A DNA stretch of 63,790 nucleotides, filler included, from Octopus bimaculoides (taxonomy: Eukaryota): the NCBI RefSeq assembly GCF_001194135.2. It is 4 parts of 4 records of this genome, joined end to end, with 100 filler letters (N's around TTAATTAATTAA, not from the genome) between each part and the next. Parts side by side here need not be neighbours in the genome. Positions count along the whole stretch, not along the records: positions 53,569 to 62,394 come from NC_069006.1; 3 more parts are not named here. One strand, given 5' to 3'. The position numbers and the translations under genes were made by a program. The notes below the pieces were generated by a model. It ran no database searches. It saw only the letters and a list, made by a program, of their open reading frames with translations, and was not told where the DNA came from. How positions within the stretch are numbered: position 1 is the first letter of the stretch; the number at the start of each line of letters is the position of its first letter. Positions 1-63,790 of the stretch are shown piece by piece.

Positions 1-275
1 CGTCTCAAGTCTAGGAAAATGTTCGTTCATTAAAGTTTCTGTCCAGCGTTCTATGACTATGTTTCTCGACATTTTTCAATGTCGAGAAGAAAATATATAA
101 TTTTAAAAAGGTTGAAACTGCCCCTAAAGGGCCAATTCCTACCTTGAAAACACAATAAAAAGAAAGTTTGGTGCTTCACACACCTTATATACAAAAATTC
201 CAACAAAATATGGGCAATAAAAGGTCAAATAAACGTTTACCTTCGCAGCCGATGTGACAGCACGTCCGTGAGAAG

Positions 276-338
<63 letters not shown>

Positions 339-1064
339 CAGACAGGCAGACAGATATTACCATTTTGTATTTATGTGTGTATACATGCGTGTGTCTCTCA
401 CTATATCTACAGCGACCACTGCGACTGGTATTCAACGAATTTTAAGAAATAAAGGTTGTTCTTTTTCTAATTTTCATTTGATGATTCAGTGATCTTACAA
501 GAAAAATTAAGTATTTTCTTTGATTTCTGATTTCTCGAAGAAATTAAACACCATCGATAAGACAATTTTTATTTGCAAATGCTTACTTTTTCATAGTAGA
601 AAGCAAAGAATACTGGAGACTTTTGTTTTTTATTTCCCGTTCTTTGCATGCGTGTCTTTACTTGTACATTTATTTACTTAATTATTCATTTATTTAATTA
701 TTTATTGCAGGAACATCAGAGAATAATCATAATTGTACATGTAACCGGATTATTTATTATTCCCTAAAGATATATATAATGAATCAACTAGCAGTACCTT
801 GTGTGATACAAGGATGTCAAATGATTCCGTAATGTCTATCTGTCGTACGCTTAATCTTATAAATACAAAATTTAAAAGCGATTTCAATGGACATTATGCA
901 TTTCAAAGGCAATGTTTCAAAAGCAATGTTTTTTACAATTATTCCTGTGGTTCGTTTTAGGAAGTTAGATTTGGTTCCACGGATAATTAGTTTTTCATTT
1001 CGTAATTATGTCAACATTCATACGTATGGATGTTCGCATGTAAAATGATAAAGCAATTGAATGG

Positions 1065-2345
<1,281 letters not shown>

Positions 2346-2663
2346 TACCCACACATACCTCCTTCTCTTGCACTCTCCTGTCTGAGAAAGAACTTTTTCT
2401 TCACCCATTCCCTTCTGATGATTTCAATATGTGACCGCGTGTGTATCGTTGGCGATTTTCTTTCTCCGCCTTCCCTTCTTTGGACTTTTTCTATATTTCT
2501 GATGAAGGGCTCCGCTCGAGATGTGAAATACTCTTTCTTTTCGGTCCTTTCCTGACCGTCCAATAACACTGTACTTATTCCACAGCCTCACGTTGTTGTT
2601 TTTTCTTGCTTGTTCATGTTTGGATTGACTCTCTGTCTCTCTCTGCCAGTCTTTCTCTCTCTG

Positions 2664-2726
<63 letters not shown>

Positions 2727-4094
2727 NNNNNNNNNNNNNNNNNNNNNNNNNNNNNNNNNNNNNNNNNNNNNNNNNNNNNNNNNNNNNNNNNNNNNNNNNN
2801 NNNNNNNNNNNNNNNNNNNNNNNNNNNNNNNNNNNNNNNNNNNNNNNNNNNNNNNNNNNNNNNNNNNNNNNNNNNNNNNNNNNNNNNNNNNNNNNNNNNN
2901 NNNNNNNNNNNNNNNNNNNNNNNNNNNNNNNNNNNNNNNNNNNNNNNNNNNNNNNNNNNNNNNNNNNNNNNNNNNNNNNNNNNNNNNNNNNNNNNNNNNN
3001 NNNNNNNNNNNNNNNNNNNNNNNNNNNNNNNNNNNNNNNNNNNNNNNNNNNNNNNNNNNNNNNNNNNNNNNNNNNNNNNNNNNNNNNNNNNNNNNNNNNN
3101 NNNNNNNNNNNNNNNNNNNNNNNNNNNNNNNNNNNNNNNNNNNNNNNNNNNNNNNNNNNNNNNNNNNNNNNNNNNNNNNNNNNNNNNNNNNNNNNNNNNN
3201 NNNNNNNNNNNNNNNNNNNNNNNNNNNNNNNNNNNNNNNNNNNNNNNNNNNNNNNNNNNTATATATATATATATATGCTTGTGTGAGTTTATAGGCATGC
3301 TGATGTGCTCGTTTAAATAACGAAAAAGATAAATTCGCAGTACACCCTGCAGAGTTTATATTTATCAGGAATCAGTTGAGAATTCATTATGCTGCCCCTC
3401 AGAGAGATTCCAACACATGCGCGATGCGCATGCGTGAAACTGTGACGCAGGAGGATGAGTTGTCGAAGAGTGAATCATCGATACACACACACACACACAC
3501 ATACACGCCTACACGCAGACACGGTAGAAGGTGTCACACATACACACACGCACAAACACACACTAAACACACATAAACACACACACACTCACAAACGCAG
3601 ACACAAACGCTCATACAAGCAGAAATAAAGAGAGATAATAGACAAGTAAATAATTACATAGATATTTTCCAACGCTATTTTATCCTAGTTATTTAAAATG
3701 GAAAAAAAATCAATAGAGGAATGATTAATTAATATTTATTAATTACTTATAATTATGTTGTTATTTTCTTGTTGAGCATTTTACATTCCCTCTGGGTTAA
3801 TGAAAATATCATAGTCATAAAAGTCAACAAAATAATTTAGTTTTAGTATTTTAAACCTACAGATTGACCACAAAATTTTAACAGAACCGAACAGGTTTGA
3901 AAGTCATTAAGCGTTCCTAAAGCAATCCTCTCATTCTCATTCTCATTCGAATTATTAACCTCCAATTCTCTAATTCTTTCCGTTTCTCTCAGCTATTTCT
4001 TTCCAATCTATTGCACTTAATATGTAAAATTACATGCTTCTTGGAGAAGCACATGAAACTCTGAGAAATTGGTAAAAGTCTTATGATCATGTTT

Positions 4095-4273
4095 CAGGCG
4101 TGGCTACGTAATAAGAAACTTGCTTCTAACAATATTGTTCCGAGTTCAGTTCCGATGTGTGGCACCTTGGGCAAGCGTTTCCTACCTCAGCCACGATCAG
4201 AACAATGCCTTGTGAGTGAAACTCAAAGAAGCCTGTCGGAAACACAAAGACGAAGACTATGAGATGCCTGTCA
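4095..4273 (+). mobile_element. CORE-type SINE (family D), diverged
   Basis: GAGTTCAGTTCC B-box-like, GTGGCACCTTGGGCAAGCG, GCCTTGTGAGTG. Confidence 0.7.
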
Positions 4274-7208
4274 TATATATATATATATATATATATATAN
4301 NNNNNNNNNNNNNNNNNNNNNNNNNNNNNNNNNNNNNNNNNNNNNNNNNNNNNNNNNNNNNNNNNNNNNNNNNNNNNNNNNNNNNNNNNNNNNNNNNNNN
4401 NNNNNNNNNNNNNNNNNNNNNNNNNNNNNNNNNNNNNNNNNNNNNNNNNNNNNNNNNNNNNNNNNNNNNNNNNNNNNNNNNNNNNNNNNNNNNNNNNNNN
4501 NNNNNNNNNNNNNNNNNNNNNNNNNNNNNNNNNNNNNNNNNNNNNNNNNNNNNNNNNNNNNNNNNNNNNNNNNNNNNNNNNNNNNNNNNNNNNNNNNNNN
4601 NNNNNNNNNNNNNNNNNNNNNNNNNNNNNNNNNNNNNNNNNNNNNNNNNNNNNNNNNNNNNNNNNNNNNNNNNNNNNNNNNNNNNNNNNNNNNNNNNNNN
4701 NNNNNNNNNNNNNNNNNNNNNNNNNNNNNNNNNNNNNNNNNNNNNNNNNNNNNNNNNNNNNNNNNNNNNNNNNNNNNNNNNNNNNNNNNNNNNNNNNNNN
4801 NNNNNNNNNNNNNNNNNNNNNNNNNNNNNNNNNNNNNNNNNNNNNNNNNNNNNNNNNNNNNNNNNNNNNNNNNNNNNNNNNNNNNNNNNNNNNNNNNNNN
4901 NNNNNNNNNNNNNNNNNNNNNNNNNNNNNNNNNNNNNNNNNNNNNNNNNNNNNNTATATATATATATATATATCAGTTGAATAAAGTCAAAACATGGTCT
5001 GGCTTTCACGTTTAATATTAAAAAATATATTTTGTAATGTTCATAAAGTTCAATTAGCGCTTTCATACGTTCGTAATACTCATCACATTTCAAAATCTAT
5101 TTAACTGACAATTCCGTTTTTGTAGTACCTCTTAGAACGCTCCAAGAAGCTGAACTTTTGGAATACGGTTTTCACCAATCCGCGTGCAGCTTAAACGTCA
5201 TGGTTTGCCGGGCGTACCCATATTCTGTAATCTGCTTATATTCATTCGTTAGAGATATCTTTCAATCCATATCATTAAGCGGTTATTATACTATTGTTGT
5301 TATTTCCGTTCAGAACAAGTTTGAACATTTTAGTAACTGTTTCTCTTTTATCTTTCTTTCAACCTTTATTTACAAATTAATTAAATGACACAAGCGACAA
5401 GTTTAAATAATTAAATAATTACATAATTAAAGTTTAAATAATTAAATAAGTAAATTGTGTATGTATGTATGTATGTATGTATGTATGTATCTTTGAGTAT
5501 CTTTAGTTTTGTTTTTGTTTCCCTATCACTGCTTGACAACCTATGGGGCTGCATTTGCGTAAGTCGTGTAAATAACATGTCATGTAAAATCCCTTCAAGG
5601 CTGAGCTCCACCATGGCCAGTCAAACGACTGAAATGGGTAAAGCAATGAAAGACTAAAAGAATTAATGTATGTATTTAATATGAAAATGAATCATTTCTC
5701 CATTGATTTTTCATTTAAAAAATGTTGGATAAATTGTTTTGAACACTATCTGTCTACGAATACTGATTCTCTTTACTGCCCCTTTAATGCGCGCGCGCGC
5801 GTATGTATGTGTGTGCGTGTGTGTATTGATGATTCACAGAACAAAACACACACAGAACAAGCAAAGGCTTAAATAACTCCAAGAATTGAATGGAATATTT
5901 CCAACAATTAGGTAGGCAGTCGCGTTATAATGTTAACCGAGTGTCGTCCTTGGATCCGTTGTCATTCTCTGTACACAACTGTTATAATTTAATCATAGCC
6001 ATCCAAACAATGGAAGTATTTTCATAGCATTTAATTTAATTGTAATTAAAATTACATGTAACTGAAGAGAGTTTAAGATGCTCGTATAAATATGAAATTA
6101 AGTATACATAGACAGAGTCACATTGTATCTACACATTGTATAACCTTCTGGTCGAATTGAACATTATACCTTATACAGTCTATCAACTTCGGCGTATCTT
6201 CCGGTTACGAATAACCTTCCTAGAAAGAAACTTACTCGATATCATGATATTTATTTCAATTTATCGCTCACATAACACTGACATTAATTATTGCTTTAAT
6301 ATTCTAATCTGAAGTATGGAGGTCTAAAAGAAAAAATTATAATAAAAGTCACAATCGTTTGACTTCTATTTTCACTTCTCAAATCTCGTTGGTCAATTCT
6401 GGTTGTTTTCATCAGAGAAGATATACGAAAGGAAAGCTTTTTGTGGCAATATTTCATATCCGCACGCTTGACTGATTTGTGTCTAAAATATTAAGTCTAA
6501 CAAATAGTTATTTGATATTTATGATATATAGTCCACAGCTGTATTATAATCTCTTGGGTATTCATATTTCTAATTAGAAAATATCGATAGTGTGCTTTTT
6601 TTATTTCGCGATTCCTTAACCCTCTCCGACAGGGTGCGTAGCACAGAGATTCGAACATCTCTTTATATACTCGATCGAGTTGCTACTTCTTCAAAATGAG
6701 AGGTGATTGTTCCAGTGATGTGGACGCGGTTATAATGCAGCTGGAAAAAATCGTGTCGGAATCTTTACGCCAGGACAAATTGCAGTAGAACCCGGGATAA
6801 ACCAAATAGGAGATGGTTGGGTAATATTCGTCGACTTAAAAGAGACACAGTAAGAGAAGAATTACTTTCATAGAATATAGAAGTTACTAGATAGAATTTA
6901 AAAGTTATTCTGGAACATATTTTTGACGACATTTATAGTGTTTCTCTGTGTGAAGACAGCGGGAGCACTCGCGGCTTATTCCATGTTGTCCCAGATGAAA
7001 TTGTTTATAATACGTCCGATGAAGACAGTTTCTCGTTAGTTTGCAGATTTTCAAATTAGTCTTCCGCATATATTTATTTATTTATTTGATCGTTTAATCA
7101 TTTTAATCCTGTTTATTGTGGTATAAACCGTCAAGACCAGGAATATGGTGATGATGAAAAAGATGATGATCATGATGACGACCGACGACGATGATGATGA
7201 CAACGACA

Positions 7209-7243
<35 letters not shown>

Positions 7244-7273
7244 TAGTAGTAGTTGCAGCAGCAGCAGCAGTAT

Positions 7274-7510
7274 TATTATTTTAACTTCATCCCACAGGGG
7301 GAGGTGGTTTCCATTTTTCCATACATGATCAGCTATACCCGATTTATCGATATCTCCTCGTGTCACAGCTTTGCGAAGTTCTTCTACCCTTATTTTGAGG
7401 GGGCGACATGTTTCGCCTTTGTATAACCTACCACAGCTGCATGGGATGGAGTACACGCAGTTTTTGGTCATATTCTCTTCTGTTGGTGGTTTTACCCGAA
7501 GGAGATATTT
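7274..7510 (-). mobile_element. Penelope-like element GIY-YIG endonuclease, N-terminal part
   Basis: Translates CVYSIPCSCGRLYKGETCRPLKIRVEELRKAVTRGDIDKSGIADHVWKNGNHLPLWDEVKII (VY.IPC.CG..Y.GET.R pattern of PLE endonucleases). Confidence 0.85.
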
Positions 7511-7585
7511 GCGAAGTGTTGTATTGCTCTTGAATAAATACAACAAATTGCTCTTGCGAAGTGTTGTATTGCTCTTGAAAAAAAA

Positions 7586-7741
7586 AAAATAATAGACAGG
7601 GAACAACACTGGAAAATACGAAAACTAAAAGAAGCAGCACATATGCTAGGACACAACAACCTTCTAAGCAGACCGAGTGCAGATATGAATAGCATATGGG
7701 AACCGGTATTGAGGAAGGATAGAAAAATAATAGATTTATAA
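7586..7741 (+). mobile_element. Penelope-like element GIY-YIG C-terminal part, opposite orientation
   Basis: Translates KIIDREQHWKIRKLKEAAHMLGHNNLLSRPSADMNSIWEPVLRKDRKIIDL*, the expected continuation (R..KEA.H) after WDEVKII. Confidence 0.75.
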
Positions 7742-7831
7742 GCCTTAAAATTCACCCCATAATTGCTACTAACCCCAAGGTTCCGAGTTCGATTCACGGC
7801 AGCGACCTGATTAATAATATTAATAATAATA

Positions 7832-7863
<32 letters not shown>

Positions 7864-7897
7864 GTAACATCGATAGGAATGAGAACCNNNNNNNNNN

Positions 7898-7946
<49 letters not shown>

Positions 7947-9950
7947 TAGATAGATAGATAGATAGATAGATTATAGAAATAGATAAATGGAGAGAGGGGA
8001 AACAGACAGACAGGTTGACAGACAGATACTTATCCCTCTCTGCTTTAGCAAATGAGTAGCGCATCCGTGCCTGTGTGATTGCGTGTGTACACACATACAC
8101 GCTCACATCACATATAGTTTTCACCACCGCACACTAATTTCATCGACTACAAGCAATTGGTGTCAGCTGCATTTACATTTCCAGAGAAAAACCTGGATTT
8201 TATTAAAAACATTGTCGCTGGCGTTTTTCGAACAAGCAGCAAATATTCCAAACAAGCAGCAAATATTTTGATTGAGATCGCCCGGTATTTTGGTTTTTGC
8301 CTTGTGGGTTTCTCTCAGTTCGGAAATTCAGGTTCAATTTCCTGTCCCAACTCACAAGACGATGGGATTTCACTACTGGTTATAGTAGAGTGTATGAGCG
8401 CCAGATCGTTCATTTGCAAAAGAGAACGAGAGAGAGAGACAGAGAGAGAGCACAGATGAAGCTGCTCCGTCATCTCCAGAGTTGTGACACCCGGTTTTCT
8501 AGAGAGCGAGATCTACTGCTCAAGTTACTGTTTCTCTTTCTTTTCTCCACCATATATTTTTTTCCGTTTGATATCATGTTCTCTCAAACCTCTCAGCAAA
8601 AGCCCTACACATGCCCATCGTTTCCAGAATATATTAGATACGCCTTTTGCCCTACGCCAAACCTGTCATTATGACAGAACTCCGCGAATGATTTACTATT
8701 TTGGAGTTGTTTTTCCCACTTTCTCGATAGGCGCCATCTTCGTTTAAAACGCAAAAAGAAAGTCCTTTACTTTCTATCCCCCTTTTAAGAGATATTATTT
8801 GGTCCCACTTATCTTACAGTGTGTTTTCAATGGCGTTTGCAAACCACATCTGCTTTTTCAGAAGAAAGCAACATAACATTTCGTGTTTGCATTTGGTTTG
8901 CAGGAATCTTGCTCCGAACCCATGTGCTGAAATATATTTAGAGGACCATCATAACAATAATAAAAGAAATGCATTGGTTTTATTTCACCTTATTTTTATT
9001 TACCAATTGGTTAGACATTTAACAAATTAGCTATTGAGGAATTGTTCAGTGAATCAATTAACTCAATTCAGTGAACAAGTGATCAATAAGAAAACTGACT
9101 TATTAAACGGTTAATCGATTCATAAGTAAATGTATAGAAGTGAAAAAGAGGCAGTGCGTGTGTTGTATATTAGTATAGTATAATGACCCTCCGGAGGTAC
9201 ATCAAATTACATTTTTTTAGTTGCTCTTTCAAATAAATGTCGAACAGCGGGACACTGTTCTTTTATAACTGTCTCCCTCACATTGGTCCTTTCACCGAGA
9301 AATGATTCATGTTATAATATTCTATAGTATTTATTGTTCGGGCAAAGGTGCGGTGCGTTGCCATGCAGAAATATTGGAAATGTTTGCGTATTGCAAAGAA
9401 AGAGTGTACGTATCAGTGTTGATGCTGTTGTCGTTGTTGTTGTTGTCTTTGACAGATTTCTGCTCGATGTATTCACACAAACACTTTTGGCTGTTAAAAT
9501 ATTGTTTTCTTTTTGTTGCCGCTCAACATTAACTATTTCACTCAGCAATAAAATTTCTTTTCGGTTTTAGTTTTTGTGTGTGTGTGGACTGTGAGAATTT
9601 ATTCATAGTCGTTTTTCTTTATCGGGCGTCACTTGGAATTTTCTAAGCCATTTGTCTGTGGGTAGACAATATGGTGTAGTAATAAAATTTATCTAAAAAA
9701 TAACAAGTATCAATTTTTTTTTCGATGTTCAAATTCTGTAGGTGCAGGCTCCAAACTATCTGTCGGCGAAATAGTTCAAAAAATTTCTATTTCTTCCCTT
9801 CAAGGTGTGACATTTAAAAGTTATCCGACTACTACAACTACTACTGCTGCTGCTGCTGATAATACAGCCACCGTCATCACCACAACCATCACCACAACCA
9901 TCACAACCATTATTAATCTTATCTTTAGTGGTGCTTCTAATAGTAGTAAT

Positions 9951-11115
9951 AATGATTTCAATTTTTTGCCACAAGGGCAGCTTGTGTGGAGAGGATAAAT
10001 CGATTACGTCGACCCCAGTACGGAACTGGTACTCATTTAATCGACCCCGAAAGGATGATTTTTTTTTTCAGCTATGCACAACAAGCGTATTCCCCTCTGA
10101 TTATCACACACACTTCTGTTCCCCTTAATATTTGTGAGAGCGTCAAATCCTCTGCTAAAGAAGCTCTAGGATTCGTCAAATGCTTACATCAAGATTGGTT
10201 TGATGAGAATGATTTTCTAATTAAATCTCTTCTACAAACTACGCACAAGAGACACAAGGCGTGTATCTTAGACAAAAACTCATCAACACTCCGATCCTTA
10301 TACGCATCTCGAAAACTACACAGAAAAAACTGCATGAGATGAGACATTTTTGGTGAGCAAAAGAATCCCAAGAATTGGAACAGTCTGCTAATAATAATAA
10401 TAATAATCCTTTCTACTACAGCCACAAGGTCTCACATCTTGAGGGAGTGGACAAGCCGACTACATCGACCACAGTATTGCACTGGTACTAAATTTATCGA
10501 CCCAGAAAAGATAAAAGGTAAAGTTGACCACGGTGAAATTTGAACTCAGAAAGTAAAGACTTAAGAAATGCCGCCAAGTATTCCGTCCGGCGTGCTAATG
10601 ATTGTGCAGGCTCGCCAACTTGAATATAATAATGATGATTTCATTTATCTACCACAAGGGCGAAGGATGAGAGGAAGAATACAGAGATATATAATAATCA
10701 AAGGATAAAAAAAAAGTATACACGGTATACCCTGAAAATGATAAAAGGATAAAAACAAAAAAATTTTAACTGTACCCACCTTCTAGGTCGGTGGAATTTG
10801 AACTCAGAACGTGAAAACAGACGAAATACAGTTAATCATTTCTCCCGACTCGCTAACGCTTCTGCCACATCGCCGCCTTAAAAGTAAAACATAGAAATAT
10901 TCTTTTCTACTCTAGGGAGAAGGCCAGAAATTTTGGGGTGGGGGCTTGTCGAGTAGACCGACCCAGTACGCAACTGGTACTTAATTTATCGACTCCGAAA
11001 GGATAAAATGTAAAGTCGACCGCGGCGGAATTCGAACTCAGAATGTAAAGACAGACGAAATGTGACCAAGTATTCTGCTCGGCGTTCTTACGATTCTGCT
11101 AGCCCGGCGCCTTTA
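9951..11115 (-). mobile_element. Cluster of four SINE family A copies (9951-10058, 10408-10622, 10784-10880, 10899-11115)
   Basis: Each matches the 39037-39252 copy in whole or part, all in the same orientation. Confidence 0.85.
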
Positions 11116-12240
11116 CGACCGCCATTAATATTAATAATGTACAATAGTATGCATTGTCACAGTATTTAATTCGTCACCCACAATGCTTTATATTATAACT
11201 GTCTTTGCTCCTTACGTTCTCAGTTCAAATAGCATCGCCGCCATCTTTGCTTTTATCTCTCCCCGAACCAAAGATTAAGGACTAACAAAGAGCCGGAGCG
11301 TCGATATGAATTGTATCTTCCACCAAATTTCTCGGCTCGTGCCTGTATTACAAATGATTGTTTCAATTGTTTTGTTTATATATAGCTGGCTGTGTTTGTA
11401 TTGTTATAGGTCTTATTTTCTTTAAATGTATTTTAATTTTCGTGTCAGTTTTGGTATTCATTTAATGCGAAAAGCGATCCCAATTGCGTTGTTTTAAATA
11501 ATTTTTACGGTTAGTTAAATTACAATAAATTGTTGCAACAGTGTTGCGTGATTTTCGCCTGGGTTTTGGTATGTATGTGAGTGCATGTGCGTAATGGATA
11601 TGTGTCTATGTGCCCGGACGTGTATGTGAAAGTGTTTGTGTGTATTTATATATGTGTGTACGTGTGTGCGTATGCATTGAAAAATGTATGTTTGCGGGGA
11701 GCATGCGTCCGTATAAATGCCAGGCTTAATTACATTAAAGATTTATTAATAATGATAGTTAACCAGAGGATTCGATTATTCTAAATTAAATTCACATTAA
11801 GATAATAAATAAATAAATAACGAACAATTAAAACCACGCTCATTTTATTCAGGAAATTATTGGCAAACGTGTAATGAGACTTATACGTGACATCTGACGC
11901 CGACAAGATCAGCGAAGTATTTTACTAGCTTTTAACGCCGTGCTTAATAGAAAGATTCGAAGGAAGTGCTGACGCCTTCCTTATCACAATATTTCCTATC
12001 ACATTCCACTATCACAAATCTATGGATCTGTACAGCGTACGCTCTCGTCCTGTTCTGTCTTATTTGAAGAGACGCTATTTAGATCTCTTGCTATTTCGCT
12101 CTCGAGACTTGTTGTAGCTAAACTTTCCATCATATGGAATTGAACGCGGCACGTGAAGCTAACAAACTTTACCACTACTACTACTACTACTACTATTACT
12201 ACTACTTTTCATCGGCATTAACGAAGAATACACATTACTA

Positions 12241-12860
12241 GCCATAAATGAGGTGGACGCAAACTCAACTTCTGGTCCTGATGGTTTCCCAGTAATCCTC
12301 CTTAAATCGTGTACGCGTGCCCTGGCGAAACCTCTACAGTTTCTCTTCTAGAGCTTTGTGGCAAATGCCCAATCTATCAAGGAGAAAGCACAGCAGATGT
12401 CAAAAACTATAGACCTATTTCTCTACTTTCACACATCAGCTAAGTCATGGAACGGATAGTCAAAGGGAAACTAATCGCATTCATTGAAGGAAACAACTTG
12501 CTGACTGATATCCAGCATGGCTTTCGACCAGGTAGAAGCTGCCTGACCCAGCTCTTACAGCACTATGACTGGGTGTTGTGGCAGATACTCAACAAGTCAA
12601 ATGTGGACGTAATATACCTTGACTTTTCAACAGATTTTGATAAAGTGGATCATGATATGATATGCCACAAACCGCGTGATCTTGGCATAGCTAGAAAACT
12701 AGGAGAATGGTTACATGACTTTCTGAAAGATAGAAGATAATGGTGGCCAATGGAGCTACCTCAAAGAAAACGAAAATAGTGAGCGGTGTTCCACATGGCA
12801 CTGTCTTGGGACCACTGCTTTTCATAGTGGCCGTCTCAGATATACTTTCAGCTGCCTGGA
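12241..12860 (+). mobile_element. CR1/L2-group LINE reverse transcriptase fragment (pseudogenised)
   Basis: SGPDGFP, NYRPISLLS, QHGFRPGRSCLTQLL, VIYLDFSTDFDKVDH and SGVPHGTVLGPLLF motifs with stops, frameshifts and a deletion. Confidence 0.9.
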
Positions 12861-13562
12861 TAACTTGTATAGATATAATAATTTTTTATAGCATGATATA
12901 ACTATTGCCTTGCTCTAATTTCGTTCTTTCTGAAAAACGTAGTAAAATTATTATATTTTTTAATTTATACTTTATTTTCTCTTTACCTAATAAATTATAT
13001 AGTTTATAGTTATAGTAGCTCTATGTTTTTGTTTAATTTATTTTTTCTCTGATAAACTAAGTAAACTCGTGTTTATACATATTAGTTACTTAGAATAATG
13101 TTTAAATCAGTAAGAAAATATAAATGAGAGTAGTTACTATATATTATCATTATATATATAATTATATATATTTGAATATTATTATAATAACTATGAATAT
13201 TTAATAGATATACTAACATTATATTCTTTCAAACGTGAATTCGCATATAGATTTATATAATAAAAATACTGGATTAACATAATTTATTTCCTTCTGTAGA
13301 ACTAAGTAAAACTCTGATACTTCATTTATTTATATATTCTGTAAAAATTGGTATACTTTTATAATCATCTTACCTTTATCCATCGATGTATTTGGTAGTA
13401 AAATACAGAGTGAATGAAGTATCGATTAAAACATTTGTTATTGTATCTAGTGCCAGAATTAAAGATATCCTTAATCATTTATCTTTTTTCATCCAAATAT
13501 AAAGTAATTTTAAATAAAAATATATTTGCTACTCCACCATAAATGTTTTGCTGCTACTCGTT

Positions 13563-13600
<38 letters not shown>

Positions 13601-13643
13601 GTTTTCACTCAAAACATATACAGTAGAATATAGGTGTACATAT

Positions 13644-13676
<33 letters not shown>

Positions 13677-14081
13677 TATGAATGCATGTATGTATATATA
13701 TATANNNNNNNNNNNNNNNNNNNNNNNNNNNNNNNNNNNNNNNNNNNNNNNNNNNNNNNNNNNNNNNNNNNNNNNNNNNNNNNNNNNNNNNNNNNNNNNN
13801 NNNNNNNNNNNNNNNNNNNNNNNNNNNNNNNNNNNNNNNNNNNNNNNNNNNNNNNNNNNNNNNNNNNNNNNNNNNNNNNNNNNNNNNNGTTTCTTTCAAT
13901 CATTAGACTCCGGCTACGCTGGAGCACGTCGTCCTAGGATTTTTAGTCGACACCATTACCTTTCTTTTTAAAGCTTGCTACTATATTACGTGGGCGTTAA
14001 TAATGCAATACTACTTCCTATCTGGTATGAGTAACACACTCAAAGACATAAACGTACTCTCTCTCTCTCTCTGTCTCTCTC

Positions 14082-14129
<48 letters not shown>

Positions 14130-16598
14130 TCTCACTCTCTTACATACACATACACTCACACAAACGGAATTCTTTCAAATGTTGTCTACCATTTTTCACA
14201 AGGCCCTGGGCTAATACAAAACACATTTACCTGAGATGTCACACGTTGACTCCCGAACCGTGTGGTTTGAGAAGCAAACTTCTTACCACGCAGCTACATC
14301 TGTGCCTCTATTTAAAGGTGTGAATTAACATCTTTAACTCATGTACTTATAGAATCAGTTTTTCGATAAGTGCTTTATCATACAACTTTAGGAATACTCT
14401 TGAATAAATCCGAAATGTATCGACCACATCGGTTTTATTTTCTTTAATTGAAATTTATTCTTTAAGGCTCAAAAAAAGTATTGAAATGTTTAGAAAAAAT
14501 CGTATTTTTCCTCGTAAAATAGGAAAAACAAAATCAGAATCATAAAACCAAGAAATCTTAGCTTCGATACAAAACAAAAACGTGCATGAAGTTCGAAGGT
14601 GTTTACAACCTTAGTAGAACATACGCAAACACATTATGTGCAATACAGAACTGTATTCTTTCCTGTAGTTAAACCTGTAATGAGTGAGTGAATAGCTGTG
14701 AGAGATGTTGAATACTTAGACATACCGAAGTAATACTGTCTTTCATTGAAAGTTCGATTCTAAAGTGATCTATTATCATTCTGCATATCATAGGTAACGC
14801 AGACATGTTGTAGGGAGCCTGGAAATTACGATATTTCTCTTGAGAAATCCTCTCATATGGACGTATTGCGTTATAAAACAGTATATATAACCGTATTTTT
14901 CTTAAAATGCATCTGTAGAAGATAGAAGACGCTTCCTCGAGAAGATATCTGCGCTTTCCAGAATTTCTACAGTATATCTGCAATTTGTATGGTATACGGA
15001 ATGCTAATTTTAACTAATACTTCTACCGTACCTAATAATAAATTGAGACTAAATGACGATGATTGACTTTTTCTTGATGTTTTGACGATGAACATGTAAT
15101 TGTTCTCTCATGTAAATTATCCATGCCATAAGTTCAGTTGTAAGTATCTGGCTGAGTATTCCGTGAACACGTTTATAACGTCTCATTCTTCAGCCGGACC
15201 AGTGTGACAATGAGACAGGACTGGACTGAACCAGACAGGGACTTTGAATTACAGAGATTTTTTACTCTTATACACACTCAATTTCACTCATATACGATGA
15301 AAAAGAAGGGTGAAGGATTAAACGTCAATTGACTATTATTCCAAATAATTACAACAAATCTTGGCTCTGATGATTGTCAAGCGACCTTGTTAGTCAATGA
15401 CATATGACATCTGTCTATATGAACTCTGCAAATAATAAAAAAAAAAACAAATATTGAACCACATTCTCTAAATGAATCTGATTTGGGTAACTATGCAAAT
15501 ATACCTCTACTATTTCTTTAAAAATTGAAATTATAGAAACACGGTGTGTCAGATTGAAAAACGGAAGCAAATGGAATATTATTGAATAAATGGAAAATTC
15601 ACAATTTTGTCAAAATAAATAAATAAATAGCAGACATTTTCTTCATTCAGAAACAGCATAATTGAATAACGAACAGCGAAATATAAAACAATGGGCTTTG
15701 CTTAGGTCTTCGCAGCCATATTAGATCATAAGCAACCAATTGTATAAAAAATGAAAACACATTTCTCTTCGCGGTTAAATTTAAAAACAAAACGGTGATT
15801 ATGATATAGACGTAATATACAGAAAGAGGAATATACACACCTGAACATGTGTGTGTGTGTGTGTGTGTGTGTATTTGTGTGTGTTTACTTGTGTGTAAGT
15901 GTATCTATGTTTCTTCATTCTTTTTCTTTCCTTGTGAAAATTCTTCCTCAGAGAAGGCTGGTAATAATAATATTTTCAATAAGTACTAAGACAATGCATA
16001 TTCTCCAGAAAGTATAAAGTAAAGTAGTTCACCATCACAACACTTTAATATTATGTCTACCAAATTTGGCAAGGCCCTGGACTAATACAAGACCTTCTCA
16101 AGCGGCCAACTGAAGGTTAGTTAAAATAATATAGATGAACATAATGAGAAACGAAAACATAAAAACGAAAACCTACGAAATGCACGTTTTTCGAACAACG
16201 TAAAAAACAAACATAGAAACGAGACATGCAACATAAAGAGTATACTCCTTCGTCAGTTGTCTCTGTTCCATCTACTCCGCGTTTCGAATGCAAGGACAAT
16301 ACGCGACTTCCCGCAAAGCAAATTAGATAAAATTTGAGATTTTTTGCGTAGGGTGAAAGTGTTAACAAGAACAGGACAGTGAGAACAAGACAGTAAAAAC
16401 AAACGCTGAGGGCTGTTGAGCCAAGACGACAGAAAAATTATTATGAACCAATTATATCGCTGATACCATACATCACTAAATAAATTTCAAAATTACTACA
16501 TCAAATTTATTTGACAGTTTGATTCATAGCACGTTTTAATTGAAACAGGAAACGAAATGATTCACTCTTCCAGTTTACCGAGAATTATTAATTCATTG

Positions 16599-16966
16599 TA
16601 TTACCTCCGCCTTGGCGAAGGCGGAGGTATTGTTTTCAGTAGCGTTTGTTTGTTTGTTCGCGGACAAGATATCTCAAGAATCGGTAGATGGATTCGGATG
16701 AAACATTCAGGGATGTTTGGCCTCGTGACTGGCACGAACTGATTTGGGGATTGATCGGGTATCGGACAAGGATTCTGGATTATTTTTCCTGTGTTATTTT
16801 AATTAATTTTTGAGAATAGTCGAGTTCATTTTTAGTATTCTCGGTTGTGAGAGCAGTCGAGTTTATTTCAGATATTCTTATTTTTTTTTAAATCATCTCT
16901 GGTTAATCGTTGAGAGGACATTGGTGTTGCCTTGGTGAAAGTTTGCGCTTTCTGAGTGTTCTTGTT
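16599..16966 (+). mobile_element. Helentron-associated non-autonomous element (HINE-like)
   Basis: 5' TATTACCTCCGCC with hairpin ACCTCCGCC-TTGGCGAA-GGCGGAGGT, (TTTG)n, and 3' CCTTGG...GCGCTTTCTGAGTGTTCTTGTT terminal pattern. Confidence 0.7.
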
Positions 16967-17256
16967 ATACTTGAATTCAATTCAATTTATATTTTTGTCA
17001 CTACTCGTTTCGGAAACATTCACGCGAATATCCCATGGATGTATAAGGGGATTTCCAATACAGGGAGTCATTTAACTGCAGTGAAAACGGAATAAACTTT
17101 TTAAAGTTGAGGAATGGTACTTATTTTACATTAGCAAAACACTTGGAACAATACAAATCATATCACGTGCCGCCCGAAGAAAATACATGCCCTAATCGTA
17201 TATACTCAAATGTGTATATATGCGCTTATATGTGTCTTAACAATATATACACCAGC

Positions 17257-17472
17257 AATGATGACGAGCTAGCAGAATTGTTAATGCGCCAGGCAAAATA
17301 CTTGGCGGCATTTCGTCCGTATTTCCGTTCTATGTTCAATTTTCACCGAGGTCAACTTCGCCTTTTGTCCTTTCGATGTCGATAAAATAAGGTCCAGTTG
17401 AGCAAAGGGGTAGATGTAATCGACTTACCCACTCCACTGAACTTTCTGGCCTTGTGCTAAAATTTGAAACAA
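17257..17472 (+). mobile_element. SINE family A, diverged full-length copy
   Basis: GACGAGCTAGCAGAA head, GTCGATAAAATAAG core, GGCCTTGTGC tail. Confidence 0.8.
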
Positions 17473-17644
17473 GTATATACACGTACGTGTATATATGTAT
17501 TCACAAGTATACAAACATTTTGTCGTCAACATTAACAGTTTTTATACATACAATAATGTTTACATGTACATTGAGCATTTTCTTGATCGCTAAAAAATGT
17601 AGTTAAAATGAATATACTATGTTTATCGGTCATTTGCCCCATCA

Positions 17645-17966
17645 CACCAATGTGACTCTGCTGGGGCTCTACCCTGAAGGATTTTTAGTCGAGTAGGTCC
17701 CCCTCTGTACATATTTGTTTTTTTCATCTGGAACTTATTCTTTTTTTCTTAATCTCAAACGAGGGATTAAAACAAACCAGCGTGGGTTGTCAAGCGGTCG
17801 AGAGGAGAAACACACAGAAACATATATATGCACATATATTATACGATAGTCTTCCATACAGTTTCCCTTTCAAATTTACTTACAAGGCTTTGGTCCGGTC
17901 TAGGATTATTTTAGAAGACACTTGTACAAGGTACAGCGAAGTTGCTAAGTTTCTGAGCCACGCAGC
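17645..17966 (-). mobile_element. CORE-type SINE (family D), degraded; further remnants at 14160-14310 (-), 23500-23600 (-) and 49817-49935 (+)
   Basis: ACAAGGCTTTGGTC...AGAAGACACTTG shared with 24725-24888. Confidence 0.6.
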
Positions 17967-18384
17967 AAAAAATATTACAATATTGTTTGCTAAATATTAC
18001 AAGACTTGCATTACAGGTAGAAGATAAACGATATACATTGCCCGTTCGCTAATAATCAACGAATTCTAAAGTGAAGGAACAAAATTAGTCTTAACGGAAT
18101 CGCTATTTTAATAAATAACTACATCCACTCATTTCGTATTCAGCAACTGTTAAGAATTGCCTATTCACTCGCTTCCTGATCAAAAGCATAGAATTTTATG
18201 TTCTTTTTCGTTGATAACAACGATAACATGATAACCAAAGACAACATCGATGCATTTCTGCATAATATATCGATTACAAGAACGCTCAATACCTCATTCA
18301 CATCGAAGGGATCATATTCAAAAGAAACATTGTATTTGTATCCTATATATATATTATTTAGTACGTGTGTATGTATAGTTTAGT

Positions 18385-18770
18385 GGAGGCGCAATGCCCC
18401 AGTGGTTAGGGCAGCGGAATCGCGGTCATAGGATCGCGGTTTCGATTCCCAGACCGGGCGTTGTGAGTGTTTATTGAGCGAAAACACCTAAAGCTCCACG
18501 AGGCTCCGGTAGGGGATGGTGGCGAACCCTGCTGTACTCTTTCACCACAACTTTCTCTTACTTTTCCTGCTTCTTCTGTGCCTGTAATTCGAAGGGCCAG
18601 CCTTGTCACACTGTGTCACGCTGAATATCCCCGAGAACTACGTTAAGGGTACACGTGTCTGTGGAGTGCTCAGCCACTTGCACGTTTATTTCACGAGCAG
18701 GCTGTTCCGTTGACTGATCGGATCAACTGGAACCCTCGACGTCGTAAGCGACGGAGTGCCAACAACAACA
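18385..18770 (+). mobile_element. Full-length tRNA-derived SINE (family C) with (AAC)n tail
   Basis: tRNA-like head CAGTGGTTAGG...GGTTTCGATTCCC; imperfect 12-bp TSD ATGTATA(G/T)TTTA at 18371-18382 and 18771-18782. Confidence 0.85.
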
Positions 18771-20073
18771 ATGTATATTTTAAATGTGTTGTATAAATCT
18801 GGAATCAAATTTTAACATTGAAAATTATTTGGCTGCCTGACAAAAAAAGCAGCACATCACAATGAGTTTCAGGTGTAATAGATAATCATGACTTGGATAT
18901 CCACACTTACGGAAGCCAGAGCTTTGTCTGCTACAACTATGATGCTCATGCTAGGAATACTGAAAGAGTACATGAAAAAAACGACATTATAATTTCTATA
19001 GAATTGGGGTTATTTTGTTCATCTTATGGTGGATTGGTTCTAAGTACTCCATCTTGTCATTGTAGCAAGCTACCCTCAACAGTCTCGTGGAAGTTACTTT
19101 CCCTTAATTCCTAGTTCACATTTCACGTGTCAGTTATATTTATTTGTTTATATCCAAAGTTTTGCTTAAAAAATCAACTGTTTGTTTTTCTTTTATATCG
19201 CAAATTATGAATCGAGTTATCCGAATATGCTATTGGAATTTGTTTGAGATGTTTTCTGTTTCTTTCTATGACTTGTCGAGTTAGTTTCACATACAGTTAC
19301 GCCATCGTCTCTGCATAGTCTTATCCTAGTATGTTTCAGTATATCTGCCAATGTATGCCGAAAAAATACACAAGTTCTAATGTCTGAGCGCCGACATAAC
19401 TTCTAGTGATATATCAGAGAACTCTTCTCCGAATTTCTTAACCTAAGGAGATTTCACCATAAATTAACAGTCACTTCAATAGCCTATTAACATTTGGAAA
19501 ATTTTTAAAGGTTCAGCATCAGATTTCTTTGAGAGATGGATTAATTTCCACCTTATCGAACTGGAAAAGTATGTAATTATTTTGTTCATTTACATTATGA
19601 AAGCAAGTGCTCACAATGACGATACGATTCTCTTGAATATTGTTCGAAATTTGCCTAGCTTGATGCTTGTGCCTATGAATTCCTAGCATATTTACAGTGA
19701 TTGGGCTTGTTTTGATTATGTTAAACATGCGATAGATTTTACCTACGTCGCGTCATTCATAACAATGTTGCAATTTATTGCTTGGCTAAACCTTTTGCCT
19801 TGATGCTTACAGCTTTACATATATATAATATATATAAAGGATAAAATTCATATCATTTATTCATTTGTGTTGTTTAATACTAGTTTAAAGCACACATGTA
19901 CAGACACACAGAGTTTTATGCACATGCATACAAACTTAGTCACATACATAGCTACAACTATATGTCAGTGCTAATATATATANNNNNNNNNNNNNNNNNN
20001 NNNNNNNNNNNNNNNNNNNNNNNNNNNNNNNNNNNNNNNNNNNNNNNNNNNNNNNNNNNNNNNNNNNNNNNNN

Positions 20074-20111
<38 letters not shown>

Positions 20112-20732
20112 TATATGTATCTATGTATGCATATATCTATCTATATATTTATGTATGTATATACATGTAAATTTACGTACTGTTGTATTCATATTCACGC
20201 GTAAGAATATATATGTATGTGAGCGTATATTTTCGCTTCAATAAACCTACTATCATCTACGTACCTATATGCATGCTCGCAAGAACATTTACCTGCACTT
20301 GTGCTTATAAAAACGTACGCCAACATGCATTCACACAAAGCACGAATACAAACTCACATGCACTCAAAAATCACAGGAATACATACATGACTATACATGC
20401 CATAGAAATATCTGGAATGTATGATGAGTTGAATAAGTAGAAAAATGAAAGAAATGAATGGAAGTAGATTTTGATAATATCGTCCATGAGTGTACATCAG
20501 TATGAAGTAATATATTGGTTAAATGAAGTACATGGTGATAAAGGGGAGCCGGCATGGATGGCGGGGATGTTAGCATGAATGACAGGTCGTTATAGTGTTT
20601 AGCGCAAAGTTGCACTATGCAAGCAAGGCTTAAGTAAAATTAATCAACTATCAATTATTCGCCATATCAGAGTAAGAACAACAACAACAACAACAACAAC
20701 CACAAAAACAACAACAAGTTTGAGAATCACCG

Positions 20733-20774
<42 letters not shown>

Positions 20775-20775
20775 G

Positions 20776-20852
<77 letters not shown>
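20733..20852. repeat. (AGAT)n microsatellite; similar tracts at 276-338, 24893-24946, 31133-31216 and 62576-62628
   Basis: Direct inspection. Confidence 0.97.
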
Positions 20853-22373
20853 TATAAATATTTTCTGCCAATAACAACCAGAACTATCTGTTGAAATAAG
20901 AATTTCATAGCTAAGATGATAACCATTGAGCTTTTCAATTGATATTCATTATGTTTCGACAGTCTTTAATAGTTTATTTAATGTGACCAGTTTTCGGGAT
21001 TCTACTCACAGTTAGAATTGAGCTTTGAGATAACTGCCCATGGTTACAGAACCAGTTATCTGCCTTTGGCACGTCGTTCGCAGGGCCTTCCTTTGGCATG
21101 TCGTTCGTAGGGATATTCTTGGAAGTTTTCCTGAATTATTTACGCCGTTAATTGGAGTTGATCATTTTGAAAATCTGAAACACTGAATAATCCGGCTTTA
21201 CTTGAATTCGTCAATTTTTAGTGAGGTATGTTGTACTGGCTTCATGTCGAACTGGCTTCATGCTTGAATAAAATGCTTTTTTATTTGTCTCAACATTCCA
21301 TGTTGTTTAACAAATCTTCTGCATCATGATTTCGAAGTTATCTTAACTTAACACGTACACAATTCGATAATCCATTTACAGTAAACGCATCTACCAGTAT
21401 ATTCACACAAAAGCCTAATAGAAATAATGTTGAGAAGCTAAGGTTTATTGTATGATTCGAATTTAATCCGAATCAATTAAGGTTACGACTATCGACGTGT
21501 GACGTTTCAATGTGCCAAGTTTTCTGGATTTATAAATTACAACTGAACACTTCTAAAGCAAAATTTCCATTCTGAAGACATCTCTGAAGTAACTTTAATT
21601 CACGTTCAACCCAATGTTAGTCACGCTGGGTGATATATCATTGTGATGTCGAAGGAATCGTGTCGTTGTAATTGATTTGCAATTCCCTCCATTCCGATAA
21701 TGATTTTTCTTTTGCACCAGTAATATAACTAAGGTTCGACAATTCATTAAGATGATACGGCATGTTTCCAAACCAGTTTGGGATTCGTTTTCAATTTCTG
21801 GCTTTGAGAACGGAACTGATTGTGTTTTGTACTTTTTCTACATTTGTTGTCAGTTACTGACTCCCTATGTGTATGTGCGACATCAATACCTTTTGAACAA
21901 ATCTCTACATTATAAACTGTATGTAATAAAAGAATATTGGAACCGTTGACGAGTTTTGTAGACGTTAATATCATGTCTATTTGTTTGTCCTACAACATTC
22001 TCATATCATTATAATTTATTAGTCATCCATATCTTGGACATAAGGCAACAAGACAGCAGAAATGTTACTACACCAAATATTGTCAGCTGTTTCTTTTTGG
22101 CTCATTATGTTTTAAGTTCAAAACCTGCTGGTGCCAGTTTTGCCTTTCATACCTTCGTACTGATAATATAAAAATACCTATCAAGAACCGGGGTTGGTGT
22201 TATTAACTGGTCCCTTTCTCTCGAAATTGCTTGTCATGAGCCCTGCAAAGGACGGGTGTTCCGTTCAGGCAGAAGTTGCTATCTCGGCCACGTATATGCT
22301 ACGGAATCCTGATAACGTGCTTTATAATTCTTAGATGTCATGAAAAAATTTTAAAGGATTTTGGAATTACCAT

Positions 22374-22591
22374 TGTCACGATTTTAGACCGACTTTTTGA
22401 AGAAAAAATGTTTTAGCAAATAGTTTAGAGACTGATACACATGTAAGGGCCATAAATGTATACATTTACAGTCCTTACACGTAAGATTCCCTCTAAATTA
22501 GCAAACGGCGTAATTCACCAAGTGTATCAGTCTCTAAATTCGTTGCTAAAACGAATTTTTTTTTTCAAAAAGCCGGTGTAAAATCGTGACA
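22374..22591. mobile_element. MITE-like foldback with ~70-bp inverted arms
   Basis: 22374-22443 is the diverged reverse complement of 22519-22591; outer TTAA at 22351 and 22619 may mark the true ends. Confidence 0.75.
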
Positions 22592-23248
22592 CTTTTCGTC
22601 AACACAACTACAGCTCTTTTAAATTCCAGTTTTGTTCTTATATCATTCCTTGAAATTAAACAGAAGTATTTCACTTTAAACATGGTTTGCATTTAACTTA
22701 TCAAAGAAATTGGTGCTGCCTCTCCAAAATCCGTTAAACATTATTAATATCACAAACAAGACAATTTTGAAGAGTTTTAGGAATTCTCTGTTGGTAATTT
22801 ATAAGAGCTTTAGTTGCAGCCATTTGACAAAATGGCTGATCGTTAGTAAGGAAAGACACACAAATAAGAAAGAAGAAAGCAAATGACCACTGAGGAGGAC
22901 ACAGAAGTGTGACGAAAGAACTCTGGCCGAAATACGATTGATTTAAAATAAAGCTGAAGCAAATTAACACCAAATATATAGTAAGTGTGTTTTTATTGGC
23001 TAAACTGGTAACATGACCATCCTCAGATACAACAATATTTGTTTCAACACACGATTTCACATCAAGAATCTTGCAAAACGAATATATAAACGTATATATA
23101 CACACATACATATGTATTATGTATTATATTGATAAATAGATAGATAGATACACATGTATACATTTTTATATATGCACACACACACATATATATATATATA
23201 TGTATATGTATATATATAATAATATAAATAATATATATATATATAAAT

Positions 23249-23329
<81 letters not shown>

Positions 23330-24398
23330 TATGCATATGTACATACTTACATCTTTACGTATATATATCATATATGTATATACATCATATTTGTATATGT
23401 GGGCATATGACATAAGGAAATGTGTACAAGAAGATACGAAGCACGAGTACATGGAATATGAACTATTTATCGAACAACGAAAAACACAAATGGAACACTT
23501 CGGTCGTCTCTAGGGGTATAGCAAAACACTTGCTGATGGTGCCACTTGCTGGAACGTAACCCGAAATCACATGGGAACAAAGCGAGAGCTTTAAACACAC
23601 ATTTCATTGTGGTATATTCAGCCAAATGGAATCAAATAAATCGGTAGTTTAGCTGGAGACAAAGATCGTCGAGAGTGACAGAGGACCCATGAATGTGAAA
23701 ATTAAGACATCATGTGCGTGCGTTGATATATATTCCTGTGTTCGTAGGGATACAATGTACCATTAACAATATTCTGTTGAATACATTGAAATTCATGTCT
23801 TCACCTGTGCACAAAATTAAAAAGCACATTCATGTCTATCGTTGAAAAGGTGTAATTTATCATGCATATTATACTCCCTTCCGTTTTATCTTTCATTTTC
23901 TTCTTGTGTGTATATCATAAAATATATCTTTTCGCACATTTCCTCATTTTGGTCTTATGCATTTCAATTTTACTCACAGTTTTCCAACACTTTTCTTATC
24001 CTAACTTCAAAGACCTTTCGTCAGCGACACATCTTATCTGGTATTTCCTGTAAGCCTACAAAGTACTTTTTAACGAATGTTATTTATTTATCTTATAATT
24101 TGGAAGATACTGGACATTAGAAGTGTTTTCCTGCACCGTGGTGAAAACCACTTCACAGGGACAACTTGTGAAAATATCAGTGAAGTGAGATACCGAAAAA
24201 CTGAAGGCAAGAAAAGCGTATTTGTCAGGTAGTATGACTTGAAAAAGTAGGAAGCCATTTTGTAGAATGAATGCGCTCTTGGAATTTACTGAGGCCTACT
24301 CTTCGCAAATGGCCATCAATAAACTGATATTCACATAAAGAGAGTTTTCATTGATTCTTTCGCTGTCCTTCACACACACACACATATATATATATGTG

Positions 24399-24445
<47 letters not shown>

Positions 24446-24674
24446 TTGCCCGAGTGTTTGTGTTTGTGCATGTATATATATANNNNNNNNNNNNNNNNNN
24501 NNNNNNNNNNNNNNNNNNNNNNNNNNNNNNNNNNNNNNNNNNNNNNNNNNNNNNNNNNNNNNNNNNNNNNNNNNNNNNNNNNNNNNNNNNNNNNNNNNNN
24601 NNNNNNNNNNNNNNNNNNNNNNNNNNNNNNNNNNNNNNNNNNNNNNNNNNNNNNNNNNNNNNNNNNNNNNNNNN

Positions 24675-24724
<50 letters not shown>

Positions 24725-24727
<3 letters not shown>

Positions 24728-24888
24728 ACAGGCCTATTTCAGTTTCCATGTACCAAATTCACTCACAAGAATTTAGTCGGCCCGAAGCTATATTAGAAGA
24801 CACTTACCCAAGATGCCACGCAGGGGGAATGAACCTGGCACCATTTGGTTGGGAAGCAAGCTTCTTACCACACAGCCTCGACTGTGCA
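24725..24888 (-). mobile_element. CORE-type SINE (family D)
   Basis: Minus-strand head GGCTGTGTGGTAAGAAGCTTGC, then GGCATCTTGGGTAAGTGTCTTCTA resembling the CORE motif ACCTTGGGCAAGT. Confidence 0.75.
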
Positions 24889-24891
24889 TAA

Positions 24892-24947
<56 letters not shown>

Positions 24948-25571
24948 ACAGCAACGAATAAGAGTCTGATTCAATCAACCGTACACCTTTGTAAGGTCTG
25001 AATTAATTTATCGAAAGAAATCCTAACTGAATTGCGAAACAATTTTTCTTCTTTTCTTTTCGATGAAGCAGAAAAAAACAATCCATATCATACCTTTCCT
25101 AAGAAATGAAGTAACTTCTTCCAAGAATTAAGATATTTTTGCGCATCTAGATATTACAAGAGATTGCATAACGCTCTGCAGAAGTAACCGATTCTTGAAA
25201 ACAATATTGGATGCACTTCAGCTTCAAGAAGTTGTCAAATCTATATCGATTACCTATTTTTTCTATAATCTTTTCCGAAGTTTATTGAGAATTATCGAAA
25301 TGGCAATAGGAGAGTTTGGTTTTTGTTTTTTCGATTGAACACCGACCAACTTTTTAATCCACCCAAAATATATATTTCTTTATGATACTTCGAAGTAATG
25401 TGATTGTTTGTTTGTCTTCCAATATCAGGTGTTTCGTTCTAGAGACGAACTGACACAGGCAAAGTTCTCTCTCCATGTATGTCTCTCTATAACTTTCTCT
25501 CTCCACTACCTCTATCTCTTCGATGTGTGCATGTGTATGTATGTATGTATATATAAATATATATGTGTGTG

Positions 25572-25622
<51 letters not shown>

Positions 25623-26419
25623 NNNNNNNNNNNNNNNNNNNNNNNNNNNNNNNNNNNNNNNNNNNNNNNNNNNNNNNNNNNNNNNNNNNNNNNNNNNNNN
25701 NNNNNNNNNNNNNNNNNNNNNNNNNNNNNNNNNNNNNNNNNNNNNNNNNNNNNNNNNNNNNNNNNNNNNNNNNNNNNNNNNNNNNNNNNNNNNNNNNNNN
25801 NNNNNNNNNNNNNNNNNNNNNNNNNNNNNNNNNNNNNNNNNNNNNNNNNNNNNNNNNNNNNNNNNNNNNNNNNNNNNNNNNNNNNNNNNNNNNNNNNNNN
25901 NNNNNNNNNNNNNNNNNNNNNNNNNNNNNNNNNNNNNNNNNNNNNNNNNNNNNNNNNNNNNNNNNNNNNNNNNNNNNNNNNNNNNNNNNNNNNNNNNNNN
26001 NNNNNNNNNNNNNNNNNNNNNNNNNNNNNNNNNNNNNNNNNNNNNNNNNNNNNNNNNNNNNNNNNNNNNNNNNNNNNNNNNNNNNNNNNNNNNNNNNNNN
26101 NNNNNNNNNNNNNNNNNNNNNNNNNNNNNNNNNNNNNNNNNNNNNNNNNNNNNNNNNNNNNNNNNNNNNNNNNNNNNNNNNNNNNNNTGTCTCCCCTTCG
26201 CAAACTTAAGGACACAGTAATTGTGTCAAGGCTGACAGGAAGCGGTCCAGCTTCCTAGGGCTAAACGGCAGTAGTGTGTTCCCTTATTGGGATTGTCACA
26301 TTAAGTTGACAATATACTACAACTTTATCGCTCCACTACTGCTTAAATCTCTCTGAGAGATTTAGAAATATTATATTTCTAATATATATATATATAGGTG
26401 AGTGTGCATGTGTGTGGTC

Positions 26420-26600
26420 AACCTTGGAAGGTCAAACAGTTGTGGTCGCTGAAAAAGGTGATAGTAGGAGCAATAATTGTCAGCCTAGGAATAGTGAATA
26501 AAAATCCTGAGGAGTACATGGAAAAAATAGGGGCTGCAATAAGGGTGGAGGACTTTCAGAAAACACTATTGCTTGGAACCACACTTCCGGATTGTACTTG
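26420..26600 (+). mobile_element. R4/Dong-like LINE C-terminal fragment
   Basis: VKQLWSLKKVIVGAIIVSLGIVNKNPEEYMEKIGAAIRVEDFQKTLLLGT resembles the conserved ..LQK.ALLGT end of RLE-type ORFs. Confidence 0.65.
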
Positions 26601-26686
26601 AAAAAGAAGAGGTATTAACTTAGTTCAGTGGTAGTGAACAGCTGACACCGTAGTACATCTCCAGAGTTAGAAGCTGTGCAAAGATA

Positions 26687-26721
<35 letters not shown>

Positions 26722-29700
26722 TACATGATGCAGTACCATGCAGTGGCTCTCTTGGCTTCTGATCTTAACTGATTGGAAGTGGTATCATCTCTTGTCTTGG
26801 TATAAAAGATGGGTTACAGCAAATATTCTGCTTAATACCACATATTTGCTAGTCAGTTGTTTGACCTCAACCAGTTGACCATGTCCCTTAGTAGCTAATG
26901 ATAGATGCATCTCTGATCGCGAGCACAAGTAGTTGGGGAGCATCATAGCCATGTGTTGAGAGGAATTATCTGTGGAAACATGGATGTTATGTTCAACATC
27001 CTTAAATAACCCTGTCCGTCACAGGATTACTTATTTTTGCTAGCTTAGCAGACTAGAGTAACGTGTAATGAAATCTTCTTTTACAGAGAACACAACGCAT
27101 CAATCGGTCCAGGAATAGATATCAGAATTTTACGATCATGAGTGAAACCTGTTAACCACTACTCAGAGTATCAGATGCTGCTATATACCACTGATTACGA
27201 TGCGCTTCTTCATATTGTCTTGACTCTTGTGTGATGTTACTTCGTTGCCTAGGCTGGTGGGTGGGCAGGTCAACACTCTCCCTCATCATCGCGGGTTTTT
27301 CCATTTACAATTTAGTTTAACTGTAGGAGCGTAAAATGAAATATTTTGCTTAAAACCACAACTCTCAGGCGGTCTGCATTTCGAAACCGTGATCTTACGA
27401 TCGTAAATGCAACACCGTTAACCACTACGCCACGTGTCTTCACATTATATTTTCTCAATTGGGATCCAAGTTAATAGAAAGACTTGGCCTTAAAAGAAGC
27501 AGACTAATGAAAAGTAGAAAAGCAGACTTTTGAAAAACGCTATATAATATCTCATTCAGATTAAATTTAACATAAATCCTTGTAATAGGATTTTAGCGAA
27601 GAACAATTACAAGTAGATGCAAATCACAACCAAGACGACTGCTTTGTTTCTTTAAAGAAATGAACAAACGCAAAGGAAAATAAAAACAGCTACAAATGGA
27701 ACAGCGAATCGTAAGAAGCAAGTCGAGACAATAGAAATTGCGAAACAAATAAAGACGATGACATGAAAAGATTCTACACAGCGAATAACATTAAAAATAA
27801 AAACTCGATATACATCAATGGCTGAGAAATGCAGAAGACTGAGCTGGAATTGAAAGTTTGGATTGCAGCAAAAGAGCAGAAACTTTTATACCAGAGACCA
27901 GCAGAAACATGCAATCAAGCAGAAAGCGTTAAGTATGTGCAGAATATGAGAAGGCTCATCCATTTGGTTATTTCGTCTGACAAGTCAAATGACCAGCGTG
28001 TATTTAAATATTAATACTCTAATACAAAAAGTGTATGTATTTTGTGTGTGCGTATGTGTGGGGTCGTGCGTGTATTAGCAGTCTGTGCAGTCAGGTTTTG
28101 GGTAGGAATTCTTCCCCATTATGGAATTCGACTTTTCCAGCTTATTACTTCCTCCATCAAAGCGATGTTACCTTTTCGAACAACTGTAAAGACGGTGACC
28201 AGGAGACAGGCTGTAACTCTATGATAATTAATTTGTTGTTGCTGTTGAACTTGTTCATGCATTTATTACTGTTATTGTTTTTACTTTTGTTGCCGCGGTC
28301 GAAGTTGTGGTTATATCTGTCAGTGTTGGTTATGTTGCTGCTATTGTGAGGAGTTTGTCGGTGTTGGTGTTGGCGGATAATTGAATGACAGCTTTTCTGT
28401 CATTGCATTATATCTTTTAGCCTTGAAATTGATGCTGTTTTCATGTGATTAACTTTTTCCCTCTTTCCACTAGAGAAATGATTTCATTTTTTTTTTCTTG
28501 AAAACTATTCGCTTCTCCACGTTACAGGATCCAGTCTTGGATTATGTGAGGTATAGAGGGAAGCAGTGGATATGCGAATGTGTACGTCAATGTTTCTGTA
28601 TATTAGGGAACTTGAATATGGTAGAGAGAGTCTTGTGTTTGTCGTAATGTGGATGGGATTCGGTTACCTTTTTTAAAAAAATATACTGTGGTATAGCTAA
28701 TGATATCATGGTTGTTTTCTGCTGATATTCTTACTGTAAAGCCTGATAATAATGTCGTTGTTCTTTCCCTGCTGCTGTCATTAATGTTATGATGCTATTG
28801 TAGTTTCTAAATATGCATTTGCTGCTTTGGTTGGTTTGGGAATTGTTGTGTTGTTGGTGTTACTGCTGTTAAAAGGTGCTGTTACGCTGGTTGCGGTGTT
28901 TGCAGAAGTACATGCCTCGTCTTGCTGCTCTGAGATGTTATCGACAGAAGGCCTTGAAATATTTACTGTGACCAGATACGTGGATCGTAGTTATCTCAGT
29001 TGATACCTGTTTGGAAGCTCTGTAAGACCTGGAGCATTTCCGGTTTAACCTGGACTAAGACCCCATTTCGAACCAGTTTTGTTTAAGGTTATTTTCTCAG
29101 TCTCTACACAGGAGTCAATTGCCTCGGAACCAACGAATACTACTACACACCTAAGATCAAATTCAAGTGCCATATCTGATACATTTCCATTCATAATTTC
29201 TTTGACAGTGGACGTCGAAATGATACTGCTGTCGCACGAACTTGAGAGGGAATAACGCCTCTGTACAAGTGTGTCTGAGCTAAATCTTATTAGCCAATAC
29301 CATATTGCTTGGCTTCCACGATGAAGTCCATATCATTTTATATCCTTATCAAGCATATTTCCACACGATCAGATGTGGAATTGTATTTTCTTAAGCTCTT
29401 ACCGAAACTAAACAACACTTGTTGTATTCTACTTATCTCGTGACGTTTCTTCGTTATGGGATACATGGTACTACCAATGCGGTTCTTCTGCAATTTAAGT
29501 AGACGATTCTGTAACCTCAAACATGTATGGCTCCCATCATTTTGTAATTCAATTAATTTTGAGCCATTATTCAAGCAAAGCCTAATTTAGTTCTTTCAGC
29601 GACGATGGTGGATGGAAGCAATTCCACATTTGCTGCTCCAAAATGTACAATAAATATACAATTACAAAGAGAACCGGTGATTTCGGAGGACAAACCATAT

Positions 29701-29737
29701 TCTTTGCTTATCATCATCATCATCATCATTATTATTA

Positions 29738-29795
<58 letters not shown>

Positions 29796-30821
29796 GGAGT
29801 GATAGAGCAGTACATGCCATCAAAGTGATAATAATGTTAATAATAATCATAATAATAAATAATACTAAAAGCAAAGATACAAAGATACAAGCAAACTAGT
29901 AGCATACAAAGTTGTCAAGGGAGACAAACCAACANNNNNNNNNNNNNNNNNNNNNNNNNNNNNNNNNNNNNNNNNNNNNNNNNNNNNNNNNNNNNNNNNN
30001 NNNNNNNNNNNNNNNNNNNNNNNNNNNNNNNNNNNNNNNNNNNNNNNNNNNNNNNNNNNNNNNNNNNNNNNNNNNNNNNNNNNNNNNNNNNNNNNNNNNN
30101 NNNNNNNNNNNNNNNNNNNNNNNNNNNNNNNNNNNNNNNNNNNNNNNNNNNNNNNNNNNNNNNNNNNNNNNNNNNNNNNNNNNNNNNNNNNNNNNNNNNN
30201 NNNNNNNNNNNNNNNNNNNNNNNNNNNNNNNNNNNNNNNNNNNNNNNNNNNNNNNNNNNNNNNNNNNNNNNNNNNNNNNNNNNNNNNNNNNNNNNNNNNN
30301 NNNNNNNNNNNNNNNNNNNNNNNNNNNNNNNNNNNNNNNNNNNNNNNNNNNNNNNNNNNNNNNNNNNNNNNNNNNNNNNNNNNNNNNNNNNNNNNNNNNN
30401 NNNNNNNNNNNNNNNNNNNNNNNNNNNNNNNNNNNNNNNNNNNNNNNNNNNNNNNNNNNNNNNNNNNNNNNNNNNNNNNNNNNNNNNNNNNNNNNNNNNN
30501 NNNNNNNNNNNNNNNNNNNNNNNNNNNNNNNNNNNNNNNNNNNNNNNNNNNNNNNNNNNNNNNNNNNNNNNNNNNNNNNNNNNNNNNNNNNNNNNNNNNN
30601 NNNNNNNNNNNNNNNNNNNNNNNNNNNNNNNNNNNNNNNNNNNNNNNNNNNNNNNNNNNNNNNNNNNNNNNNNNNNNNNNNNNNNNNNNNNNNNNNNNNN
30701 NNNNNNNNNNNNNNNNNNNNNNNNNNNNNNNNNNNNNNNNNNNNNNNNNNNNNNNNNNNNNNNNNNNNNNNNNNNNNNNNNNNNNNNNNNNNNNNNNNNN
30801 NNNNNNNNNNNNNNNNNNNNN

Positions 30822-30854
<33 letters not shown>

Positions 30855-31130
30855 TCATATATGTACGCACACACGTAAATGCAAACACACATACATACAT
30901 ACATACATTCACACATACATACATACACGCATACAATCGTAATTATCTTCAGATACATATACTTATTTAAAAAAATTATATATATATGCAAGTATATGTT
31001 CATATACAGTCACACAAGCAGGTGTATATACATATGTTTATAAATACAGATCTCCATATATAACTGCATATATATACAGATATAGCTACATAAGTACATG
31101 TAGATTCATATATGAAGAACGCATATGCAT

Positions 31131-31164
<34 letters not shown>

Positions 31165-31165
31165 G

Positions 31166-31216
<51 letters not shown>

Positions 31217-31611
31217 TTACATAAATATACAAATATATGTATATATACATATACATAATTAAACATAAACATACACATACATCCCCTCATGCAAATATAT
31301 ATCATAGAATATATACACATATATACACTTACTTTCAATTCATACGTACATAATCATGTAAATATAATGAACGTGTTAATAATTTAATATTGAAGATGAA
31401 TTCATAGCTATTATTAGTTGATACAGTATTTTCTACTTACATTATTAATTTTATTGAAAAGTTTTAAAGTACTGAAAAACGCCAATATTTTTATGAAAGC
31501 ATCGGACAAGTGAATCTTTATGCTAGTTCATATAATATTTACATTTTAATATCTTTTTAATATTGTCTTTACAAATTGATATTTTTCTTCTAATATTTAA
31601 CATTTAATATG

Positions 31612-31642
<31 letters not shown>

Positions 31643-31742
31643 NNNNNNNNNNNNNNNNNNNNNNNNNNNNNNNNNNNNNNNNNNNNTTAATTAATTAANN
31701 NNNNNNNNNNNNNNNNNNNNNNNNNNNNNNNNNNNNNNNNNN
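31643..31742. other. Artificial scaffold spacer N44-TTAATTAATTAA-N44
   Basis: Exactly 100 bp; identical constructs at 53469-53568 and 62395-62494. Confidence 0.95.
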
Positions 31743-31782
<40 letters not shown>

Positions 31783-31821
31783 AAATTTTGAATTTAGTTC
31801 ACGAACTCTCAGCACTATATT

Positions 31822-31864
31822 GCGGACCACCAGGGGTCCGCGGAACCCAGGTTGGGAACCACCG
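31822..31864. mobile_element. hAT-MITE terminal remnant
   Basis: GGGGTCCGCGGAACCCAGGTTGGGAACCACCG resembles the CAGTGGTTCCCAACC terminus in reverse. Confidence 0.5.
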
Positions 31865-33017
31865 AAATACAGAAGCACGTTTTACTAGCTACTACATTGA
31901 AAGTCAACAATAATTAAATGTAGTTTATACTAATATAATCATAGAAGATGCGTCAAACCCTAGTTAAAGAGGAGAAAGAATTTATGCGCGCGCGCGTGTA
32001 TGCGCGCGCGCGTGTATGCGCGCGCGCGTATGTGCGCGCACGCGCGACGCATACATATAAACATATGCATTTATATATATTGTACGGTGTGAGTTGTATA
32101 ATATATTTATGTTAGAAAAATTGCCCAAGCAGCTTAAAAAGAATGGTGACTTCTGTAATGATAAACGTAACATTTTCAGTTGTTCTGGAGATGGCGAAAG
32201 TTTATCAAATTACTTTCGTCTCGGGGGAGGGGAGACTCTGGGAAAGGATTTCTTCAGAGCATGATCAGAAGAAGAATACCAGTTTAAAATTAGCTGAGTT
32301 GCAGAACGGTTATTTTATGTCGCGGAGAGCATTAAGCTTTCGCAATCTGTTGGCTCATTGCTACGGATCTTGCTTTATTAGCATCATAACAGCTTCTGGT
32401 GTTGCTATGTTCACTTTTACTCAGCAATTAACTTTTTCTAAAGCATATCCGAATTCTGTTTATTTACACAGTCTTTACTGGTAAAAATTGCAAAAACAGA
32501 TGTGTTCTCCTCAGCAGATTAAGTCAATAGAAAAGATACGACACATCAGTTTGTGATTGGTTGGAATACTACAAAGAGGCAATTTCTTTTACTTATGTAA
32601 AAGAAATCGCATGACATAACAAAGCAATAACATAAAACAAATGTGTTTAAAAGCGAAATAATTCATTACCAATATACACCGCATTTCATCAGTTCAAAAC
32701 ACCTGCTGTGGTCGTTGATCAATTAACGGTAGTTCAATTCTTAAGCAGATTGCAAAGTGCCACAACTATTTTTGTTCATAATAATTTTCAACTTTAATTA
32801 TAAATGAAACAATTTTATAGTAGCAAACATTTTCCGTAAGAATGTAGGCAATGAGTATCGTTGTCGCCACACTAATAAATTGCTAGGTCTAATGCCGTTG
32901 CTGATACACAAATCAAAAATGGGAGTCTGAGTTATTATCGCTGATACGCCACGAGTGTAGTTATCTTTTTTTTTTTTTATAAGCGATTTGCTAATTTGCA
33001 TGGCGAATAACCAGTTG

Positions 33018-33053
<36 letters not shown>

Positions 33054-33372
33054 NNNNNNNNNNNNNNNNNNNNNNNNNNNNNNNNNNNNNNNNNNNNNNN
33101 NNNNNNNNNNNNNNNNNNNNNNNNNNNNNNNNNNNNNNNNNNNNNNNNNNNNNNNNNNNNNNNNNNNNNNNNNNNNNNNNNNNNNNNNNNNNNNNNNNNN
33201 NNNNNNNNNNNNNNNNNNNNNNNNNNNNNNNNNNNNNNNNNNNNNNNNNNNNNNNNNNNNNNNNNNNNNNNNNNNNNNNNNNNNNNNNNNNNNNNNNNNN
33301 NNNNNNNNNNNNNNNNNNNNNNNNNNNNNNNNNNNNNNNNNNNNNNNNNNNNNNNNNNNNNNNNNNNNNNNN

Positions 33373-33418
<46 letters not shown>

Positions 33419-33742
33419 CGCTCGTTCGCTTGGTCGCTCGTTCGCTTGATCGCTCGTTCGCTTGATCGCTCGTTGTGCGCATAATTCACCAGTATCATCA
33501 GAAAGACAAGCTACTGTTACGTTCGTCGAATGTATCAAAGTATTACAACTTGATTCGGATTGCCTTGTAAGAATTAACACCGAGTATTCAAACGAATTAA
33601 GAGCTAAGGCCTTTAATATAAACGATATTACATACCACATCGTCTAAAAACGACTTATTTGAGTTGGTAAAAAAAAATAGCACAGAAGCAGCGTAATTGA
33701 GATAATGTTTAATATGTTTTTGTGTATGTATGAGAGAGAGAA

Positions 33743-33782
<40 letters not shown>

Positions 33783-33860
33783 TGTGTTTCTGTGTGTGCG
33801 TATGTGTGCATGCAAGTATGTCCATGTATGTATGCATATATATATATATCTGTATATGTA

Positions 33861-33907
<47 letters not shown>

Positions 33908-35582
33908 ATATATATATATANNNNNNNNNNNNNNNNNNNNNNNNNNNNNNNNNNNNNNNNNNNNNNNNNNNNNNNNNNNNNNNNNNNNNNNNNNNNNNNN
34001 NNNNNNNNNNNNNNNNNNNNNNNNNNNNNNNNNNNNNNNNNNNNNNNNNNNNNNNNNNNNNNNNNNNNNNNNNNNNNNNNNNNNNNNNNNNNNNNNNNNN
34101 NNNNNNNNNNNNNNNNNNNNNNNNNNNNNNNATAGCCAGCCGAAATTGCAAAGATAATCTGGAACTCGACTGAGGATAGAAAACTCCGAATGATCCGTCC
34201 TTGTTTTCCTTGTATCGTCTGTCTGGATATTTTGTTGTCCCCTTTTTTGTTTCACCTAACTGTCTGGATGTTTGGATGTTTTGCGTTCTTGTTCTATTTT
34301 GTATGATATATATATATATATATATAATAAAAGTTTAAATAAAGGTTACAAACCTCAATAAGGGATAATAAAATCCAATGAATATACTGGTTTATTACCA
34401 ATTACAAGAAGTGTTGAATATTACAATTAATATTCAACTGTAAGGTAATTGGATAAACCGGGATTTATATATATTTTTAAGAAAATAAGAAAATAGAGTG
34501 ATAATTAAATCAATAATTATTTATTAATTATAACATAGGACATCATCTCTAACAGCTGTTTCAATTCAAGACTTTTAGAAATTAATTAGTTTAATTAAAA
34601 ACATTTTAAAGCTGAATCTCATCGGAGGTGACTGTGACTAAAGATACACCATTAGATTTCCATGTTCCAGTGTGTTCCAGTGTGTTCCAGTGTGTTGAGT
34701 GTACGGCTCCAAACCGTATATCTCCCTATTTTCTTATTTTCTTATATATATGTATATATAATAATTACATGCAAAGTAAATATGTTATCCTTCGAATATG
34801 ATTCATTAATCGCATTTGAACAATCAGACGCATTTCATGTGTGTGAGAAACTTTAAGTAATGAATGACTCGTTCTCTCTATACATAAATTATGCAGTATA
34901 TACTGAGTACTCTTCCCTTGTACATTTGAATATATGTACGTATGAGTGTATGTATCTATGTGTATATGAATGTGTGTGTTTGTGTGTATTTATGCATTTC
35001 TTTATAGACACAAGAGAAAAGGAAAAGCTGATCTTAACGCTATTGTTATTCAAAACCACTTTATATTTGTATGAAGGTAGGAAATATCCTACTAAATTTA
35101 GAACGCTACAGGATATATTGATGACTACTTTATGGAAAATAGTGGATTAAACCAGGTTACCGTTTCTTCCCGACTCTAGATGAGGATGCTTCTAATATAC
35201 TTTTTGATAAATCTTCTTGATATTTCTTCCTCTTTCATTCGCGTTCTGTCAGAGTACGCGCGTGCGTGAGTGTGTGTATTTGTATGCGTGCTCATGTATA
35301 CGTGTGTGCGAACCTGTGATGGTGACTGCGTTCGTGCTTACCCGTGTAAAGCAGGATGTTGCTTAAAATGTTTAACCCCATGATCTATTAAATGTAGATT
35401 GATAAATATTACTAGACTAAGATAAGTGCTGGGTTACATATGATCGAGTAAAGAATACAGTGCACCAGTCTGACGACAGTTCAATGATTGAAGCCAATGA
35501 AAGAATAAAAAAGAAAGTAGTAAATATACAAATATAGCAGAATAAAAAAGAAAATATAAGGCAATTCACTCGATAACTCGAA

Positions 35583-35588
35583 TTTATT
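35583..35588 (-). terminator. Candidate polyadenylation signal of reflectin
   Basis: AATAAA on the minus strand about 280 nt after the stop codon; AT-rich context makes chance hits likely. Confidence 0.4.
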
Positions 35589-35867
35589 TGTATGCAATTC
35601 ACATTACAAAGATTTGTTGTATCCTTCTTAACAAATGAATGCGTTTTCACACCAACGCCCTTTCTATCAATATTACTGTTCATCAAGTATCAAAGCTATT
35701 CTTTGTTGTTCATCACGATGTTACTGCCTATTATATCTGCAAAAATTATTCAGAGTTATAGAGTATTTTTTTTAGTTATGATCTGCTTTACGTATTGAAT
35801 TCAGAGTAATTTTCAAACGAGAAGACGACTGCCATCAGCAATAAATGGTCGATAAATGGCACTATGT

Positions 35868-37319
35868 TTAATAGTTGTAATTATCCCCATAATAGTGGAA
35901 ATTCTGACCATCCATCCAACGGCTATCGAAATCCATTTGATAATTGAACATATCAAAGTTTCTTTCTGGATAGTCGTAATATCTCTGTCCCCAGTTGTAG
36001 TTGTAGGAGTTTGGGTAAGAGTTGTAATAGTGCCTATTATGGTAGTTATAGCCATGGAAATAACGGCCATAATTATCCATCCAACGGCCATCAAAATCCA
36101 TCTGATAATTTCCCTCTGGGTAGTTGTAATATCTTTGGCCCCAGCTGTAGTTATAGTAAGGATAGTTATGGTATCTGCCATGGTAGTTGTAGAAGGGGCT
36201 AGAATAACGGCCATAATTATCCATCCAACGTCCATCAAAATCCATCTGGTAGTTTCCCATATCAAAATATCTTTCTGGGTAGTTGTAATATCTTTGGCCC
36301 CAGCTGTAGTTATAATAAGGGTAATTATGGTGGAATCTGCCATGATAACTATTGAAGGGGCTAGAATAACGGCCATAATTATCCATCCAGCGTCCATCAA
36401 AATCCATCTGGTAGTTTCCCATGTCGAAATATCTCTCTGGGTAGTTGTAGTATCTTTGGCCCCAGCTGTAATTATAATAAGGGTAGTTATGGTGGAATTT
36501 GCCATGGTAGTTGTAGAAAGGTGTGCAATGACGGCTATACATATCCATCCAACGGCCATCAAAATCCATTTGATAGTTTCCCATGTCGAAATATCTCTCT
36601 GGGTAGTTGTAGTACCTTTGGCCCCAGCTGTAGTTATAATAAGGGTAGTTATGGTGGAATCTGCTATGATAGCTGTAGAAGGGGCTAGAGTGACGACCAG
36701 ACATATCCATCCAGCGGCCATACATGTCCATCTGATAGCCGGACATATCCATGAATCTCTCGGGATAGTACATATGGTAGAAATTCATGTATGGATAATA
36801 CATATAACGCCTGTAATAGTTGTAATAAGGGTTGCAGTGACGTCCATTTCTGTCCATGTATCGGCCATACATGTCCATTTGGTAGTGGGACATGTCCATG
36901 AATCTCTCAGGATAGAACCAGTTGCGACCATAGTGGTAGCCGGGGTAGTAACCCTGTCTTGAGGAGTTGAACATATGCCAGTGGGGGCTGGAGTAGTGTC
37001 CGTGCATGTCCATCCATCTTCCAGACATGTCCATCTGATAACCGGACATATCCATAAACCTCTCAGGGAAGTCCATGAAATTACCATATCTATGGAACCT
37101 ATCGTTGTCATAGAAACCGTAATAGTTGTACATAGATCTACCATAATATCTATCATTGTCAGAATATCTGCCATAGAAGCCGTAGAATCTGGGATCTACC
37201 ATTCTTCCATAAGAATCCATGTATCTGCCTTGGAAATCCATGGTCATTCTTGACATTGGTTCCATGATACCACGATATCTTCTGCTGAAATTATTTCTTC
37301 TGTTCATGTATCTGTTCAT
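35868..37319 (-). CDS. reflectin: Reflectin (cephalopod structural-colour protein), 483 aa, single coding exon
   Basis: Starts MNRYMNRR; N-terminal motif MEPMSRMTMDFQGRYMDSYGRMVDP; eight PER(F/Y/N)(M/F)DM..YQMD..(G/S)R(W/Y)MD-type motifs (one truncated); Y/M/R/N/D-rich with no Leu or Ala. The ORF-track start at 37415 is intronic: a polypyrimidine tract and TTTCAG acceptor lie at 37339-37370, so the true ATG is 37319. Confidence 0.97.
   Translation of the reverse strand: MNRYMNRRNNFSRRYRGIMEPMSRMTMDFQGRYMDSYGRMVDPRFYGFYGRYSDNDRYYGRSMYNYYGFYDNDRFHRYGNFMDFPERFMDMSGYQMDMSGRWMDMHGHYSSPHWHMFNSSRQGYYPGYHYGRNWFYPERFMDMSHYQMDMYGRYMDRNGRHCNPYYNYYRRYMYYPYMNFYHMYYPERFMDMSGYQMDMYGRWMDMSGRHSSPFYSYHSRFHHNYPYYNYSWGQRYYNYPERYFDMGNYQMDFDGRWMDMYSRHCTPFYNYHGKFHHNYPYYNYSWGQRYYNYPERYFDMGNYQMDFDGRWMDNYGRYSSPFNSYHGRFHHNYPYYNYSWGQRYYNYPERYFDMGNYQMDFDGRWMDNYGRYSSPFYNYHGRYHNYPYYNYSWGQRYYNYPEGNYQMDFDGRWMDNYGRYFHGYNYHNRHYYNSYPNSYNYNWGQRYYDYPERNFDMFNYQMDFDSRWMDGQNFHYYGDNYNY
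35950..36760 (-). repeat. Coding tandem repeat within reflectin (~54-aa / 162-bp unit, about 5 copies)
   Basis: Anchor CAG(C/T)TGTA recurs at 36625, 36463, 36301, 36142 and 35992 (spacings 162, 162, 159, 150); unit YYNYPERYFDMGNYQMDFDGRWMD..GR.SSPF..YHGRFHHNYPYYNYSWGQR. Confidence 0.95.
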
Positions 37320-38864
37320 ACTGGATACTAGTAGTGATCTGAAATATATAAAAAAAAAAAGATCTGTTTCAATAATGGAAAAGTTAATTTTACAAACTAA
37401 TGAAATAATAACCATACGATAAATGTTTGTATCATATACTTGGCTAGTCGTAATTAACAGCTTGCCTAAAATATATTAACCCTGTTTATTTTGCTGAAAT
37501 ATTTTAATATAATAGATAGATAAATGTTGGTATTAGTTTTCAAGCTCTTTCTAAAGTTAACAGCTGAGGAAATGTAATGAAAGTATTATAGTCGAAAACT
37601 GAGACAAGGTAGGAAACTTGGAGTTTATTTGCACTGATTGATGTTCACTGTATTATAAAGTGAGAAATATTTAATAAATGCCAAACTCGAATTAAATAGC
37701 ATACAAAACTGACATTATATTCGGAAAAGCTTTTGATTTTTCTACATCAAGGTCTGAAAGTTTACGAAAACTACAATTTAACTATACTGTGAGACTAGCT
37801 TAATCGTTAAATCGTCCCTTACAGGTAAAATTAATATCTATTACATTTAAAGGATTCAATCACGAAGCTTTCGTTATATGAATAGAGTTTGAAATATATA
37901 ACAACTATCTAGAATAACAGTCGCAATTTATAGAAGGAAAGTTATGTTGCATTAGTACTTTAATATACTGCATATTTTCATGTACTTCCTCTTCAAATAC
38001 TGTGTAAACGTATAAAAATAGGTTTATAAGTAATTACGGCTTGGACTGGTTTCTAGTTTATTAAGAATAGGATTTGTTATTTCACAATGTTCACTCGAGA
38101 TAATTAAGACAACTGATAAGATTAAAATTGTGATTCGTGAATAATTGAATATTTTTGTTGTTTTATGTTATTAAGAGCACAGTGATTCTAGAATTCTACT
38201 CAAAGCCTTCTCATTTCTCATAATGTTGTCACTTGTCAATCTTTTACTAATAAGCGGCTGAACGAATGCTAATTGTCTTAACTACAAATAACTCCTGGAG
38301 TTTTATGCTAATTTAGACAAAAGTTTCTTTGAGATATTGTTCCCTATTGCCCACCCAGAGAAACAGCAGCTAAATTCTCCTAAAACCACAGCCTAAACAC
38401 TTGTGGAAAGAGAGAACACATTAGGTAAAGCAGTTCAACATACAGGTCATGAATAGAATACCTTTGATCACTGGTACAAAATATTAACAATAGCAACAAC
38501 AATAACAACATCTGAATTCTGTACTTAAAAGACAGAATATATGAATTAGTAATATACTGCTATTTATATCAACAACCATGAAGAAACGATCCAAAAGAGA
38601 GCTTCTGTATTATTACCCGCCCAGTTAAAATGACAACTAAACTTTCCCCAAACACCTCTTAACACTTCATAAGAAGATACATTAGCTCATGTCACCAAGA
38701 GTATTATAGGTATATCTACTTATCAGGGCTTATGTGGGGCCGAAACAGCAAAAGAAAGGCCGCCCTCAATAAATAAATAAATAAATAAATGAAAAATAAA
38801 CTCTACATCAATAAGACAACGTAAATAGGTTTAGATCTTATAGAAACCCCAGGAACCATAAGGC

Positions 38865-39296
38865 CAGAGCACCGCCCAGTTTCCATGGCATATAATTGAA
38901 TAAGGTTGCAATACTCTCTCCTGAACGGAATACCGGTCCATCGCAGGATTAGCTTCCCAACTATTGTTGGAACTTATTTACAGCTGAGTGGACTGGAGCA
39001 ACGTGAAATGCATACTCCAGGAATCGAAATCACAATTTTCTTTTCTACTCTAGGCACAAGGTTCGAAATTTTTTGGGAGCGGGTCAGTCGATTAGATCGA
39101 CCCCAGTACGCAACTGGTACTTAATTTATCGACCCCGGAAGGATGAAAGGGAAATCGACCTCGGCGGAATTTGAACTCAGAACGTAAAGAAGACGAAATA
39201 CCGCTAAGCATTTCGCCCGGCGTGCTAACGTTTCTGCCAGCTCGCCGCCTTATCGAAACCACAATACTCTATCCCGTAGGCCACGCGCCTTCATTA
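38865..39296 (-). mobile_element. Older SINE family B copy interrupted by a family A insertion
   Basis: CAGCTGAGTGGACTGGAGCAACGTGAAATG before and GGCCACGCGCCTTCA after the nested element. Confidence 0.75.
39037..39252 (-). mobile_element. tRNA-derived SINE family A, full-length well-preserved copy with TSD
   Basis: Head AAGGCGGCGAGCTGGCAGAAACG with B-box-like GAGTTCAAATTCC, core CCTTTCATCCTT(T/C)CGGGGTCGATAAATTAAGTACCAG; flanked by TCGAAA(T/C)CACAAT duplication. Confidence 0.9.
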
Positions 39297-40388
39297 AAGT
39301 AAATGTATGACCTTAAATAAAGCAAGGCTTTACATTAGAGGGGAAAGCTGTAGTAGATTTTGATCAAGCCTAGTACTTTTTTAGATACATATTTTATGAA
39401 ACCTATTCAATTTTCTCAGGATTAAAATTCTGTGTTTCTGCCAATCCACTGCATAAGTGTGTTGTGGAAGCATTGATGAAAGATTAACTTTCTAGTAAAA
39501 TACAAGGGTTTCGTTATGTCATAGTGTGTTTAATCGTACAGTTCTTATTTCACCTAACAGCGTGGTATATATATTCTAGGAATAAATATTTGGCCGAAGT
39601 AACAGATCTCATTCGGTTAACACAGCAAAATCAGTACAGATTTAGTAGAAACATCATTTTACCACAATATGCAGTATACAATATATATTACACAACATAT
39701 ATTACATTTTCAACAAAAAATACTTTCTGTTAATGATATTTCTTTATCAAATGAAACTACAAATAGATGACTGAAAAAATGTAAATTATGACGAAACTGA
39801 ATGCTTTAAAAGTAATAAAAGATATATAAATATTACTGAAATTACAAGAATGTAGTATTTAGATTTTGGAGAAATCAAATTTGATTTCAAGAATCAAATG
39901 CCTCGATGGTATCTTTGGTTTACATATTACCATGTTCCTTGGACATCAAAGACGCTTTGATATTATGGCTGTTACAATATGGTTTTTAACACCAAGTACA
40001 AAGTGATAATATTTTGTATTTACTGGTATATGGACCATTTGCATAAATATGCAAATATTCATTCAATATATGAACCATCTTATGAATATTGGCAATTTTT
40101 GCTTTAAAGGACCTTATTAGAAATATAGTTCAGAGAAATATTCAAATAGCAGTATCAGAATGTGTATTGACATTGAAATTCAAACATTATTTCTCATAGA
40201 CACTGTTACTCAGTTGTTCAATACAATGTATAATTAGTTAAACAAGAGATGTTCTAATTCAAGAATTAAAACTTTTTACCAATATATATAAAAATGAATA
40301 AACAAAACAAAATTTGCGGAGAAAAAAATTGAAGAATTGCTTTTAAAACAAACTCACAGACTGAAGAACAACCTTAGCTTCTGCTTAC

Positions 40389-40453
40389 GCTAGTAGGACA
40401 GAGATGTGGTTCTCAACTGAGACAAACTTTCTAACTTACAATCCCTTTATATA
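40389..40453 (-). promoter_or_regulatory. Predicted reflectin core promoter and ~30-nt non-coding exon 1
   Basis: Minus strand: TATATAAA (40453-40446), Inr-like TCAGTT (40420-40415) about 33 nt downstream, then donor GC|GTAAGC with the intron starting at 40388. Confidence 0.6.
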
Positions 40454-40870
40454 GGAATCAGTAAAAAGCGGACAGCTGGTTATTTCAACAGGAATTATTT
40501 TTAGTAAGGAGAAAATTAATTTGATGAAACAATTAACAAGTAATGACAAGAATTTAATCTTTAATTAATTGTTTTTGGAATTCCTTATTCAATGTCTTTT
40601 AATTAACATAGCTGTTGTTGTTAGTTATGTGTAATATACGTGACTTTGAAGTGTGATGGACATATGAATAATATGATTGGTTACAATAGTCTTTTCATCT
40701 GAAATCATTTACACTATATCATTGCGCGGGAAGCAGAATTGATTATCTTTCTAAAAAAAAAAATGTTTCTTCTACAATTTTGCTTACAGCTCAGCAAATA
40801 TTCAGTGTCATAATAATGGAATAATATAAGGCAATCATAGCCATCTTACATAATCAGTACCTCTTTTTAA

Positions 40871-41550
40871 ATATTGGTTTCAAATTTTCGCGGAAGGCCA
40901 GCAGTTTCGGGAAAGGGGTTAAGCCGGTTACATTGATCCCAGTGCTCAACTAGAACTTATTTTATCGACCCCGAAAGGATCAAAGATGAAGTAGACCCCG
41001 GCGGAGTTTGACCTCAGAACATGCGGATGGACAAAATGAGGCTAAGCATTTTGTCCGGTGCGATAACGATTCTGCCAGTTCACCGCCTCAAACGCACCTT
41101 CACAAATTGCTCCGAAATTCAAGATATTTTTCATGTAAGATAATCACCACGTTCAATATTACAAAATTTTCAAAAATATGATGCACATTCTATGACATAT
41201 AGTGAAATTCCAAATAATAGATAATCCTTATTCTCACAAGGAAAACTGACGCATTTCATATTCCCCACCCACCAAAAGTACAAAAAAAAAAAAAAAAAAA
41301 AAAGCGGGTATGAAAGATTTAACGTAATGAAAAAGTTTGATTTCAAACTTTGGAACAAGGCCAGCAAGTTCCAGGGAGAGGGTAAGTTGAACACATCAAC
41401 CCTAGCAGTCGAATGGTACTTATTTTATCGACCCAAAAAGTTGAAAGAGAAAGATGACTTCGATAGAGTTTGAACTCCCACCGGAAAACAGATGAAAGAA
41501 ATGCTAGAGTGCATTTTCGTCTGACATTCTAACGATTCGGAAGCTTGCAG
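40871..41550 (-). mobile_element. Two SINE family A copies (40871-41090, 41338-41550) upstream of the reflectin promoter
   Basis: TTTATCGACCC core and CAAGGCCAGCA tail in both. Confidence 0.8.
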
Positions 41551-42904
41551 TCTTCTACAACAAAAGGAATAATAAATTACTTTTCTCTCACTAAGGAAAA
41601 TATTTTTATTAGTCTGAGAAACAGAAACTACATTCCCAACTATTATGCTCCCTTTTGAACTGTATTCATAACCATTGTATTTCATTCTAGACTGGTGAGA
41701 TAGATGAAAGTTCATGTTGTGCTTAGACTCTTAAGTCGACATATGCATGCAAAAAAAAAAAAAACATGAGTAAGGTGACTTACAGATTTCAGTATGTGAA
41801 GGTGGGTGTTTTTAATGGGAAAACTGACAAGGTAAACCATGGGGAAAGACTAAAATAACCATATACAAAGAATAGAACTAAATTAAAATTTTTGTGCATA
41901 TCATAACACATTCAAGTATTTGGCTCATTTATAATGATTAAAATTTCTGATCGAAAAGATTTGATTTTCGAGAATTTGTTCTAATCAACACTTCAAGCCT
42001 CACTAGGATCAATCAAATTTTCAGTACTACAAACACTGGATATTTGCTTTTTTTAGAAATATGAAGTTGGAAAATGTTGATACAAATTTTCTAGGTTACT
42101 ATGTACCAGGTTCTTTCAATACTGTTGATGCGTAACCGACATAGTTTCTAGTATGTCTTTTAGTTAGGCATATTGGTTTGCTTAAAGCAGCACGTGAGGA
42201 GAGTATTGAAGAAATGCCCCGATTCAGTTCTTTTAATGAACCTTTCTAAATATGCTACCTTCATCTGTAATGAAGTGTGATGCCCTTGTTTATTTTTTAT
42301 CCTCTTTTTCATGCTACGTTTTAAGGAGATTGATAAGATTATGTCTAGAGAGGGTTTCGCTTTTGCATTCGTTTTGAAAAATTCTTGCTGTGAATTCGTG
42401 TGATGAGATTATGCTGACTTGGAATTTACTGAATTTGTTTCAAATTGTGAACAAAGGTTATTTTCTTGAGTGGATCAATCTTAAATGATTGGTTCTACCC
42501 GATAAGTCACACTTCTCTTTCTCACGTTGAATAAATTTATTCCACGGTTTAACAGTTTATACTTACTAATTACTGACACAGACCATCAATAGCTTCTTAC
42601 AATCCCAATATTTATTTCAATTTTGAGAGGCGAATTTTAGCAAATAAATGCTCAATATTTTGGGAGATGTGCCAGAAAAGACGCTTTGGGATATTTCTTT
42701 CGACATTTTACATACTGAATTCAAATCTCACCAAAGCTAAGGTTGGACTTCATCCTTTCGAGATTGATAAAATAAAGTACAAGTCATTTATGCATGTACT
42801 TATATCGATGCAATTGACTCACATTCCCCAGCAAACTTCAGGGCTTGTATCTGTAGTAAAAATAATATTTGGGGATGATATACCTGCGCAGTTCATTGTT
42901 ATAT

Positions 42905-43118
42905 ATTGGTCTCAAATTTTGGCACAAGGTCAGCAATTTGGTAGCAGGGTGTAAGTCGATTATATCGGCCCCAGTGTTCGACTGGTAGTTATTTTGTCGA
43001 CCTCGAAAGGATGAAAGGCAAAATCGACCTCGGCGGAATTTGAACCCAGAACGTATAAACGGATGAAATGCTGCTAAGCATCTTTCCCGGCGTGCTAACG
43101 ATTCTGCTAGATCGCCAC
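42905..43118 (-). mobile_element. SINE family A copy
   Basis: Full-length similarity to 39037-39252. Confidence 0.85.
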
Positions 43119-43202
<84 letters not shown>

Positions 43203-43215
43203 AATGATGATAATG

Positions 43216-43260
<45 letters not shown>

Positions 43261-43270
43261 TTAATAATAA
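43119..43270. repeat. Compound (AAT)n(GAT)n(AAT)n microsatellite; further (AAT)n at 43446-43535
   Basis: Direct inspection. Confidence 0.97.
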
Positions 43271-43271
43271 T

Positions 43272-43440
43272 GATACAAGTATATATAGCATACAGAAAAT
43301 AACACTACTAGGCACCGCACACATCCTACATAAAACACTTTCAGTACAATGAAAATAAGAGTACCACAACAGACCACATCACATACCCAAGGCACACAGA
43401 GCTGTTCTCGGTAGTGCAGTGAAAGTACGTGACAAAAACA
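43272..43440 (+). mobile_element. R4/Dong-like LINE 3' end
   Basis: SIYSIQKITLLGTAHILHKTLSVQ* followed by a short 3' UTR and an (AAT)n tail. Confidence 0.7.
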
Positions 43441-43462
43441 AGACTACTGAATAATAATAATG

Positions 43463-43537
<75 letters not shown>

Positions 43538-43554
43538 GATTCTTGTCAAAGATT

Positions 43555-43735
43555 CTGGTCAAACAAGGTCATGCGCTGTTTATCTTCATATGAGAACACC
43601 ATGTCACGCACATATGACTGTGATGCATGTACCTGGTGTACCCTTATCAGACGAGTAGTCATGATGGGTATACTGGGCTTCGTATATTTGTACTCCAGTG
43701 TCACTTTGATGGCCTGCACTGCTCTCTCACTCAAT
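43555..43735 (-). repeat. Interspersed repeat (unclassified); short relative at 29797-29830 (+)
   Basis: GAGTGA(T/G)AGAGCAGT(A/G)CA(T/G)GCCATCAAAGTGA occurs at both loci, each next to an (ATT)n tract. Confidence 0.55.
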
Positions 43736-43749
43736 AATAATAATAATAA

Positions 43750-44330
43750 CAATGATGATGATGATGATGATGATGATTTCATTTATTTCCCAGAAGGGCG
43801 AAGGATGAGGGGGACAATACAGAGACAGACATAAAGTGTATGTGTGTGTGTGTGTGGGGGGGTTACATATAATAATGAAATGATAAAAATAAGTAAAAGA
43901 AAAAATAAACCATACACGGTATTCACTGGAAAAGAAGGGACATATGCATAGCATACAAAGATAGAAAAAAATTGGGGAGAGGATGATAGAGATGTGGCTC
44001 TCCTGCTAGAGGAACGCCTCTAGGGATAATCGAGGAACACCCACTGTCCTAGATTTCCCTGAAACCCTAGGAGCAAGTGCTCTCTCTCTCCAAATCCTTC
44101 TCTCTGACTCACTTAGAAAAGTACCATCCACTCTTGTCATTTTCGCAACTTTCACCCACCTTTCAATAAACTCACTCGAGGATAGCACTTGCCTCTCCAC
44201 TCACGATTTCCTTTTCGAGTAAAACTTGAAAAAGTCAATGAGAGCTCTACCAAAGAGGAATGTATCTGTCCTCATGCCTTTCAGCCTTGTCCACCAACAG
44301 TTTCTTCCGTCACAGCTACCAGGCAAAGGA
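43750..44330 (-). mobile_element. Probable L1/Tx1-like LINE 3' end
   Basis: Decayed frame WWTRLKGMRTDTFLFGRALIDFFKF..ERQVLSSSEFIERWVKVAKM, then a UTR ending AATAAATGAA(ATC)n; a related 3' tail occurs at about 10630-10745. Confidence 0.5.
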
Positions 44331-45682
44331 AAACTGCCTTAATAATAATAACTAGCTAACGCACTCGTCCTTTGGACGGCTTAAGTTGCTTTGGTGTTTT
44401 TTTTCACCAAATAACTGAACTACCGAGAAAGTTTATTAATAGCACGGTAATCTATGTTTCCGATTAACCTAGGAACAGAAAACCAAATTGAAGGCTGGTT
44501 ATTGTGGAGGTCGTTGCACTTTAATGATCAAAGAACATATAAGTTTGCAATCGATGCAAAGTAGAGCTACTGAAGTGTTTTGGAAGTAGATTACGGATAA
44601 TGACTACAAGATATAGTTGTTTTACATGAAAGCGAAACTTCTTGTCAGAAACAGCCACATAAATGGTGTAAGGAAATTGAAGGAAGACGTTGCAACTTCC
44701 TCTTTGCGAGTTTATTTTATTCAACAGCAAAGGGAAATATTTTTTCGGAGAGAAGTATGATTGGTACGTCCATAAATGGCAATATAATACCTACTTGAAA
44801 AAAGTAGAGTGTACAACCACTCTGAAATTGACTTCAGGTAACGAAAAATGAAGACATGAAGAGTTTTGACTTCACGAATACTACTTTAACCTTTAGCAGT
44901 TGCAGTGAAAAGATGTCGTGTTGTAAGGCAGACAAATAATAAATCAAAAAATGTGAAAACAACTAAAAAGTATTCGGTAATGCAAATATACGACCATATA
45001 GATTTAAAAAATATGGAAAACAGTCGAAATAAATAGACAAAATCTTTTCACTTTTATAATATTCTCTACCCAAAACACTTAATCACAAAATACACACCAA
45101 TATACATATAAAAAATATAGAAAGTAATAATACACAATTACAACATATAAATAAATAATAAATAAAAAAATGTGAAAACCACTAAAAATATTCTCTAATG
45201 CCAATATACGAACATATAGATATAAAAAGTATGGAAGACCCTACATACAAAAAAAAACTATTCTCATACAACGAATTAGAGAAAAACCCATGTAGACCAC
45301 ATTTTTCCCAGGTCTGTCCATTTACGCGGGTTATAGTGCATGATCATGCTTGGGACATAAGTAATATGTGTGTAAAAATTGGTGAAAATCGGTTGAGAAT
45401 TGTGGAAATGCATGCGTTAATCAATATACACACATACTGTGATGTGTATATACTTGATAAATTGTCATACGCAAAGTGAACGGTGAGATTAAAAAGAAAT
45501 GATTGATTTATTCTAAATATGTTCTGGCAGATTCTCAAGTGAATATGATAATCGTTGTTGTGTCTGTCATAGGATAGCAATTTCTTTCCGACGAATAACA
45601 CACTCACTTCATTAGCACAAGAAATTCTGAGATATCATTGTATCGACAGGTTATGTCCCGTCAGACAGAAGCTTCTTCTTAA

Positions 45683-45739
<57 letters not shown>

Positions 45740-45817
45740 GAAGAAGAAGAAGAAGAAGAAGAAGAAGAAGAAGAAGAAGAAGAAGAAGAAGAAGAAGAAG
45801 AAGAAGAAGAAGAAGAA
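45683..45817. repeat. Compound (GAT)n(GAA)n microsatellite
   Basis: Direct inspection. Confidence 0.97.
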
Positions 45818-45986
45818 TAGTTTGTTTGTAATAGGGTGATGAATGATGCAAAAATGCAAAGACATTTTGCAGAAACTGTTCTTTAAACACCAAGTAAAAA
45901 ATAAAGGAAAAAAAAAATTAACAGTATGTTTATGAATCGAAATGAATAATATACAAATATATAAATATTTAAAAGTATATTACATA

Positions 45987-46874
45987 CAAGGGGCGTTGAA
46001 AAAGTATCCGACTTTTTTCCCGCCAAAACTAATATTGCGTGGGTAATATTTTCTGTGCGGAAAGTGACACCACCCTTCCTGAACATGTATGAAAATTTTC
46101 GCGCTGTCTAGTCGTGTCAGTTTCCGGCTGTTGCGTCTAAAGTACAGACGTGTAGTGCACGCTCGTTGGATATTCATTTTTACCGAACCCATCGAGCAGA
46201 AATATTGCATCAAGTTTTGCCAAAAGCTTTGTGATACTCAAGCCCAAGCCATCCAGAAGATTCAACAGGCTTTTCGCGAAATAGTCCATGGAGTGGTGCA
46301 ACCGTTTCAAACATAGCTGTATCTTAGTGGAGAGTGAGGCACGCTCAGGCATGCTGCTACCCACAAGCAGAAACGAGGAGCCGATTCAGAAGTTCGGCAA
46401 ATAGTCAAGAACGACCGTCCAGGATGTTGCTCACGGAGCGGGAATAATTACAGGATCAGTGCATTCCATTTTAACGAAGGATTTGTGCATGTGGAGAGCG
46501 TCGGCGAAACTCGCCTTCAAGGTGCTAACTGAGCAACAGAAGCAGCTCTGCATGGAAATTGCTTAGGACATGCTAGACTGTGCGAACCACGACCCAGACT
46601 TCATGGAGACCATTATCACTGATGATAAGACATGGATTCATGGCCTGTGTTCGATGCGTTGGGTCATCTTGCATGAAAACGAAAATCCGACTAGCGCGCA
46701 CTACATGCCTGTACTTCATGCGTAACAGCCGGGAACTGATGCGACGTACTGGTGCGAAATTCTTCATGCATGCGCAGGAAGGGTGGCGTCACCATCCACT
46801 CAAAGGATTTTTACCCACACAGCATTAATTTTGGCGGGAAAAATAAAGTTGAATACTTTTTGAACGCACCTCCC
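45987..46874 (+). mobile_element. Mariner derivative whose right end is an inverted copy of its left ~230 bp
   Basis: TA at 45985-45986; transposase remnants (IEQKYCIKFC, IITDDKTW resembling IITGDETW); 46640-46874 is the diverged reverse complement of 45987-46200. Confidence 0.85.
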
Positions 46875-47716
46875 AACACAATGACAGTTAATCAGAACAA
46901 AATAGGACATCCGTATATCCCCAAATGCTCTTCAATGCTAAAGGAAGTACTTTCTTGTTATAAAATTGCTCACGAAAATTGAGAGCGAAACCAAAGAATC
47001 ACATTAGGCTTTCTGTTCTCACCTACTTTCAGGAGATTTATAGGAGAACTACACTTCGTTAGTCACGATCTAAAGTTTCAAACTGAAAAAAACAAGCTGA
47101 TGCTGAAACAGCATGAACGGTGAAGAGATTTTATATGAACAGAAAATATTCAATAATATTAACAAGGTCTCGCTTCTAAAAAATAGTGTCTACCATGATA
47201 AAACGAAAACTACTAGGGATTAATAAATTAAAGAACAATATCTCTAACGTGTTACACGCATACTACACTGCAATAATATTCTTAATATACGAGCTAGTGA
47301 GAAAAAAGTTGGAAACGTAAGACAAAACTAAACTTGAATATATTAGCAAATGTCTGCGAATTTACAGCAATAAAAATATCCCAGAAAAATAGAACTCATA
47401 CAAAGAATACCTATGAAATATAATAAAATGCAACCAAATACCCATCCACCCACTGCCACACGCAATGTAAGCTGCGTAATAGAATCTCTCATAAAATCCC
47501 ACAACAGAAGAAAATAAAGCAAAAGAAATAACCCTCAGAATACATTGAAATATCGCATCACACATGGGAAGGACAAAGGCATCATACCGAAACGAAATGC
47601 GGGGACGGAGAAAAAAGAACAAAAACATGAAACAACGATAAAAAAATCAAAGATCCCAATCGCAAATATATCTTCTTTGGAGTAGTGGATGTGGAAGACC
47701 ATAAAGCTATAAATTA

Positions 47717-47865
47717 TCCTTTCTACTATTTGTAAAAAGACTGAAGTTTTGGGGGATGGGATAGTCGGTTAGATCGACACTAGTGCTCAACTGGTACTTA
47801 ATTTATCGATCCCGAAAGTACGAAAGGCAAAATCTAACTCGGTGGAAGTTGAACTCAGAACGTAA
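47717..47865 (-). mobile_element. SINE family A, 5'-truncated
   Basis: ACTGGTACTTAATTTATCGATCCCGAAAG core. Confidence 0.8.
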
Positions 47866-49414
47866 TGAGGCACGAAGGTGAAGTAAGGCAAGTAAGGTGA
47901 AGTCGCAATTTCGCTGATGAAGTAATAATAAAATTGAAACATGTTCTGAAATGTTTCTCAGATCTGCTAGAGCAATTAAAATACCATTAGCCAATTACTA
48001 ATATTGCTTTCTCTGCAATGCATGAATATTACTTGTTAGGTTTTTAATACTCCCCTGTATTAATTATATTAGCATTAACTTAATCGTTTTCTGTGTAGAT
48101 GCTCAGGGTAATTTATTTTATATACAATTCCATTTTTCTACACAACCAATGTGCAATACTGTAGATTTACTTGGTCATTCTCTCATTACCATTTCGCCAA
48201 GTATGGTAAAGTTTGTACATCACCAATAAGGTGATTGTGATAGGCGTGGCGTTGTTTCTCGTATTACTGAAATAATTAAAATAATTAGTCAACGACTAAT
48301 ATTATTTTTAGATCAACGTATAATTATTTCTAGTTAACTTTTTTAAACTCCCAGCATTGAGTATGTTAACACTTTTAACCTATCCTGAAGTCACGATAAT
48401 GTAGAGGAAAAATGGTTTTATTCATAACAATAAGATCTACTTCAGTCAAGCTTCTCAAGCCACAAAAATTTGGAAAAACATGCTATATAACATTGAAAAC
48501 AAACCCAGGAAAAGTAATTCTAACCGTGCGACAGAGAAAGAGAGGAGTCTAATATAAAAACTACAACAAACAAACAAACAAACAACAAAACTAAATATGA
48601 AGAAAATATATCATTAAAAAATGAGGAAACATCCTGGGAATGAAATAAACTTAAAATATCTTAGTAAAAGTCATGCGGAGTAAGACGCACCGAAAAGCAA
48701 GAATTCGTTATTTGAAACAAATACTGAAATTTTTTTCATCGACGACGGAAAAAATGGTGACAACGAAAACTTTTTGCAGTCAAACCGCACGATCAGAATT
48801 GGAATAGAAAGACAAAACTGGCTGTACATTTCTGAAAATTCTTGATTAAAATACATAACCTGTAGCAACAGTTCTATGTCAATTATTAAAACAATACCAG
48901 AATTATGAGAGGAGAAAATTGTATTGACCCACATACACCAGGAAACCCCTGAATTTACAAAGCAATAGACACTATTCGCCAAAAATATACAAAGGTCAGT
49001 ATATCGATAACTCCTCTTAGTGGAAGAGCAGCAGCTTTGTTAAAAAACGATGTAAGATCGTAAACAATAGCTGTTGATTAACAGGAAAATTATTGAATTC
49101 TGCAGGAAGGAAGGAAAAATCTAAGCACTGTAAAATTTAACAGTATAACTTACTCCTAGATATTAGAGAGACTATTAAGGTTTATCCTTATAAGAAGAAT
49201 TCTTTTTCGAAGAAAGTCATTACTCCTTTGCATTTCTGTGATTCAATTTGAATGAAACGGACAATGGCTACGGATTCTATATACAAATTATCCTTTACAT
49301 GGTAGAAAAAAAAATGAAAAACTATTTACAACAGACAACGCCAAGTTTAAGAATTTACTGTATAAACTGTAGAATAAACCTGCCTCGTGATTGTTTCAAT
49401 TTCTGGCTGAAAAT

Positions 49415-49663
49415 TTTCTTTCCTACTCTATGCACAAAGCCCGAAATCTGGGGGGTAAGGAGGCCAGTTAATTAGATCGACTCCAGTACGCAACTGATAC
49501 TTAATTTATCGACCCCGGAAGGATGAAAGGCAAAGTCGACCTCGATGGTTTTGCCTTTCATCCTTTCGGGGTCGATAAATTAAGTACCAGTTGCCTCCTG
49601 GGCTCGATGTAATCGACTGGATCCTCCCCCAAAATTTTGGGCCTTGCGCCAAGAGTAGAAAAG
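49415..49663. mobile_element. Head-to-head pair of SINE family A 3' halves inside one TSD
   Basis: Minus arm 49415-49544, plus arm 49549-49663; identical 17-bp direct repeat AATTTCTGGCTGAAAAT at 49398-49414 and 49664-49680. Confidence 0.88.
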
Positions 49664-49990
49664 AATTTCTGGCTGAAAATATTTTTATCTTCATTTACAT
49701 ACGATATGAACGTAGTTAGGAAAGAAACGGGCATTACAAAATTCCATTTCTTCTTCTAAAACATGGACTTTGCACTAATTGAAATAAACAAGTACTTTGC
49801 CTATTAATATAAGAAGTTGACCTCACAGCCACATGACTTCGGTTTCGATTCCTCTTGTAAAAACGGTATACTTTACTGTAGTCTCAGGTTGACCAATACT
49901 TTGTGTATGGAATTTAGTAGACGGAAACTCTCCCAACCCTCATTCTCTCTCCTTCTGGCTGACTCTCTCTTTCTCAAACTACATGTGCGA

Positions 49991-50021
<31 letters not shown>

Positions 50022-52169
50022 TGCTGTATGTATGTATGTTTGTATGTATGTGTGTGCGTGTGTGTTTGTGTGTATGCGTGCGTGTGTGTATTTGTGTGTG
50101 TATGTGTGAGAGAAAGTATGTATGTACGTACATACGTATGTATGTATGTATGTATGTATGTATGTATGTATGTATGTGCGCATGTTTACAGACATAAAGC
50201 AGTATGACGAGTTGTGGCCCATTATATCAAAAACGTTACTCGCCGAACAATTCGATAAGATATGATCAGTATGATCGCTTTCAACTTTAATTCTGTACAT
50301 CAGCACGTCCGCAGTTCAATGACCAAAAGCAATAAAAAAGCAAAAAGGATAAAAGGATGTAAAGTTAATGAGAGAAAGCGGGTAAAAAGCCAACTATAAC
50401 ATTTAATGATTTTCACATTGTTGATTAAAATCTCTGAGACAATAACATAACTTTATATTCTGTTTGACACAGCTGTTTAAGTCGTTAGGATGTAAGCCTG
50501 TTGACGAATGATTTATTATCCTCCATTGTTGTATTTAAATTATCACGTAGACAAAACATGTAATGTAGTGGTATGCCTACCACAGGCGGATAATCTGGAA
50601 TGTGGGCCAATACTTCTTTCTCACTTTGAATGTCTTTGAAGCTGGAGAGGAATATTTGTTCTGAATGATTCTGCTCAAATTAGCTTCCCTGATAATGACT
50701 CTGACATTCTTTTCATTCTCTGAATATTCCTTTACCTAGTTTTGTGTTGATTCAATTATAAGGCATAAAAGATTCGGGATTTTGCTTAATTGATTAATTT
50801 ATTTATGTTTAAATATTTCTTTGCACATAAACGCACACACTCACACTCATGCACACACGCACACGTATACACAGACTCACACATATACACACATGCATAT
50901 ATATCACTACTTTTGTAATTATCGGCTTAATCTAAGACAAATGCTACGCAAAGATGCTTTAAGTTTCTAACGTGCAGGTTTCGATTATCGACAAGTGTTC
51001 TTCACATATATTGTGGGGTTTCTTTTCTTCCCACCCAGAAATCTGATACCACCTTGAATGCAAATAAGGATTTAGCATTTTTCTTGAAATAAATAACTTC
51101 TAAAATCTTCCTACAATAAGAATGAATAGACTTGTAGTCATTAATGTACTTAAAATATGCAAGTCAAACATCCTGGAAGTCTTCAAACACCTACCCAAGC
51201 ACATATCTTATCTCTTACGAGCTCATACTGGATATTTCTATGACAGTAATTTGGATCTGTACATACCAATGTATTGTAATTCAGAAATATTCGTAATTCG
51301 GTGGTAAAATATGAAATCTCCGTCCAATTATTTGTTTTCTTCGACTGCCACACTGATCTGCCATTAGATATATTTCTTCCTAATCTTCTGCTGAAAAGTT
51401 AAACACCTTGATTCATTAAGATTTATTTCCACTCGTAACATAATTTCTCTTGTGTCATTTTTCCTATCATTCATTAAAATACTTGGACAATTTCTAGCCA
51501 TTTAAGTAGTAATAAAACTCATAATCACTTGCCGTTACAAATTTCCATCAAACCGACAATTTTATTTCTGTTTATTTCCTTCAATTGCAATTCTCTTCTC
51601 TTTCATAATCTCACACTGATTGTTTCTATTGCACTTGTTTTGCTTTATCTATATTTATTCTATGTGTTTGAATTCAAGTCTAAAATATATATATAAATAT
51701 ATATATTTCTGTTGTTAATTTAAAACATTACTATTTATTTCTCACTTCAAATTTCAGTTGATACCTCCAAATTTTTGTTTATTTCTTTTTGTATCAGTCA
51801 CTTTTTCCTTCATAATTTTATTATGATTATATGGTTCTTAGTCTATGTCCGTTTGACTAAAAATTTACAAATCGAACACCAACAGAATCATATAGATTAT
51901 TATTTACCATTCCATACTGAATATATCTATAACATTAATTTCGATCTGTACATCCTGTATGTGTTTGAATTGACTTCTAAAATATTCTTAATCGGGTCGT
52001 AAAATATATTCCCAGTTTGTTAAGAGTCATTTGTGTCCAATATGTAAAACGAATGTCTTTTGTGACACTACACATTTCATCCATGATTTCTTGAAATTAT
52101 TTTCCCTTTCTACGAATAGTTGCTCATAGTTAATTCCAACTTTCTCATTCTTTGTTGATAATAAATGCG

Positions 52170-52412
52170 CCCTTTTAAAGCCTAGCCAGGCTCATGGGCC
52201 CGGTTTGCCGGTTTCAATGGCGTATGTGTTCCCCAGCTGGACGGGACGCCAGTCCATCGCAGCGTTACACATTTTTGCCAGCTGAGTGGACTGGAGCAAC
52301 GTGAAATGAAGTGTTTTTCTCAAGAACACAACGCGTCGCCCGGTCCAGGAATCGAAACCACAATCTTACGATCATGATGTTGACACCCTAACCACTAAGC
52401 CACGCGCCTCCA
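52170..52412 (-). mobile_element. tRNA-derived SINE family B
   Basis: Minus strand GGAGGCGCGTGGCTTAGTGGTTAGG (A box)...GGTTTCGATTCC (B box)...TTGCTCCAGTCCACTCAGCTG; older relatives at about 27030-27180, 27300-27445 and 38865-39296. Confidence 0.85.
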
Positions 52413-52920
52413 TTATTTAAAGATAATTTTCTTTGTGTTATTTCTTTGTTATTCCATTAAAAATATCTTTTAGTTTTTAATCTCAGTCATTAAGTAAAAA
52501 TTGACAGCAAAATTTATATTCACGATGAGACATAAAAAGTGACTCAAAATGGGTAGAGAAAGAAAGAGAACAAATGAGAATCAGTTCCGTCTCGATGTGA
52601 TGCTTCCGGACACGCCAGGAGCAGTCAGAAAAAGACAAAAGTGTTTGTACGCTACATAACGGTTACCAGATAGAATTATATGATCAGTATAAGCCGATAT
52701 CCTCTTGAAGTTTTCTCATTTTCTTTTCTTACTGGACACTTATGATGTTAGTAATCCCATTGCATGTTGGTTCATTAGCGCCGGCCGATTTTGTCTTTGT
52801 GACAGTTAAGCCTACAACAATGATAACTTGGATGACCATTGTAGAGCAATTTCTAGTACTTATTCAAAACTTTTACATATCATATATGGTTTTAAGATAT
52901 TTAACGAATTCTCCATACTA

Positions 52921-52992
<72 letters not shown>

Positions 52993-52993
<1 letters not shown>

Positions 52994-53162
52994 ATTTCTA
53001 TTATAGGTACAAGGCCTGAAATTTTAGTGAGGGTGTTAGACGATTACGTCGACTCCAGTGCTCGACTGGTACTTATTTTATCGACCCTGAAAGGATGAGA
53101 GACTAAGATGATCTCGGCAAATTTGAACTAAAGAAGTAAAACCGACATGCCAGCTCGCCTTT
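52993..53162 (-). mobile_element. SINE family A copy with internal deletion
   Basis: Tail, core and GCCAGCTCGCC head end are recognisable. Confidence 0.75.
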
Positions 53163-53468
53163 ATATGTATATATATATATATATATATATGCGAGTAAAA
53201 ATAAATACAAAAAAAGGTGGATTTTTTTGTATGATTGTGTATAGAGGAATATATTATTTTGCTTAAAAGAGTTCCAACACTGTCTGTTTTTTATGTTTTA
53301 TTTATATTCCTGCAGAACTAATGTGGGGTATAGAATATGGAATATACAATATATAATATAATATACAATATATAATATAAAATAAAATAAAAATGGATGG
53401 CACCATGAAATAAAGTATTGAATGTAGATGAAATATTGAGTGTTCAATATAAAGGATCAAATATATAA

Positions 53469-53568
53469 NNNNNNNNNNNNNNNNNNNNNNNNNNNNNNNN
53501 NNNNNNNNNNNNTTAATTAATTAANNNNNNNNNNNNNNNNNNNNNNNNNNNNNNNNNNNNNNNNNNNN
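53469..53568. other. Artificial scaffold spacer N44-TTAATTAATTAA-N44
   Basis: Same construct; lies between the reflectin block and the glycosyltransferase block. Confidence 0.95.
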
Positions 53569-54420
53569 AAAACAATGTCAGATAAATTAGTTTATTTAAA
53601 AAAGACCCTTGTGGAATACGATGTGATGGGGGTAGGCTGAGTGGGGGTGGAAGAGGGAGAGAGAGAGAGAGTGAGTTAGAGAGAGAAAGAGAGAGGGGGA
53701 GAGATAGAGGAAGACTGGGAGACAGAGAAAGGTTGTAAGAGAAATATGATGGTGGGAGGGAGCGATCGCATGAAAGAGAAAAGATAACATGGCAACCTGG
53801 TAAAGAAAGAAAGAAAAAATGGATGGAAATGTGAGAGAGGGAGGGGGTGGAGGAAGAATGGATGTGAGTGAAACTAGGAATGAGAGAGAGAAAGAGAGAG
53901 AGAGAAAGAGAGAGGGGGGAGAGAGAGAGAGAGAGGGGGTAGGTGTATGTAGTTGTAAAATATAAGATTACGTGGGAATATCAGTGTGTGTGTGTGTGTG
54001 TGTGTGTGTATGACTGTGAGAGAGAATGTTCAAGTGAAAGAAATATGAGTGAGGGCATGTGTATGTGTGCGTGTGTATATGTGCGCGTGTGTGCGCGCGT
54101 GTGTGTGTGTGTATATGCGTGTGTGTGTGTGTAATAGAGAGAGAGAGAGAGAGTGAGTAGAAATGGGTGAGTGCCAGTGTGATGAGAGTCAAATTAATAT
54201 TTACAGTATATTTGCTGTTGTTGTTGTTGTTTTTTTTTCTTTTTTATTGTTTAGTTATAGTTTGTAAACAGAATTATGAGCCTTCATCGTATATTGACAA
54301 TAAAAAAAAACAGTTTAATATTAGTTCGTATAAGCCTCTGTCCTAATATTAGACAATTTTCCATAGTCAATAAACGGTGAACTCTCATAATTCTGTCTAC
54401 AAAATTTCATTTGCTGCCGT

Positions 54421-54482
54421 TTACTAATTCACGCACAATTCGCACATCTTTATTTAATTTTTTTTGTCTTCTTTCTTTACAG
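54421..54482 (+). promoter_or_regulatory. 3' splice site upstream of the glycosyltransferase exon
   Basis: Branch-like TACTAAT (54422-54428), long pyrimidine tract and TTTACAG ending at 54482; implies an upstream non-coding exon that I could not locate. Confidence 0.65.
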
Positions 54483-54608
54483 ACATCATACTGGCCAACA
54501 CTTCTGGCAGACTAACAGAGCAGTATCGAAGACGGTTCTAATCCAGACATTCTAATACTCATTTCCTGTCACCACTAGCATTCAAGCTCTTTGAATGTCA
54601 GCTGGCAA

Positions 54609-55916
54609 ATGTATATCGTCAGGAGACTCTCCAACCGACGGAGTTTCTGTGGAAGCTTAGCAATAATCATACTGCTCTGTTGTTTGGTCTATGCTTTGCT
54701 TGGTTCAAATCTGAAGATAATAGCTGTTTCAAACTTCCAGCTCATCAGGAAGTCTTTGCCAGAAGAACTACTGCGCCATGCAACTACTCGAAAGACAAGT
54801 TCCCAACATGGCAACATTGCGTGGCACACTAACCGCAATGTCGTCACAGCTTCTACGTTGGCAAAAAATATTTCTAAATTACATTCCAAACAGATGACGA
54901 CGCACCAAAATGTAATCCCAAAAAAAGTTACTAAAAAATTAATTTCTGGTACCAAGCAATCTAATCAAAAAAGTGTTCACAAAACAAAACATGTAAAAGA
55001 AGAGGCCTTGAGAAAAGACAATTTTCCAAAACGTTTTCATATACCTGATGTGCCCGCTGTGTCTGTTGATGACACAGTTCCTTATATACCAAAACCTGTG
55101 ATAAATCATTTCTTAACGTTACCAAAACGAGAATACACAGAAGAAGTTCTTATTTTGACTCCAATTCATAATGTCGCTGATCATTTGAATCACTATACTA
55201 ATCTTCTGAAGAATTTGACCTATCCTCGCCACCTGGTATCAGTGGCACTCGGTGAGGACTGTAGCACTGACGAAACGTTGATTGTGGCTAAGGGTGTTGT
55301 TGAGGAACTGTCCCACATATTCAAATCAGCCAGGCTGCTTCACTTTAACTTAACTGGTCAAATAACTGGGCGATGGAGTGTCGTGCATGATCACGCAATG
55401 CAGATGTCACGGCGCAGCCATCTGGCAAAATCGCGTAATCTCCTCTTACGGAACAGTCTGAAAAATGAAACATGGGTCCTGTGGATTGACAGCGACGTGT
55501 CACGCATACCCGGTGACTTGGTTCAGCAGCTAATCTCAGCTGACAAGGATGTTGTAGTTCCATCTTGCCTTTTTCATGATGGAGTCAACACAAGAGTTTA
55601 TGATAAAAACACTTGGCGGGAGACAAATTTATCATGGGAAAAGCAAAAGCACCTACAGCCAAACCAATTGGTTCTAGAGGGATATGGTCCGTCAAATCGG
55701 CTATATTTACCTCACCTGCGTGCAGAGGGTCGTTTGGTACCCATAGACGGTGTTGGTGGCTGCAGTCTTCTCGTTCGAGGAGACTGTCACAGGAAAGGAT
55801 TGATATTTCCAGAAGAAATATACCAACATCATATAGAAACAGAAGGTTTATCAAAGATGGCAAGAACTATGAAATTTTCTGTGTATGGAATGCCTTTTGT
55901 CGAAGTTTACCATTAA
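54609..55916 (+). CDS. Anp1/Mnn9/Van1-like (GT62-type) glycosyltransferase, type II membrane protein, 435 aa
   Basis: Basic N-tail, one hydrophobic helix (FCGSLAIIILLCCLVYALLG), S/T/K-rich stem, then VLILTPIHN..LTYP..DCS.D, RR..LAKSRN, WVLWIDSDV (DxD), DVVVP, DGVGGCSLLV and HIETEGLSKMA..GMP..EVYH, the motif order I recall for yeast Mnn9/Anp1/Van1. First in-frame ATG is 54609 (the track start is a TTG); TAA at 55914-55916. Confidence 0.88.
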   Translation: MYIVRRLSNRRSFCGSLAIIILLCCLVYALLGSNLKIIAVSNFQLIRKSLPEELLRHATTRKTSSQHGNIAWHTNRNVVTASTLAKNISKLHSKQMTTHQNVIPKKVTKKLISGTKQSNQKSVHKTKHVKEEALRKDNFPKRFHIPDVPAVSVDDTVPYIPKPVINHFLTLPKREYTEEVLILTPIHNVADHLNHYTNLLKNLTYPRHLVSVALGEDCSTDETLIVAKGVVEELSHIFKSARLLHFNLTGQITGRWSVVHDHAMQMSRRSHLAKSRNLLLRNSLKNETWVLWIDSDVSRIPGDLVQQLISADKDVVVPSCLFHDGVNTRVYDKNTWRETNLSWEKQKHLQPNQLVLEGYGPSNRLYLPHLRAEGRLVPIDGVGGCSLLVRGDCHRKGLIFPEEIYQHHIETEGLSKMARTMKFSVYGMPFVEVYH

Positions 55917-56269
55917 ANNNNNNNNNNGATTAAAATTTTATCTGAATATAAGAAAAATTATTGAAATTTTATCTGGAAAAGAAAAAAAAAAAAATTCAGA
56001 ATGGAAATGCTATTTTCAATGTAAATTAATTCGGATTTGAAACGTTCTATAAATCATTTCATGCTGGAATAAATATGTTTTGATAATGCCTTATGTTTAA
56101 TATATAAATCACACGAAAAAGAAAAACATACTACCATTTTATAATAATACAAAACCATACTTCAATGTTCTTTGTCTATTTATTATTATTGTTGTTGTTG
56201 TTGTTGTTGTTATTCTACTACTGCTCCTTTTTATGATTATTATTATTATTATTGTTTTATTTCTTGTTG

Positions 56270-56318
<49 letters not shown>

Positions 56319-56502
56319 TATTGTTATTGCAATTGTTGGGATGCTGGTAGTGGTGGGGGAGAGTTATTTGTTCCATTCCTTCTGTTATTCTAGAAAACCA
56401 AAATTTCTTACATGACCAGAAGGCTATGAAAATCAGATTACAGAGCAGAGATTAGTTTCTCAAATTGAAATGCTTACATACACACATACATACATACATA
56501 CA

Positions 56503-56538
<36 letters not shown>

Positions 56539-57166
56539 TANNNNNNNNNNNNNNNNNNNNNNNNNNNNNNNNNNNNNNNNNNNNNNNNNNNNNNNNNNNN
56601 NNNNNNNNNNNNNNNNNNNNNNNNNNNNNNNNNNNNNNNNNNNNNNNNNNNNNNNNNNNNNNNNNNNNNNNNNNNNNNNNNNNNNNNNNNNNNNNNNNNN
56701 NNNNNNNNNNNNNNNNNNNNNNNNNNNNNNNNNNNNNNNNNNNNNNNNNNNNNNNNNNNNNNNNNNNNNNNNNNNNNNNNNNNNNNNNNNNNNNNNNNNN
56801 NNNNNNNNNNNNNNNNNNNNNNNNNNNNNNNNNNNNNNNNNNNNNNNNNNNNNNNNNNNNNNNNNNNNNNNNNNNNNNNNNNNNNNNNNNNNNNNNNNNN
56901 NNNNNNNNNNNNNNNNNNNNNNNNNNNNNNNNNNNNNNNNNNNNNNNNNNNNNNNNNNNNNNNNNNNNNNNNNNNNNNNNNNNNNNNNNNNNNNNNNNNN
57001 NNNNNNNNNNNNNNNNNNNNNNNNNNNNNNNNNNNNNNNNNNNNNNNNNNNNNNNNNNNNNNNNNNNNNNNNNNNNNNNNNNNNNNNNNNNNNNNNNNNN
57101 NNNNNNNNNNNNNNNNNNNNNNNNNNNNNNNNNNNNNNNNNNNNNNNNNNNNNNNNNNNNNNNNAA

Positions 57167-57369
57167 CAGTCAACAGAATTTTACGGGGCAGGGATACGTG
57201 CTCTCATTCGAAGGTGGAACATTACTATTGAGAGAAACGGTGACTATGTTGAGAAGTAGGGATGTGATCCACAGAGGACCAGCTTCATTTTGATGTATGA
57301 TACATGTTCTTGTGTTGGTAATTATAACCTGTCCTAAACAAAATGGCATTACTTTTTGACTCACCCTCG
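57167..57369 (+). mobile_element. Right end of a second copy of the same mariner family
   Basis: Near-identical to 61738-61941 including the right TIR and TA; left part hidden in the N gap. Confidence 0.9.
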
Positions 57370-57639
57370 TACAAGCAGTCTGGAGCATTTCATTAGTTTG
57401 TGTAACATTTTAACTTATTCTTTTACATGGCACTCTCTCTTTTAACGACGCCCCAGATATAGCAGTCTATGGGATTTAATTTGGCGAGTTTGGAGGCCAT
57501 AAATTTGGTGTTCCATAGTCGTAAAGATTGTTCAATATTCATTTTTCGGTTTTGATGAACTTTACGAGAAAGTGCTGAGTTTTGTTGAAATACACTTAGC
57601 CTTCAACTGCGTCGTTCGGCCGGCCAGAGCTTAACAATT

Positions 57640-57972
57640 GTCTTCTTCAGCAACTCGACTTACTCAGCAGCATTAATTCTAAGATCTCGTGAAAGACGTC
57701 TGGCAGTAAGGTAGAGGAATATCTTCCCCTCAACGTTGAACATTGAAACAATTCTGAAATGATTCCGAACTGATCAACGTTCTTCGATTCTTCCTCCCTT
57801 AGAAAGTTAACCCTTTGTGCACACGTCCATTAACGAGGCACCTTGCCGTCTTTCATATCACCTTTATCAAACTTCAGTATGTTATGAAGTGCCCAACGTT
57901 ACTACTCCACAGACTGTGGAGTAATGATTGTACAGTTTTGTACACCTTGTAATGCATTTCATCCCATCCTTG
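57640..57972 (-). mobile_element. Degenerate RLE-type (Hero/R2-like) non-LTR retrotransposon RT fragment
   Basis: Frameshifted pieces MHYKVYK, EEESKNVDQF and NVEGKIFLYLTARRLS resemble the start of the RT domain of these elements. Confidence 0.55.
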
Positions 57973-57980
57973 GTCTAAGC

Positions 57981-58282
57981 TAGAAGTTCTCAACCGGCGT
58001 CCATATGACTCTTAGCGGTCCATATTACTATTGGCGGTCCATGTGACTCTTGGCGATCCATATGACTCTTGGTGGTCCATATAACACTTAGTTATATGGA
58101 CCGCCAATGAATTGGTTACACTTCTGCAATACACAAAATATCTTAACAATTTTTTTAAAAATACAATTCCTAATAATACTTAATTATAAGGATATTTTTT
58201 TTAATAACTAATGGCTCCGGTCGACCTGAGTAAAATAAGAATTAAAAGGGTTGCATAGATAAATAATAGTTGAAAACCACTG
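57981..58282. mobile_element. hAT-type MITE with 8-bp TSD and internal ~19-bp tandem repeats
   Basis: TSD GTCTAAGC at 57973-57980 and 58283-58290; imperfect 15-bp TIRs TAGAAGTTCTCAACC / AGTTGAAAACCACTG; about five (C/T)GGTCCATATGACTCTTGG-like units. Confidence 0.85.
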
Positions 58283-59709
58283 GTCTAAGCTTTCTTTTGT
58301 ATTCTTGGCCAACACTACCTAGACCTCTTTCCCTCTCTAATTGAAATTAGAGGTAAAGAATCCAAGGGAGGTAATTCTTCTATACACGTTTTCAACTATT
58401 GAAATTCAACTGAATTTCAATAATTCAGGTGATTATATAAATAAATTATATCATAATTAGTTATTCAATAATTACTGATGTGAAGAAACTGATTAATATC
58501 TTTTTTTTTAATTAATATTATTTCAAGACTCAACTTTCTCGACAGACGTTGTTTAATATAAAAAAAATAAAAAGTTTTGAATAGTACAACAATGCACTAA
58601 GAGTTTCTTCCCCTTGACGATATGTCGTTTTATTTGTTTTTTCGAAGGCTGTTATAAAGAAATAAATGGAAGAACTAAGCCTCGACTTCAGTCGATTTAT
58701 CAAACTTTCGGATCNNNNNNNNNNNNNNNNNNNNNNNNNNNNNNNNNNNNNNNNNNNNNNNNNNNNNNNNNNNNNNNNNNNNNNNNNNNNNNNNNNNNNN
58801 NNNNNNNNNNNNNNNNNNNNNNNNNNNNNNNNNNNNNNNNNNNNNNNNNNNNNNNNNNNNNNNNNNNNNNNNNNNNNNNNNNNNNNNNNNNNNNNNNNNN
58901 NNNNNNNNNNNNNNNNNNNNNNNNNNNNNNNNNNNNNNNNNNNNNNNNNNNNNNNNNNNNNNNNNNNNNNNNNNNNNNNNNNNNNNNNNNNNNNNNNNNN
59001 NNNNNNNNNNNNNNNNNNNNNNNNNNNNNNNNNNNNNNNNNNNNNNNNNNNNNNNNNNNNNNNNNNNNNNNNNNNNNNNNNNNNNNNNNNNNNNNNNNNN
59101 NNNNNNNNNNNNNNNNNNNNNNNNNNNNNNNNNNNNNNNNNNNNNNNNNNNNNNNNNNNNNNNNNNNNNNNNNNNNNNNNNNNNNNNNNNNNNNNNNNNN
59201 NNNNNNNNNNNNNNNNNNNNNNNNNNNNNNNNNNNNNNNNNNNNNNNNNNNNNNNNNNNNNNNNNNNNNNNNNNNNNNNNNNNNNNNNNNNNNNNNNNNN
59301 NNNNNNNNNNNNNNNNNNNNNNNNNNNNNNNNNNNNNNNNNNNNNNNNNNNNNNNNNNNNNNNNNNNNNNNNNNNNNNNNNNNNNNNNNNNNNNNNNNNN
59401 NNNNNNNNNNNNNNNNNNNNNNNNNNNNNNNNNNNNNNNNNNNNNNNNNNNNNNNNNNNNNNNNNNNNNNNNNNNNNNNNNNNNNNNNNNNNNNNNNNNN
59501 NNNNNNNNNNNNNNNNNNNNNNNNNNNNNNNNNNNNNNNTGTTGTTTGCACCACCTGTCCTCGTCTGTTGTTGTTTTTTCGTACATTCTCCCATATATAT
59601 ATATATATATATATATATGGGAGAATGTACGAAAAAACAACAACAGACGAGGACAGGTGGTGCAAACAACAAAAGGATGTATTAGTATGACGCTCGGGAA
59701 TACGGAAAG

Positions 59710-59746
59710 TCTTTAACGTTTCGAGCTACGCTCTTCAACAGAAAGA
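59710..59746 (-). ncRNA. Minimal type I hammerhead-ribozyme-like motif
   Basis: Minus strand TCTTT-CTGTTGA-A-GAGC(GTA)GCTC-GAA-ACGT-T-AAAGA: 5-bp stem I, 4-bp stem II, palindromic loopless stem III; the core deviates (A6U). Confidence 0.5.
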
Positions 59747-59873
59747 ATACGGAGAAAACAAGGAGAAAAACACTGAGAAAAAAAATCGAATGGTGTTTGG
59801 TGAACGATCTACGAGTAGATATATATGGAAAAAAGACAAAGTAGAAAATGCTAAAATACTTTTATAAAGAACA

Positions 59874-59916
59874 TTACAGGACCGGTTTCGATCCTTGAGA
59901 TCTTTTCAACAGTAAA
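59874..59916 (-). ncRNA. Second, degenerate minimal hammerhead-like motif
   Basis: Minus strand TTACTG-TTGAAAA-GATC(TCAAG)GATC-GAA-ACCGGT-C-CTGTAA: GUC site, palindromic stem III, stem I 5/6 pairs; core has C3U and G8A changes. Confidence 0.4.
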
Positions 59917-60111
59917 TATGAATAATAGATTTTTGAAAAATTATTGAAAAATTAAATTTTGGTAAATTTAGAAGAAAAGTCTTTTTAAAGACATATTTGT
60001 ATAGTATTCAATTAACAGCGGTATTTTTCTTGTTTCTGCCTCTCTGTCTCACTTGTTAACTCTTGTGGGTTCGAAGGACTGCTGTCCTTCTTCGAACCCA
60101 CAGCAGTTTTA

Positions 60112-60330
60112 ACGTACGTAGTAACGTACGTTCGTTCGTTTGTTCGATCGTTCGTTCGTACGTACTTACGTACATTCGTTCTTTCGTTCGTTCTTACGTA
60201 GTATTTTCGTTCGTTCGTTCTTTCGTTCGTACGTACGGACGTATTTACGTACGTTCGTTCGTAGATACGTACATTCGTTCGTTCGTTTGTTCGTACGTAC
60301 ATACGTTAGTTAATTCGTTTGTTCGTTCTT
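60112..60330. repeat. Degenerate CpG-rich (TTCG)n/(TACG)n tetranucleotide array
   Basis: Direct inspection. Confidence 0.9.
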
Positions 60331-60397
60331 TCCTCCTAGAAAAAGTTGTTCAGCCCTGGATAGATAGCGTATGCAATGGAAGGTCATATGTGTCTCT

Positions 60398-60822
60398 GTA
60401 AGACTCTGCACTATTACACATGGCTCTAGTAGCACAGGAATGGATGGCTGAAAATTTTCATGATCACATAACCCCTAACATTTGGCCTTCAAATTCCCCA
60501 GATCTCAAACCATGGGACTATTACATGTGGAACGTTGTTGAGAGAGAGGTCAATCAACATGGCCATAACATCAAAGATTCTTTGAAAGCTGCCATAGTCA
60601 GAGTAATATCCAAAATGAACCAGAACCACTTGATTCAAGCATGGAGATGATTTAGATCTCATATAGAAGCAGTTGTTGGAGTTGAAGGTGGCTTTATTGA
60701 ATAACATTATAGAAAAGTTTTATTTTTATTCTTAGCATTTTTTGACAAATAAAGTTATTATCTCTTATTATACATGTATTTTTATAAGCATAAATCTCTC
60801 CTCAAATAGCTTACGCACTCTG
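60398..60822 (+). mobile_element. Tc1/mariner-superfamily (DD37D/maT-like) transposase 3' fragment with right end
   Basis: WMAENFHDHITPNIWPSNSPDLKPWDYYMWNVVE ... IEAVVGVEGGFIE*; ends CACTCTG followed by TA. Confidence 0.8.
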
Positions 60823-61001
60823 TATACACATGCATACATGTACGCAGGTTATGTCGATTTCCTAGAGTGAGCATGCTCAGGTACAGCAGGAACATTTGAT
60901 CAATATAAACAAATCATCTGTGCCGGTTCTTTAGCAGGAAATTGCAGAACCCTCACCTGCAGTTTACAACAGGTGCAAGTCCATGAGTAGGAGCAATAAT
61001 A

Positions 61002-61941
61002 GAAGGGCGAGTCAAAAAAGTAATGCCATTTTCTTTATTTCATGTGAAGTTTTTGATAAAAATAACTGAAAATTTTCCCAGTTATAAATGATTATATCAT
61101 TTACGTTCTGAAATATTTTGTTATTTACTTTCCAGGTTTTTAGACTGATAAGGAAAATTCAAAATGGCTGCCCCCCCTTAGAGTTCCGTCAAAAACAAAG
61201 AGCAGAGTTTGAATTTCTTGTTGCTGAGAGGGAAACCCCTGTGAACATTTACCGACGATTACAAAGTGTCTTTGAAGACAATACTTCAGGTTATAGGAAT
61301 GTATGCAGGTGGGTCCGTCGTCTGAAAGATGAAAAGGTGGGAACTGTGAGTGTCGCCGATAAACCCTGTTCTGGCCGGCCGTCTGTCCGCTTCTGTAAAT
61401 CCTGCCAATAAAGCAAAAGCAGATGCATTGATCAGAGAAGACAGGCGCTTAACTGTTGATGAGTTGGCAGAAAACCATGAAGTGAGCCATGGAAGTGCTT
61501 ACAACGTTGTCGAATCACTTGGTTTTTCAAAAGTGTGTGCCCGTTCGGTACCGAGAGAGCTGACTACCGAATGCAAAACTGACAGGGTCAATGCTTGCAC
61601 TGAACTTCTCAAATAAAGTCACCAGATTTAGCGCCTTCGGACTATCATCTCTTCGGCCCCATGAAAGAGGGTTTGAGAGGCAAACATTATTCCAATGGCG
61701 AGGAAGTGAAAACTGTAGTGAAGAAGTGGCTCAAAGAACAGTCAACAGAATTTTACAGAGCGGAGATAGATGCTCTCATTCGAAGGTGGAACATTGATAT
61801 TGAGAAAAACAGTGACTGTGTTGAGAAGTAGGGATGTGATCCACAGAGGACCAGCTTCATTTTGATGTATGATACATGTTCTTGTGTTGGTAATTATAAC
61901 CTGTCCTAAACAAAATGGCATTACTTTTTGACTCACCCTCG
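61002..61941 (+). mobile_element. Internally deleted mariner transposon
   Basis: TA flanks; ~30-bp TIRs (GAAGGGCGAGTCAAAAAAGTAATGCCATTT / AAATGGCATTACTTTTTGACTCACCCTCG); frameshifted transposase with HTH region, CARSVPREL (WVPxxL-like) and SPDLAPSDYHLF; the central catalytic segment is missing. Confidence 0.92.
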
Positions 61942-61971
61942 TAGTAGCAGAAATAATAATAATAATAATAA

Positions 61972-62185
61972 TAGTTTCAAATTTTAGCACAAGGCCAGCA
62001 AATTCAGAGGAGGGGTTAAATCGATTATATCAACCCCAGTGTTCAACTGGTACTTATTTTATTGACCCCAAAAAGGATGAAAGGGAAAGTCAACCTCGGT
62101 GGAATTTGAACTCAGAAACGTAACAAGTGAAATACCACTAAGCATTTCATCAAGCGTGCTAACGATTCTGCCAGTCCACCGCCTG
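61972..62185 (-). mobile_element. SINE family A copy
   Basis: Full-length similarity with an (ATT)n tail at 61952-61971. Confidence 0.85.
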
Positions 62186-62341
62186 AATAATAACAACAAC
62201 AACAATAGTAAATAATGATAAATAGAGAATTGGTGATCAGTTAATACCAGATCATATTATATTAATTAATAAATATTAAAATTAATAAAACAAAATATTT
62301 AAAAAAATCACCCCTTTTAAAGGGTCAGTATAGCATTTTCA

Positions 62342-62394
<53 letters not shown>

Positions 62395-62494
62395 NNNNNN
62401 NNNNNNNNNNNNNNNNNNNNNNNNNNNNNNNNNNNNNNTTAATTAATTAANNNNNNNNNNNNNNNNNNNNNNNNNNNNNNNNNNNNNNNNNNNN
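62395..62494. other. Artificial scaffold spacer N44-TTAATTAATTAA-N44
   Basis: Same construct. Confidence 0.95.
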
Positions 62495-62573
62495 CCCCTC
62501 CCCCCAAAGAAAAGCCCTACTTTGTAATTTGTCCATTTTCTGTATTTAGCCCTGTGTGGCTATAATAAAAAGG

Positions 62574-62629
<56 letters not shown>

Positions 62630-62872
62630 CCCTTCTCTCTCTCTCTCTGTGTCTTTCTACCTATCTGTATGATTGTCTATCCATGCCTACATATGCAAGT
62701 GAGTATATATGTAAATATGTGTGTACACGTATCTATATACGTTTATATAAAGACACATACTTGTATGGTCATATATATATTTCATATATAGATATATTTA
62801 TGTGAACGACGGTATGTATATATAATGCTTATATTGCCGTATAATTGTATATAACTGTATAATTGTATTTGG

Positions 62873-62911
<39 letters not shown>

Positions 62912-63746
62912 TGAATGCCTAGGTGTGCTAATAGCGAAATGACAATAGATGTTTTACGTGGATGAATTAATTCATGAATGTCTTTTCTTGAGAATAATAA
63001 AACCCTGAAAAACATCTTATAAAACATTACAGGAAAAACATATTAACAATTCAAATCAGTCATACAACACTATTGTGTTAAGTGAAGAATATTTAAGCGG
63101 AAGTAAGCGTAAAACCTTCATGTGCAACATCCGTAAGGTGTGTAATGCTTCATAGAATGGACGGTGACATACACTCAACTCTTACAAGTTTACACCTTAA
63201 TAGTATGAGAGAGAAGAATAAAAGAATAGAAATACAAGTAGCAGGAATGATAGTGGCAGGAGGAGGAGGAGGAGCAATAATAACAACAAAAGCAACGAGG
63301 AGAAGGACATCATTATCGGTTATGTCGACGACAACGACGGTGACTATGGACATGAGGATACGATGTTAGTGAGGATGCGATGATGAGAATAATAAATTTT
63401 GGATAAATACAGACTGAACAAAAAGTGAAGACATCAAATGTTAAACAAAACAGAAAAAGAAAAAAAGGAAAATGAAGAAAAAAAAAAGAGGCAAAAAACC
63501 GACAAAATTATTGATGTGGACATATAATGAAATGGTGATCTAAGAAGACATAAGAATCTTTGGAGTTTTCTGTGGAAATATAATAAAGGAAAGTTAATTT
63601 ACAAACAGTCATTCTTATTATGAACCGAAAAAATTAACACCAGCCAGAAAAGAAACAAACCCAGAAATGAATAGAATAGGCACGTGACGCATGCATATAT
63701 ATATTGCAATATACACAAACGGAAATATAAGTAGTGATGTTGACAG

Positions 63747-63790
<44 letters not shown>

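What the first reader, a model, noticed from the sequence alone, without database searches (positions are those of the whole stretch)
54609..55916. Fungal-type Mnn9/Anp1 (GT62-like) glycosyltransferase as an intact single-coding-exon gene in a cephalopod
Seen: an uninterrupted 435-codon ORF with type II Golgi topology, a DxD motif (WIDSD), an upstream spliceosomal acceptor and cephalopod-type repeats on both sides, which argues against simple contamination. Known: Mnn9/Van1/Anp1 are subunits of the yeast Golgi mannan polymerases that build alpha-1,6-mannan, and vertebrates lack the family. Inference: this may be a horizontally acquired or patchily retained enzyme, pointing to an uncharacterised cephalopod glycan-polymer pathway (mucus, skin, egg coat).
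Basis: partly seen in the sequence, partly recalled or inferred. Interest (0 to 1): 0.78.

Follow-up and report, generated by a model that had tools for sequence, protein, structure and literature searches.

The report
Octopus Mnn9/Anp1-family (GT62) Golgi glycosyltransferase gene
This is a real, intact octopus gene for a Golgi sugar-adding enzyme of the family best known from yeast mannan synthesis, but it was not recently acquired by cephalopods: the same intron-free gene family runs through molluscs, annelids and ribbon worms.

Summary
Window 54609-55916 (+) is an uninterrupted 435-codon ORF. It encodes a type II membrane protein whose residues 174-435 match Pfam Anp1 (PF03452, E=2.6e-52). 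The only solved relative is yeast Mnn9. The four Mnn9 residues shown to be needed for metal binding or activity are conserved: D294, D296, D332 and the C-terminal H435.

It is not contamination. It lies on a 26.6-Mb Octopus bimaculoides chromosome, is collinear with O. vulgaris, and is under purifying selection.

The "cephalopod HGT" reading fails. Orthologues occur in octopods, gastropods, bivalves, a chiton, annelids and a nemertean. They form one spiralian clade (69-85% NJ bootstrap) that nests in neither fungi nor bacteria. All eight spiralian loci checked have a single-exon CDS. Amphioxus has a separate member with introns.

Bacteria carry many homologues at up to 44% identity. However, the octopus protein has the "WxET…LEGY" segment found in all 16 named fungi and in the sampled protists, and in none of 23 bacteria. 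It is therefore the eukaryotic type.

I could not resolve whether the spiralian family is an old gene kept patchily or an ancient transfer into stem Spiralia. Activity (probably a Mn2+-dependent GDP-mannose α-mannosyltransferase) and expression are untested. Databases already label it "mnn9-like". Interest is moderate.

The parts
54469..54482 (+). Polypyrimidine tract plus AG: candidate 3' splice acceptor of an intron in the 5' UTR
   Evidence: The sequence ttctttctttacag is present and conserved in O. vulgaris as ttctttcgttacag. Its use is not tested because I had no RNA data.
54483..54608 (+). Candidate 5' UTR part of the coding exon. Contains an in-frame stop TAG at 54576-54578 and an out-of-frame upstream ATG at 54595
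   Evidence: Read. The surrounding 421-nt stretch (about 400 nt upstream of the ATG) is 96% identical to O. vulgaris.
54609..55916 (+). Complete CDS, 435 codons plus TAA; GT62/Anp1-family glycosyltransferase
   Evidence: ORF. Pfam PF03452 E=2.6e-52. The identical protein is called on O. bimaculoides chromosome CM046626.1. dN/dS versus O. vulgaris is 0.32.
54609..54704 (+). Short basic cytosolic tail (residues 1-13) and signal-anchor transmembrane helix (about residues 13-32)
   Evidence: Kyte-Doolittle maximum 2.73 at residues 13-31. AF2 helix at 10-48.
54705..55127 (+). Stem region (about residues 33-173), rich in K/T/S/N, predicted disordered and fast-evolving
   Evidence: pLDDT is below 50 for residues 55-134. 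dN/dS is 0.57 for residues 1-170 against 0.18 for the catalytic part.
55128..55913 (+). GT-A catalytic domain (residues 174-435)
   Evidence: Pfam Anp1 covers residues 174-402. phmmer to Mnn9 3zf8 covers residues 177-435, E=1.4e-29. AF2 pLDDT is above 90 here, and Foldseek's top hit is 3zf8 (E=3e-23, TM 0.77, rmsd 2.7 Å).
55488..55496 (+). DxD motif D294-S-D296, aligned to yeast Mnn9 D236-A-D238 (metal and donor binding)
   Evidence: Alignment. Residue roles are from PMC9769593 and PMC3787745. D294 is invariant and D296 at least 90% conserved across 57 homologues.
55602..55604 (+). D332, aligned to yeast Mnn9 D280 (lines the putative mannose site; D280N is inactive)
   Evidence: Invariant (the YDxNxW motif).
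55614..55685 (+). Segment W336-Y359, 'WRETNLSWEKQKHLQPNQLVLEGY': the eukaryote-type signature
   Evidence: The EGY motif is present in 16/16 named fungi, the aphelid, Plasmodiophora, 2 of 3 EukProt protists and most spiralians (25/29 named molluscs). It is absent from 0/23 bacteria, which have ILQPPxGxGR or a deletion.
55911..55913 (+). H435, the last residue, aligned to yeast Mnn9 H389 (Mn2+ ligand, indispensable for activity)
   Evidence: Invariant.
55918..55927 (.). 10-N assembly gap directly after the stop codon. Candidate poly(A) signals ATTAAA at 55929 and AATAAA at 56068 follow

Best explanation
The ORF is a genuine, selectively maintained nuclear gene of Octopus bimaculoides. It encodes a type II (N-in, lumenal C-terminal) membrane glycosyltransferase of the Anp1/Mnn9/Van1 family (CAZy GT62).

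Shown by alignment and modelling:
- A short basic tail and one signal-anchor helix.
- A disordered stem of about 140 residues.
- A GT-A catalytic domain whose closest solved structure is yeast Mnn9.
- Conservation of both DxD aspartates (D294, D296), the putative mannose-site aspartate (D332) and the C-terminal Mn2+-ligand histidine (H435).

Inferred mechanism: it sits in the Golgi, binds a GDP-sugar (most likely GDP-mannose) through Mn2+, and transfers the sugar with retention of configuration, most likely as α-mannose. The acceptor is an unknown lumenal glycan.

Evolution: it is one cephalopod orthologue of an old spiralian gene family. The family is found in molluscs, annelids and nemerteans. 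It has at least two paralogue groups that predate the chiton-cephalopod split, expansions in bivalves, and an intron-free CDS throughout. It carries the eukaryotic (fungus/protist-like) sequence signature, not the bacterial one. It is therefore not a cephalopod-specific or recent horizontal acquisition.

The origin of the spiralian family is not resolved. It could be an ancient eukaryotic gene lost from most other animals, or one ancient transfer or retroposition in the spiralian stem.
For: Family and fold:
- Pfam PF03452, 178 bits.
- Mnn9 is the only PDB sequence hit, E=1.4e-29, aligned through to the last residue.
- AF2 catalytic domain has pLDDT above 90, and Foldseek's top hit is 3zf8 with TM 0.77.

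Catalytic residues: mapped. Their roles come from PMC3787745 and PMC9769593. They are invariant or nearly so in 57 homologues.

Resident gene:
- Lies on a 26.6-Mb chromosome.
- Collinear 3-kb block at 90% identity plus ordered flanking blocks in O. vulgaris.
- Orthologue on a 10-Mb Argonauta scaffold.
- CDS GC is 41.6%, against 33.9% in the flanks.
- dN/dS is 0.32 overall, 0.18 in the catalytic part, and about 0.09 versus Argonauta.

Distribution: named hits in cephalopods, gastropods, bivalves, a chiton, Owenia, Helobdella and Lineus.

Tree:
- Spiralia 69-85%, cephalopods 100%, mollusc group A 90%, paralogue B 86.5%.
- Spiralia+fungi 0%, Spiralia+bacteria 0%.

Single-exon CDS in 8 of 8 spiralian loci checked.

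Eukaryote-type WxET…EGY segment.
Against: - I had no transcript, protein, localisation or enzyme data. The Logan contigs of a cephalopod orthologue end at simple repeats and do not prove expression.
- Donor sugar and linkage are extrapolated from fungal enzymes that are only about 28% identical. The guanine-covering Q124 of Mnn9 is H187 here (alignment, role), and the Mnn9 hairpin loop is about 6 residues shorter.
- No α-1,6-mannan-like polymer is known to me from molluscs.
- The trees are neighbour-joining on about 260 columns, with an unresolved backbone.
- About 30 sequences I count as spiralian are unnamed metagenome or SRA proteins placed only by the tree.
- Absence from other animal phyla rests on the visible parts of capped hit lists, not on exhaustive genome searches.
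Confidence: 0.8

Rival explanations
1. Patchy vertical retention. GT62 was present in the opisthokont or early eukaryotic ancestor, was inherited by animals, and survives only in Spiralia and cephalochordates after losses in vertebrates, ecdysozoans and others. The spiralian copy became intron-free, for example by retroposition in the stem lineage.
For: - The eukaryote-type WxET…EGY segment is shared by spiralians, amphioxus (as LAGY), all 16 fungi, the aphelid, Plasmodiophora and two of three EukProt protists, and by no bacterium.
- The family occurs in early-diverging fungi (Coemansia, Umbelopsis, Mortierellomycotina) at bit scores equal to amphioxus.
- The amphioxus gene has at least 3 spliceosomal introns.
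- The spiralian clade is not nested in any candidate donor clade.
Against: - Spiralia+amphioxus is recovered in only 5-15% of bootstraps.
- No cnidarian, sponge, echinoderm, arthropod, nematode, vertebrate or choanoflagellate name appeared in the visible hit lists, so many independent losses are needed.
- All spiralian copies lack CDS introns.
Confidence: 0.42
2. Ancient horizontal transfer. A single GT62 gene from a fungus-like or protist eukaryote entered the stem spiralian genome as an intron-free copy, then duplicated into paralogues A and B and the bivalve expansions. Amphioxus acquired or retained its copy independently.
For: - The CDS is intron-free in 8 of 8 spiralian loci across three phyla and both paralogue groups.
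- The visible animal distribution is restricted to Spiralia plus Branchiostoma.
- Spiralia and amphioxus do not group.
- There is a published claim of GT62 (MNN9) acquisition by HGT in Sphaeropleales green algae (PMC11811186).
Against: - No donor clade is identified. Spiralia+fungi and Spiralia+bacteria each get 0%.
- Lack of introns is common among animal Golgi glycosyltransferases and is also explained by retroposition.
- Composition is fully host-like.
Confidence: 0.38
3. Recent, cephalopod-specific horizontal acquisition from a fungus.
For: Single coding exon. The family is best known from yeast. A 2017 survey reported PF03452 only in fungi (PMC5225481).
Against: - Orthologues at 51-61% identity over the catalytic domain occur in gastropods, bivalves and a chiton, and at 52% in the annelid Owenia.
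- Cephalopods are one 100%-supported twig inside a 90%-supported mollusc clade.
- Yeast Mnn9 is the most distant sequence sampled (107.5 bits, against 276 for Owenia).
Confidence: 0.01
4. Assembly contamination by fungal or bacterial DNA.
For: The family is abundant in bacteria, with hits in 334 GTDB species, and in fungi. An N gap abuts the stop codon.
Against: - The same gene occupies the same collinear neighbourhood in an independent O. vulgaris chromosome assembly and is present in Argonauta.
- The 421-nt stretch ending just inside the CDS (about 400 nt upstream of the ATG) is 96% identical between species.
- GC3 is a host-like 38%.
- dS of 0.078 versus O. vulgaris fits species divergence.
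Confidence: 0.01
5. Bacterial origin. The spiralian genes descend from a bacterial Anp1-domain gene, since bacterial homologues score as high as or higher than fungal ones.
For: - Streptomyces reaches 44% identity to the octopus domain.
- Crocosphaera scores 178 bits and Anaerolineae 174.5 bits, against 107.5 for yeast Mnn9.
- Amphioxus' best non-amphioxus hits in a word-seeded search were bacterial.
Against: - Bacteria form their own group (53-74%) that excludes Spiralia. Spiralia+bacteria gets 0%.
- None of 23 bacterial sequences has the EGY segment that the octopus shares with fungi and protists.
- Early-diverging fungi score as high as bacteria (Umbelopsis 181 bits). The low yeast score reflects fast evolution in Saccharomyces.
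Confidence: 0.05
6. The protein is a real GT62 member but does something other than α-mannosyl transfer. It could use a different nucleotide sugar, or act mainly as a non-catalytic or allosteric partner, as yeast Mnn9 does for Van1.
For: - It is only about 28% identical to Mnn9.
- Q124 is replaced by H187.
- The hairpin loop is shorter.
- Aspergillus AnpA shows that GT62 acceptor specificity varies.
- A second octopod paralogue exists that could be a partner.
Against: - All residues whose mutation kills Mnn9 activity are conserved.
- The catalytic domain is under strong purifying selection.
Confidence: 0.25

Closest known systems
Saccharomyces cerevisiae Mnn9 (GT62; PDB 3ZF8), a subunit of mannan polymerases M-Pol I and II
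   Same: - Only solved homologue by sequence (E=1.4e-29) and top structural match (TM 0.77, rmsd 2.7 Å).
- Type II topology and GT-A fold.
- DxD, D280-equivalent and C-terminal His all conserved.
- The protein ends at the same ...VYH position.
- Shares the EGY segment.
   Different: - Only about 28% identical, and the lowest-scoring relative sampled (107.5 bits).
- The octopus hairpin loop is about 6 residues shorter, and Q124 is H187.
- The octopus has a long disordered stem.
- I did not look for the other M-Pol subunits (Mnn10/11, Hoc1).
- The yeast product (cell-wall mannoprotein outer chain) has no known animal counterpart.
GT62 proteins of early-diverging fungi (Umbelopsis, Gongronella, Apophysomyces, Coemansia, Mortierellomycotina)
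   Same: Best-scoring named non-animal eukaryotes (172-181 bits, about 38-40% identity). The W…EGY segment is nearly superimposable: Umbelopsis WQETNESWSLQSTLKPNDVLVEGY against octopus WRETNLSWEKQKHLQPNQLVLEGY.
   Different: They group with other fungi (50-70%), not with Spiralia (0%). They are uncharacterised biochemically.
Aspergillus fumigatus AnpA (GT62 α-1,6-mannosyltransferase of galactomannan core)
   Same: Same family, with the same DxD plus C-terminal His metal site (PMC9769593). It shows that a GT62 enzyme can act outside N-glycan outer-chain synthesis.
   Different: It belongs to a fungus-specific clade, and its acceptor (α-1,2-mannooligosaccharide of fungal galactomannan) is not known in animals.
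Bacterial Anp1-domain glycosyltransferases (stand-alone ~250-300 aa; Streptomyces ~800-aa Gly_transf_sug+GT2+Anp1 fusions; GT4+Anp1 fusions)
   Same: Same Pfam domain, up to 44% identity, with the same invariant catalytic residues.
   Different: - No signal-anchor or stem.
- They sit in polysaccharide-synthesis operons.
- They lack the EGY segment, having ILQPPxGxGR or a deletion plus a 20-25-aa insert before IETEG.
- They form a separate clade.
Branchiostoma 'mannan polymerase complex subunit mnn9-like'
   Same: The only other named non-spiralian animal member I found. It is eukaryote-type (LAGY) and about 41% identical to the octopus domain.
   Different: It has at least 3 introns in the CDS. 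It does not group with Spiralia (5-15%), and its position is unresolved.

Membership tests
Anp1/Mnn9/Van1 family (Pfam PF03452; CAZy GT62) | Significant match to the family profile above the curated threshold | tested here: met
   178.3 bits against a gathering cutoff of 28.8, E=2.6e-52, profile positions 17-261 of 263.
Anp1/Mnn9/Van1 family (Pfam PF03452; CAZy GT62) | GT-A fold closest to Mnn9 | tested here: met
   In the AF2 model the catalytic domain has pLDDT above 90. Foldseek's first hit is 3zf8 (E=3e-23, TM 0.77). The next hits (COLGALT1 and similar) are eight orders of magnitude weaker. This is a prediction, not an experimental structure.
Anp1/Mnn9/Van1 family (Pfam PF03452; CAZy GT62) | DxD motif plus C-terminal histidine coordinating Mn2+ (Mnn9 D236, D238, H389) | tested here: met
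   D294, D296 and H435 align to these residues. They are conserved.
Anp1/Mnn9/Van1 family (Pfam PF03452; CAZy GT62) | Aspartate lining the mannose site (Mnn9 D280; D280N is inactive) | tested here: met
   D332 in the YDKNTW motif, invariant in 57 homologues.
Anp1/Mnn9/Van1 family (Pfam PF03452; CAZy GT62) | β-hairpin extension next to the active site (Mnn9 I262-N283) | tested here: met
   AF2 predicts a hairpin with strands at 315-324 and 327-330. The aligned segment is about 6 residues shorter than in Mnn9.
Anp1/Mnn9/Van1 family (Pfam PF03452; CAZy GT62) | Type II membrane topology with Golgi/ER residence | tested here: inconclusive
   The topology prediction is met. Subcellular location cannot be tested here.
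Anp1/Mnn9/Van1 family (Pfam PF03452; CAZy GT62) | Mn2+-dependent GDP-mannose α-mannosyltransferase activity (α-1,6, or α-1,2 priming) | not testable with these tools
   Needs a recombinant enzyme assay.
Yeast-type mannan polymerase complex (M-Pol I/II) | Hetero-oligomer of two or more GT62 paralogues (Mnn9+Van1, or Mnn9+Anp1 with GT34/GT32 partners) making a long α-1,6-mannan backbone | not tested
   A second octopod GT62 paralogue exists: P0136 in Argonauta, named after O. bimaculoides LOC106869556. I examined neither interaction, GT34/GT32 partners nor polymer. The spiralian paralogues are not orthologues of Mnn9, Van1 or Anp1, because all named fungal sequences group together and away from Spiralia.
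Horizontally transferred gene specific to cephalopods | Absent from sister lineages of the recipient | tested here: not met
   Present in gastropods, bivalves, a chiton, annelids and a nemertean.
Horizontally transferred gene specific to cephalopods | Recipient sequences nested inside the donor clade | tested here: not met
   Spiralia+fungi 0% and Spiralia+bacteria 0%. The sister group of Spiralia is unresolved, with no candidate grouping above about 10% of bootstraps.
Horizontally transferred gene specific to cephalopods | Lack of introns or foreign composition | tested here: inconclusive
   The CDS is intron-free, but this holds in all eight spiralian loci checked. Composition is host-like.

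The most novel reading that the evidence does not exclude
Spiralian animals (molluscs, annelids, nemerteans) have kept, for over half a billion years, their own intron-free lineage of catalytically intact GT62 'mannan-polymerase-type' enzymes. The lineage was gained by one ancient transfer from a fungus-like eukaryote into the spiralian stem. It builds a still-undescribed α-mannose-containing glycan or polymer of mucus, egg coats, shell matrix or cell surfaces. The two ancient paralogues act as an Mnn9/Van1-like pair, and the bivalve expansions diversify the product.
Probability: 0.15. Interest if true: 0.7.

Novelty: new member of a known kind. Interest (0 to 1): 0.4.

Why it matters
GT62 is treated in the literature as a fungal cell-wall family. 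A 2017 survey found PF03452 only in fungi (PMC5225481), and an mSphere paper discusses the family only within Ascomycota with one rhizobial outgroup. Three things follow from this locus:
- The family is much wider than that: hundreds of bacterial species, early-diverging fungi, an aphelid and Rhizaria.
- Animals have a conserved, selected, apparently catalytically competent branch of it across Spiralia, plus a separate copy in amphioxus.
- That gives a concrete enzyme to test for an unknown invertebrate glycan, and a clean case for asking whether patchy animal genes reflect loss or ancient transfer.

It does not support a cephalopod innovation. Genome annotation pipelines already call these genes 'mnn9-like'.

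Tried and rejected
1. Contamination: rejected on chromosome context, collinearity with O. vulgaris and host-like composition.

2. Truncation of the ORF by the adjacent N gap: rejected. Orthologues and Mnn9 end at the same His.

3. Using raw scores to name the nearest outgroup: misleading. Bacteria, amphioxus and Mucoromycota tie at about 175-181 bits, while yeast Mnn9 scores 107.5. I used trees and the indel/motif signature instead.

4. Using simple length indels as a marker separating eukaryotes from bacteria: rejected. One bacterial type (Streptomyces, cyanobacteria) has the same segment lengths. Only the motif content (EGY versus QPPxGxGR) discriminates.

5. Proving expression from Logan SRA contigs of a cephalopod orthologue: inconclusive. 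The contigs break at simple repeats and one begins with adapter sequence.

6. Locating the exon boundary from conservation between the two Octopus species: uninformative. The whole stretch upstream of the ATG is 96% identical.

7. Literature:
- Searches for animal GT62 or 'mnn9-like' found no paper on animals.
- The search combining HGT, molluscs and glycosyltransferases turned up only a metazoan HGT compendium, and its supplements were not held as text.

8. First GTDB scan with an 18-sequence alignment failed because no stretch was conserved enough. It was repeated with 6 sequences.

9. IMG/VR scan for viral relatives as possible vectors: none found.

10. Rfam scan on the piece: nothing.
Full report
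**1. The observation**

The piece 53569-62394 contains one long ORF. It runs from ATG 54609 to TAA 55914-55916, 435 codons. An in-frame TAG lies 33 nt upstream at 54576-54578 (sequence). The listed features are all present:
- A basic N-terminal tail (MYIVRRLSNRRSF), followed by a single hydrophobic segment. The Kyte-Doolittle maximum is 2.73 at residues 13-31, and AlphaFold predicts a helix at 10-48.
- WIDSD at residues 292-296.
- A polypyrimidine-AG at 54469-54482.
- Microsatellites on both sides.

A 10-N gap starts one base after the stop codon, but the ORF is not truncated. The O. vulgaris (435 aa) and Argonauta (438 aa) orthologues also end ...EVYH*, and yeast Mnn9 aligns up to that final His.

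**2. What the protein is**

- Pfam gives Anp1 (PF03452) at 178 bits, E=2.6e-52, for residues 174-402. There is also a marginal GT2 hit.
- Against all PDB sequences the only hit is S. cerevisiae Mnn9 (3zf8), E=1.4e-29, aligned over residues 177-435.
- An AlphaFold2 model built from a 57-sequence alignment has mean pLDDT 81.8. The region from about 145 to 435 is above 90, and the stem (55-134) is below 50.
- Foldseek against the PDB returns 3zf8 first (E=3e-23, TM 0.77 on the target, rmsd 2.7 Å). Generic GT-A enzymes follow at E of 6e-15 or weaker.

The functionally tested residues of Mnn9 come from the literature:
- D236 and D238 form the DxD motif.
- D280 lines the putative mannose site.
- H389 is a Mn2+ ligand.
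- Mutants D236N, D280N and an H389 mutant are inactive (PMC3787745; PMC9769593).

These map onto octopus D294, D296, D332 and H435. D294, D332 and H435 are invariant, and D296 at least 90% conserved, among 57 homologues. Two differences stand out. The guanine-covering Q124 is H187 in octopus. The Mnn9-specific hairpin (I262-N283) is present but about 6 residues shorter.

**3. It is a resident, selected octopus gene**

- The exact protein is called on chromosome CM046626.1 (26.6 Mb) of Octopus bimaculoides GCA_001194135.2.
- O. vulgaris has a 94%-identical orthologue on a 41-Mb chromosome. Argonauta hians has a 66%-identical one.
- The O. bimaculoides and O. vulgaris loci are collinear. A 3-kb block at 90% identity spans the gene and about 1 kb upstream and 0.6 kb downstream, with further ordered blocks on both sides.
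- A 421-nt stretch ending just inside the CDS (about 400 nt upstream of the ATG), including the candidate acceptor, is 96% identical between the two species.
- CDS GC is 41.6% and GC3 is 38%, in a 34% GC neighbourhood.
- Nei-Gojobori dN/dS versus O. vulgaris is 0.32 overall, 0.57 for tail plus stem and 0.18 for the catalytic domain. Versus Argonauta it is about 0.09, with dS saturated.

Contamination and pseudogene status are therefore rejected.

**4. Distribution**

The word-seeded search of 5.8 billion proteins returned 129 hits. Every named hit is a mollusc or an annelid:
- Octopus and Argonauta.
- Gastropods: Patella, Haliotis, Lottia, Littorina, Batillaria, Babylonia, Nucella.
- Bivalves: Pecten, Mizuhopecten, Argopecten, Ylistrum, Saccostrea, Pinctada, Mytilus, Mercenaria, Ruditapes, Mya, Dreissena, Potamilus.
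- The chiton Liolophura.
- Annelids: Owenia and Helobdella.

Several of these already carry the RefSeq name 'mannan polymerase complex subunit mnn9-like'.

Cluster look-ups added:
- The nemertean Lineus longissimus, with two genes.
- Branchiostoma, in three species.
- A second, divergent paralogue group found in Argonauta and the chiton. The Argonauta protein is named after O. bimaculoides LOC106869556.

The exhaustive representative search found 1017 clusters at E≤1e-3. Among the higher-scoring ones:
- Many are bacterial, as shown by operon context, by names, and by hits in 334 GTDB species across Streptomyces, cyanobacteria, Chloroflexota, Acidobacteriota and Proteobacteria at up to 44% identity.
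- Others are early-diverging fungi (Coemansia, Umbelopsis, Lunasporangiospora, Gongronella, Apophysomyces, Linnemannia), Pezizomycotina GT62, the aphelid Amoeboaphelidium, Plasmodiophora and EukProt protists.

No vertebrate, arthropod, nematode, cnidarian, sponge or echinoderm name appeared in any visible list. Those lists are capped, so this is not proof of absence.

**5. Phylogeny and signatures**

I aligned 140 catalytic domains with MAFFT L-INS-i and kept 261 columns. I then ran bootstrapped neighbour-joining, 200 replicates for the main run and 100 for each of five alternative settings.

| Grouping | Bootstrap support |
|---|---|
| All spiralian sequences, including paralogue B and about 30 unnamed sequences | 80% (69-85% across settings) |
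| Cephalopod group A | 100% |
| Mollusc group A | 90% |
| Paralogue B | 86.5% |
| Bacteria | 53-74% |
| Named fungi, with yeast Mnn9 inside Ascomycota | 50-70% |
| Spiralia+fungi | 0% |
| Spiralia+bacteria | 0% |
| Spiralia+amphioxus | 5-15% |

No sister group for Spiralia is recovered in more than about 10% of replicates, so the backbone is unresolved.

Raw scores are uninformative about the outgroup. Umbelopsis scores 181 bits, Branchiostoma 178, Crocosphaera 178, Coemansia 172, Streptomyces 167 and yeast Mnn9 107.5.

A qualitative character is more telling. After the invariant YDxNxW, the sequences differ as follows:
- The 16 named fungi, the aphelid, Plasmodiophora, two of three EukProt protists and most spiralians (25 of 29 named molluscs) have a segment of about 34-38 residues reading WxE[TS]..S…φφφEGY. 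Octopus has WRETNLSWEKQKHLQPNQLVLEGY and Umbelopsis has WQETNESWSLQSTLKPNDVLVEGY. Amphioxus has …LLLAGY.
- None of the 23 bacterial sequences has it. One bacterial type has F.L.P…DGILQPPxGxGR. The other lacks the segment and carries a 20-25-residue insert before IETEG.

The octopus gene is therefore of the eukaryotic type, so 'fungal-type' is fair in that sense. But it is not derived from within sampled fungi.

**6. Gene structure across taxa**

The CDS is a single exon in all eight spiralian loci checked:
- O. bimaculoides, O. vulgaris, and Argonauta paralogues A and B.
- Pecten, Haliotis and Owenia.
- Lineus, where the gene sits between exons of an RPS4 gene.

The amphioxus gene spans 2.8 kb for 358 codons, with at least 3 introns in the catalytic region. 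Lack of introns is thus a feature of the whole spiralian family, not of cephalopods.

**7. Mechanism**

Shown by alignment and modelling: a signal-anchored, lumenally oriented GT-A enzyme with an intact DxD/His metal site and an intact sugar-site aspartate.

Inferred from the family (GT62 retaining α-mannosyltransferases; Mnn9 strictly requires Mn2+): it resides in the Golgi, binds GDP-mannose through Mn2+, and adds α-linked mannose to an unknown lumenal glycan. I rate this about 0.5 for GDP-Man and α-Man specifically. The acceptor is unknown. So is whether it polymerises, and whether it works with paralogue B the way Mnn9 works with Van1.

**8. Origin**

Recent or cephalopod-specific HGT is refuted. 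Two scenarios remain, and I cannot separate them.

- Vertical retention of an old eukaryotic gene, with many losses in animals. For: the shared eukaryotic signature, the amphioxus copy with introns, and no nesting in any donor clade. Against: the number of losses required, and no support for animal monophyly.
- One ancient transfer into the spiralian stem. A retroposition there would likewise explain the intron-free CDS but fits under vertical retention. For: universal lack of introns and a restricted distribution. There is a published precedent of claimed GT62 HGT into Sphaeropleales algae. Against: no donor is identified.

A bacterial donor is unlikely given the signature and the tree.

**9. 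Comparison with what is known, and novelty**

The gene passes every sequence and structure test for GT62 membership. Activity and complex formation are untested.

It is not an orthologue of Mnn9, Van1 or Anp1. It belongs to a separate spiralian branch.

Annotation pipelines already name it 'mnn9-like'. The searchable literature contains no paper on animal GT62. One survey states that PF03452 is fungus-only.

I rate it a new member of a known kind, of moderate interest. It is not a cephalopod novelty. It is a clear pointer to an unstudied invertebrate glycosylation activity and a good test case for loss versus ancient transfer.

**Limits**

- The trees are NJ only, because no ML software was available.
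- Hit lists are capped.
- I had no RNA-seq, localisation or biochemical data.

Noticed in passing
window 55918-55927; also 56541-57164 and 58715-59539: A 10-N assembly gap starts one base after the stop codon of the gene. Two larger N gaps (624 and 825 nt) lie downstream. The 3' UTR is therefore incompletely assembled in this version.
   Followed up: partly
window 54595-54660: An out-of-frame upstream ATG at 54595 opens a short uORF of about 21 codons that overlaps the main start codon at 54609. This ATG is conserved in O. vulgaris. It could regulate translation.
   Followed up: no
window 61118-61616 and 57165-57259: Degenerate mariner-like transposon remnants. The ORF at 61118-61411 gives a weak HTH_48 (Mos1 transposase HTH) hit, E=0.002, below the Pfam threshold. 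The ORF tail after the N gap (…FYGAGIRALIRRWNITIERNGDYVEK) resembles a mariner transposase C-terminus, but that is from memory and untested.
   Followed up: partly
window 53652-54132, 56231-56540, 57999-58082, 60125-60332, 62346-62394: Dense simple repeats: (AG)n, (TG)n, (TTA)n, (TACA)n, a 19-bp unit in 4.4 copies, (CGTT)n in 52 copies and (TA)n. The (CGTT)n array generates the spurious 'RTNE/VRSF' ORFs on both strands seen.
   Followed up: yes
L098 4001-5044 (Lineus longissimus OU342996.1): The nemertean single-exon GT62 gene lies between exons of a ribosomal protein S4 gene, so it is apparently nested in an intron of that gene.
   Followed up: no
proteins P0142 (Mercenaria), P0382 (Ruditapes), P0143, P0146, P0157, P0175: A divergent bivalve subclade has lost the eukaryote-type EGY segment (17-19 residues instead of 34) and gained a 13-26-residue insert before IETEG. 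This mimics the architecture of one bacterial type. Yet the subclade nests inside the 90%-supported mollusc clade. It could be convergent loop remodelling or an alignment/NJ artefact.
   Followed up: partly
L008 8001-10490; L007 8001-9935; proteins P0448, P0453-P0458 and similar: Bacteria encode fusion proteins with an Anp1 domain. One type is about 800 aa: Gly_transf_sug (the Pfam family of the yeast GT32 enzymes Och1/Hoc1) + GT2 + Anp1, named as Streptomyces and other actinomycete proteins. Another is a GT4 + Anp1 fusion. The two loci examined, a Gly_transf_sug+GT2+Anp1 gene in an unnamed bacterial genome (L008) and the GT4+Anp1 gene in a metagenome (L007), lie next to glycosyltransferase or flippase genes. 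They look like single-polypeptide analogues of the multi-subunit yeast mannan polymerases.
   Followed up: partly
L090 5001-7766 (Branchiostoma floridae CM022888.1): The amphioxus GT62 gene has at least 3 introns in the catalytic region. In a word-seeded search its best non-amphioxus hits were short bacterial Anp1 proteins and an aphelid protein, not molluscs. Its relation to the spiralian clade is unresolved.
   Followed up: partly
proteins P0115, P0119, P0120, P0240, P0113 (contigs up to 718 kb): A clade of unnamed metagenomic or SRA proteins carries the EGY motif with a 15-18-residue longer segment (…SPGDNATSEDVVKYF…LELEGYGE). The organism is unknown.
   Followed up: no
literature: A 2017 survey (PMC5225481) states that PF03452 genes occur only in fungi. 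PMC9769593 says GT62 is not conserved in Basidiomycota. The hit lists here show the family in hundreds of bacterial species, Mucoromycota, Zoopagomycota, an aphelid, Rhizaria, Spiralia and amphioxus.
   Followed up: yes
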